This document shows, piece by piece, positions 1 through 40,494 of a DNA stretch of 40,494 nt; position 1 is the stretch's first letter, and each line of letters begins with the position of its first letter. Source of the stretch: a virus; IMG/VR virus record IMGVR_UViG_3300045988_104813; one strand, written 5' to 3'. The position numbers and the translations under genes are program-made. Under the pieces are notes generated by a model. It had not been told where the DNA came from. It saw only the letters and a list, made by a program, of their open reading frames with translations, and searched no databases.

Positions 1-55
1 AATGAACACAATAGGAATTGCACTGATTAGTTTCGGTATCGGACTAATCATAAGT
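1..55. repeat. Exact 55-bp terminal direct repeat, copy 1 (identical to 40440-40494); most likely an assembly overlap of a circular molecule
   Basis: Read directly: bases 1-55 = 40440-40494. Confidence 0.9.
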
Positions 56-115
56 TGGAAATTGGCAGAAAGGGACAGGAAGAATGCTAAAAAGAAAACC
101 AAAAACAGAGAATGA
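2..115 (+). CDS. Small 37-aa membrane peptide (MNTIGIALISFGIGLIISWKLAERDRKNAKKKTKNRE); one TM helix plus a basic tail; its RBS lies at the other end of the window
   Basis: ATG at 2 (same ATG as 40441); strong SD AGAGAGG at about 40428-40436 only if the sequence is circular; hydrophobic core; below the 60-aa track cut-off. Confidence 0.35.
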   Translation: MNTIGIALISFGIGLIISWKLAERDRKNAKKKTKNRE

Positions 116-225
116 GAAAACGGAAGAATATTTCCACAGAGAAGTATTTCCGATGATTAACGCATTCGCCAAGGAGTGCAGAGGACACGCAAAACAGAAA
201 ATAACGGTGAAAGGAATATTTTCAA

Positions 226-399
226 ATGAACAAATATGTAGTAATGACGGGCAGAGATGATGTAGTGGTTTTAAACGCCGATGACAACAAGTCGGTTAAG
301 GCATACATAGCAAAAGGATACGGCATAACAAACCGCATTAAAGCAAAGTATCCGCTTGAAATGAGTGTCACAAAGATTATCGGAGGAGAGAAACAATGA
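226..399 (+). CDS. Hypothetical small protein (about 57 aa); stop overlaps the ATG of the next gene (ATGA)
   Basis: AAAGGAA RBS upstream; frame supported indirectly by the track; exact frame around 355-365 uncertain in my reading. Confidence 0.3.
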   Translation: MNKYVVMTGRDDVVVLNADDNKSVKAYIAKGYGITNRIKAKYPLEMSVTKIIGGEKQ

Positions 400-692
400 C
401 AGCAAAGCAAATAACAGAATTGCACGATTTGTGTTTGCAGATTAATTTATTTGCAGAAAGACATAATCAAGCACCTATTGCTATGTATCATATGATAGGT
501 GATGAAAATCCATTTACAACTATGATATGTATAGAAATATATCAAACTGAACCGTTCAATATAATCAAAACATTTACATTTTCAACGGATACTATTTCGA
601 CCGAAGACGTAAAAGGAAGATATTACAGATTAGTTAAGAAGTATTTGAAAGATTTAGTCAAAAAGAATGTAGAGGTAAAAGAGAATGAATGA
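396..692 (+). CDS. Hypothetical early protein
   Basis: Track ORF; GGAGGAG RBS; co-oriented early operon. Confidence 0.5.
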   Translation: MTAKQITELHDLCLQINLFAERHNQAPIAMYHMIGDENPFTTMICIEIYQTEPFNIIKTFTFSTDTISTEDVKGRYYRLVKKYLKDLVKKNVEVKENE

Positions 693-855
693 CGAAGTAG
701 AGAACTACAATAATGAAGAATTTATCGAGATATTAACCGCACTTGGCAGTAACACAAAAATATTGATTAATGGTAGTGCCGATTTTGAAATACGCCATTC
801 GTGGAATAATGGTGAGCCGTATATCAATATTGTTGTAAAAGAAAAAGACCGTTAG
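685..855 (+). CDS. Hypothetical small protein (56 aa, MNDEVENYNNEEF...)
   Basis: ATG overlaps the stop of the upstream ORF (ATGAATGA); below the track cut-off. Confidence 0.3.
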   Translation: MNDEVENYNNEEFIEILTALGSNTKILINGSADFEIRHSWNNGEPYINIVVKEKDR

Positions 856-886
856 AGCTGGCACTCGTAAACGGTCAAAGGTAATT

Positions 887-904
887 ACATAGATTAATCT
901 ATGT
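887..904. promoter_or_regulatory. Perfect 18-bp palindrome ACATAGATTAATCTATGT in an AT-rich intergenic region; candidate operator overlapping promoter-like hexamers
   Basis: Read directly; lies between two early genes. Confidence 0.4.
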
Positions 905-958
905 TTTACATATATTATACCACAAAAAAATAAAAAATCAAGAAAGGAATGATAAAAA

Positions 959-1315
959 GTGGGTAATGCAAATTTATTAGAGGTCGCTCGTGGCGCAATC
1001 GGTGAAAGATTGGACTATGAACTGGGAAAGGTTGTTGATAATATCAGCGACCTAAACACAAAAGCGGACGCAGTAAGAAAGATAACATTGACGTTATCAC
1101 TAAAGCCGGACAGCGAGCGACAGAACATAAAAATGTCGACACAGGTAAAATCAACATTGACACCAACGAACAACATTGAAAGCGCGTTGTATTTGACGGA
1201 ATCAGACGAGGGCAAAGCATTAGTCGAAATGTTGCCACAAGTACCGGGACAAATGGCATTAGATGGCTCGGAGCAAGACGAGCCAAAGATTATAGCGATT
1301 AAGAAAGCAATGTAA
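959..1315 (+). CDS. Hypothetical protein (GTG start)
   Basis: Track ORF; RBS AAAGGAATG upstream. Confidence 0.45.
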   Translation: MGNANLLEVARGAIGERLDYELGKVVDNISDLNTKADAVRKITLTLSLKPDSERQNIKMSTQVKSTLTPTNNIESALYLTESDEGKALVEMLPQVPGQMALDGSEQDEPKIIAIKKAM

Positions 1316-1335
1316 TTTAAAGGAGGATAAAGATA

Positions 1336-2037
1336 ATGATTAACAAAGAGTTTATTGAAAAAATCGAGGATATGACAGGACCAAAGGTGATTGAAACCGA
1401 CCATGGCGCATTTTCAGACAAGCAACTACACAGAATTGAGGACAGATTGATTGATACAACCAAGTTGTCAAGTCTAAGTGGTTTAGTCACTATGATGAAA
1501 CAAGAAATGGACAATTATGATAAGCCATTATTCGTCAGAGTGGTATCACCGGAGCAGGTTGATGTATTGGGTACGGTCAGATATGATATGCAACGTGAAA
1601 GACCATATGTTGCATATGCAAAATTCAATAGCTTTGACTTCGACAGTTATATGAGCATTGAAAATATGATTATCTGCCTAAAGTCACGTTTTGCACCGAC
1701 AGAGGACAGAGATTATCTTGTACAGTTACTCGGCAACATTACCGATCAACAATCAGTTCAGACGAAAGATGACGGTATAACACAATCGGCAACCGTCAAG
1801 AGCGGTATTCAGCTGGTTGGCGAACAGAGAATAAAACCGATTGTTTCGCTAAAGCCATACAGAACGTTTTTAGAGGTAGAACAACCAGAAAGCGACTTCC
1901 TAATTAGATTAAAAGACGGAAGTGCGGCACTGTTTGAGGCAGACGGTGGAGCTTGGGAACGTGAGGCAGTAAAAAATATTGCGGACAAGCTAAGAGAACT
2001 ACTTGCCGATGTTCAAAATGTACATATAATCGAATAA
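1336..2037 (+). CDS. Hypothetical protein (233 aa) upstream of the recombination module
   Basis: Track ORF; RBS AAGGAGGA. Confidence 0.6.
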   Translation: MINKEFIEKIEDMTGPKVIETDHGAFSDKQLHRIEDRLIDTTKLSSLSGLVTMMKQEMDNYDKPLFVRVVSPEQVDVLGTVRYDMQRERPYVAYAKFNSFDFDSYMSIENMIICLKSRFAPTEDRDYLVQLLGNITDQQSVQTKDDGITQSATVKSGIQLVGEQRIKPIVSLKPYRTFLEVEQPESDFLIRLKDGSAALFEADGGAWEREAVKNIADKLRELLADVQNVHIIE

Positions 2038-2044
2038 TAAAAAA

Positions 2045-2068
2045 GCGGGGGAATTTAATTTCCCCCGC
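2045..2068. terminator. GC-rich hairpin GCGGGGGAA-loop-TTCCCCCGC after the 1336 gene; weak T-tract
   Basis: Inverted repeat read directly. Confidence 0.3.
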
Positions 2069-2133
2069 AATACCGTTCAACGGCATATATTATAACACGC
2101 TTATATCTTAACACATAGAAAGGAAAATGTCAA

Positions 2134-2610
2134 ATGAACATATACGAAATAGACAATGCAATGTTTTCTTTAATTGACGAAGAAACAGGCGAAATAAAGG
2201 ATTACGAGGCATTTGAAGAACTACAAATGCAGAGAGAAGAAAAAATCGAAAATACAGCGTTATGGTATAAAAATCTTGTAGCCGAGAGCAAAGCTATAAG
2301 AGAAGAAGAAAAAGCACTTGCGGAACGTCGTAAGTCGTTGGAAAACAAGGCTGAAAATCTGAAGAATTTCATAAATCGAACATTGCAAGGTAATAAATTC
2401 GCTACTCCAAAAGTGGCGATAAGTTACAGAAAGTCAACGGCGGTGGAAGTTGATGACGAATTTATCGACTATGCAATGAAGAACAACAGTGACTTACTGA
2501 CATATAAGCAACCTGAGCCGAACAAAGCGGTCATTAAGGAAATGTTGCAGGGCGGTTTTGATATTCCGCACGCAGAGTTGACCGTGAGAAACAACATGAG
2601 TATAAAATAA
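2134..2610 (+). CDS. Siphovirus Gp157-like protein (recombination/replication-module accessory)
   Basis: N-terminal MNIYEIDN..F..L..E and ISYRKS motif recalled from Gp157-family proteins; position just upstream of a Sak4-like ATPase. Confidence 0.45.
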   Translation: MNIYEIDNAMFSLIDEETGEIKDYEAFEELQMQREEKIENTALWYKNLVAESKAIREEEKALAERRKSLENKAENLKNFINRTLQGNKFATPKVAISYRKSTAVEVDDEFIDYAMKNNSDLLTYKQPEPNKAVIKEMLQGGFDIPHAELTVRNNMSIK

Positions 2611-2613
2611 GGA

Positions 2614-3258
2614 GTGATACATATGGGAATACCGGTTTTAATTATGGGCGAAAGCGGTAGCGGAAAAAGTGCAAGTATGAGAAATATGGTACCTGAAAAG
2701 GTAGGTGTATTCAATGTTGCAGGGAAACCATTACCGTTTAAAAATGGCAAAAATTTTAAAACTGCTGACAATCCGTCATACAAAACAATAATGAACAGTT
2801 TGAAAAATGCAAAGCTAAAATGCTATGTGATAGATGACAGTCAATATTTAATGGCATTTGATTTTTTTAACAAATCTAAAGAAGTAGGTTATCAGAAGTT
2901 TACCGAAATAGGATATAACTTTGAGCAACTAATACGAACAGTGCAGACTGATACACCGCACGACTGCATTGTATATTTTCTGCACCATACAGAACAGATG
3001 CCTAACGGAAGTCTTAAGGCGAAAACAATCGGCAAAATGCTTGATGAAAAATTAACGGTTGAGGGATTATTCAGTATTGTTTTGATGTGTGTTGCAGATG
3101 AAAACAAACATGTATTTTTAACACAATCAAACGGAATAAGTACGGCAAAGTCGCCTATGGATATGTTTGATTTAGAGATTGATAATGATTTAAAAATGGT
3201 TGATGAAACAATAAGGGAATATTACGGACTGAATGAGGAGGATAAAAATAATGAATAA
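2614..3258 (+). CDS. Sak4-like RecA-core ATPase (AAA_24-type), putative single-strand annealing/recombination protein
   Basis: Walker A GESGSGKS near the N-terminus; about 214 aa; between Gp157-like and SSB-like genes. Confidence 0.6.
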   Translation: MIHMGIPVLIMGESGSGKSASMRNMVPEKVGVFNVAGKPLPFKNGKNFKTADNPSYKTIMNSLKNAKLKCYVIDDSQYLMAFDFFNKSKEVGYQKFTEIGYNFEQLIRTVQTDTPHDCIVYFLHHTEQMPNGSLKAKTIGKMLDEKLTVEGLFSIVLMCVADENKHVFLTQSNGISTAKSPMDMFDLEIDNDLKMVDETIREYYGLNEEDKNNE

Positions 3259-3814
3259 AATACAAGGATATGACGAAGCACAATCGTACACAGGTGAGAG
3301 CAGAACATTGCCGGCAGGTAAATATATCTGCGAAATCAAGGGTGCAAAAGAGGTTGAAACCAAAAACGGTAAGAAACAGTTGGTATTGCAACTGGATATT
3401 GCAGAGGGCGAATATAAAGACCATTACAGTAATCTATATGCGGCGAATGCTGAAAGAAACGGAACGAACGCAAAATGGAACAACGGAGGACTTTTCAGAC
3501 AAGGATACGAGGGTAAACAATTACCATTTTTTAAAGGTATGATAAGTTGTATTGAAAAAAGCAATGAGGGCTATGAATGGAATTGGGACGAAAAAACGCT
3601 TAAGGGTAAGAAAATAGGTGTATTGTTTGGACGTGAACAATACCTGATGAACGGTCAAAAAAAATGGGCGACTAAGGCAAGAGCGGTAAGAAGTATCAAA
3701 GGATTGGAAATGTCCGAAATTCCACAGGATAAACTACTTGATGGAAGTACATCGGGATTTGATACAAGCGGATTTGATGATGAGGACGAATCGGAAGAAG
3801 ATTTGCCGTTTTAA
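3251..3814 (+). CDS. Putative ssDNA-binding protein with SSB-like acidic C-terminal tail (…DEDESEEDLPF)
   Basis: Start moved to ATG 3251 (GAGGAGG RBS, 8-nt overlap with upstream stop); acidic tail ending in LPF resembles the SSB C-terminal interaction tip. Confidence 0.5.
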   Translation: MNKIQGYDEAQSYTGESRTLPAGKYICEIKGAKEVETKNGKKQLVLQLDIAEGEYKDHYSNLYAANAERNGTNAKWNNGGLFRQGYEGKQLPFFKGMISCIEKSNEGYEWNWDEKTLKGKKIGVLFGREQYLMNGQKKWATKARAVRSIKGLEMSEIPQDKLLDGSTSGFDTSGFDDEDESEEDLPF

Positions 3815-3827
3815 TATAGGTTAAGGA

Positions 3828-5693
3828 ATGGGTGCTATGGAGAATGAAAACAGAATAACGATACCCGATTTCAGTAAGGACGATTTTTTAATATCATCAA
3901 AACCGTTTCAATGGATAATAGACCAAGCTGACGGCAACGAGTTCATCAAAGGTCAGCTTGTGGCGCAAATGGCGGACAAAGCGAAAGAACTTGATGTATC
4001 AAACTTTCGGACGCAATTCAAAAACTACGTCAGAGCGCAAAAGGGTCAAAGCATTGTTTACGGCAACGTAATGGAGTTCAGTGGCACTGCAATAATGTGG
4101 GATACAGGCGAATGGATAGCAACTGATGACGGAGTGTATAGGTTTAAAGGACAGTTCAGCGAAAAAGTGACGGCGTGTCCACACCCGATATTTATGATAA
4201 CAAGATATTCAAATGTAGATACTGATGTTGAAAGTGTGCAACTTGTTTACGGCAGACCGGGACGAAATTACAAAACTAAAATCGTCCCACGTTCTGACCT
4301 TGCAAGTGCGAATAAAATCGTAAAATTAGCTGAATACGGTGTCGGTGTAACATCGGAAAACGCAAAGGCACTTGTACAGTTTTTAAGTGATTTTGAAAGT
4401 ATAAATTACGACAAAATAATCGAAAAGAAATCGTGCGATCATATGGGTTGGGTAGGCAGAGGATTTAAAGAATTTGCACCGTATATATCAGATTTGGAGT
4501 TTGAGGGACAGGACAGTTTCAGACAGTTATTTAATTCGGTAAGAGAGGTCGGCAGTTATGAAAAATGGCTTAAAACAATCAGAGATTACCGCAAAAACGG
4601 TAATATAGTTGTTCGCATGGTTATGGCGGCGAGTTTTGCGAGTGTACTGTTAAAACCGCTTGGAGCATTGCCGTTCTTCGTTCACCTATGGGGCGATACA
4701 GAAACGGGTAAATCGGTTGCGCTACTTGCGGCAGTGTCTGTATGGGCTGAGCCGGTTATCGGTAAATATGCCTATACATTCAATTCTACTGATGTAGGTA
4801 ATGAATTATATGCGGCGTGTTTAAATTCACTGCCGTTATGTATGGACGAATTGCAGATACTGAATAAACGTTCGGATTTTGATGATATAATATATCGTCT
4901 GTGCGAGGGTACAGGACGTTTACGCGGTAAAAAAGATGGTGGTATACAAAATATTAAGACGTGGCGAAATTGTATTATAACCACAGGCGAACGCCCGATA
5001 ACGTCAATGTCTTCCGGTGGCGGTGCGGTCAATCGTGTTATTGAAATAGAATGTAACGGCGGTAAGTTCTTCAAAAATCCGAGAGAATTTTGCAGAACGA
5101 TACAGTCAAGCTATGGTCACGCAGGCAAAGTATTTGTTGAGAATTTGACCGAAAATCTTGCAGAGGCAAGAGAATTACACGAAAAATACATAAAGCTGTT
5201 AGAGGACAATACGGACGCCACAGACAAACAAATTGCGTCAGCGGCGGCATTATTAACCGCTGATGAACTGTCTGAACGTTGGATATTTAATGACGGTATA
5301 AGAATAGGCATAGATGATATTAAGCCATATTTACAGACAAAGGATATGCTGAACGTCAACAGACGTGCCTATGACTATTTGCGTGAAGAAGTTATTTCTA
5401 ACTATAACAATTTTAAAAACAATGATAACGAGTGTTGGGGAATTGCTAAAGAAGGTTATATATATATTTTGCGAAACAAATTCAATGCAATATTGCAAAG
5501 CGGAAATTTCAATCCACAATCGACGCTTTCGTGGATGGCGAGAAACGGTAAGCTTGCAAAAACAGACGGTCGCAATCTTTCTGTTAAAGTGCAGATAAAC
5601 GGTACAAGAATACGTTGTATTTGCTTGCACGAAGATGATGGAGAGTTTACAGAAATGGATATTGATGATGAAGATTTGCCATTTGATATTTAA
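3828..5693 (+). CDS. Large replication protein: P-loop NTPase/helicase-like (Walker A GDTETGKS; DUF927/VirE/D5-like class) with an acidic C-terminal tail (…DIDDEDLPFDI)
   Basis: Track ORF, 621 aa; Walker A read directly; followed immediately by an iteron/AT-rich region. Confidence 0.55.
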   Translation: MGAMENENRITIPDFSKDDFLISSKPFQWIIDQADGNEFIKGQLVAQMADKAKELDVSNFRTQFKNYVRAQKGQSIVYGNVMEFSGTAIMWDTGEWIATDDGVYRFKGQFSEKVTACPHPIFMITRYSNVDTDVESVQLVYGRPGRNYKTKIVPRSDLASANKIVKLAEYGVGVTSENAKALVQFLSDFESINYDKIIEKKSCDHMGWVGRGFKEFAPYISDLEFEGQDSFRQLFNSVREVGSYEKWLKTIRDYRKNGNIVVRMVMAASFASVLLKPLGALPFFVHLWGDTETGKSVALLAAVSVWAEPVIGKYAYTFNSTDVGNELYAACLNSLPLCMDELQILNKRSDFDDIIYRLCEGTGRLRGKKDGGIQNIKTWRNCIITTGERPITSMSSGGGAVNRVIEIECNGGKFFKNPREFCRTIQSSYGHAGKVFVENLTENLAEARELHEKYIKLLEDNTDATDKQIASAAALLTADELSERWIFNDGIRIGIDDIKPYLQTKDMLNVNRRAYDYLREEVISNYNNFKNNDNECWGIAKEGYIYILRNKFNAILQSGNFNPQSTLSWMARNGKLAKTDGRNLSVKVQINGTRIRCICLHEDDGEFTEMDIDDEDLPFDI

Positions 5694-5922
5694 AATAACC
5701 GCCCTAACTGCCCTACAAAACCGACGTAAAACAATATGTGTATATTATAGAATATTTTTTTGAATTATTTATAATTAATAATTTTTATAAAAATAAAAAA
5801 GTATAAAAATGTGTAGGGCGGTAGGGCATTGGATAAAAAAATGTGTAATAATGCGGTCTAAAATATGCCCGACATTAAATTTTTGAAATTAGGGCAATAG
5901 GGCATATATAAGGAGTTAAACA
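5694..5922. promoter_or_regulatory. Candidate replication origin: three paired GCCCTA/TAGGGC iterons flanking a roughly 75-bp AT-rich stretch
   Basis: Iteron pairs at about 5701-5715 (+), 5814-5827 (-), 5890-5903 (-); AT-rich 5733-5810; directly downstream of the helicase-like gene. Confidence 0.5.
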
Positions 5923-7173
5923 ATGAAATTATTTGATTATCAAGAAAAAGCACTTGCATTAACGAGTGATAAAGACAATTCGGCATTTTACTATGATATG
6001 GGTTTAGGTAAGACATTTATAGGCAGTGAACGAATGCGATTATACGGTGAACGTGTGAATGTAGTCGTGTGTCAGAAGTCTAAAATCAAGGATTGGTACG
6101 AACATTTCAAAGAACATTATACAGATTATGCGGTATTTGATTTGACGAACAAAAAAGATATGCAGGCATTTATGACATATCCGATATACAAATGTATCGG
6201 TATTATAAATTACGAACTGGCATACAGACGTGAAGAATTAAAACAATTAACGAATTTTACAATGATGTTAGATGAAAGTTCGATGATTAAGAATGAAACT
6301 GCAAAACGTACGAAGTTTATACTTTCACTGAAACCGTCACATACAATATTGTTATCCGGTACACCGACAGACGGCAAGTATGAGTTCCTGTATTCGCAAT
6401 TACGCTTGTTAGGTTGGAAGATTACCAAAACGGCATATTATAACCGATACATAAAAACGGAATTGCGAAGTTACGGCGGTCCAATGTTCAGAGTAGTTAC
6501 AGGATACAAGAATGTAAGCGAATTAAAGGCAAAACTAAAGGAATACGGAGTGGTATTTGCTAAGGCAGAAGAAGTTATTAAGTTACCTGAAAAGAAGTTT
6601 ATCAAGGAATATTCGACTGTTTCATCAGACTATAAAAAGTTTATGAAAGACCGAGTAATCAAGATAGACGATAAGGAATTGACAGGCGACAGTACATTGT
6701 CAAAAAGACTGTATGCAAGAATGTTATGCAGTGCATATAGCAAAGACAAAATATCGCGATTAATTGATTTAGTTAATTCTACATCTGACAGGGTTATTAT
6801 ATTCTACAATTTCAATACCGAACTTGAAGCATTAAGAAAAGTGCTGTTTGATAGACCAATAAGCATAGTAAACGGACAAGTTAAGGACCTAAAGGAATAC
6901 GAAAATAACGATAATTCAGTTACATTGATACAATATCAAGCCGGAGCTATGGGATTAAATTTGCAAAAGGCGAACAGAATTATATATTTTTCTCTGCCGG
7001 AACGTTCGGAACTGTTTGAGCAATCAAAAGCGAGGATATGCCGTATCGGTCAAGAAAAACAATGCTATTATCACATAATGATGTGTCATAAGAGCGTGGA
7101 AGAAAAGATATATGAGTGTCTGTTAATGCGAAAAGATTATACAGACGAATTATTCAGAAAGGAATTTGGCTGA
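5923..7173 (+). CDS. SNF2/DEAD-like superfamily II helicase
   Basis: Motif I YDMGLGKT, motif III LLSGTP; classic phage partner of VRR-NUC. Confidence 0.8.
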   Translation: MKLFDYQEKALALTSDKDNSAFYYDMGLGKTFIGSERMRLYGERVNVVVCQKSKIKDWYEHFKEHYTDYAVFDLTNKKDMQAFMTYPIYKCIGIINYELAYRREELKQLTNFTMMLDESSMIKNETAKRTKFILSLKPSHTILLSGTPTDGKYEFLYSQLRLLGWKITKTAYYNRYIKTELRSYGGPMFRVVTGYKNVSELKAKLKEYGVVFAKAEEVIKLPEKKFIKEYSTVSSDYKKFMKDRVIKIDDKELTGDSTLSKRLYARMLCSAYSKDKISRLIDLVNSTSDRVIIFYNFNTELEALRKVLFDRPISIVNGQVKDLKEYENNDNSVTLIQYQAGAMGLNLQKANRIIYFSLPERSELFEQSKARICRIGQEKQCYYHIMMCHKSVEEKIYECLLMRKDYTDELFRKEFG

Positions 7174-7469
7174 TGGCAGAGGAAAAGAATTTTGAAAACC
7201 GAGTTAAGCAATGGCTTAGAAGTAAAGGCTGTTATGTGGTTAAATATTATGGTTGCGGAGGTACAAGAGCGGGCGTTCCTGATTTAATTGTATGTGCAAA
7301 TGGTAGATTTATCGGTGTTGAAATTAAAGCTGAACACGGTAAGCTTGCACCGCTACAACGTAGTCATTTAGATAAAATATTAACTTCCGGCGGTGCGGTA
7401 GCAGTGATTAGACCGTCAGAATTTGACGGGTTTAAGAAATTCATTGAGGAAGTGTTGAATGATGATTGA
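7173..7469 (+). CDS. VRR-NUC domain nuclease (PD-(D/E)xK)
   Basis: GVPDLIV…GVEIK motif; start moved to ATG 7173 overlapping the helicase stop (TGATG); AAAGGAA RBS. Confidence 0.75.
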   Translation: MAEEKNFENRVKQWLRSKGCYVVKYYGCGGTRAGVPDLIVCANGRFIGVEIKAEHGKLAPLQRSHLDKILTSGGAVAVIRPSEFDGFKKFIEEVLNDD

Positions 7470-7716
7470 TAAAGCTACAAGAAATAAGCTGAAAGCTAAG
7501 GCAAACGAATTGTCGGATATATGTGTAACCGATGGCGAAAAGTTTGCAAAATGCTATGATGATATGTATAACAGTGGTGAATTTAATTGCGGGGAATGTT
7601 TCATCATAGCACGATTAGCTGATTTATATACTGCAATAAAACAGGGCATTATTGATAAAAATGACGGTGCTAAACAGCAAAGTGAGATATTTAAGGTGAT
7701 TGAATTGGAGGAATAG
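7459..7716 (+). CDS. Hypothetical protein (85 aa, Cys-containing)
   Basis: Track ORF. Confidence 0.45.
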   Translation: MMIDKATRNKLKAKANELSDICVTDGEKFAKCYDDMYNSGEFNCGECFIIARLADLYTAIKQGIIDKNDGAKQQSEIFKVIELEE

Positions 7717-7720
7717 AGTA

Positions 7721-8299
7721 ATGAGAACAGAACAATTTGAAGAAGTTATAAACAACCGCATAGAAACGTGTAAAAGCGTTCTATGCAGTAAAGCAGAAGA
7801 ATACGCAACCGATGATAGATTACATAATTTCAAAGTGGCAGGCGAATTGCAGAAATGCACAGCGGTTAAAGCGTTAGGCGGTATGATGGCAAAGCATACT
7901 GTCAGCGTGTATGATTTGATTGACGATTACGAACAGGGCAAGGCAATATCAAAAGAAATGTGGGCTGAAAAGATAGGTGACAGTATAAATTATCTGCTGT
8001 TACTTACGGCGCTGTTGGAGGAAGATAAAAATTTTGAGCCGATGAAAAGAGAAATGACATACGAACAAACAATAGAGGTTATTACAAATGCTATACAAAA
8101 AGACGAAATGACTGTCGAACGAGATATGGCATTGGCTATTGTACAAAAAACATTAAAAAAACAAATTCCCAAAAAAATAGAATTCGACGGCAATCAACTC
8201 ATTTGTCCTAATTGCGGCAATGGTACAGATATATTATTTGGCGATAAATATTGCGTTGAATGCGGACAGCATTTAGATTGGAGTTGGGCGATTCAATGA
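7721..8299 (+). CDS. Hypothetical protein with C-terminal CxxC…CxxC zinc ribbon; N-terminal region possibly MazG-like NTP pyrophosphohydrolase
   Basis: Start moved to ATG 7721 (GGAGGAA RBS); helices with EE…GEL and DSINYLLLLTALLEE resemble MazG signatures (weak); CPNCG…CVECG read directly. Confidence 0.4.
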   Translation: MRTEQFEEVINNRIETCKSVLCSKAEEYATDDRLHNFKVAGELQKCTAVKALGGMMAKHTVSVYDLIDDYEQGKAISKEMWAEKIGDSINYLLLLTALLEEDKNFEPMKREMTYEQTIEVITNAIQKDEMTVERDMALAIVQKTLKKQIPKKIEFDGNQLICPNCGNGTDILFGDKYCVECGQHLDWSWAIQ

Positions 8300-8431
8300 G
8301 CAAAAAGTATAAGGGATTTAAGGGTAGCGGCTACAACAAAAAGTCGCTACCGTAAAACGTTGCTGAAAATTATAAAAAAGGCAATGGCGAGCAAGTTGGA
8401 AATTGATTGTAAGTATTGAGGAGGATGCATA

Positions 8432-8890
8432 ATGCGAGAGATACTATTCAGAGGTAAACGTATAGACAATGGAGAATGGATAACGGGCGGTATATTTCAG
8501 CAAAAAGCTGATGATGTAAAAGATGAAGTAGTGTATATAATTGATAATTCATCAAATGATGTTGACTGGGCACATAGGGTTATACCTGAAACAGTAGGAC
8601 AATTTACAGGAGTTACCGACAAAAAAGGAAACCGAGTCTTTGAGGGAAGTATATTCCGATATGAACCGCATTTCACAACGGAGAAAGCGTGTTTAGGAAT
8701 AGTTAAATACAGAAATACATACGACAGACAACGTGCGTGTAATGACTGTGGTTTTGTCATAGAGTGGCAACATGAGCCGTTATTGACGCTACGAGAAGAT
8801 TTATTATACTGGTGCGGTGACGGGAAATCAGCCAGTGTTATAGGCAATATACACGATATGAATGATAATCCCGAATTGTTTGAGGAATAA
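8432..8890 (+). CDS. YopX-family phage protein
   Basis: N-terminal ILFRGKRIDNGEWITG pattern characteristic of YopX. Confidence 0.55.
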   Translation: MREILFRGKRIDNGEWITGGIFQQKADDVKDEVVYIIDNSSNDVDWAHRVIPETVGQFTGVTDKKGNRVFEGSIFRYEPHFTTEKACLGIVKYRNTYDRQRACNDCGFVIEWQHEPLLTLREDLLYWCGDGKSASVIGNIHDMNDNPELFEE

Positions 8891-8893
8891 AAA

Positions 8894-9208
8894 ATGAAAG
8901 AATGGAAAGTCAAAAAGAATGAATTTGGAGAAGAATGGCACGAACTTCGTTTTAGCCCATTTTATGAAGATGATGATGAGGTAATTGCGAGCTTTGTTCA
9001 AGATGAAATGGATGATGAAGCATTTTATTATATATCAAAAGAATTAAGTGCAGACGATGACCTATTGTGGGCTGATAGTATAGATGACGCAAAGCAACAA
9101 ATCGAAGAAATGCTAATTGAGCATTGGAAAGATGAGATTGAATATTTAGAGGACAGATTAAAGGAATTTCAAGAAAAAAATAAACGGAGGAAAAGTAATG
9201 CAAGTTGA
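8894..9208 (+). CDS. Very acidic small protein (104 aa, many D/E); candidate DNA-mimic/anti-defence protein
   Basis: Track ORF; composition read directly. Confidence 0.5.
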   Translation: MKEWKVKKNEFGEEWHELRFSPFYEDDDEVIASFVQDEMDDEAFYYISKELSADDDLLWADSIDDAKQQIEEMLIEHWKDEIEYLEDRLKEFQEKNKRRKSNAS

Positions 9209-9728
9209 ATTAAAAGTGAACGGTAAAACCGTTCACGCTGAAATATCAGAAGAACAAGCTAAAATATTGGGATTGGTTGAGGATACGCCTAAAACTGGAT
9301 ATGAGAGGGGCAAAAACGGTAAACTGTATTATTGTGTTGAGGAAGACGGTCATCTGTTACGTTACGCAGAAGGAAATGATTCAGCAGATGATAATTTTTA
9401 TGGTATAGGTAATTATTACAGCGATAAAACCATTGCCGAGAACAATGCTCGTGCAGACAGATTGCAACGTTGTCTAAGACAATGGCAGGCACAAAACGAC
9501 GAGCCTATTTCAGTAGAAGATTGGAACAATGAAAGTAAAAAGAAGTGGTTTATTATATATAGTTCTGAAGAAATGTACGCAGAGTATTATTATATTATGC
9601 GATTACCTAATACAATATATTTCGCCACCAAGGAAAAAGCAGAGGAAGCTATCGAAGTATTCAAAGATGAACTGCTATGGTATTTTACCGAGTATGTTCA
9701 GAGATTAGACGAGATGCAAAATGACTAA
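9198..9728 (+). CDS. Hypothetical protein (176 aa)
   Basis: Track ORF; overlaps neighbours by a few nt (operon coupling). Confidence 0.55.
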   Translation: MQVELKVNGKTVHAEISEEQAKILGLVEDTPKTGYERGKNGKLYYCVEEDGHLLRYAEGNDSADDNFYGIGNYYSDKTIAENNARADRLQRCLRQWQAQNDEPISVEDWNNESKKKWFIIYSSEEMYAEYYYIMRLPNTIYFATKEKAEEAIEVFKDELLWYFTEYVQRLDEMQND

Positions 9729-10038
9729 AGAACAATTATGTTGGACGTGCCAGAAAGCTTGTGGTGGTTGTTCGTGGAGCAGTTGCTTTCAGCCTGTTGA
9801 GGGTTGGACTGCTGAAAAGGTACACCGCAAGACGTATGATTCGTATAGAATAACAAAGTGTCCGGAATATGTATCGGATAAAGCAAGCAATTCTGAAAAC
9901 AAGAAAAAGACACGAGTAACCAACAAAGAATTAGATACAATGAAAAGATTAAGAGATGATGGCCTATCATATTTTGAAATAGCAAAGATTGTAGACAGAA
10001 ACCCTGACGTGGTTAGGGTGAATTTGGTGAGGTGTTGA
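9721..10038 (+). CDS. Putative regulator: N-terminal Cys cluster (CWTCQKACGGCSWSSC) plus C-terminal HTH (LSYFEIAKIVDRNPDVVRVNL)
   Basis: Motifs read directly. Confidence 0.45.
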   Translation: MTKEQLCWTCQKACGGCSWSSCFQPVEGWTAEKVHRKTYDSYRITKCPEYVSDKASNSENKKKTRVTNKELDTMKRLRDDGLSYFEIAKIVDRNPDVVRVNLVRC

Positions 10039-10039
10039 T

Positions 10040-10702
10040 ATGGATAAAACAGCGAAGAAGTTAAAGCAGAAACGCAGAGCCGTAAGGCAGGCGATAAAGA
10101 ACGCCGAAGAAGAAAGAATATTAAAAAATTTTGATGAAATTGCAAAGAAACGCGGTATTAAGAAATTCAATAGAAAGAAAGCATTGCAGTCGTACAAGAT
10201 TGTTGAAAACGAAGTTACAACAGAGGGTGTTGTCAATCTTGTGGTAGTAGGTGCGTGGTATCTGCGTATAAAATGCAAATGGGGTCAAAAACGCGTGTGT
10301 CAATACATAGAGGGAGTTATTCGATATATTGGGGTTGTGTATAACCGTGAACGCGATATTGATAAACTCGCAGAGGAATTAAAAGATGAGTGTGATTTTG
10401 ATTATGAAAAACTGATGAACGATTTTGACCCACTAAAAATCAAGACAAGCACTGCCGAGCAAGACCATATTAAAATGGTTACGTGTGCAATGAAAAACAA
10501 TGCACCTATAATCCTGTATACGTTCTATTCAATGTTGAAATGGAAGAAGAAACGTATAACAGAATTAGGACAGGCAATAAAAGATGTTTTAATGGGTATG
10601 CAGGACGGCAAGCTGAAAGAGGTTAAAGATGTCGTAAGAAAAGAATGCGGTATGACATTCTATTACGACGGACGTATTGAATATTTAGACAGGAGGAATT
10701 GA
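10040..10702 (+). CDS. Hypothetical protein (220 aa)
   Basis: Track ORF. Confidence 0.55.
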   Translation: MDKTAKKLKQKRRAVRQAIKNAEEERILKNFDEIAKKRGIKKFNRKKALQSYKIVENEVTTEGVVNLVVVGAWYLRIKCKWGQKRVCQYIEGVIRYIGVVYNRERDIDKLAEELKDECDFDYEKLMNDFDPLKIKTSTAEQDHIKMVTCAMKNNAPIILYTFYSMLKWKKKRITELGQAIKDVLMGMQDGKLKEVKDVVRKECGMTFYYDGRIEYLDRRN

Positions 10703-10703
10703 T

Positions 10704-11105
10704 TTGACGAAAGAAGAGCTAAAACAGTATCGCAGTATTGTTGCAGAATTAAACGAGGTAAATGACAGAATAAACAGTAATACAGTACACGGTACTGTCA
10801 CAGGCTCTGACGCTGAATTTCCGTACGTCAAGCACTGTATTTCTGTGTCGGGTGTTGAGCCAACACATATATCTGATATTGTACTACGTCAACGATTGGA
10901 GCGGCAAAAAAACAAGATTGAATTGTTTGTTGCCGGTATATTAGACAGTGAAACACGTCGCATATTCCGATACAGGTACATAGACGGCACCGTAATGCCG
11001 TCATGGCAGTGGATTGCATTTAAGATAGGGCATTACGATGAGAGTTATCCACGAAGAAAACATAATAAATTTTTAAAAATGCCGAATTTGCCGAAAAAAG
11101 TGTGA
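10704..11105 (+). CDS. Putative late-gene transcriptional activator (sigma-70 region-4-like, DUF1492/ArpU/RinA-class)
   Basis: C-terminal RRIFRYRYIDG…SWQWIAFKIGHYDES resembles ECF region 4; last gene before a terminator and the packaging region. Confidence 0.45.
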   Translation: MTKEELKQYRSIVAELNEVNDRINSNTVHGTVTGSDAEFPYVKHCISVSGVEPTHISDIVLRQRLERQKNKIELFVAGILDSETRRIFRYRYIDGTVMPSWQWIAFKIGHYDESYPRRKHNKFLKMPNLPKKV

Positions 11106-11286
11106 TACAATTTATAATGCGAAAAGAATGAGCAAACAAAAAATAATGCAAAACATATATACAGTGCAATATTTTGTGTTCTATATCTTACCGCTCGTTA
11201 TTTTCGTAAAAAAGGTAGTGTATCGTCGTGAGATGATGGGTGAATATCTCGTGTGATTGGTGGGAGTGGAGATATTAAGTCAATTA

Positions 11287-11333
11287 AACAGATTGTATAT
11301 GTCAATCATATGCAGTCTGTTTTTTATTTTTGA
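11287..11333 (+). terminator. Rho-independent terminator (16-bp imperfect stem AAACAGATTGTATATG/CATATGCAGTCTGTTT plus TTTTTTATTTTT)
   Basis: Read directly; ends the early/middle operon. Confidence 0.55.
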
Positions 11334-11350
11334 ATGAAAGGGACATAACT

Positions 11351-12916
11351 ATGGAATTATTGCAATTAGTTGAAAAATTTAAAGATATTATCAATGTAAG
11401 CAAGATTGAAGATGCTGTAGATGAATTAAAAACAAAATTGTTAAATGATAATGAGTGTAAGAAGTTATGCGAAGATTGGATTTCAATATGTCCCGATTTA
11501 ACAAAAGATTATATGCAGATGATATTTCAATATTATTTTGCCGACCGTAAAGAGAAAATGCAAGACTACACACCAAAAAGTCTTGCAACGGCAGTCGCTG
11601 AATTATCAAAAAATGAAGATGAAAAGATATGTTTAGATTTATGTGCCGGTAGCGGAGCATTGACGATTCAGAAATGGAATAAGAATAATAATTTAAAATT
11701 TATCTGTAAGGAATACGATAGGCGAGTTATTCCGTTTTTATTATTTAATTTGGCAATTAGAAATATTGATGCCGAGGTCGTGCATTGTGATGTATTGGCA
11801 GATGAAACGTTTAAAGTGTACAGGACAAAAAAAGGCGATAGATTTGCAACAGTTGCAGAAATCGGTAAAAGTGAATTTAAGGCTGACGTCTGTATATCGA
11901 ATCCGCCGTACAATATGAAATGGGAACAACCTGTATTTGCACAATTACAGAATAGATTCTCACAGTGTGAAATTCCGCCGGAAAGCAATGCAAATTATGC
12001 GTTTGTGTTGACGGCATTAAATGAAATCAAGAGCAAGGCAAGTTTTATACTGCCGAATGGCATTTTAAGCACTGATAATAAAAAAGAGAAACAAATAAAA
12101 AAATATTTAGTCGAAATGAATTTTATCGAAAGTATAATTTTATGCCCCGATAAAATGTTTGAAGTAACGTCAATACCAACGTGTATTATTACATTCAACA
12201 AAAACAAACAACATTCGACAGTGGAAATGATTGACCTACGACAGAAATATGAAATTGAACAGCGAATGCAAAACGGGCAGTACGGAGGGGCAAGCCATAC
12301 AAACAGAACATACGCCAAAGAAGTTAAGATTATAACAGAAAGTCAAGTTCAAGACGTATTACTGCAAATTGAACAGCGTGGAAATGTAGCCGGTTATTGT
12401 AAATCTGTAAGCATTGAAGAAATAAAAAACAATGATTATGTATTGATACCGAGTCGATATATAGATTTTGATACGGTGGAAGAAGTGCATAGACCGTATG
12501 TCGATATAGTGAATGATTTGAACCGTGTTATAGCTGAAAAAAACACTTGCAAATTGACAATAAACGAAACTATCGCTAAATCAATAGGTTTTGATGTGGA
12601 AACGCTAAAGCAAGACAATAGTACATCAGATGGATTATCAGAATTAACAGAGAAACTATGTGGCAAAAAGATTGTGAAAAGTGACTATTTCAGAACGACA
12701 AAAAAGAAAAATGAAATAGTATTTTCAAACAACAGCAAAGAAAATATTTCGAGCATTTTTATGCTGATATTCAATATGTGGAAACAACACATATACTACC
12801 TAAACATCGAGGAAAACAGATATTTAGTCGAACTAAGAGATGCACTATTACCGGAACTGATGAGCGGTAAGATTGATTTAAGTGATATACAAACAGAAAG
12901 CGAGGGTGTGCAATGA
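11351..12916 (+). CDS. N6-adenine DNA methyltransferase (HsdM-like, NPPY motif) fused to an HsdS-like target-recognition domain; no endonuclease partner in the window
   Basis: Motif I DLCAGSGAL, motif IV ISNPPYNMKW; C-terminal YVLIPSRYI and LRDALLPELMSGKIDLS resemble HsdS conserved regions; start moved to ATG 11351 (AAAGGGA RBS). Confidence 0.75.
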   Translation: MELLQLVEKFKDIINVSKIEDAVDELKTKLLNDNECKKLCEDWISICPDLTKDYMQMIFQYYFADRKEKMQDYTPKSLATAVAELSKNEDEKICLDLCAGSGALTIQKWNKNNNLKFICKEYDRRVIPFLLFNLAIRNIDAEVVHCDVLADETFKVYRTKKGDRFATVAEIGKSEFKADVCISNPPYNMKWEQPVFAQLQNRFSQCEIPPESNANYAFVLTALNEIKSKASFILPNGILSTDNKKEKQIKKYLVEMNFIESIILCPDKMFEVTSIPTCIITFNKNKQHSTVEMIDLRQKYEIEQRMQNGQYGGASHTNRTYAKEVKIITESQVQDVLLQIEQRGNVAGYCKSVSIEEIKNNDYVLIPSRYIDFDTVEEVHRPYVDIVNDLNRVIAEKNTCKLTINETIAKSIGFDVETLKQDNSTSDGLSELTEKLCGKKIVKSDYFRTTKKKNEIVFSNNSKENISSIFMLIFNMWKQHIYYLNIEENRYLVELRDALLPELMSGKIDLSDIQTESEGVQ

Positions 12917-13050
12917 GTACATACAGATATAAATTTAAAAAATGGCTATTTATACGCAAATGGCGATTTAATAATCGTAAATGGTGCGAGTGCCGGCACA
13001 AGCGCAGAACGTTAGAACGTGCGTTGACAAAAAACGGATATACGATGTAG
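12913..13050 (+). CDS. Possible 45-aa highly basic K/R/W-rich peptide (MSTYRYKFKKWLFIRKWRFNNRKWCECRHKRR…), translationally coupled (ATGA) to the methyltransferase; alternatively non-coding pac-region repeats
   Basis: ORF read directly; below the track cut-off; contains three AAATGG(C/T) repeats. Confidence 0.2.
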   Translation: MSTYRYKFKKWLFIRKWRFNNRKWCECRHKRRTLERALTKNGYTM

Positions 13051-13083
13051 TTAATCGGAAAATGTGAAAGCGAGGTGATAAGA

Positions 13084-13557
13084 GTGACTGAAAAGCAAAA
13101 GTTGTTTTGTGAGGAATATTTGATTGATTTGAACGCGACACAAGCGGCATTAAGAGCGGGATATTCGGAAAAGACGGCGTATTCGATTGGAAATGAGAAC
13201 TTGAAGAAACCTGAAATTCAAGAATACATACAAAAGCGGCTAAAAGAGAAAGAGGACGCTCTTATCGCCAAACAAGATGAGGTGTTAAAGACGTTAACCG
13301 CCGTTATGCGACGTGAGAAACCCGAAACGGTTGTTGTGACGTGCAAAGCACGTAAATCACACTATGACGACAAGGGCAAGAAAGTCACTGACGAGGCGGA
13401 GCAACCGATATGTGTTGAAATACCGACAAAGGTGTCGGACGTAAACAAAGCGGCGGAAATGTTGGGTAAATACTACGCATTGTTCACAGAAAAGCTGAAT
13501 GTTGACGGTGATATGGACTACAGCATTAAAATTGATTACGGTGGTGAGGACGAATGA
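13084..13557 (+). CDS. terS: Terminase small subunit
   Basis: N-terminal LTEKQKLFCEEYLIDLNATQAALRAGYS pattern typical of phage TerS; probable GTG start with GAGGTGA RBS; directly upstream of terL. Confidence 0.8.
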   Translation: MTEKQKLFCEEYLIDLNATQAALRAGYSEKTAYSIGNENLKKPEIQEYIQKRLKEKEDALIAKQDEVLKTLTAVMRREKPETVVVTCKARKSHYDDKGKKVTDEAEQPICVEIPTKVSDVNKAAEMLGKYYALFTEKLNVDGDMDYSIKIDYGGEDE

Positions 13558-14792
13558 ACAAAATAACAGTACCGTTCAATCCGATATTTAAGCCTGTACA
13601 TCAATGTAAAAAGCGATACGTTGTGATGAAAGGCAGTGCCGGAAGTGGCAAGAGTGTTGATACCGCACAACTGTACATATTGCGTTTAATGCGTGACAAA
13701 GGGCGTAATTTGGTATGTGTGCGAAAGTCCGATATAACAAACCGTGACAGTACATTTGCCGAATTAGAATCAGCCATAAACCGTATGGGCGTTGGCAGAG
13801 CGTGGAGAGTTACGCAAAGCCCGTTGTCGTTCACCTGTATAAACGGCAACAAGATTATATTTCGTGGTGTCAACGATAACAAACAACGCGAAAAGCTGAA
13901 ATCAATCACATTTGCGAACGGAAAATTAACGGACGTATGGATTGAAGAGGCTACGGAGCTTGTGCAACAGGATTTTGAAATTATAGATGACCGTTTGAGA
14001 GGTGAACTCCCCGACGGTCTTTTTTATCAGATAAAATTGACATTTAACCCTGTATCGTCAAGTCACTGGATAAAGAAAGTGTTTTTCGATATACAGGACG
14101 ATAACGTCTTAACGCACCAAAGCACATATTTAACAAACCGATTTTGTGACGAGGCATACAGACAACGTATGCTACGTCGTAAAGAAGTTGACCCTGAGGG
14201 CTACAGGATTTACGGACTGGGTGAATGGGGCGAAACAGGCGGATTGATATTCTCAAATTATCGCATTGAAGAATTTGAAACAGATATGAGCCGTTTTGAC
14301 GCTATGGCGATAGGACAGGACTTCGGATTTAATCACGCAAACGCCATATTGACGTTAGGTTATAAGGACGGTGATATTTACGTTTGTAATGAACTGTATG
14401 TATACGAAATGGATACAACCGAAATTATCACTAAGGCTGACGGGAATTTCAGCAAAAGTCTTGTAATGTGGTGCGACAGTGCAGAGCCGGACCGTATAAA
14501 AATGTGGCGAAAGGCAGGCTATCGCGCAAGGGCAGTTGTTAAAAATCCGAACAGCATACAATCGCAGATTGACTGGTTAAAAGGCAGAAAGATACACATT
14601 CACCCGTCTTGCGTGAACGTGATAAAAGAGATACAGCAATGGCGTTGGCGAGTTGATGAGAAGTTGGGCGAGTATACTGACGAACCTGTCAATGTATTTG
14701 ATGACGCAATGGCGGCACTGAGATACGGCGTTGAGAGTTGGCGCAAGGATAAAAAAGCTAAAATCTATTCAAGAGAGGAGTACGGAATATGA
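13554..14792 (+). CDS. terL: Terminase large subunit (PBSX/Terminase_3-type)
   Basis: Walker A GSAGSGKS; size and position. Confidence 0.9.
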   Translation: MNKITVPFNPIFKPVHQCKKRYVVMKGSAGSGKSVDTAQLYILRLMRDKGRNLVCVRKSDITNRDSTFAELESAINRMGVGRAWRVTQSPLSFTCINGNKIIFRGVNDNKQREKLKSITFANGKLTDVWIEEATELVQQDFEIIDDRLRGELPDGLFYQIKLTFNPVSSSHWIKKVFFDIQDDNVLTHQSTYLTNRFCDEAYRQRMLRRKEVDPEGYRIYGLGEWGETGGLIFSNYRIEEFETDMSRFDAMAIGQDFGFNHANAILTLGYKDGDIYVCNELYVYEMDTTEIITKADGNFSKSLVMWCDSAEPDRIKMWRKAGYRARAVVKNPNSIQSQIDWLKGRKIHIHPSCVNVIKEIQQWRWRVDEKLGEYTDEPVNVFDDAMAALRYGVESWRKDKKAKIYSREEYGI

Positions 14793-16135
14793 TAATTGAT
14801 GAAGATATAGTCGCAGGCGGTGTGACACCGTTTATCATAACAAAATTGATTGAACGGCACGAGCGAGAGCGACAGAGATACCGATTGTTACACGATTACT
14901 ATATGGGCGACCACCGTATTTTAAGCCGCAGAAAAAGAGGCAAAAACGTGGCAAACAACCGTATAATGTGCAACCACGCAAAGTACATAACAGATATGAC
15001 GCAGAGTTATCTTGTCGGCAATCCTGTAACATACGCAGTATCGGACGAATACGATATTGAGGCAATCAAAAACGAATATTTGGAACAGGATATGCCGAGT
15101 GTTGACAGTGAAATCGTAAAGAATATGAGCATTTACGGCAAAGCGTATGAACTGATTTATGCGGATGAAAAAAGCAAACCGAGAAGTGTACGATTGGATC
15201 CGGAGCATACATTTGTATGTTACTCACAGTCGGCATTTGAAAAGCCGTTGTTTGCGGTGTATTACTACAAGAAATACGACCTTGACGGCTACTGCACAGG
15301 CAGTATTTGTCGTGTGTATGATGAGTCGTTTATATATACATACACAGGTCTTGACAGCTATACGGCATTGTCATTGCAAAATGTTGAACCGCATTACTTT
15401 TTTGATGTACCTATTATCGAATACAGAAATAATACGGAAATGCAGGGCGATTTTGAACAGCTTATAACGCAGATTGACGCATACAATGTGTTGATGTCAG
15501 ACCGAATAAACGACAAAGAGCAATTCGTTAATTCGCTGTTGTTTTTGTGTAATTGCGACCTTGACACCGAACAGGCAAAAAAATTATTGGTAGAACGTAT
15601 CTTAATGGGCGACGGTGATGCAAAGGCGGAGTATCTATCAAAGGTGTTGAACGAGGCTGATACAAAGGTGTTGCGTGACGACATCAAGGACGATATACAC
15701 CGTTTGTCACACGTTCCTGATTTGTCGGACGAAAGTTTCGGCAATAATTTGTCGGGCGTGGCGATAAAGTATAAGCTGTTGGGATTTGAACAGCACGTCA
15801 AGAACAAAGAACGTAATTTTGCTAAGACGTTGAGAAAACGTTTGGAGATTTACAACAATTTCTTAGTGACATTAAACGCAATGAAAGAAGTGCCGTCGCA
15901 CAGAGTTGATATAGGATTTACATATAACTTGCCTGCAAACGAACTTGAAATAGCACAGATGATTAATTACCTCAAAGGTCTTGCGTCTGACGAAACACTT
16001 TTAGAGCGTCTGCCGTTTATAACAGACGCAAAGGAAGAAGTTGAAATCGCACGCAGAGAACAGGCTGAAAAGTCCGCCGAAGATATGCGTATCGCTGAAA
16101 GTTCGGCAAGGAAAGTAAACTACAATGAAGAGTAA
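14789..16135 (+). CDS. Portal protein (SPP1 gp6-like)
   Basis: About 448 aa immediately after terL; sequence character of SPP1-type portals. Confidence 0.75.
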   Translation: MIIDEDIVAGGVTPFIITKLIERHERERQRYRLLHDYYMGDHRILSRRKRGKNVANNRIMCNHAKYITDMTQSYLVGNPVTYAVSDEYDIEAIKNEYLEQDMPSVDSEIVKNMSIYGKAYELIYADEKSKPRSVRLDPEHTFVCYSQSAFEKPLFAVYYYKKYDLDGYCTGSICRVYDESFIYTYTGLDSYTALSLQNVEPHYFFDVPIIEYRNNTEMQGDFEQLITQIDAYNVLMSDRINDKEQFVNSLLFLCNCDLDTEQAKKLLVERILMGDGDAKAEYLSKVLNEADTKVLRDDIKDDIHRLSHVPDLSDESFGNNLSGVAIKYKLLGFEQHVKNKERNFAKTLRKRLEIYNNFLVTLNAMKEVPSHRVDIGFTYNLPANELEIAQMINYLKGLASDETLLERLPFITDAKEEVEIARREQAEKSAEDMRIAESSARKVNYNEE

Positions 16136-17627
16136 GGCATATTGGGTAAAACGTGCCGTTGAAGTTGAAACATATTTGCAATCGCAAGCGGACAGCGTTA
16201 AGGACGGTGTAATTAAGGCGTATGAGCGAGCAATCAAAAATGTAAACAATGACATTGAGAAAACGTTCAAAGCCTATATTTCGACCGATATACCCGAAAA
16301 AGAGGCACGCCGATTAATGAGCATAGCCGACAGCGACAAACAGTACGAAGAACTTCTTGAACTGTATGCCGAAACAGACGACAAGACAGTCAAAAAAGAA
16401 ATTCTAAACCGTATAAATGCACAGGCATACGGTGCGAGAATTAGCCGATTAGAGGGACTGAAACGGAATGTATATATTTACTTTAGGCGCGTTGCAAACG
16501 AGGCTATAAAGGAGCAAAAGAAACTGTATGACAGTGCGGTAAAGACGGCGTATTATACGAATATTTTTGATACCGCACAAGGTTTAAACTGCGGTATTGA
16601 TTTTCCACTTGTACCGCAAAAGGCGGTTAATAAAGTGTTAAGTGAGCCGTGGCACGGTCACAACTACAGCGAGAGAGTGTGGATACATAACGACAGATTT
16701 ATACAGGCAGTCGGACAGACGATTGAGGACGGTATAATCAGCGGTCACAGTGTAAGCCGTATGACCGATAAGCTGATTGATTACGTCAAAGATACTGCAC
16801 CGGGTGGAATACGAACATCAGCCGAAACACTTGTGCGAAGTGAAACGGCACATTTTATGAACCAAGGTCAGAGAATGGCATATGAGGAAATCGGCATAAA
16901 ACAGTATCGTTTTGTTGCGGCACTGTCTGAATTGACGTGTGACAGGTGCGGAAGTCTTGACGGTAGCGTGTTTGATACGGATAAAGCCGTTGAGGGCGAA
17001 AACTTCCCACCGATACACCCACGTTGCCGTTGTGTTACGATTATGGCAGATGTGAATTTGTCAACTCGTATCGCCCGTGACCCGTTGACGGGTGAAAATT
17101 ACAAGGTTGACGGCGGTATGACATTTAACGAATGGAAAAACAGTTTGTCGGACGAGCAAAAAAATGCGTTAAAATATGTTGCAAATAGTGAAAAACGTGG
17201 TATAATAGAGATGAAAAGAAAAAAGAACGATAATAAATCAGAAACTATGCCCAAAAAGCAACTTCAAAAAATAATTAAAAGGTTTAAGAAGTTGGGAGGA
17301 ACTATTCAAATGAGCGAGGAAACGGATAAATATTTGGATAGTAAATTTGCAGAAGCAATTACATATGATGCGCATACAATTTTATTACGTCAAAAACCTA
17401 GTCGTGCCAGTGTATTTGAAGAGCTTATACATTCCGCTCAATATGGAACGGGGAAAAATGATGGAAGTTATATTAGTCGATTAAAGTGTGAAATAGAGGC
17501 ACAAGAGAAATTACTAAGATACCAAAAAGCATACAGACTTACTAAAATTGAGGTCGAACAAACAGAAAAGGCTTTAAATGATTACAAAAATGAATTAAAA
17601 CTATACTATAAAAAAGGCGGTGTGTGA
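16125..17627 (+). CDS. Head morphogenesis protein, Phage_Mu_F/SPP1 gp7 family, with about 150 aa extra AT-rich C-terminal module
   Basis: DRCGSLDG…HPRCRC signature of the MuF family; C-terminal 350-500 region unrecognised and clearly lower in GC. Confidence 0.8.
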   Translation: MKSKAYWVKRAVEVETYLQSQADSVKDGVIKAYERAIKNVNNDIEKTFKAYISTDIPEKEARRLMSIADSDKQYEELLELYAETDDKTVKKEILNRINAQAYGARISRLEGLKRNVYIYFRRVANEAIKEQKKLYDSAVKTAYYTNIFDTAQGLNCGIDFPLVPQKAVNKVLSEPWHGHNYSERVWIHNDRFIQAVGQTIEDGIISGHSVSRMTDKLIDYVKDTAPGGIRTSAETLVRSETAHFMNQGQRMAYEEIGIKQYRFVAALSELTCDRCGSLDGSVFDTDKAVEGENFPPIHPRCRCVTIMADVNLSTRIARDPLTGENYKVDGGMTFNEWKNSLSDEQKNALKYVANSEKRGIIEMKRKKNDNKSETMPKKQLQKIIKRFKKLGGTIQMSEETDKYLDSKFAEAITYDAHTILLRQKPSRASVFEELIHSAQYGTGKNDGSYISRLKCEIEAQEKLLRYQKAYRLTKIEVEQTEKALNDYKNELKLYYKKGGV

Positions 17628-17856
17628 TATGGATATAATAAATTCATTGAAAATTGGACAAAATATATCGGTACAAATCAATGACAACGGTATAAACTTA
17701 AAAAATGGGGGATATGTTGCAGATGAAAACGGAAACCGCTTTAAAATATTATCAGTAGCGATGATAAATAATCATAAACGATTAATTGATAGTAATGCAG
17801 AGTTATTGTTGGCGGGAGATGTTAATAATATCGGAAAAAAATTATATACGATATGA
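17620..17856 (+). CDS. Small hypothetical protein (78 aa) immediately after the MuF gene; candidate immunity/partner protein
   Basis: Track ORF; overlaps the MuF stop; AT-rich. Confidence 0.45.
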   Translation: MCDMDIINSLKIGQNISVQINDNGINLKNGGYVADENGNRFKILSVAMINNHKRLIDSNAELLLAGDVNNIGKKLYTI

Positions 17857-17905
17857 TTTAATGAAAAAGAGTGTGTAAGAAAAAACTAAATATAAATTAA
17901 ATATT

Positions 17906-17934
17906 AAAAGCACGTTTGCAGACGTGCTTTTTTG
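17906..17934 (+). terminator. Rho-independent terminator AAGCACGT-ttgcag-ACGTGCTTTTTT
   Basis: Read directly. Confidence 0.7.
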
Positions 17935-18026
17935 ATATTCAAATTTATTGAAAGGCGGTGATAGTGTGAGAGTAGGCACAACATACACATAGAAGAAAGG
18001 AATGGTGATCCGATTATCTCCCTGTT

Positions 18027-18054
18027 AGACGTGGGGTTATACGTCTTATTTTTA
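18027..18054 (+). terminator. Second hairpin plus T-tract (AGACGT-ggggttat-ACGTCT TATTTTTA)
   Basis: Read directly. Confidence 0.55.
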
Positions 18055-18084
18055 TACAATTTTTTTTAGAAAGGAATGATTTGA

Positions 18085-18606
18085 ATGGCAGAGCCAACAC
18101 CAAATCCAACACCAAATCCAACACCACCGGCAGACCCGACACCACCGACACCAGCGACAGGCGACGAGGGCAAGGCGATTGAGGACGCAGTGGCAAAAGC
18201 AAAGGCTGAATGGGAAAAGGACCTTGAACAAAAGCTAATGGACGCTGAAAACGAGGGCGCGAGAAAAGCTAAGCTATCGGCAGACCAACGCAAAAAGGAA
18301 GAGGACGACAAGGCAAGAGAGGATTTTGAAAAAGAAAAGGCGGAGTTTGAACGTGAAAAAATCGTTGCATATGCCGAAACGGAACTTGCCAAAGTCGGAT
18401 TGTCTGCCGAGATTGCAAAGTACATCATAGCAGAGGACAAGGATAGCACAAAGGCGGTTATCGACAAGATAAAAGAAAGCTATGACAAAGATGTACAAGC
18501 AGGTGTTACCGAGCGTTTAAAGGGCAAAACACCGAATTTAAACGGTGGCAGTGGCGGTCACAACACAGGCAGTTTTATGGACATAATCAGAGAAAATCAG
18601 AGATAA
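18085..18606 (+). CDS. Scaffolding protein (GP20-like) with N-terminal Pro/Thr-rich repeat (PTPNPTPNPTPP)
   Basis: Position before the major capsid gene; charged coiled-coil composition; 12-bp tandem repeat CCAACACCAAAT at nucleotide level. Confidence 0.6.
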   Translation: MAEPTPNPTPNPTPPADPTPPTPATGDEGKAIEDAVAKAKAEWEKDLEQKLMDAENEGARKAKLSADQRKKEEDDKAREDFEKEKAEFEREKIVAYAETELAKVGLSAEIAKYIIAEDKDSTKAVIDKIKESYDKDVQAGVTERLKGKTPNLNGGSGGHNTGSFMDIIRENQR

Positions 18607-18620
18607 GGAGTGAAGTGTAA

Positions 18621-19772
18621 ATGAGTTATTTGAAAAATGAATTGACAGGTTTTGTGCCTGTCGAGCAAGCAACAGACATCATCAAAATGGTGACAAGGGG
18701 TTCAAGTGTTTTAAGAATGGCGAAAGTCGAGGAAATGAAACACGAGAAAAAGAAGTTTAACGTACTTACAGACGGTCCGGGTGCTTACTGGGTCGGTGAG
18801 GGTGAGAGAATTAAAACAAGCGGTGCTACTTGGATTCACCCTGAAATCGAGGCTAAGAAGTTAGCCGTTATTATTCCGGTAACAAAGGAAAAGTTGGAAG
18901 ATACGACTATCAGCGTATTTGAAGAACTAAAGCCGGAAATTGCAGAGGCATTCTACAGAGCGATTGACGCGGCGTGCATTTTCGGTACAAATTCGCCGTT
19001 CAAGACAAACATTATGAACGCTATAGACAGCAAGCATATGGTTGTTACAGACAACACAAATATTGATATTGCTATATCTGACGCAATGTCAATGATTGAA
19101 GAAAACGGCTATGACCCGTCGGGATTTATCGGTCGTATCGGTGTTAAGAATATGCTGAGAAAATTGCGTGACGCAAACGGCGCACCTGCATATGTCAACG
19201 GTACAACAGGCGGTGAGCTGTACGGTCAGCCTATCGAATTTGTGCGCAACGGTGCGTGGGACAACAAACGTGCCGATATTATCACAGGTAACTTCAAGTA
19301 TGCCGTTGTCGGTATGCGTGCAGGTATCAATTACGAAATTCTTACCGAGGCTACACTACAAGGCACTCTTGACAGTGACGGTAAACCGCTATCACTTGCC
19401 GAGCAAGATATGGTAGCTATTAAGGCTACTATGCGTTTAGGTTTCCTTGTTGTTAAGGACGACGCATTTGCCGCATTTAAGAACGGTGTTCCGGCGATGG
19501 GTGAATTGGACGTTGAATCGGTTGCCGGCACAACAGGCAACACTGTTATTACGGTATCGCCAAAGCCTATCGGCGGTCACAAGTTGGTTTACAAGACTGC
19601 CGCAAGCACCGCTCCAAGTGTTGCGTATGACGACGATTTGTCGAAGTGGACAGAGTTTAACAACGGTGACGAAATCACTGCAACAAACGGTCACAAGATT
19701 ACAGTTGCGGAAGTTACCGCAGACGGCAAGGCGAGAAAGTCGGGCAGTGCCGACGTTGTAAGCGGTGAATAA
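18621..19772 (+). CDS. Major capsid protein, possibly with a C-terminal Ig-like decoration domain
   Basis: Size, position after scaffold, typical MCP character. Confidence 0.7.
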   Translation: MSYLKNELTGFVPVEQATDIIKMVTRGSSVLRMAKVEEMKHEKKKFNVLTDGPGAYWVGEGERIKTSGATWIHPEIEAKKLAVIIPVTKEKLEDTTISVFEELKPEIAEAFYRAIDAACIFGTNSPFKTNIMNAIDSKHMVVTDNTNIDIAISDAMSMIEENGYDPSGFIGRIGVKNMLRKLRDANGAPAYVNGTTGGELYGQPIEFVRNGAWDNKRADIITGNFKYAVVGMRAGINYEILTEATLQGTLDSDGKPLSLAEQDMVAIKATMRLGFLVVKDDAFAAFKNGVPAMGELDVESVAGTTGNTVITVSPKPIGGHKLVYKTAASTAPSVAYDDDLSKWTEFNNGDEITATNGHKITVAEVTADGKARKSGSADVVSGE

Positions 19773-19773
19773 T

Positions 19774-20127
19774 ATGGAGCAGTTGGGGACACTAAAAATG
19801 TTGTTGGGAATTAAGGACGACGAGCAAGACAGCTTGTTGTCCTTTTTGATTGATGACACGGTTAATATGATTATGGCGTATTGCCATATTGATGTACTGC
19901 CTCGTCAGCTTGAAAGCCTTGTTCCGAAGATTGCGGCGGATATGTACAGGGCGAAAGGTTATGGGGGCAGTAAAAGTCCCGAAGTAGTCAAGAGCATAAG
20001 TGAGGGCGAACGCTCCGTTACATACACCGAAACCGACAACGACAAGATTTTCAGCAACTATTATAAACGCCTTGACCCGTTCCGAAAACGAAAGGGGCGT
20101 GTTCCGAGTGACATCAGTATTCAATGA
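19774..20127 (+). CDS. Head-tail connector (gp6/gp15-like DNA-packaging/connector protein)
   Basis: Position; start moved to ATG 19774 just after the capsid stop. Confidence 0.5.
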   Translation: MEQLGTLKMLLGIKDDEQDSLLSFLIDDTVNMIMAYCHIDVLPRQLESLVPKIAADMYRAKGYGGSKSPEVVKSISEGERSVTYTETDNDKIFSNYYKRLDPFRKRKGRVPSDISIQ

Positions 20128-20422
20128 TTTTTACGATAAAACTGTTATAATCGCAGAATATGAAATTGACGACTATACAGGTAAAACCGAAAAGACTGTA
20201 TTATCCGAAATCAAAGCCGATGTACAACCGTACAGCGGTGGCAGAGCAAGAGAGCAATACGGTTTAGATATAGAATGTCAAATGCGTATGTTCTGCGATA
20301 TGTCAGACGACGTAAAGGTTGAAAACAGGGTCGAATATGACGGCGACATATATGATATAACATATGTGCAGAAATGGGACAGCGGTTTGGTAGCAATGCT
20401 CGAAAGGAGTAGGCTGAAATGA
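20108..20422 (+). CDS. Head closure / head-tail adaptor protein
   Basis: Start moved to GTG 20108 (AAAGGGG RBS) to avoid a 127-nt overlap; position. Confidence 0.45.
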   Translation: MTSVFNDFYDKTVIIAEYEIDDYTGKTEKTVLSEIKADVQPYSGGRAREQYGLDIECQMRMFCDMSDDVKVENRVEYDGDIYDITYVQKWDSGLVAMLERSRLK

Positions 20423-20829
20423 ATTTTTCAATCGAGGGGATAGAGAACGTTGTTGACAAGCTGACACAGTATGCGTCGGGCGATAAAATACAGCGAGGTT
20501 TGGCAATGGCGGGTGAAGTCGTAAGAGCGCACGCAGTGGCAAACTGTCCTGTTGCAACAGGGCGATTAAAAGGCAGTATCGTAAGCCAAGTGGACGGTGA
20601 CAGTGTTGCAATCGGTCCGACTGCCGATTACGGTATTTATGTCGAATTTGGCACAGGCTCAAAGGGCGACAAATCTGTTTCGCATACGTCAAAAAGACAC
20701 TGGACGTATTACAGTGGCGGTCGATTTTACACAACGTCGGGGCAAGCACCACAGCCGTTCCTCGTACCTGCACTGAAAAATAACATAAGTGAAATAATTA
20801 TGAAATTTAGGGAGGGGTACGGTGTTTGA
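20419..20829 (+). CDS. HK97 gp10-family tail-component protein
   Basis: TGRLKGSI…YGIYVEFGT motif. Confidence 0.7.
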   Translation: MNFSIEGIENVVDKLTQYASGDKIQRGLAMAGEVVRAHAVANCPVATGRLKGSIVSQVDGDSVAIGPTADYGIYVEFGTGSKGDKSVSHTSKRHWTYYSGGRFYTTSGQAPQPFLVPALKNNISEIIMKFREGYGV

Positions 20830-21175
20830 TATTGGTTTGGAATTACGGGATATTTTAAAGCAAATAGACGGTGTAAGTGTATGTTTTGCATATCCCGATA
20901 ATTTTAATAAATTGCCTGCAATAGCATATTACACGCTTACGGACAAAGGTTCAATGTCATACGACAATACAGTCATTACGAATGATACGACTGTTCAGAT
21001 TGATATTTACGCCGATTATCCGCAAACGTGTTTTGAATTGTCGGAGAGGGTATATAAATTGTTGACTGATCATGAATATTATCACGAAATGACAATGGAC
21101 GTACCCAATCCCGACGATAAAAGTATAAAACATAGGACAATGAGATTTACGAAAGTAGTAGAAAGGAATGATTGA
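20822..21175 (+). CDS. Tail completion / tail-terminator-like protein
   Basis: Position between gp10-like and the major tail protein. Confidence 0.4.
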   Translation: MFDIGLELRDILKQIDGVSVCFAYPDNFNKLPAIAYYTLTDKGSMSYDNTVITNDTTVQIDIYADYPQTCFELSERVYKLLTDHEYYHEMTMDVPNPDDKSIKHRTMRFTKVVERND

Positions 21176-21178
21176 TTT

Positions 21179-21796
21179 ATGGCAAATACAGCAAAAAGAA
21201 AACCACTACCTACAATAGGTGTGGACAAGTATACTTTCTTTAAAGTGAATGAGGACAGCGTTAGCGGAACGGAATACGGAGAAGCGTATAATTTGAAAGG
21301 AACGGTTGAAATTGCACCGACTGACAGCGGTGGCAGTGATGTTTTTGATGCGGACAACGGTGCGTATGAGGCGTCAAGCTATATCGAAAAATTGGGACAC
21401 GATATTACAAATGCCGATATTCCGCCGGAGGTTGACGCAATGTGGCGTGGATTGACACGCAAAAACGGTGTGGTTGAAGTCGGAAACGATGTTAAAACAG
21501 TATATTTCGGTGTGGCATGGAGAATTTTGAAGTCCGACGGCTCGTACCGTTATGTAAGATACTACAAGGGTTCATACAGCTTTGCGTCAAACGTCGGAGG
21601 TAAAACAAAAGCGTCAAGCGGTGCGCCTGAAAAGCAAACCGCAAAGGCTACATATACAGCCGTACAGCGTGATTTTGACAACAACTATTACGCATACTTT
21701 GACGAATGCGATTTGCCGGAAGGTGTCACAAAGACAGAACTTGAGGAAAATTGGTTTAAGGATATGAACTACTATCCTGTAAAGAAAGGACTGTAA
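21179..21796 (+). CDS. Major tail protein (TP901-1/phi13-like)
   Basis: Size and position directly before the chaperone/tape-measure genes. Confidence 0.7.
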   Translation: MANTAKRKPLPTIGVDKYTFFKVNEDSVSGTEYGEAYNLKGTVEIAPTDSGGSDVFDADNGAYEASSYIEKLGHDITNADIPPEVDAMWRGLTRKNGVVEVGNDVKTVYFGVAWRILKSDGSYRYVRYYKGSYSFASNVGGKTKASSGAPEKQTAKATYTAVQRDFDNNYYAYFDECDLPEGVTKTELEENWFKDMNYYPVKKGL

Positions 21797-21808
21797 AATA
21801 AACGTAAT

Positions 21809-21837
21809 TTGACATTATATGAGGTATAGTGTAGAAT
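21809..21837 (+). promoter_or_regulatory. Strong sigma-A-like promoter: TTGACA, 17 nt, TAGAAT
   Basis: Hexamers and spacing read directly. Confidence 0.45.
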
Positions 21838-21903
21838 AAAAATAGGCTGAAAAGCCTTGATATATGGAGAGCGGTGGCGGCTCTGTTTCGGAAAGGAAAT
21901 ATT

Positions 21904-21966
21904 ATGAGTGAAACCACAATACAACTTGTATTGATTTTGCTTATTGTATGGATATTAAAGAAATAA
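21904..21966 (+). CDS. Tiny 20-aa hydrophobic peptide ORF (MSETTIQLVLILLIVWILKK) with GGAAAGGAAA RBS; may equally be part of a non-coding leader/sRNA
   Basis: Read directly; follows the promoter at 21809. Confidence 0.2.
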   Translation: MSETTIQLVLILLIVWILKK

Positions 21967-22098
21967 CCGCCCTAACGCAATAGGACGGTTATTTGGGTAG
22001 AAAAATATTTTCTACACTAAATATAAACTAATGTATTAGAAACGGCTGTTTACCGTTCCTCTTATATCTAAATTATAACACAATAAAAAATGTATGTC

Positions 22099-22122
22099 AA
22101 GCACGCATATAGCGTGCTTTTT
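22099..22122 (+). terminator. Rho-independent terminator AAGCACGC-atatag-CGTGCTTTTTG
   Basis: Read directly. Confidence 0.65.
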
Positions 22123-22148
22123 GTATGCAATGAATTAGGAGGAATATT

Positions 22149-22418
22149 ATGCAACACACATTAACATTTAAACACGATAATAAAAAATACGTTTCAAAGC
22201 CGTTCGACTTTGAGGCAATGTGTATTATTAATGACGCACATAACGATGAAAATAAAAACGGACCGTTAAATATCTGCCGAGAGGCGGTGGACTATATGTT
22301 CGAGGGAACGGACGCAACGCAGGATATTATTGATGCCATTGATGTAGGCACACACTCAAGACTATGTATGGAATTATGGAAATTCTATATAGACGCGTTG
22401 ACAACAAAAAACGAGTAA
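22149..22418 (+). CDS. Tail assembly chaperone (gpG-like)
   Basis: Position between major tail protein and tape measure; overlaps the next ORF in the -1 frame. Confidence 0.7.
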   Translation: MQHTLTFKHDNKKYVSKPFDFEAMCIINDAHNDENKNGPLNICREAVDYMFEGTDATQDIIDAIDVGTHSRLCMELWKFYIDALTTKNE

Positions 22419-22615
22419 AGGGCGGTAATTCCTCAAAAAGCCAACCACTGCGTACTTTGTATGCAGATTGGTTTAGGCAAAGAGGGTTATTGCCGAATGT
22501 AATATCAAAGCAAAATCCGTTTGTTTTGTTTAAAATGATAGACGATTTGGAAGATGATACGGAAGAGGTCTATACAGGAAACGACCCGTATTTAAAAATG
22601 TTTTACGGAATGTAG
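22364..22615 (+). CDS. C-terminal extension of the tail assembly chaperone (gpGT-like), expressed by -1 frameshift from ORF 22149
   Basis: Overlapping -1 frame ORF; conserved G/GT arrangement upstream of the tape measure gene. Confidence 0.6.
   Translation: MYGIMEILYRRVDNKKRVKGGNSSKSQPLRTLYADWFRQRGLLPNVISKQNPFVLFKMIDDLEDDTEEVYTGNDPYLKMFYGM
22406..22412 (+). promoter_or_regulatory. Programmed -1 ribosomal frameshift slippery heptamer A_AAA_AAC
   Basis: In ORF1 frame …aca aaa aac gag taa; the -1 frame continues as KKRVKGGNSS… to 22615. Confidence 0.6.
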
Positions 22616-22629
22616 TGAGGTGATTTGTA

Positions 22630-25600
22630 ATGGCTGACGCGGCGGAATTAGTAGTAAGAATAAGAGGTGATGCGTCGGATTTAGAGGCAACAATAAGCGG
22701 TGTATCGCAACAACTCGAAGAATTGGAACGAACACAAAGCAATACAAATGGTGTGAAAGGTGTAAGAGAAAGCACAAGTGCATATCAAGGTCTTGCAAGT
22801 CAGCTTAAAGATACCGGAAAAGGTATAAAAGAAGTCGGCGAAAGTATTGACACGATAACAAAACCGATACAATACGCATCAACGGCTCTTGCCGCAGGCG
22901 GTGTCGCAAGTGCGAAGTTTGCAATAGATTTTGAGGATAGTTTTGCCGGAGTTAAAAAGACGGTTGACGCTACACCGGAACAGTTATCCAAAATAAAGCA
23001 AGGCATTATTGATTTGTCAACAACAGGTATTGACGGCAGAGGCGCGATACCACAAACAACGACTGAACTAAACGAACTTGCGGCGGCGGGCGGTCAGTTG
23101 GGTATATCACAAGAAAACATTATTGACTTTACGGAAGTAATGGCACAAATGGGTTCAGCAACAAACCTTGTCGGCGAAGAGGGTGCCGCAACACTGGCAC
23201 GTTTTCAGAATGTTATGGGTGTCGGTCAAAACGAAATCCGTAATATCGGCAGTGCAATCGTTGATTTGGGTAACCACAGTGCGACAACAGAATCGGAAAT
23301 CGCGGAAATGGCATTGCGTATGGGTAAATACGGTTCATCTGTACGAATGTCGGCGGCGGACGTGTTGGGTTATTCTGCCGCACTATCATCATTAGGCATT
23401 GAGGCACAAATGGGCGGTAGTGCGATAGGTCGTACGTGGCTATCCATAGAAACAGCCGTTGCAAGCGGCGGAGAGGGCTTGACGAAATTCGCAAAGTATA
23501 GCGGTAAAAGTGCGGAAGAGTTTAAAAAGCAGTGGAATACTGACAGCTCCGGTGCATTTAACGGACTGTTAAAAGGCTTGCAGTCTGCCGAGAATCTAAC
23601 TGTTGCGTTAGATGATTTAGGCATAAACAATACACAGGATATACAGGCTATGATGGCATTAGTCAACGGTTATGATTTAGTAACCGAGAGTGTCAATCGT
23701 TCAAACACCGCATACCAAGAAAATACGGCATTGCAAGAAGAATTTAATGCAAAGAATGAAACGACCGCATCAAAATTGGCGAACACAAAAAACAATATTA
23801 TTGAGGCGGCAAGAAGTATCGGCGAAACAATGTTGCCGTCAATAAAAGACGCAAGCACCACAGTAGCTGATTTTGCAAAAGGATTGTCGCAAATGGACGA
23901 CGAGCAAAAACGTGCTGTTGTTAATACGGGTGCGACAGTTATTGCGATAGGTGCTATTTCAAAAGTCAGTGCCGGAGCAATCAAAGGTGTTGGCGGAATT
24001 GTTGAGGCAGTCGGCAACATCAAAAAGGCATTTTCAACAGGCGGAGCATTGGCGAAGTTTGCACCGACATTGACAAGTATCGGTGCGGCGGCAGGTCCTG
24101 CCGCATTAGCTGTTGCCGGTATTGCTACGGCGGCGATAGCCGGAAAGGTTGCATATGACAAATGGTATCAATCACAATACAGATGGAGTGAGGGGCTGTC
24201 AGAGGGCAACGAGAAAGTCAAGGAAAGCCTTGAAAAATACAAATTCTTGAATGATATTCAAGGACAAATAAAGTCGCTGAAAATGGTTATTGAAAGCCCC
24301 GAAAGCAGTCAAGAACAAGTTGACAATGCAAAAAGCAAGTTAGAAGAAATAAAGGAAATGCTATCACAGGAATACAATCTTGTTATCAATTCCGATAATT
24401 CTAATTTAGACGACGCAGTTGAACAAGTTACAAAACTGTCTAAGAATGAATTGCAATCTAACATAAATAATCAACGTGCCGAATTATCTGAATTAGTAAA
24501 TAATAATGCTAATTATATACAAACACGACGCGAGGCACAAGAAAATTATAACAAAGAATTGGAATTGCAGACCAAATATTCAGAGGCACAGTCTAAAGTC
24601 AGTGACATTACTGCAAAAATAGCAAATAACGAAATCACTGCGGCTGAGGGGTATGCGAAAGCTAAAGAGATATATAAAAATACAATAGGTAGTGACTATG
24701 AAAACGCAATAACAGATGAATCCGATAAGAATGCCGAAAGCGTGCTTGCTTCAATCACCGGCAGTTATAAGGTTGCGACAGGAATACTTGAAGATTATAA
24801 AAAGCAACTGGATGATTTGGACGGTTCACATCAAGAACTACATGATACAGCAGAAGAACTGTCTAACATGGAGCTTGAATTGTTAAAAATGTCAGTGGCA
24901 AATAAGGATAATGAGAGTGTGGAAAAATCATTGTCTGATATGAAAGAATTTATTTCAGCGGGCAAACTGGATATGAACAGTTATGCTCAAGCCGCGGCAT
25001 TGGCAATGAATGGAGTTGATAATTTAGAGTCTGCGTGGGAAAAAGCGGCAAATGGTGACGGAACAGAATTGAATAATATAATTAACGATTATGTTCATTC
25101 AATGCAAAAGTTTGGAGCATATTCAGGTGATATTGCAACAAATGCCGCTTTACTGCAAAATGGATTTAAGACTGTAAAAGAAGCTGCCGAAAATGGTAAA
25201 CTTGATGTTATTACCGAACAGGCAAACGAATTAGCACACAGTATGGGACTGATTCCCGAAAATAAGCGGATAGTGATAGATGCCGACGGGAACATTTCGG
25301 TAGTAAAGGAACTTCAACAGGCTGTAGATGATGTAAATACAAAAGGTGACGTAAAACTGCAAGTCGATGCAGAGGGCGATGTTTCTGTATTGGACACAGC
25401 TGATGAAAAATTAAAAGAACTTGTCAAAAATGACGAAGTTCAGATTAAATTTAATGTCGATACAGGCGGTTTTGATATTAACGATTTGAATGGTAATAAG
25501 TTGGGTGAAATCACTGCAACGGGTAAAGTTATATGGACTAACGACAGCACAGAACCCGACAACTATACGGCACCACCCAAAGAGGGCAATGTTACATTTA

Positions 25601-27489
25601 AGAAGAATAGTGCAGAACCTGACGGCTATCAACCCGAAGACAAATTTGCGACAGTCCATTATACTGTTTCTGTTGAGGGTTCGTCTATAGAGGGACTAAG
25701 CAATAAAAGTGTTCCTGCGGCACGTTTTGGCAGTACGGGAACGTTCGTCAAAAAGAAAGTCGCAAAAGGTACACAAAACTTCGAGGGCGGTTTGGCAATG
25801 GTTAATGATGAAAAGGGTATATCTGACCCGCGAGAATTAATCGTTGACAAAGGACGTGCATTTATACCGCAGGGCAAGGACGTGTTGTTGCCATTGTCAA
25901 ATGGTGCAAAGGTGTACACAGCGTCGCAAACCAAGGCGATAATGTCGGGTATGGGTATACCGCATTACGCAACAGGAAAAGACAATTCGGACGCGTTTAC
26001 ATCAGCCAAGGACGATTGGACGCATTACACTAAAACGCACGCAGTAACGACTGCACAAGATCTTGAAAAGTGGTTAGAATTTCAAGAGAAATTCAAATCG
26101 AACGACAAGGATATTGCCGATATAGAGGAACAAATTTTCAGTCTGACACAGAAACGCACGCAGGAGTTAAACAACCTGTCAAAGTCGTACATTGAAGAAC
26201 GTGCGGCACTGAATGACTGGGACGACAACGGCGACAATCCTGTTGACGCATTTGCCCGTATTCGTGACCGCAATATGGCGGAAGTCGAGGCAGGACGTAT
26301 GACGTGGGAGGACTATACGACAGAAATGTCAAGTATAGGTTCAACGTTATACGAGAATATGACCGAATACAGTCGCGATTGGTTGGAACACCAAGAAAAA
26401 TACAACGGTATGAGTGCCGCCGATTATATCGCAGGTATCGGCAGAATACAGACGTACACCGAACAAATGTACGCACAGGGTATAATCAGCCACAAAGAAT
26501 ATGTAGAGGCTAAAAACAAGCTGAATGAAGAATATTTAGATAAACGCAAAGAACAGATTGAACAAGAATACAACATATCTAAGGACTACATCAGCGAGCA
26601 TACATATTTCAACGACTGGCAAGATAACGGCGATAATCCGCTTGATGCCTATAACCGAGTTATGGACAGGCACCGTGAGGAATTGGCGAACGGCGAGTTG
26701 ACACAGGACGAGTTCGACAAGTATCAAAGTGAATTAGGTTCGGATATGTATTCGGAGCGTGTGGAGCAGTCAAAGAACTGGTTGGAAGAACAACGCAAGT
26801 ATTACGGTATGACTGATGAAGAATATATCGCCGGTTTAAAACGTATTCAGCAGTATACACAGGAATACTATGATTTGGGGTTAATCAGCCGCAAAGAATA
26901 CAACGAAAATATGACTGAACTAAATCACGATATGTTCGACCAAGCGGGCGAATCGTTTGACGATATGCTACAGCAACAGCAGGACTACATCAATAAACTG
27001 CGTGATGAATTTTCTGCACAGGAACAGGCATTACAGGACAGTTGGACGGTAGAGGACCGCAAGGCTGATATGTCCGAAACACAGGCACAGTTGGATATTT
27101 ACGCAAATGCAGTAACAGACCGAGGACAACAAAAATACAAGGAACTGCAAGAGCAGATGAAACAACTGCAACGTGACGAAGAACTGTATCAATTACAGGT
27201 CAAGAACAATGCCACGATTGAGAAGTTGGAGGCGGAGTATGACGCGTTGGAAAACAGCAAGGCTGATTTCATCAAGTCCATTGCAACCAACATTGACAGT
27301 ATAGACGTGACGGGTATTGTGGCGGATATAACACAGGAAGTCAGCGGCGGCAATGATAAGATAACCAAGACTTTGGGTGAGATTATAGAGGCTATTAAGG
27401 GCATTAAGATTGAACAGCAGAACTATAACAACAACAGTAAAATCACAATCAATACGACTGACAGCGCCGTTTTGGGTAGCTATGTATAA
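22630..27489 (+). CDS. Tail tape measure protein (TP901-type core), 1619 aa
   Basis: Size; TP901-family core region (residues about 100-350); Ala/Gly-rich TM-like segment; position. Confidence 0.9.
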   Translation: MADAAELVVRIRGDASDLEATISGVSQQLEELERTQSNTNGVKGVRESTSAYQGLASQLKDTGKGIKEVGESIDTITKPIQYASTALAAGGVASAKFAIDFEDSFAGVKKTVDATPEQLSKIKQGIIDLSTTGIDGRGAIPQTTTELNELAAAGGQLGISQENIIDFTEVMAQMGSATNLVGEEGAATLARFQNVMGVGQNEIRNIGSAIVDLGNHSATTESEIAEMALRMGKYGSSVRMSAADVLGYSAALSSLGIEAQMGGSAIGRTWLSIETAVASGGEGLTKFAKYSGKSAEEFKKQWNTDSSGAFNGLLKGLQSAENLTVALDDLGINNTQDIQAMMALVNGYDLVTESVNRSNTAYQENTALQEEFNAKNETTASKLANTKNNIIEAARSIGETMLPSIKDASTTVADFAKGLSQMDDEQKRAVVNTGATVIAIGAISKVSAGAIKGVGGIVEAVGNIKKAFSTGGALAKFAPTLTSIGAAAGPAALAVAGIATAAIAGKVAYDKWYQSQYRWSEGLSEGNEKVKESLEKYKFLNDIQGQIKSLKMVIESPESSQEQVDNAKSKLEEIKEMLSQEYNLVINSDNSNLDDAVEQVTKLSKNELQSNINNQRAELSELVNNNANYIQTRREAQENYNKELELQTKYSEAQSKVSDITAKIANNEITAAEGYAKAKEIYKNTIGSDYENAITDESDKNAESVLASITGSYKVATGILEDYKKQLDDLDGSHQELHDTAEELSNMELELLKMSVANKDNESVEKSLSDMKEFISAGKLDMNSYAQAAALAMNGVDNLESAWEKAANGDGTELNNIINDYVHSMQKFGAYSGDIATNAALLQNGFKTVKEAAENGKLDVITEQANELAHSMGLIPENKRIVIDADGNISVVKELQQAVDDVNTKGDVKLQVDAEGDVSVLDTADEKLKELVKNDEVQIKFNVDTGGFDINDLNGNKLGEITATGKVIWTNDSTEPDNYTAPPKEGNVTFKKNSAEPDGYQPEDKFATVHYTVSVEGSSIEGLSNKSVPAARFGSTGTFVKKKVAKGTQNFEGGLAMVNDEKGISDPRELIVDKGRAFIPQGKDVLLPLSNGAKVYTASQTKAIMSGMGIPHYATGKDNSDAFTSAKDDWTHYTKTHAVTTAQDLEKWLEFQEKFKSNDKDIADIEEQIFSLTQKRTQELNNLSKSYIEERAALNDWDDNGDNPVDAFARIRDRNMAEVEAGRMTWEDYTTEMSSIGSTLYENMTEYSRDWLEHQEKYNGMSAADYIAGIGRIQTYTEQMYAQGIISHKEYVEAKNKLNEEYLDKRKEQIEQEYNISKDYISEHTYFNDWQDNGDNPLDAYNRVMDRHREELANGELTQDEFDKYQSELGSDMYSERVEQSKNWLEEQRKYYGMTDEEYIAGLKRIQQYTQEYYDLGLISRKEYNENMTELNHDMFDQAGESFDDMLQQQQDYINKLRDEFSAQEQALQDSWTVEDRKADMSETQAQLDIYANAVTDRGQQKYKELQEQMKQLQRDEELYQLQVKNNATIEKLEAEYDALENSKADFIKSIATNIDSIDVTGIVADITQEVSGGNDKITKTLGEIIEAIKGIKIEQQNYNNNSKITINTTDSAVLGSYV
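26208..26935 (+). repeat. Two tandem ~131-aa coding repeats inside the tape measure gene (NDWDDNGDNPVDAF…/NDWQDNGDNPLDAY…)
   Basis: Protein-level repeat read from the translation; period about 393 nt. Confidence 0.6.
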
Positions 27490-27505
27490 TGCGCGGAGGT
27501 AGAAA

Positions 27506-28336
27506 ATGCGAAACGGATTTTATTTTAAAAACAAACATTCAAACGATTTCGGAGTGACTGTACAAACGCAGTCACGTCCGATTAAACCTGAAATGAAAAT
27601 ACAGACATATGACAGCCCATATATAGACGGTGAATATGATTTTTCAACGGCAAATGCGTACAACCGTGAATTTTATAAAAACCGTGTATTTAAAATGAAT
27701 TTGCAAATATCGGCGGCGGATATGTCTGAACTGAACAGCAAAATCACAAAAATCACAACGTGGTTAATGGGACGCGGTGAGTTGATATTTGACGACACAC
27801 CGAATGTCAAATGGAACGCAACAGTTATTGAAACGATTGACTACAAACCCGAAAACTACGGACGCAAAGCGGTCATTTCGGTGTCGTTCAAGGTGCAGAC
27901 GTGGGCGGCGTTGGTATTTGATATTTTTGACGGTCCGATATTGGATAGCCAAAACATCAAATTAGATGATGAAATACCAATCGGACCGAATGAATATTAC
28001 ACGATTACAACGGCAGGCGACAGCACAATACATAACACAGGCGACCGTCCTGTCAGACCTGTTTTGCGTGCTACAAACGTCACAAAACCTACAACGATAA
28101 CCTGTAACGGTATCAGTATTACGGTGTCGGAAAACTGCGTTATTGACTGCGACAAACAGTCGGTAACAGACGTAAACGGCAACAGTATTATGAAAAAAAT
28201 CAAAGGTAGTTTTTTTGAACTGGAAACAGGGGCGAATACAATAAATTTATCCACGACGGCAACGGTCGAATTTTCATTTTATCCACAGTCTGTGTGGAAT
28301 ACAGAAACGGAGGATATATACAAATGGGACAGATAA
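27506..28336 (+). CDS. Distal tail protein (Dit, Sipho_tail family)
   Basis: Position after the tape measure; size; N-terminal pattern. Confidence 0.8.
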   Translation: MRNGFYFKNKHSNDFGVTVQTQSRPIKPEMKIQTYDSPYIDGEYDFSTANAYNREFYKNRVFKMNLQISAADMSELNSKITKITTWLMGRGELIFDDTPNVKWNATVIETIDYKPENYGRKAVISVSFKVQTWAALVFDIFDGPILDSQNIKLDDEIPIGPNEYYTITTAGDSTIHNTGDRPVRPVLRATNVTKPTTITCNGISITVSENCVIDCDKQSVTDVNGNSIMKKIKGSFFELETGANTINLSTTATVEFSFYPQSVWNTETEDIYKWDR

Positions 28337-30006
28337 CATTTATGCGATTGCACGACAGATATACAGACAGTTTTGAAACAGGTGAGGTACTGAACAACGC
28401 ATATAACGTCAAAGAAACAAGGATATTGAACGATACGGGAAGTATTGAATTTGACTATCCATACGACGAAAAGGCACGTCTAATCAGTCAAAATATGTTG
28501 GTTAGCGTAAACGGTCATATATACGAAATCAGCCGAACAACACGAAATATGAACGGTGCGGATTCACTGCACGTTTACGGTACACCACATTTTGTGTATG
28601 AGGCGCAGAAAGCGTTTATACCGACAATCGGCGACCATATCGGTAAAAGTTCAAGATATGTTCTAAAACAAGCGATTGATATTATATCAGATTTTAAAAA
28701 GACGGTCGGGGAAAGGTGCATTTTTCACATTATGACAGATGCAGAGCTGACCGCCAAAGGAATGAAGTGGGTTGCAGATGATGAACTGCTGATTGATTTT
28801 TTCTCTACCGACAAAACGAATTTGTGGGACGTTATAAAAACGATAATAGAAAATTTGGGGCGTGGCGAGATATTCCACGAAACAACTATCGACAGTAATA
28901 ACAACATTGTATGTAACATTGCCATTGTTGAACGTATCGGCACAGATAACGGCGTCAGACTGCGTTTAGAAAAAAATATGCAAAGCATATCAATAGAACG
29001 CAACGTAAGCGATATGATAACGCGTTTATGGGCGTTCGGAAGTGACGATTTAACAGTCAGCAGTGTAAACGGCGGCAAAGCATATATAGACAGTCCAAAC
29101 ATTGAAAAATACGGAGTACAAGAGGGGTACAAGGACTATAGCGATTATACATCAGCGGCCAAACTGTACCGTAATGCAAAGTGGGAATTTGATGAGGATA
29201 ACGAGGATAGAATTGACGTACCACAGTTGACAATCAGCGGTAAATTGATTGACCTATCAAAATTAGCTGAATACGGCGACGCTGAAAAGTTGGAGATAGG
29301 CGACACGGTCCACGTCTTTGACCTTGATGGGACGGAGTATGTGCAACGAGTAACAGAATACCAAGCGTATCCGTTAGAGCCGAAAGAATCTAATATATCA
29401 ATCGGGCATATCAGACGTGATTTTTTTATCGAACTATGGCAAACGTCAGAAAAAACAAAGAAATTTGCAAAGTGGCAGACCGCAAATAACAGCGTAAACA
29501 TTCGCAAAGTGCAAGGAACGGTGAACACAGATCGAAACGAAGTGCAGTCGGATAATAACCTGCTTAAAATAGTGGGTGATTTGCTGACGATAAGCGACGG
29601 CGCTAATATCCGTATACGGCTCGGAAATTATAAAGGTGAGTTTGTTTTTATTATTTACGACAAAAAGAACAATCAAGCCGTGTACCTCAATGAAAACGGC
29701 GAGGCGGTATTCAGCGGAAGCGTTGACACTAAAAAGGACGCAACTATCGGAAGCTGTCTGTATTTACAGACAACGGAGCTTGTGGGAAATATACAACAGC
29801 CTGCAATACGTTTTAAAAATAAAGACGGCGAGGTTATATTTGAAATATCAGTGACAGAGGACGGTTGCTTGCGCTTTATTCCGATATTGGGGACAGGTAA
29901 GGTTTTGCTTGGAAATACCGAAGCGGCAAGTAAAGATGATATTCAAAAGTTGCAGAGTGACATCAAGGGTTTAGCAGATAGAATTTCAGCGTTGGAAAAA
30001 GCATAA
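28324..30006 (+). CDS. Tail-associated lysin / tail endopeptidase-like protein (Tal) with C-terminal coiled coil
   Basis: Position after Dit; start moved to ATG 28324 (GGAGGA RBS). Confidence 0.6.
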   Translation: MGQITFMRLHDRYTDSFETGEVLNNAYNVKETRILNDTGSIEFDYPYDEKARLISQNMLVSVNGHIYEISRTTRNMNGADSLHVYGTPHFVYEAQKAFIPTIGDHIGKSSRYVLKQAIDIISDFKKTVGERCIFHIMTDAELTAKGMKWVADDELLIDFFSTDKTNLWDVIKTIIENLGRGEIFHETTIDSNNNIVCNIAIVERIGTDNGVRLRLEKNMQSISIERNVSDMITRLWAFGSDDLTVSSVNGGKAYIDSPNIEKYGVQEGYKDYSDYTSAAKLYRNAKWEFDEDNEDRIDVPQLTISGKLIDLSKLAEYGDAEKLEIGDTVHVFDLDGTEYVQRVTEYQAYPLEPKESNISIGHIRRDFFIELWQTSEKTKKFAKWQTANNSVNIRKVQGTVNTDRNEVQSDNNLLKIVGDLLTISDGANIRIRLGNYKGEFVFIIYDKKNNQAVYLNENGEAVFSGSVDTKKDATIGSCLYLQTTELVGNIQQPAIRFKNKDGEVIFEISVTEDGCLRFIPILGTGKVLLGNTEAASKDDIQKLQSDIKGLADRISALEKA

Positions 30007-30011
30007 AAATA

Positions 30012-30035
30012 ATAGGTGCCGTTTTGGACACCTAT
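30012..30035. terminator. Bidirectional hairpin terminator ATAGGTGCC-gttttg-GACACCTAT between convergent Tal (+) and the moron (-)
   Basis: Inverted repeat; A-tract on + side, T-tract on - side. Confidence 0.6.
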
Positions 30036-30559
30036 TGTCTTAATTTATTTATTGCTGGAACGACGGATTTTATATAGTAATCATAAGGAATGTACGTTCC
30101 GTTTATGATAGGTACATCAGTAAGTACATCTGTATAATCTTTCCTATTGTAAAAATCAGTTCCGGCAAATGTATAAGAACCTAATCCAATATCATCAAGC
30201 ATTTCTTCGATACTTGAGATAAATATATAATTAACTCCGTCAACCTCATGAGGTGCTAATTCCGGCAATGGTTCAGCCGCGCTAATTGTCGGCACGTCTG
30301 TCGGTTCGGGGCAAACAGAAATAGTATTAACCGTAATAGTGTTATCACTGAAACCGACATTAAAACCGCCGACAGCGTCGGCAACGTCACGTAATTTGAA
30401 ATATGTATTATCGTTGATGTTGTAACCCTCTATCGCCGTTTCTGTACCGTTTACGGCAACAGGGAACGGGTTAGCCGTTACGGCATATTCTACGGCGAAA
30501 CCTGTCGCGGTCGCACAGATTATACCGCCTGTTATAAAACCTAATATAAATTTTTTCAT
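30032..30559 (-). CDS. Moron: secreted/membrane-anchored protein with signal/TM segment and a copper-amine-oxidase-N-terminal-like (Cu_amine_oxidN1) domain
   Basis: Only sizeable minus-strand gene in the structural region; start moved to MKKF (AAGGAGG RBS); AVNGTETAIEGYNINDNTYFKLRDVADAVGGFNVGFSDNTITV matches the stalk-domain pattern; low GC. Confidence 0.6.
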   Translation of the reverse strand: MKKFILGFITGGIICATATGFAVEYAVTANPFPVAVNGTETAIEGYNINDNTYFKLRDVADAVGGFNVGFSDNTITVNTISVCPEPTDVPTISAAEPLPELAPHEVDGVNYIFISSIEEMLDDIGLGSYTFAGTDFYNRKDYTDVLTDVPIINGTYIPYDYYIKSVVPAINKLRQ

Positions 30560-30584
30560 AGCTTGTAGCCTCCTTTTTGTTTTT

Positions 30585-30628
30585 AATATATAATAATTTG
30601 TGCATTTTGTCAATATTTGTTTGACAAT
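30585..30628 (-). promoter_or_regulatory. Minus-strand promoter for the moron (TTGACA, 17 nt, TATATT) overlapped by the palindrome TTGTCAA-tatttgt-TTGACAA
   Basis: Read on the reverse complement; 7-bp perfect arms. Confidence 0.4.
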
Positions 30629-30682
30629 ACAGCATTAATATGGTAATATAAAAATAAAAAGAAAAAAATTCTAAAAAACTAT

Positions 30683-30711
30683 TGCTTTTTTTAAGCAGAT
30701 AGAATATAATA
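30683..30711 (+). promoter_or_regulatory. Promoter for the Abi-like gene: TTGCTT, 17 nt, TATAAT
   Basis: Read directly. Confidence 0.45.
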
Positions 30712-30726
30712 TAACGCATGAGATAG

Positions 30727-30786
30727 GCCTCAACACGCCTCTTCGCAATGCGAATGCGTACCATGTTGAGGCTGCTTTTTTATTTT
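30727..30786 (+). terminator. Leader hairpin with T-tract between promoter and Abi start (outer stem GCCTCAACA/TGTTGAGGC, inner palindrome TTCGCA-A-TGCGAA, then TGCTTTTTTATTTT); possible attenuator
   Basis: Read directly. Confidence 0.4.
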
Positions 30787-30797
30787 AGGAGTATTGT

Positions 30798-31655
30798 ATG
30801 GAAATAAAAAGACCGACTACAATAGAAGAACAAATAAAAATTTTAGGTGGTAGAAAGTTAGTTATTGAAGATGTTGAATTCGCTCAAAATGTACTTTTAT
30901 CGGTAAATTATTATAATTTTACTGGTTATTTACATACATATAAAAATGCAGATGACAATTACGAAAACATTTCTTTTAATCAAGCGTATAGAATATATCT
31001 ATGCGATAGACGTATTAGGTCTACTATATTATACGCGATAGAGAGTATTGAACATAATTTAAAGACGAAAATCGCTTATGTAATAGCGATGAATACCTGT
31101 GCAACATCTTACTTAAACAAAGATATTTTCGTGGATGAAGAAGAACACCAAAAACTACTACAAAAATTTGGACAAGCAATAAATAGAAATAGTAAAATAC
31201 CATTCGTAAAACATCACATAAAGAAATATGACAGAAGATTTCCTATTTGGGTAGCTATTGAAATTTTTACCTTAGGAATGGTGTGGAATTGTTATAAAAA
31301 TTTAAAGACACCTCTAAAAAAGAAGATTGCATCAAAATTTAATATAGGTTCCGTTTATTTGGAGAGCTGGATTGAATGTATATCTTATTTACGAAATGTA
31401 TGCGCACACTATATGAGGTTATATAGATTTAAGGTACAGAAGACACCTAAAAAGAGTAAAAAACATAGTATGAATAATATATCTCACTGCATATATGACA
31501 TTATAAATGTAATGCGTTTTTTAATGCCAAGTAAAGATGAATGGAATAATTACATAATTTCTAATATTGCTCAAATCTTTGAAGAATATAAAGATGTTGT
31601 AAGTCCTGAAGATTATGGTTTTCCAAAGGACTGGGAAAAAACTTTAACATTATAA
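30798..31655 (+). CDS. Abortive-infection protein, Abi_2 (AbiD/AbiF-like) family
   Basis: N-terminal TIEEQIKILGGRKL…SVNYYNFTGY and C-terminal WVAIEIFTLG…YLRNVCAH motifs typical of Abi_2; strongly AT-rich; flanked by own promoter and terminators. Confidence 0.75.
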   Translation: MEIKRPTTIEEQIKILGGRKLVIEDVEFAQNVLLSVNYYNFTGYLHTYKNADDNYENISFNQAYRIYLCDRRIRSTILYAIESIEHNLKTKIAYVIAMNTCATSYLNKDIFVDEEEHQKLLQKFGQAINRNSKIPFVKHHIKKYDRRFPIWVAIEIFTLGMVWNCYKNLKTPLKKKIASKFNIGSVYLESWIECISYLRNVCAHYMRLYRFKVQKTPKKSKKHSMNNISHCIYDIINVMRFLMPSKDEWNNYIISNIAQIFEEYKDVVSPEDYGFPKDWEKTLTL

Positions 31656-31665
31656 TATTGAAATT

Positions 31666-31691
31666 AAGCACGTCTTACGGCGTGCTTTTTT
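31666..31691 (+). terminator. Rho-independent terminator AAGCACG-tcttacgg-CGTGCTTTTTT (copy 1 of a duplicated unit)
   Basis: Read directly. Confidence 0.75.
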
Positions 31692-31737
31692 CGTACCCAA
31701 AATGAGGTGACACAATGTACAGACGAATACCACCATA

Positions 31738-31760
31738 GCACGCTTACGGCGTGTTTTTTT
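31738..31760 (+). terminator. Near-identical second terminator AGCACG-cttacgg-CGTGTTTTTTT (copy 2, about 72 bp downstream)
   Basis: Read directly. Confidence 0.7.
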
Positions 31761-31805
31761 AATACCAAAATCCCAATCAATTATGATTTAGAAAGGACGG
31801 ATAAA

Positions 31806-34598
31806 ATGAAATTAAATTTTAATTTTAGCGGAAAAACGCTGTTAAAGGATTGGTGGCCGATAGTGAAAGAAAATTTCAAGACCATTGAAACAGACCACAA
31901 CACACTGTCCGACAAATTGGACACAGAAATCACGCAACGCACCAACGCTGATGTAGGGTTGGCAGACAAAATCACCGCCGAAACCAAAGCGAGGGAAAGT
32001 GCGGATAGTTCGTTAAGCAGTCGCATAAACAACGAAGTGACAATACGACAGGCGGCGGATAATGAACTGCAACGAAATATCAGCGGCGAAGCAACCGACA
32101 GGGAAAATGCGGACAATACGTTACAAGGGAATATTGACGCAGAGGCGAAAAACAGGCGGGTCGGTGACAGTGAATTGCGAGAACAAATTTTAACCGAACA
32201 GACAAACAGAACAAACGCCGACGATATACTGAACGGCGGAAAAGCCGATAAAACCGATTTATATGGCAAGGAAACAGATGTTGTCCATAAAATAACGCAC
32301 AGTTTGAAAAAGTCTGATTTTATTATAAACATAAATCAAGGAAACGGAAACGGCACAATAACGATAAACAGTTTGGCGGTGCAGACTAAAATCTTTTTGG
32401 ACGGGAATGCAGCGATACAAACAGAGCCGATTTCAGCTTCTTTTTCTGCGGAAAAGGGCGAAGAAGGCGAAAAGTGGGTTAATTTGCTCTATGACCAATA
32501 TACAGGTAAACTCGGACTGGAAGTTACAGAGCAACCAGAGGCGGGAAATGTTGCAAAGATAGCAGTAACATATATGAAAGCCGAAGTTGCCGAAATGTAT
32601 GCGGGTCAACTGAAATTTGACGGTATCAAAGATTTGAGAGCATTAAAAACAGACAATAAAAATTCGTTTTTGGAGGCGGTCAATGAAATTGCAACAAAAC
32701 TGACAACTGAAATTTCGGACAGAGAGGACGCAGAACATTCACTGACTGAAAAAATCAGTACTGAAATTTCGGACCGACAGGCGGCGGACAACGAGTTGAA
32801 AGCGAAAATATCAGAGATAAATACTGAACTGACAACGGATAACCTGTTTTATGATTTATCTAAATACGTCAACAGTGACAACAAATTAGTCACTGACGAC
32901 AGCGGTGTACAGTATTTGTCATATTCGGGTTCGTTTGAAAACGGAACGTATTTGTATCACAATTTTGTTGTTGATAATTTCCGCCGTAAACCGAAAACGG
33001 AAACCGCATTAGAATTGACATTCAATGTGGCGTCACGTCATATAGCTGTGGACGATTGTGACAGTGGCGGTTTGAATAAAGGTGAAACAGACGTATTGAT
33101 TACATACACTGATACAACAACAGAAACATTCGGACAGTCATATTACACAGCAACCGATACCGGTGATAAAACAATCACGATAAACGGCACATCAGAAACG
33201 TATAAAACAACAAAATTTAAAATTGAAATCCCTGTAAAAAAAGAAATTAAATCAATTTCATTCCGAATTGTATCGGATAACTATTATACAAACGGTGACC
33301 CGACGGGAAATGCGTGTAAACAGAAAACATTAATACAGTCGGCTGTTTGTTATGATGATGAATGTGTGGCGGTATTGCGTGATGATATTAACACGAATAC
33401 ATCAAAAATTACTGCCAATACAACAAAAATCACCGAAATTGATAAAACAGTTACAGACATTTCAAAAAATCAAATATTTGTCGTGTGTGACGGCGACCAC
33501 GACGAATTAAAATTACAGGCGGCGATAGATAGCGCGCCGTATAAAAGTATTATATATCCTGTAGGTGAATTGTGCATTATTACAAATGCAAATATGAAGT
33601 CGGGTTACGGAATGACGGGAACTAATAACGGTGTGGCAATTCCGTTGAAAGGCGGAATGACGTTAGACGGTTCAATGTGCAATACAATTATGTTCAAAAA
33701 CACAAATCCTGTCGCAAAACAATATGTTTTTCATCTGCCGGAAGGCGCTAAAATACAAAATGTAAAATTTACAGAGGACACGGACACAGTAACGGCGGAC
33801 ACAGTAAATCCGACAGTATTATCAGCGCAAAGTAGTTCACAGATAATATCCTGTACATTCTACGATATATTCAGTACACATCAATTCGGTGTATCAACGT
33901 TTGAAATGAGCAACGTTCTGTTTTTGAACAACGTCATAGATACGTTCGCAGGTGCACCGGCAAATAATTTGACATACGAAATAAAAATCGCAGGCAATTC
34001 GTTTGTTATGGGTAACAAATTTTTGAATTTCACGCAAAAAGAACAATCGTTAGGATATATGCTACAGGCGTCAACCGTTATATTTGTAAACAATTATATG
34101 TCCGGTTTTACAAATTGCAGTATTGATATAGGCAAAAAAATAGTAGGCAATATATTTAAAACGTTTACTGATTGCAGTATCGATATAAATGGCGAAATTT
34201 CGGACAATGAATTTGCAGCAATTACACAGAACACAAAAACACCGTTTATATACACCAAGGGGATTACATTAATCAGCGGAAACAGAATGCCTGTTATAAA
34301 AATTAATTCCGAATATATCGATTTTATCGAATGCGGAAATTATGCCGTTATATGCGGAAATTATATGCACATTTCCGCAGGCCCTACGTCGGGACAGTGT
34401 AATCTAATATCAGCCAGCAGTCAGACGCTGATAGCAGATAATATATTTAGGACAACGGCGTCTGTAACGGCAAATGCAGATTTTTCAATTATATACAGCG
34501 ACGGTAAAACAGTAGTCAAAAATAACGTGACAAACGCAACATCAATCGGAACGTTCAGCGATACGTGCGTTGTCGATGGAAATGTGACAGGGTGGTGA
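31806..34598 (+). CDS. Receptor-binding protein / tail fibre: N-terminal coiled-coil heptad-like repeats, C-terminal right-handed beta-helix (pectate-lyase-like, possible depolymerase)
   Basis: Start moved to ATG 31806 (GAAAGGA RBS); repeated D/E-x-x-R-x-x-AD-x-L segments; C-terminal NNV/GN-rich repeats typical of parallel beta-helix. Confidence 0.65.
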   Translation: MKLNFNFSGKTLLKDWWPIVKENFKTIETDHNTLSDKLDTEITQRTNADVGLADKITAETKARESADSSLSSRINNEVTIRQAADNELQRNISGEATDRENADNTLQGNIDAEAKNRRVGDSELREQILTEQTNRTNADDILNGGKADKTDLYGKETDVVHKITHSLKKSDFIININQGNGNGTITINSLAVQTKIFLDGNAAIQTEPISASFSAEKGEEGEKWVNLLYDQYTGKLGLEVTEQPEAGNVAKIAVTYMKAEVAEMYAGQLKFDGIKDLRALKTDNKNSFLEAVNEIATKLTTEISDREDAEHSLTEKISTEISDRQAADNELKAKISEINTELTTDNLFYDLSKYVNSDNKLVTDDSGVQYLSYSGSFENGTYLYHNFVVDNFRRKPKTETALELTFNVASRHIAVDDCDSGGLNKGETDVLITYTDTTTETFGQSYYTATDTGDKTITINGTSETYKTTKFKIEIPVKKEIKSISFRIVSDNYYTNGDPTGNACKQKTLIQSAVCYDDECVAVLRDDINTNTSKITANTTKITEIDKTVTDISKNQIFVVCDGDHDELKLQAAIDSAPYKSIIYPVGELCIITNANMKSGYGMTGTNNGVAIPLKGGMTLDGSMCNTIMFKNTNPVAKQYVFHLPEGAKIQNVKFTEDTDTVTADTVNPTVLSAQSSSQIISCTFYDIFSTHQFGVSTFEMSNVLFLNNVIDTFAGAPANNLTYEIKIAGNSFVMGNKFLNFTQKEQSLGYMLQASTVIFVNNYMSGFTNCSIDIGKKIVGNIFKTFTDCSIDINGEISDNEFAAITQNTKTPFIYTKGITLISGNRMPVIKINSEYIDFIECGNYAVICGNYMHISAGPTSGQCNLISASSQTLIADNIFRTTASVTANADFSIIYSDGKTVVKNNVTNATSIGTFSDTCVVDGNVTGW

Positions 34599-34602
34599 TA
34601 TT

Positions 34603-34980
34603 ATGTACAAATTTTATATGAAAAACGGGCAGGCACAATTCTATGAACGCGGTGTTGAAATTGACGGCACGGTGTACGGAATACATACCGACAGGGATAT
34701 ATTGCGTATAAAACGCAGTGTTGTAAATAACAAATTCGCCGAAACTGACGACAATTTCGATATGGACACAGAAATCGCAAAAATTCAGCATACGAGCATC
34801 ACATTTAAACAGCCGACATCAGAACAACTGTCGCAGATACAGGCGAAAGCATTTGGCAGTATGTCGGATATGAAACAATATGTTCAGTCCATTATGAACG
34901 GTGAGCTGACACAGGATGAAATCAACGCAATGCTGATGTTACAGATTGCGGAACTGAAAGCAGGTGTTGGTGGTGAATAA
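34603..34980 (+). CDS. Hypothetical protein after the RBP (125 aa)
   Basis: Track ORF. Confidence 0.5.
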   Translation: MYKFYMKNGQAQFYERGVEIDGTVYGIHTDRDILRIKRSVVNNKFAETDDNFDMDTEIAKIQHTSITFKQPTSEQLSQIQAKAFGSMSDMKQYVQSIMNGELTQDEINAMLMLQIAELKAGVGGE

Positions 34981-35095
34981 AGCGTTAATCAAGAAGTACT
35001 ATCAAATGGGTATTTACAAAGAGAAACACCTTGACATATTCGTCAAAGCGGGAGATATAACGAAAGCAGAAAAACGAGAGATTATGGAGGGTTAA
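34973..35095 (+). CDS. XkdX-like small protein (40 aa; …KKYYQMGIYKEKHLDIFVKAGDITKAEKREIMEG), GTG start
   Basis: Matches the XkdX pattern (YY..G.Y…FV.AG.IT..E); AGGTG RBS; below the track cut-off. Confidence 0.45.
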   Translation: MNKALIKKYYQMGIYKEKHLDIFVKAGDITKAEKREIMEG

Positions 35096-35096
35096 C

Positions 35097-35375
35097 ATGG
35101 AAAATGAAAAAGAAGTGTGGGAGCGTCTGACTGCCGTAGAGCAGTCCACCAAGTCGGCACACCACAGAATTGACGGTATCGAAAAACTGACCGAAAGCGT
35201 TCATATAATTGCTACTGAAACTAAAGCAATGAGAGAGGACGTAAACGATATTACATCACGGGTAGACGAAATAGAAAAACGTCCTACAAAGCGATACGAA
35301 ACAGTAGTTACCGCCATTATTACGGCATTAGTCGGCGGTTTGATAGGTTATTTTATTAAAATGTTGGGTTTTTAG
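35097..35375 (+). CDS. xhlA: XhlA-like haemolysin/lysis-associated membrane protein
   Basis: About 90 aa, N-terminal coiled coil, C-terminal TM (VVTAIITALVGGLIGYFI); position before the holin. Confidence 0.55.
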   Translation: MENEKEVWERLTAVEQSTKSAHHRIDGIEKLTESVHIIATETKAMREDVNDITSRVDEIEKRPTKRYETVVTAIITALVGGLIGYFIKMLGF

Positions 35376-35396
35376 TATTTTAGGAGGTATGTAAAA

Positions 35397-35600
35397 ATGA
35401 AAGAATGGTTTAAATGTGCAGGAATAAGAGCAATCAAGACGATTGCACAGACAGCGATTGCGACAATCGGTACGGCCGCCGTACTGGGTGACGTCAACTG
35501 GGTAATGGTTGCATCAGCGGCGGCATTGGCAGGCGTACTGTCGTTGCTGACATCAGTTGCGACGGGATTGCCGGAAGTGAATAATGAAAAGGGGGAATAA
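35397..35600 (+). CDS. Holin (LL-H / phage_holin_6-like)
   Basis: WFKCAGIRAIKTIAQTAIATIG…LSLLTSVATGLPEV matches the LL-H holin family pattern. Confidence 0.75.
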   Translation: MKEWFKCAGIRAIKTIAQTAIATIGTAAVLGDVNWVMVASAAALAGVLSLLTSVATGLPEVNNEKGE

Positions 35601-35603
35601 AAT

Positions 35604-35858
35604 ATGACGTTACAAGATACCGTTGCACTGATGAATAGTGCAGATTATAAGGAACGTTTCAAGGCGGAATATTATCAATTAGCCAATAGGTTCAAAGGAT
35701 TAAAGAAAATGTTGGAGGAATGGGACAGGGGAAAATTAAAATTTTTCCCAACGTGTCCACGCAGTACATACGACATACAACTAAACGCAATGGCTGACTA
35801 TTTGGCGATTTTAGAGGCGCGAGCAGTAATGGAAGATATTGAATTGAAAGAGGTGTAA
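35604..35858 (+). CDS. Hypothetical protein between holin and endolysin (84 aa)
   Basis: Track ORF. Confidence 0.45.
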   Translation: MTLQDTVALMNSADYKERFKAEYYQLANRFKGLKKMLEEWDRGKLKFFPTCPRSTYDIQLNAMADYLAILEARAVMEDIELKEV

Positions 35859-35864
35859 TGAAAT

Positions 35865-36677
35865 ATGCGAATAGGAATAAACTGCGGACACACCGTCAGT
35901 GGTGAAATCGGTTGTGGAGCAGTAGGCGGAATTGATGAAAGTGTGGAAGCACGTAACGTCGGTTATGCGCTTGAGGCACTGTTGCGTAGCGCCGGTCATA
36001 CCGTGTATGACTGCACCAACGACCACGCCGACAGTGTCGGCGCAAATTTAAGCAATATCGTAAATATGGCAAATGCACAGCCGTTGGATTTGTTCGTGTC
36101 AATCCATTTTAACAGTGGCGGAGGCAGAGGCACGGAGGTATGGACGTATCAAGAGGAAACGTTCCCCGAAGCCGAAAATACCTGCAAAGCTATTAGTGCA
36201 TTAGGCTATAACAACAGGGGAATAAAAAACGGTACGAAGTTGTACGTCGTTCGCCATAGCAACGCCAAAGCTATGTTGGTTGAGTGTTGTTTCGTTGACA
36301 CTGACGACGCAGACAAATACAAAAAAATAGGCGCAACAGAGTTCGCAAAAGCAATATTTAAGGGTATAACAGGGCAGGAAACAGAAAGTGAGGATTTAAC
36401 AATGTCACAATATACAGAATTAAAAGAATTAATCGAAAAACAGGCGGCGGAAATTGCCGATTTAAAAAACATCAACAAACAGTTGGTAAACGTAGTCCAA
36501 ACTACAATGGTATACGATTTCAATGATGACAATATGCCACCGTGGGCGCGTCCTGCGGTGCAGGCGGCTATGGATTGCGGAGCGGTACAGGGTGATGAAA
36601 ATGGCCGTTTAGGTTTGTCCTACAAGGATTTACGTGCCATTGTACGTGAATATCGTTGCGGATTGTATAATAAATAG
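35865..36677 (+). CDS. Endolysin: N-acetylmuramoyl-L-alanine amidase (Amidase_3) with C-terminal coiled coil and small binding domain
   Basis: MRIGINCGHT…LFVSIHFNSGGGRGTEVW…LVECCFVD amidase_3 signature. Confidence 0.9.
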   Translation: MRIGINCGHTVSGEIGCGAVGGIDESVEARNVGYALEALLRSAGHTVYDCTNDHADSVGANLSNIVNMANAQPLDLFVSIHFNSGGGRGTEVWTYQEETFPEAENTCKAISALGYNNRGIKNGTKLYVVRHSNAKAMLVECCFVDTDDADKYKKIGATEFAKAIFKGITGQETESEDLTMSQYTELKELIEKQAAEIADLKNINKQLVNVVQTTMVYDFNDDNMPPWARPAVQAAMDCGAVQGDENGRLGLSYKDLRAIVREYRCGLYNK

Positions 36678-36690
36678 GATAAATAAAAAA

Positions 36691-36720
36691 ATAGGTGGCT
36701 ACGTGCCACCTATTTTTTAT
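36691..36720. terminator. Bidirectional terminator ATAGGTGGC-acgt-GCCACCTAT flanked by A-tract and T-tract between endolysin (+) and integrase (-)
   Basis: Read directly. Confidence 0.75.
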
Positions 36721-37748
36721 TTGTTTTCGTTTATGCGGTTTATTGCGTCAATACCTGCATAGTACAAATTAGTTGCATATGTATGACGGAATATATGTGG
36801 TGTAACGTCTTTTGCGATTAATCGTATAGCCGTGTCCGAACGTGAAAACTCGTCACCGCCTGCGGCAACATTCATCTTATCTAATATATTATACCAAAAA
36901 CGACGAAACGATGATTTTGTCATAGGTTCACCGCTTTTCATTGTAAATAAATATATATTTTTTGCGTGTGCAATATATTCTTGCAATTCTGACAATAGTT
37001 TTGCCGGAAGAGGAATGGAGCGGTTGCCTGCGTTTGTTTTAGGCGAATTTTTTAGGTGACTTTCACCGTCCTTTATCACCAAATTTTTGTTTATGATTAA
37101 TCTGCGATTTTTAAAATCAATATCTTTGACGGTCAAAGCCAGTGCTTCACCGCGTCTTACACCAGTGTAATATAGTAGATCTACAAATACACGTTCACGC
37201 TGTGTCAGTTTTGCTTTTTCAAAAATTGCTTTCTCTTCGTTCGATAATGACCGCTTTTCTTTCTTTTGTGATTGCGGTAATGAAACTTTCAACGAAACGT
37301 CCTTGTAGATGTATTCGTTTATTATCGCTTGTTGGATAATCTGTTTTATCGTCAGTCTAACGATTTCAGCAGTTCGGTAATGACCGACACTGATAATGTC
37401 ATTTAACATTTCTTGAATATGATGTGACTTCAACGCACTTAAACGAATACCGCCTATTTCGGGTATAATGTGCGAATTTAGGGCGTTTAAATACATTGCA
37501 TAGGTGTTATACTCTTTCGCTGATTTGTACAGCTTTAGCCACTTTATTCCCCATTGCTCTACGGTCATACCCTCATCATTGATAATGATGCCTTTATTTT
37601 GCAGGCTCTTGAACTCGGCGACCTTTTTGTCCAGTTCCATAATTGTACGACCGTACAGTGTTTTACGTTTCGGTTTGCCGTCGTCTGTATATCCAACAAT
37701 CGTACTTGTTGCATAACGTCCGTCGGGACGTTTTTTATATTTAGCCAT
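36717..37748 (-). CDS. int: Tyrosine recombinase / phage integrase
   Basis: C-terminal HIFRHTYATNLYYAG (R…H..R…Y catalytic pattern); start moved to MAKYKK (AGGAG RBS). Confidence 0.9.
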   Translation of the reverse strand: MAKYKKRPDGRYATSTIVGYTDDGKPKRKTLYGRTIMELDKKVAEFKSLQNKGIIINDEGMTVEQWGIKWLKLYKSAKEYNTYAMYLNALNSHIIPEIGGIRLSALKSHHIQEMLNDIISVGHYRTAEIVRLTIKQIIQQAIINEYIYKDVSLKVSLPQSQKKEKRSLSNEEKAIFEKAKLTQRERVFVDLLYYTGVRRGEALALTVKDIDFKNRRLIINKNLVIKDGESHLKNSPKTNAGNRSIPLPAKLLSELQEYIAHAKNIYLFTMKSGEPMTKSSFRRFWYNILDKMNVAAGGDEFSRSDTAIRLIAKDVTPHIFRHTYATNLYYAGIDAINRINENK

Positions 37749-37847
37749 AAATAACACTCCTTTTTCGTTTTTTTGTATTGAAAATAGAGTGCATTTGTGT
37801 TACAATATCATTGGTATGGGATATTGTGTATAAATGCACTTTATTCT

Positions 37848-37887
37848 TTTTCCTCTGTCTGCTCCAACAGGCAGAGGATTTTTTATT
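37848..37887 (+). other. Hairpin CCTCTGTCTG-ctccaa-CAGGCAGAGG plus T-tract in the AT-rich int/repressor intergenic region; attP-core or terminator candidate
   Basis: Read directly. Confidence 0.3.
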
Positions 37888-37973
37888 TGTAATTTATTAA
37901 AAATCGACTATTTTAATAAATTAATTACGATTTTGATACATTTTGTTACGTTTTTTGTATTTTTAATGCGATT

Positions 37974-38696
37974 TTAGAATGTTTCTTCGCAAATACCCAA
38001 AACTTTACCGCAACATTCGTTTCTGATATATTCATTAATGATTATATCGGAATATTTTTCATTATGTGAAATTAATCTGTCAACACCTAATTCCTTAACA
38101 TATGCGTTACCGTCCACAACAAATATCCCGATTTCACCGATTTCAATACTTGGCTGTTCTTTGACGAATAACTTATCGCCGTTGTGATATGTCGGCTCCA
38201 TACTGTCACCCGATACACGAACAATGAAATCTGTTCCCTTTGGCGGTTGTTCTGTTAGGTCAACCTTTTCAGGATATTCTTCGTCCAACGGGTTGCCTGT
38301 TCCTGCCGATACGGGCATATCGTAATAAGGTACTTGGTATTTTTTTATTGGTATGATGTTATCGTAATTTGGTTCGTTTGGAATATTACGTTCTAACTCT
38401 TTTCTTATAACCACTTGAACAACTTCTTTACTGTGGTCATCAAGTTTTCTGTAATCGGATACTAATTTTTTTTCTACCGCTGAATAATTTTTTAAGTTAG
38501 AATTGTCATCAAAATCTTCGAGAGTACATTCTAAGGCTCTTGCGATAGCTTTTATAGTATCTATTTGAGGGTCTTTAGTCACTCCCGATAATATTTTTTT
38601 TAAGGTACTTATCGGAACACCAGATTTTTGCGATAACGTTTCTATTTTCATTTTTTTTGATTTGCGAATTTCTGATATTTTTGTTCCTATACTCAT
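37974..38696 (-). CDS. CI-like repressor: N-terminal XRE HTH plus C-terminal S24 LexA-like autopeptidase
   Basis: HTH KIETLSQKSGVPISTLKKIL; SGDSMEP…K peptidase motif; divergent from the cro-like gene; start moved to ATG 38696. Confidence 0.85.
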   Translation of the reverse strand: MSIGTKISEIRKSKKMKIETLSQKSGVPISTLKKILSGVTKDPQIDTIKAIARALECTLEDFDDNSNLKNYSAVEKKLVSDYRKLDDHSKEVVQVVIRKELERNIPNEPNYDNIIPIKKYQVPYYDMPVSAGTGNPLDEEYPEKVDLTEQPPKGTDFIVRVSGDSMEPTYHNGDKLFVKEQPSIEIGEIGIFVVDGNAYVKELGVDRLISHNEKYSDIIINEYIRNECCGKVLGICEETF

Positions 38697-38722
38697 AACA
38701 TTCAAACCTCCTTTTCAAAATC

Positions 38723-38751
38723 ATTGTAACACATAAATAACTCATAGTCAA
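38723..38751 (-). promoter_or_regulatory. Putative repressor promoter on minus strand (TTGACT, 17 nt, TACAAT)
   Basis: Read on the reverse complement. Confidence 0.4.
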
Positions 38752-38758
38752 GAAAAAA

Positions 38759-38849
38759 AGTTCCAAAAGGTATACTTTTTTTCTTGCAAAAGGGTTGACA
38801 AGTTCCGAATAGTATGCTAAGATATATATAGAAGTTCCAAATAAGGTAC
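38759..38849. promoter_or_regulatory. Three 17-bp operator repeats AGTTCC-N5/7-GTA(T)AC (O1 38759-38775, O2 38801-38817, O3 38833-38849)
   Basis: Read directly; O2 is exactly the spacer between -35 and -10 of the cro promoter. Confidence 0.5.
38795..38823 (+). promoter_or_regulatory. Cro promoter TTGACA, 17 nt, TAAGAT
   Basis: Read directly. Confidence 0.55.
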
Positions 38850-38866
38850 GAAAGTGAGGTGGTAAT

Positions 38867-39088
38867 ATGAAAGTTAAATATAGTGTTATGGCGTCAGAGA
38901 TAATGAAGCGTGGAATTAGAAAAACTGCTATAGCAAAAGCCATAAGTTCTTCAACAAAAACGTTGAACAATAAACTTTGTGGGAAAAGCGAGTTTACTTG
39001 GAACGAAGTATGTACTATTCAAGCAGGCTTTCTACCTGACATATCAAAAGACGATTTAATGGCAACAGATGAACAAAAATCAGCGTAA
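38867..39088 (+). CDS. Cro-like HTH regulator
   Basis: HTH GIRKTAIAKAISSSTKTLNNKL; divergent from the repressor. Confidence 0.6.
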   Translation: MKVKYSVMASEIMKRGIRKTAIAKAISSSTKTLNNKLCGKSEFTWNEVCTIQAGFLPDISKDDLMATDEQKSA

Positions 39089-39108
39089 ATGAAAGGGGGT
39101 ACATAATA

Positions 39109-39306
39109 ATGAACGAAGAAAAAGTTACTATAAACATAGGTACAGACACAACGGAGCTTAATCAAAAACTTGATGAAAGCATAAAAAAAGCAACGGAGTT
39201 AATGGAATTGCTACAACAATTAGGAATAACTCCGTTACTAAAAATTAATACACCATATAATAATGCAAATAGGGTAAGAGGAGCGAAAATTACTCGCCGC
39301 AATTAG
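39109..39306 (+). CDS. Hypothetical small protein (65 aa)
   Basis: Track ORF; preceded by the 19-bp repeat AATCAGCGTAAATGAAAGG. Confidence 0.45.
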   Translation: MNEEKVTINIGTDTTELNQKLDESIKKATELMELLQQLGITPLLKINTPYNNANRVRGAKITRRN

Positions 39307-39469
39307 AAAGTTTTTCACTAATATCTTGTAACCATTTTGTATTACCGTTTATGCGAGAAATGGCGCATTCAGCTAATTCATCATCGTACCAAGCACATCG
39401 TGAAGAACAGGGTGCTTTATCGGTAGCAGTTGACATTAGTGGACAGATTTCGTAATTTGTAAAACTCAT
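39290..39469 (-). CDS. Small Cys-rich protein (59 aa, 4-5 Cys), minus strand, convergent with the 39109 gene
   Basis: Start moved to MSFTNYEIC (GAGGTGA RBS 5 nt upstream); RBS lies inside a hairpin. Confidence 0.45.
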   Translation of the reverse strand: MSFTNYEICPLMSTATDKAPCSSRCAWYDDELAECAISRINGNTKWLQDISEKLSNCGE

Positions 39470-39500
39470 TATAATCACCTCGCTTTCTACGGTGATTATA
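39470..39500. promoter_or_regulatory. Hairpin TATAATCACC-tcgctttctac-GGTGATTATA; on the minus-strand RNA one arm carries the SD of ORF 39290-39469, and each arm carries TATAAT
   Basis: 10-bp perfect arms read directly. Confidence 0.5.
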
Positions 39501-39550
39501 ACACAAATAACGGGGAAATACAATCAGCGTAAATGAAAGGAAGTGAGGGA

Positions 39551-39781
39551 ATGAACATAATAGAAGCAACACGCAAGGCATTAAAAGAGGGCGTAGGAAT
39601 AAAGAATAAGAATGATATTACGCAGAATTATTTATTACCTACAAATACAAGAGAATGTTATATTGTTGTTCCGATTGGGTTTGCTGTAGGTAATAACACC
39701 AAAGCCGTACCACGTTGGAATCCTAAAGCAGAAGATATACTTTCAAATGATTGGGAGTTATATCCGCATAAAACGGTATAA
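39551..39781 (+). CDS. Hypothetical small protein (76 aa from second ATG; track start 39533)
   Basis: Preceded by the second copy of the 19-bp repeat; RBS AAGGAAGTGAGGGA. Confidence 0.45.
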   Translation: MNIIEATRKALKEGVGIKNKNDITQNYLLPTNTRECYIVVPIGFAVGNNTKAVPRWNPKAEDILSNDWELYPHKTV

Positions 39782-39794
39782 CCCCCACAAAGTA

Positions 39795-39998
39795 TTACTG
39801 TTTTAAACAGAACTCGTATGCTACATCATCTGCGTCTTGGACTGAATAAATAAAACCGTCTTGAATTAGATTTCGGAGCATAACATCTAACTCATCTTTA
39901 GGAATTTTAAGGTCGTCCATTACATCATAAAAACATATAGAAATGTATTTGTCGTGAGTTTTGTAAAAATCAAGAATATAATTCTTCAATGCTTCCAT
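39795..39998 (-). CDS. Small acidic protein (67 aa), minus strand, possible winged-helix
   Basis: Track ORF; GGAGGTGA RBS inside a hairpin. Confidence 0.5.
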   Translation of the reverse strand: MEALKNYILDFYKTHDKYISICFYDVMDDLKIPKDELDVMLRNLIQDGFIYSVQDADDVAYEFCLKQ

Positions 39999-39999
39999 A

Positions 40000-40029
40000 T
40001 ATAATCACCTCCATTCTACGGTGATTATA
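40000..40029. promoter_or_regulatory. Second copy of the RBS-sequestering hairpin TATAATCACC-tccattctac-GGTGATTATA upstream (minus strand) of ORF 39795-39998
   Basis: 30 of about 33 nt identical to the copy at 39470-39500. Confidence 0.5.
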
Positions 40030-40079
40030 GCATAATATCAAGAATTTTACAATGAGAGATAGAAAGTAGGTGAAAAACA

Positions 40080-40283
40080 ATGGCAAAAGTAATGGTAGAA
40101 GTAAAGCAAGTAGATTTGAAAACATTTCGCCAAATGTTCGGAATACCGGAGCATACTGTACAACGTTGGGTACACACCAAGAATTTCCCGGCATACAAGT
40201 TGGGTCAGAAATGGTACGTTGACCTGAAAGCATTTGAAAAATGGCGTGAAACAGAACACGCCAACAGCTACAAATATGCGTAA
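40080..40283 (+). CDS. Excisionase-like / MerR-type HTH DNA-binding protein
   Basis: FRQMFGIPEHTVQRWVHTKNFPAYKLGQKWYVDLKAFEKW resembles the HTH_17/Xis family pattern. Confidence 0.5.
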   Translation: MAKVMVEVKQVDLKTFRQMFGIPEHTVQRWVHTKNFPAYKLGQKWYVDLKAFEKWRETEHANSYKYA

Positions 40284-40439
40284 AGCATAATAAAACACCT
40301 TGCAGGCAGACAAGGGCTGTCCGCAGTATTATACCGCAAAAAAGTCAATTTTTCTTTTCCCTAAAAAGTTTGAATTTTAATGAAATCTGTTTTGCGGACG
40401 GCTCCTGTGTGCCTGTGAGGAAGTAAAGAGAGGTAAACA

Positions 40440-40494
40440 AATGAACACAATAGGAATTGCACTGATTAGTTTCGGTATCGGACTAATCATAAGT
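40440..40494. repeat. Exact 55-bp terminal direct repeat, copy 2
   Basis: Identical to 1-55. Confidence 0.9.

Follow-up and report, generated by a model that had tools for sequence, protein, structure and literature searches.

Morons, known from HK97 and lambda-like phages, are reportedly promoter-gene(-terminator) units that sit in phage operons as independent insertions. In Cluster K mycobacteriophages, the SAS and extended SAS, motifs containing a ribosome-binding site (RBS), are said to lie 5′ of many unrelated genes. The elements IS10 and IS50 are reportedly protected from outside transcription by fold-back inhibition. This inhibition is mentioned in 10.1101/2025.01.24.634351, and in the RNA-IN/RNA-OUT antisense control of IS10 the loop of an opposite-strand RNA stem-loop has complementarity to mRNA sequence at the 5′ end and in the translation-initiation region (PMC5006887). 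T4-type phages carry PeSL, promoter-early stem-loop motifs repeated between small ORFans in hyperplastic regions, which form mini-circles and are sites of homologous recombination marked by indel and replacement junctions (PMC2839356, PMC4122927).

The window, the whole stretch of 40,494 nucleotides that was analysed, is from a temperate phage of gut Firmicutes that encodes an integrase and a cI/cro switch. It holds two small gene cassettes, in each of which an inverted gene is preceded by the same short palindrome. A sequence-only reading had found no described system with this layout, which is largely fair for the exact palindrome, but the logic of the locus has precedents in morons, PeSL and the RBS masking of IS10/IS50. 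A search with the terminase region returned distant matches only, at about 68% identity to Dorea phage DO134P1, and blastn with the cassette region gave no match among INPHARED phages.

A hypervariable array beside the lysis-lysogeny switch

The interval from the cro-like to the xis-like gene is a hypervariable accessory-gene array beside the lysis-lysogeny switch. Rightward small early genes alternate there with lone leftward genes, and each of the two units consists of one rightward and one backward-facing small gene.

38867-39088, plus strand: cro-like HTH gene (phrog_4583 transcriptional repressor, E = 1e-5)
39109-39306, plus strand: +ORF1, 65 aa, ATGAAC start, homologues at 75-100% identity
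39290-39469, minus strand: -ORF1, 59 aa, member of a small 4-Cys protein family
39551-39781, plus strand: Tad2-like (DUF2829) small protein, 76 aa, ATGAAC start (PF11195, phrog_643)
39795-39998, minus strand: -ORF2, 67 aa, acidic, predicted winged-helix fold
40080-40283, plus strand: HTH_17 excisionase-like gene (PF12728, E = 2e-10, plus excisionase PHROGs)

The cassette ORFs are real genes, and the sequence-only reading had correctly placed all four, with both ATGAAC starts and the 17-nt convergent overlap in unit 1. The cro-like gene forms the left boundary of the array, its last codons and stop making up the first of two direct repeats, and it is 100% identical in the relatives L041, L063, L073 and L107, whose downstream units differ. 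The excisionase-like gene forms the right boundary, and relatives conserve it on that side of their arrays. Both minus genes point the same way as cI and int. Between the convergent ORFs, whose 3′ ends overlap or nearly abut, a terminator-like site is absent.

The -ORF1 protein, with cysteines C9, C21, C25 and C35 and the motifs CPxMS, CAWxD and ECAxSRINGN, had no match in Pfam, PHROG, NCBIfam or PADLOC. Its family was found by exhaustive phmmer over 1.84 billion representatives, which returned about 11 homologues at 41-64% identity with four invariant Cys; for both minus ORFs, a word-indexed search gave near-identical copies only. An AF2 model of -ORF1 was set aside, its pLDDT being 50. Comparison with L075 revealed 22 differences, all at 39070-39159 and 39512, and a dN/dS estimate for -ORF1 was impossible because none of them falls inside the gene.

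The -ORF2 protein is predicted to be a winged-helix protein: its single-sequence AF2 model (pLDDT 81) displays an a1-b1-a2-a3-b2-b3 topology, and the top Foldseek matches were all winged-helix proteins, with probabilities of 0.9-0.99 but E > 0.03. Weak Pfam matches to PCI, RPA_C and TrmB were also obtained. Homologues of -ORF2 (51-55% identity) in L124 and L144 likewise converge on a Tad2-like gene.

Regarding the rightward genes, +ORF1 has an N-terminal part common to other units and a C-terminal part that is swapped along with the minus partner; against L075, a mosaic breakpoint lies near 39160. The Tad2-like product scored 29.8 bits against PF11195 (cut-off 25, E = 9e-7), its residues 1-70 covering profile positions 1-72 of 73, and matched phrog_643 at E = 1.5e-14. 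Homologues at 39-61% identity occur in L124, L123, L166, L144 and L034, and phmmer gave no direct match between this protein and solved Tad2 chains. For all four cassette ORFs, the search of solved structures, NCBIfam and PADLOC returned nothing. Tad2 binds and sequesters the gcADPR signals of Thoeris (10.1101/2023.05.01.538930), and from its profile matches the Tad2-like protein is a candidate anti-Thoeris sponge. Counter-defence, one of the roles first proposed for the cassettes, is thus plausible for this one plus ORF, the rest having no defence-family signal.

A palindrome carrying promoter and ribosome-binding site elements

Two palindromes, TATAATCACC-N10/11-GGTGATTATA, each lie directly 5′ of a minus-strand ORF, which runs convergently towards a plus-strand partner. 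They are listed here with the predicted promoters and the direct repeats.

39071-39096, plus strand: direct repeat copy 1, comprising the cro end, the TAA stop and the RBS of +ORF1; recombination junction
39470-39500, minus strand: palindrome 1, loop of 11 nt, TATAAT-CACC-GTAGAAAGCGA-GGTGATTATA, then ATG
39495-39523, minus strand: predicted sigma-A promoter of -ORF1, -35 TTGTAT (39523-39518), 17-nt spacer, TGT-TATAAT (-10 at 39500-39495)
39515-39540, plus strand: direct repeat copy 2, a non-coding remnant of the cro 3′ end with the RBS of the Tad2-like gene
40000-40029, minus strand: palindrome 2, loop of 10 nt, TATAAT-CACC-GTAGAATGGA-GGTGATTATA, then T-ATG
40024-40052, minus strand: predicted sigma-A promoter of -ORF2, TTGTAA, 17-nt spacer, TGC-TATAAT, scan score 10/12 with TG

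Both hairpin copies were recovered on re-reading where they had been reported, and their four arms are the sole exact copies of the 10-mer within the 40.5-kb window. Including flanks, the copies are alike in 30 of 34 columns, which is close to the 30 of 33 first reported; the element itself differs by a single gap and a single mismatch. Both hairpins fold, as had been supposed, with energies of -11.4 to -14 kcal/mol and z scores of -2.7 to -7 against shuffles. A search of the element against Rfam (E <= 1) matched no family, and a literature search for the 10-mers yielded unrelated primer matches only.

Each palindrome is a compact predicted sigma-A promoter combined with a ribosome-binding site. 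First, the 5′ arm is an extended -10 box (TGnTATAAT). Secondly, the 3′ arm provides Shine-Dalgarno (SD) sequence and spacer, with ATG 0-1 nt on. Read together, loop and 3′ arm hold a near-perfect SD (GAAAGGAGGTGAT) and the spacer ATTATA followed by the start codon, and up to 14 nt are complementary to the Firmicutes 16S 3′ tail. Promoter context, meaning TGn and a -35 box at 17 nt, is found only at the TATAAT of the arm distal to the minus start codon. TATAAT is indeed present in each arm, as the earlier reading had it, but the start-proximal one has neither TGn nor a -35 box; the TGn is missing there because its place is taken by bases complementary to the start codon. Elsewhere, TGn precedes 120 of 168 unique exact-palindrome copies among the matches listed, against about 6% expected.

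The predicted start of -ORF1 transcription lies near 39488, in the loop, leaving a leader of about 19 nt. A consensus scan missed this promoter because its -35 box matches only 3/6 positions; its GATTGTAT...TGnTATAAT block is kept in L003, L045, L079, L342 and others. The earlier proposal that a transcript initiating within the hairpin, at its TATAAT, would be without the upstream arm holds at the level of sequence, TGn and a -35 box at 17 nt both being in place here. Two further roles were considered and rejected. A plus-strand promoter using the other TATAAT arm has no TGn and would place its -35 position in variable coding sequence, and an intrinsic terminator would need a U-tract 3′ of the stem, which is absent on both strands.

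The direct repeats have an exact 19-bp core, AATCAGCGTAAATGAAAGG, at 39078-39096 and 39522-39540, where both copies had been correctly located. The repeat can be extended to 26 nt at 88% identity (39071-39096 / 39515-39540). About 0.03 matches were expected by chance, and two matches were seen in 0 of 100 shuffles. The original description of the repeats as a TAA stop plus RBS fits copy 1, but the TAA of copy 2 ends no ORF. The left end of copy 2 adjoins the -35 box of the minus promoter, and L019 retains a longer cro-end remnant after a variant of the palindrome.

Distribution and exchange of the cassettes

In relatives, the interval from the cro-like to the xis-like gene contains one to three units per phage. 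Homology with several of these relatives breaks at 39070-39100, 39522-39545 and 39999, and direct repeat copy 1 is the site of the breakpoints with L107, L041 and L080. Unit 1 is found repeat-to-repeat at 100% identity in L080, in another context; L075 also has it in another context, and it is missing or replaced in L107, L041, L019 and L063. Since homology breaks at the repeats, the array is a cassette-shuffling hot spot, and the earlier view of the repeats as regulatory scaffolding around swappable cargo is borne out. The junction blocks, of which one kind is the palindrome plus promoter and the other the 19-bp remnant of cro end and RBS, would double as homologous-recombination sites through which units could be gained, lost and exchanged.

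Hairpins of this kind with differing downstream ORFs, which the sequence-only reading had thought worth seeking in other phages, proved widespread. The exact palindrome occurs in more than 119 IMG/VR viral contigs and at at least 78 genome loci, chiefly of Veillonella and Clostridia, and it precedes at least 65 unrelated cargo families, with all palindrome counts in this report being drawn from related, recombining phages that are not phylogenetically independent. Many of the cargo proteins are small winged-helix proteins (DUF2513, YjcQ, -ORF2). A start codon at -1 to +5 from the arm, opening an ORF of at least 25 aa, was present in 140 of 168 contexts among the matches listed, and in 139 of those 140 it stood at -1 to +2. 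The arms are constant, in contrast to the loop, whose sequence varies and whose length ranges over 9-12 nt. A CATC variant was found in Streptococcus pyogenes and Streptococcus agalactiae prophages, where a separate intrinsic terminator lies directly upstream of the promoter. Proteobacterial matches of the pattern were left out, as they represent a longer, different palindrome upstream of Fic-type genes.

The inverted-gene context recurs with the palindrome. Among the matches listed, 81 of 112 evaluable palindromes have a divergent upstream neighbour (median distance 43 nt) and a convergent downstream neighbour (median overlap 4 nt), whereas the same lone-inverted context was seen for 14 of 49 non-palindromic compact modules (72% versus 29%; Fisher p = 3e-7).

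Like morons, the cassettes place one accessory gene, under a sigma-70/sigma-A-type promoter of its own, amid another transcription unit and are present or absent among close relatives; their lysogeny-gene orientation makes prophage expression plausible. Unlike morons, the cassette genes have no terminator of their own and overlap a convergent gene, they are inverted in the early operon and alternate with rightward genes, and their promoter and RBS are fused in one conserved palindrome. The likeness to PeSL lies in a strong sigma-70-like promoter, judged by consensus match, in motifs that mark indel and replacement junctions, and the streptococcal variant even has a terminator-plus-promoter composite. 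However, the PeSL stem-loop is a functional terminator before a promoter and the genes are co-directional, whereas the cassette stem holds the -10 box and SD, is without a U-tract and drives an inverted gene, and the cassettes belong to Firmicutes temperate siphoviruses, not T4-type phages. As for the SAS, a short RBS motif is repeated before unrelated genes, and the SAS sometimes has adjacent inverted repeats, but it differs in sequence and host and is neither a -10 box nor linked to inverted single genes. Integron cassettes with their attC hairpins similarly form an array of small, swappable single genes bounded by imperfect palindromes; the phage array has no integron integrase and lacks attI and attC architecture, each cassette has its own promoter, and the junctions resemble products of ordinary recombination, homologous or illegitimate, between regulatory repeats.

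Possible roles of the hairpin

We propose, with about even confidence, that the palindrome makes each inverted gene depend on its own promoter for translation and sets up an inverse coupling between this translation and rightward (lytic) transcription. As a moron in the cI and int orientation, the leftward gene would constitute a mini transcription unit complete in itself. Its own transcription would begin in the loop, about 7 nt downstream of the -10 box, so that the cassette's own mRNA would not include the 5′ arm; with an unstructured leader of about 18 nt, this mRNA could be freely translated. The full stem would then form solely in RNAs other than the cassette's own mRNA, where the hairpin may mask the SD in read-through RNA or may act through the antisense operon RNA. 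In leftward read-through RNA from the next cassette, the stem would mask SD and start codon, as in IS10/IS50; with no terminator between the two palindromes, a transcript from the palindrome 2 promoter could read into palindrome 1. In early-operon RNA made rightward, the anti-SD displayed by the stem-loop would lie about 45 nt 5′ of the next rightward gene.

The resemblance to IS10/IS50 is in the 3′ arm of an inverted repeat placed over RBS and start codon. The resident promoter of IS10/IS50 reportedly starts between the arms, which the predicted start in the cassette loop would parallel; by analogy, only an externally initiated read-through RNA could fold and hence be untranslatable. The opposite-strand stem-loop, complementary to the mRNA 5′ end and initiation region, would likewise be analogous to RNA-OUT. 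By contrast, the cassettes carry no transposase or IS, the -10 box itself makes up their 5′ arm, and a module of about 30 nt serves dozens of unrelated cargo genes.

If this proposal is right, a 30-nt signature flags autonomous accessory genes in temperate phages of gut and pathogenic Firmicutes, with at least 65 cargo families thus flagged, adjoining anti-defence genes such as the Tad2-like one. It would also account for prophage-expressed genes interleaved with lytic early genes without cross-activation, extend PeSL-type recombination at regulatory repeats from T4-type phages to temperate siphoviruses, and give Firmicutes engineering a promoter-RBS part that is minimal and self-insulating. 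The version in streptococcal prophages is amenable to experiment.

A fuller version, which we consider rather doubtful, makes the palindrome a strand-symmetric RNA switch built from -10 box and SD: mRNA from the cassette's own promoter would be translated, read-through RNA would hide its SD, and an RNA-OUT-like loop of the lytic-operon RNA would pair with the inverted mRNA at its 5′ end and silence it. Such a switch would allow lysogeny-direction genes to be placed backwards within a lytic early operon. It would further imply a large, mostly uncharted pool of prophage cassettes (defence, anti-defence, regulatory) in phages of Clostridia, Veillonella and Streptococcus.

Variants of the element bear on the stem in both directions. 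Among 91 compact promoter-SD modules sampled without bias, those whose -10 box is followed by a CNCC-type tetranucleotide have a TATA-type spacer in 10 of 11 cases versus 19 of 80 otherwise (p = 2.7e-5). One compensatory CATC/GATG variant was found on allowing a bulge, and there is weak covariation between the n of TGn and the base immediately following the 3′ arm; no other TATAAT-N4 perfect palindromes were found when they were sought for covariation. Against the stem, single-base arm variants, analysed in six variant scans for wobble signatures, show no clean pairing signature. The transition-to-transversion ratio of the 5′-arm variants is about 2:1, as expected under neutrality; among the matches listed, A>T at 5′-arm position 8 (15 contexts) exceeds A>G (5), and the spacer change T9>C, a mismatch in the sense RNA, occurs in 12 contexts versus 4 for the wobble change A8>G. 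A perfect stem is evidently not required, because the mismatched variants CAAC and CTCC are common. Regarding read-through masking, single-unit phages have no obvious leftward promoter upstream, which argues against it, and in streptococci sense read-through would be rare because of the intrinsic terminator directly upstream of the promoter.

These variants leave room for an explanation without hairpin function, which we regard as possible, though on balance unlikely: one horizontally spread promoter-leader lineage, kept by promoter and RBS selection and by descent. It may have originated in a small inverted duplication of the RBS region, since an inverted GGTGATTATA gives a perfect TATAAT -10 box. 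Stem-breaking variants are frequent (CAAC in 16 contexts, CTCC in 15 and T9>C in 12, among the matches listed), and the apparent neutrality of their transition-to-transversion ratio is as such a lineage would predict. Stemless compact TGnTATAAT-N-GGAGGTGAT-ATG modules are common, making up 80 of the 91 in the sample, 19 of these 80 having TATA-like spacers, and one -ORF1 homologue is driven by a non-palindromic compact promoter. On the other hand, complementarity at 8 positions outside the -10 and SD cores has a chance probability of about 1.5e-5, and the two halves co-occur at the p value given above. The arms are also far steadier than the loop across phages of Clostridia, Veillonella and Streptococcus and at least 65 cargo families, and the palindromic class is enriched for lone inverted genes, both of which count against this explanation.

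We think it improbable that the hairpin's function is confined to early-operon RNA made rightward, in which it would be a processing site or 5′ stabiliser for the next rightward gene. The preceding stretch of that RNA would be untranslated, paired in antisense with the minus transcript and exposed to RNase III, Y or J1; as the predicted minus-mRNA start is in the loop, the double-stranded RNA would end exactly there. The next opposite-strand gene lies at a median of 43 nt downstream of the palindrome (97 of 112, among the matches listed), and antisense-wobble spacer variants occur in 13 contexts versus 4 for the lone sense-wobble variant scanned (A8>G). This is offset by the very common CATC-like transitions in the 5′ arm, which give C-A mismatches in operon-direction RNA, and by a stem that has no U-tract, and so is not a terminator, and no Rfam match.

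The sequence-only reading had suggested that each convergent pair forms coupled, antisense-controlled effectors, toxin/antidote or takeover/counter-defence, which now appears highly unlikely. The overlapping 3′ ends do mean that the transcripts must be mutually antisense. Pairs can be co-inherited over about 50% amino-acid divergence, the Tad2-like and winged-helix genes occurring together in L144 and L124; a pair of 61-aa plus and 72-aa minus genes recurs in L063, L034 and L144, and the 4-Cys gene in L335 has an overlapping partner. However, neighbours without a recombination junction between them would be co-inherited anyway, and partners can re-assort: Tad2-like genes have other partners or none (L034, L166), and an N-terminal homologue of +ORF1 in L497-L499 is paired with a different 106-aa minus gene. 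The toxin/antidote form of the idea is not supported, as the four ORFs showed no toxin, antitoxin or defence-family signal pointing to such pairs in Pfam, PHROG, NCBIfam or PADLOC, and the 4-Cys, winged-helix and Tad2-like proteins look soluble.

The least probable explanation is an operator for a dimeric DNA-binding regulator (for example a winged-helix cargo protein, Cro or CI) that co-switches the cassette promoters, for although a perfect inverted repeat overlaps the -10 box and start site, copies within a genome often share identical loops (L144, L165, L166) and many cargo proteins are small and winged-helix, the arm spacing varies over 9-12 nt and is 10 versus 11 nt even within this phage, phages of Clostridia, Veillonella and Streptococcus with unrelated repressors have identical arms, TATAAT and the SD complement fully account for the arm sequence, and the cI/cro operators of the phage carry a separate motif, AAGTTCCRAA.

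Repeat-bounded units beside the immunity switch

The window (40.5 kb, GC ~39%) has the appearance of a temperate siphovirus genome in circular permutation, in which plus-strand replication, structural and lysis genes come first and an integrase-to-xis block occupies the right end. The nearest deposited phages are distant, the terminase region being ~68% identical to that of Dorea phage DO134P1, and the close relatives are human-gut viral contigs and Clostridia MAGs. The integrase-to-xis block contains the following features:

36717-37757, minus strand, integrase
37974-38705, minus strand, S24/HTH cI-like repressor
38867-39088, plus strand, cro-like gene, directly before the cassette region
39109-39306, plus strand, +ORF1 (unit 1, 39078-39500)
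39290-39469, minus strand, -ORF1 (unit 1)
39551-39781, plus strand, +ORF2 (unit 2, 39522-40029)
39795-39998, minus strand, -ORF2 (unit 2)
40080-40283, plus strand, HTH_17 excisionase-like gene, directly after the cassette region

The repeat-palindrome-ORF feature is real. The 19-mer AATCAGCGTAAATGAAAGG was found exactly twice, at 39078 and 39522, as the sequence-only reading had claimed, with ~0.03 copies expected by chance, and the direct repeat reaches beyond it with 26 nt at 88% identity. The hairpins described in that reading correspond to two perfect palindromes (39470-39500 and 40000-40029) built from the 10-mer TATAATCACC, whose four copies in the window all lie within them; its four ORFs and 17-nt convergent overlap were likewise recovered. 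The two palindromes are one gap and one mismatch apart and fold as RNA at -11.4 to -14 kcal/mol, whichever strand is read.

Among the gene products, +ORF2 is Tad2-like by sequence match (PF11195 at 29.8 bits, cut-off 25; phrog_643); Tad2 proteins serve phages as sponges that take up Thoeris signals (10.1101/2023.05.01.538930). -ORF2 has a predicted winged-helix fold, and its homologues (51-55% identity) adjoin Tad2-like genes in two other loci, L124 and L144. Four invariant cysteines mark the family of -ORF1, whose members are 59-80 aa long, and the family of +ORF1 is shallow only. The suggestion that the genes form toxin/antidote pairs was not borne out, as none of the four ORFs matches toxin-antitoxin, PADLOC or NCBIfam models.

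Between cI and cro, a promoter scan predicted P_R-like and P_L-like promoters that fit the consensus. This intergenic region (38749-38841) also holds three direct copies of AAGTTCC(A/G)AA, at 38758, 38800 and 38832, and a perfect 13-bp inverted repeat (CAAGAAAAAAAGT/ACTTTTTTTCTTG, 38749-38761 and 38774-38786), which are probably operators unrelated to the cassette palindrome. Two minus-strand terminator-like hairpins with T-runs, one inside the xis-like ORF (40242-40263) and one just past it (40298-40315), lie upstream of the -ORF2 promoter on the minus strand and could insulate the array from leftward transcription.

A palindrome combining a predicted promoter and a ribosome-binding site

Each leftward gene has a consensus promoter and an RBS fused into its palindrome. 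The predicted modules of -ORF1 (P1) and -ORF2 (P2) read as follows:

P1, minus strand, TTGTAT, 17 nt, TGT-TATAAT-CACC-GTAGAAAGCGA-GGTGATTATA-ATG
P2, minus strand, TTGTAA, 17 nt, TGC-TATAAT-CACC-GTAGAATGGA-GGTGATTATA-T-ATG

This shared layout indicates that the 5′ arm consists of an extended -10 element and four further bases; the loop and the start-proximal 3′ arm make up a long SD, and the ATTATA remainder is the SD-to-start spacer. We consider this anatomy very probable. Established promoter geometry would place the transcription start ~7 nt past the -10 box, in the loop, giving the cassette's own mRNA a leader of ~19 nt that lacks the 5′ arm. The TATAAT of the opposite arm was rejected as a promoter, since it has no TGn and its -35 position falls within variable coding sequence.

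The exact palindrome, with loops of 9-12 nt, occurs in at least 119 IMG/VR contigs and at 78 loci among the 185,579 species genomes searched, the latter mostly from Veillonella spp. and Clostridia MAGs (Acutalibacteraceae, Ruminococcus, Ornithomonoglobus and others). Among the 168 unique contexts listed, 140 show an ORF of 25 aa or more whose start codon is placed -1 to +5 relative to the arm (139 at -1 to +2), TGn is present in 120 against a chance expectation of ~6%, and the median cargo is 83 aa. The cargo forms 65 mutually unrelated clusters, mostly without annotation; those with one include DUF2188, DUF2513, YjcQ and a trypsin-like peptidase. In the cargo set of loci L001-L197, DUF2188 recurs and small winged-helix-type proteins (DUF2513, YjcQ, -ORF2-like) are frequent, several of them with a C-terminal hydrophobic segment (e.g. 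c109_L144, c148_L180, c142_L173).

A 5′ arm with CATC is a very common variant, and prophages of S. pyogenes and S. agalactiae such as Javan39 (L496) carry it; there, an intrinsic terminator lies directly upstream of the promoter (L496 3213-3238, plus ~30 streptococcal loci), a composite resembling the PeSL motifs of T4-type phages. This terminator consists of GAGTCCGATTCCCGTCGGAC, or alternatively GTCACTGATTTCTCAGTGGC, followed by a T-run.

The few Proteobacteria matches were excluded: theirs is another palindrome, longer and located upstream of Fic-type genes. In MAGs of Proteobacteria and Acidobacteriota, the TATAATCACC 10-mers stand inside TATAATCACC(G/T)..(T)GCGGTGATTATA (L133 2959-2989, L141 1118-1148, L146 3845-3875, L177 811-841, L182 5987-6017), with the ATG of a Fic/DUF4172-like gene (MWIHE..W..F.W) directly 3′ and ATGCGGTGAAT-like repeats upstream. 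This looks like an unrelated promoter/operator with the same geometry, in which the -10 pairs with the start region.

Lone inverted genes in exchangeable cassettes

The leftward genes are lone inverted genes within the rightward early operon. A divergent upstream neighbour combined with a convergent downstream one was found in 81 of 112 evaluable unique contexts (72%), the former starting a median of 43 nt upstream of the palindrome and the latter overlapping by a median of 4 nt; in a single context of the 112 the upstream gene is co-directional. Among compact promoter-SD modules that are non-palindromic, sampled regardless of stem, 14 of 49 showed the divergent/convergent arrangement (Fisher p = 3e-7, on raw counts that ignore kinship). 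The annotated Javan39 genome has the same arrangement, its gene 0053 being inverted within the early operon. At L335 200-260, a 60% identical homologue of the four-cysteine protein has a non-palindromic compact promoter (TTGTAA, 17 nt, TAAAAT); its divergent and convergent neighbours and its 17-nt 3′ overlap are unchanged, so the palindrome is not strictly needed for the inverted-gene architecture.

A blastn comparison of the fetched loci to positions 38700-40494 of the window revealed that the repeats are junctions of cassette exchange and that the array is recombinationally fluid, the same exchange behaviour as that of PeSL motifs (PMC2839356, PMC4122927). L107 and L041 match the window in the cro-like gene (98.5%) and in all sequence from 39535 on, and a 29-aa mini-ORF stands in place of unit 1. 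In L019 and L007 the cro-like gene differs and the first unit is unrelated; the repeat and unit 2 follow. L080 matches 39070-39545 at 100% in other surroundings, the limits of the match falling exactly at the two repeats, and L063, L073 and L034 hold other units inside the same boundaries. After a palindrome variant, L019 retains ~35 nt from the 3′ end of a window-type cro, which shows that the 19-mer is a leftover cro end plus RBS moved by recombination. Further breakpoints lie within +ORF1, near 39160. L498 has the order cI, cro, 58-aa plus and 106-aa minus genes, Tad2-like and 67-aa minus genes, xis, and L144 (a Hadza Clostridia MAG, proteins ~50% identical) has three successive units of plus ORF, minus ORF and palindrome. 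Some plus/minus pairs are co-inherited across divergence and partners elsewhere are re-assorted; their linkage is thus explained at least as well by junction position as by function.

The mini-ORF of the close relative L107 (reverse complement of 10100-11700, ~505-595 in that orientation) is hydrophobic (MRNSDPYAGIFYLMGIMFGAVIVILLLKG) and is flanked by the repeat and the Tad2-like gene; both minus gene and palindrome are absent there. Clostridia MAG prophages (L144 4570-5842, L165 212-1439, L166 992-2318) have three consecutive palindrome-driven cassettes, with loops identical (L165, L166) or nearly so (L144) within a genome and different between genomes; this pattern points to concerted evolution of the regulatory block or to its recent duplication.

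Possible roles of the stem

The leftward genes are oriented as cI and int, and would be moron-like units expressible while P_R is repressed. The terminator scan of the window found none between the convergent genes. A leftward gene's own mRNA, beginning in the loop, would be unstructured, and the complete stem would be confined to two other RNAs. First, in leftward read-through RNA, for example from P2 via -ORF2 and antisense Tad2 into palindrome 1, the stem would mask the SD. In IS10 and IS50 the SD is masked in read-through RNA in the way proposed here. This masking is mentioned in 10.1101/2025.01.24.634351. Secondly, the rightward operon RNA would present a stable stem-loop, offering a loop anti-SD to the 5′ end of the leftward mRNA, a topology resembling IS10 RNA-OUT/RNA-IN (PMC5006887); it may also protect the downstream rightward gene. 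We give this combined explanation an even chance of being correct, and any specific hairpin function remains doubtful at best.

The main rival, which we consider rather unlikely, is that the palindrome is a historical by-product of an inverted RBS duplication, its ATTATA spacer becoming TATAAT, which spread as a compact, strong and portable promoter-RBS; the evidence for and against selection on the stem bears on it. Among 91 unique TATAAT-N11-16-GGAGGTGAT-N3-5-ATG modules drawn regardless of stem, the post--10 tetranucleotide was at least 3/4 complementary to GGTG in 11, and the spacer was at least 3/4 complementary to TATA in 10 of these versus 19 of the 80 others (p = 2.7e-5). Selection is also favored by arms that are constant around a loop of variable sequence and length, by one compensatory CATC/GATG pair in the bulged L019 copy, and by a weak covariation of the free n of TGn with the first base past the 3′ arm (p = 0.05). 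Against it stand frequent stem-breaking 5′-arm variants (CATC 55, CAAC 16, CTCC 15, TACC 8, CGCC 5 and GACC 3 unique contexts), spacer variants (T9>C 12, A8>G 4, T7>C 1) and a transition-to-transversion ratio of ~2:1 that matches neutral drift; no sense-RNA wobble preference was seen among the spacer variants. Taken together, these data indicate a non-random and context-specific palindrome; they do not prove selection on the stem at the RNA level, nor do they favor one strand's RNA over the other as the place where a stem would act. A role as an operator is unlikely, because the arm spacing varies from 9 to 12 nt (10 versus 11 nt within the window's phage) and the same arms are common to phages with unrelated repressors.

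The concepts of the moron, of repeated regulatory motifs that serve as recombination sites and of an RBS masked in read-through RNA are not new. A literature search found no description of the specific -10/SD palindrome, of its breadth across Clostridia, Veillonella and Streptococcus phages, of its tight link to lone inverted early-operon genes, or of an alternating plus/minus array beside the immunity switch. The palindrome module is directly testable in streptococcal lysogens.

A second compact promoter-RBS class, TTCTGC-TATAAT-N4-(G/T)CAGAA-AGGAGGTGA, was also observed, in which the inverted repeat TTCTGC/GCAGAA flanks the -10 box and abuts the SD. In Streptococcus phage Javan39 (L496 5748-5782) it drives another inverted gene, adjoining the cro-like gene, and it is present at many other loci, e.g. 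L200, L217, L228, L265 and L271.
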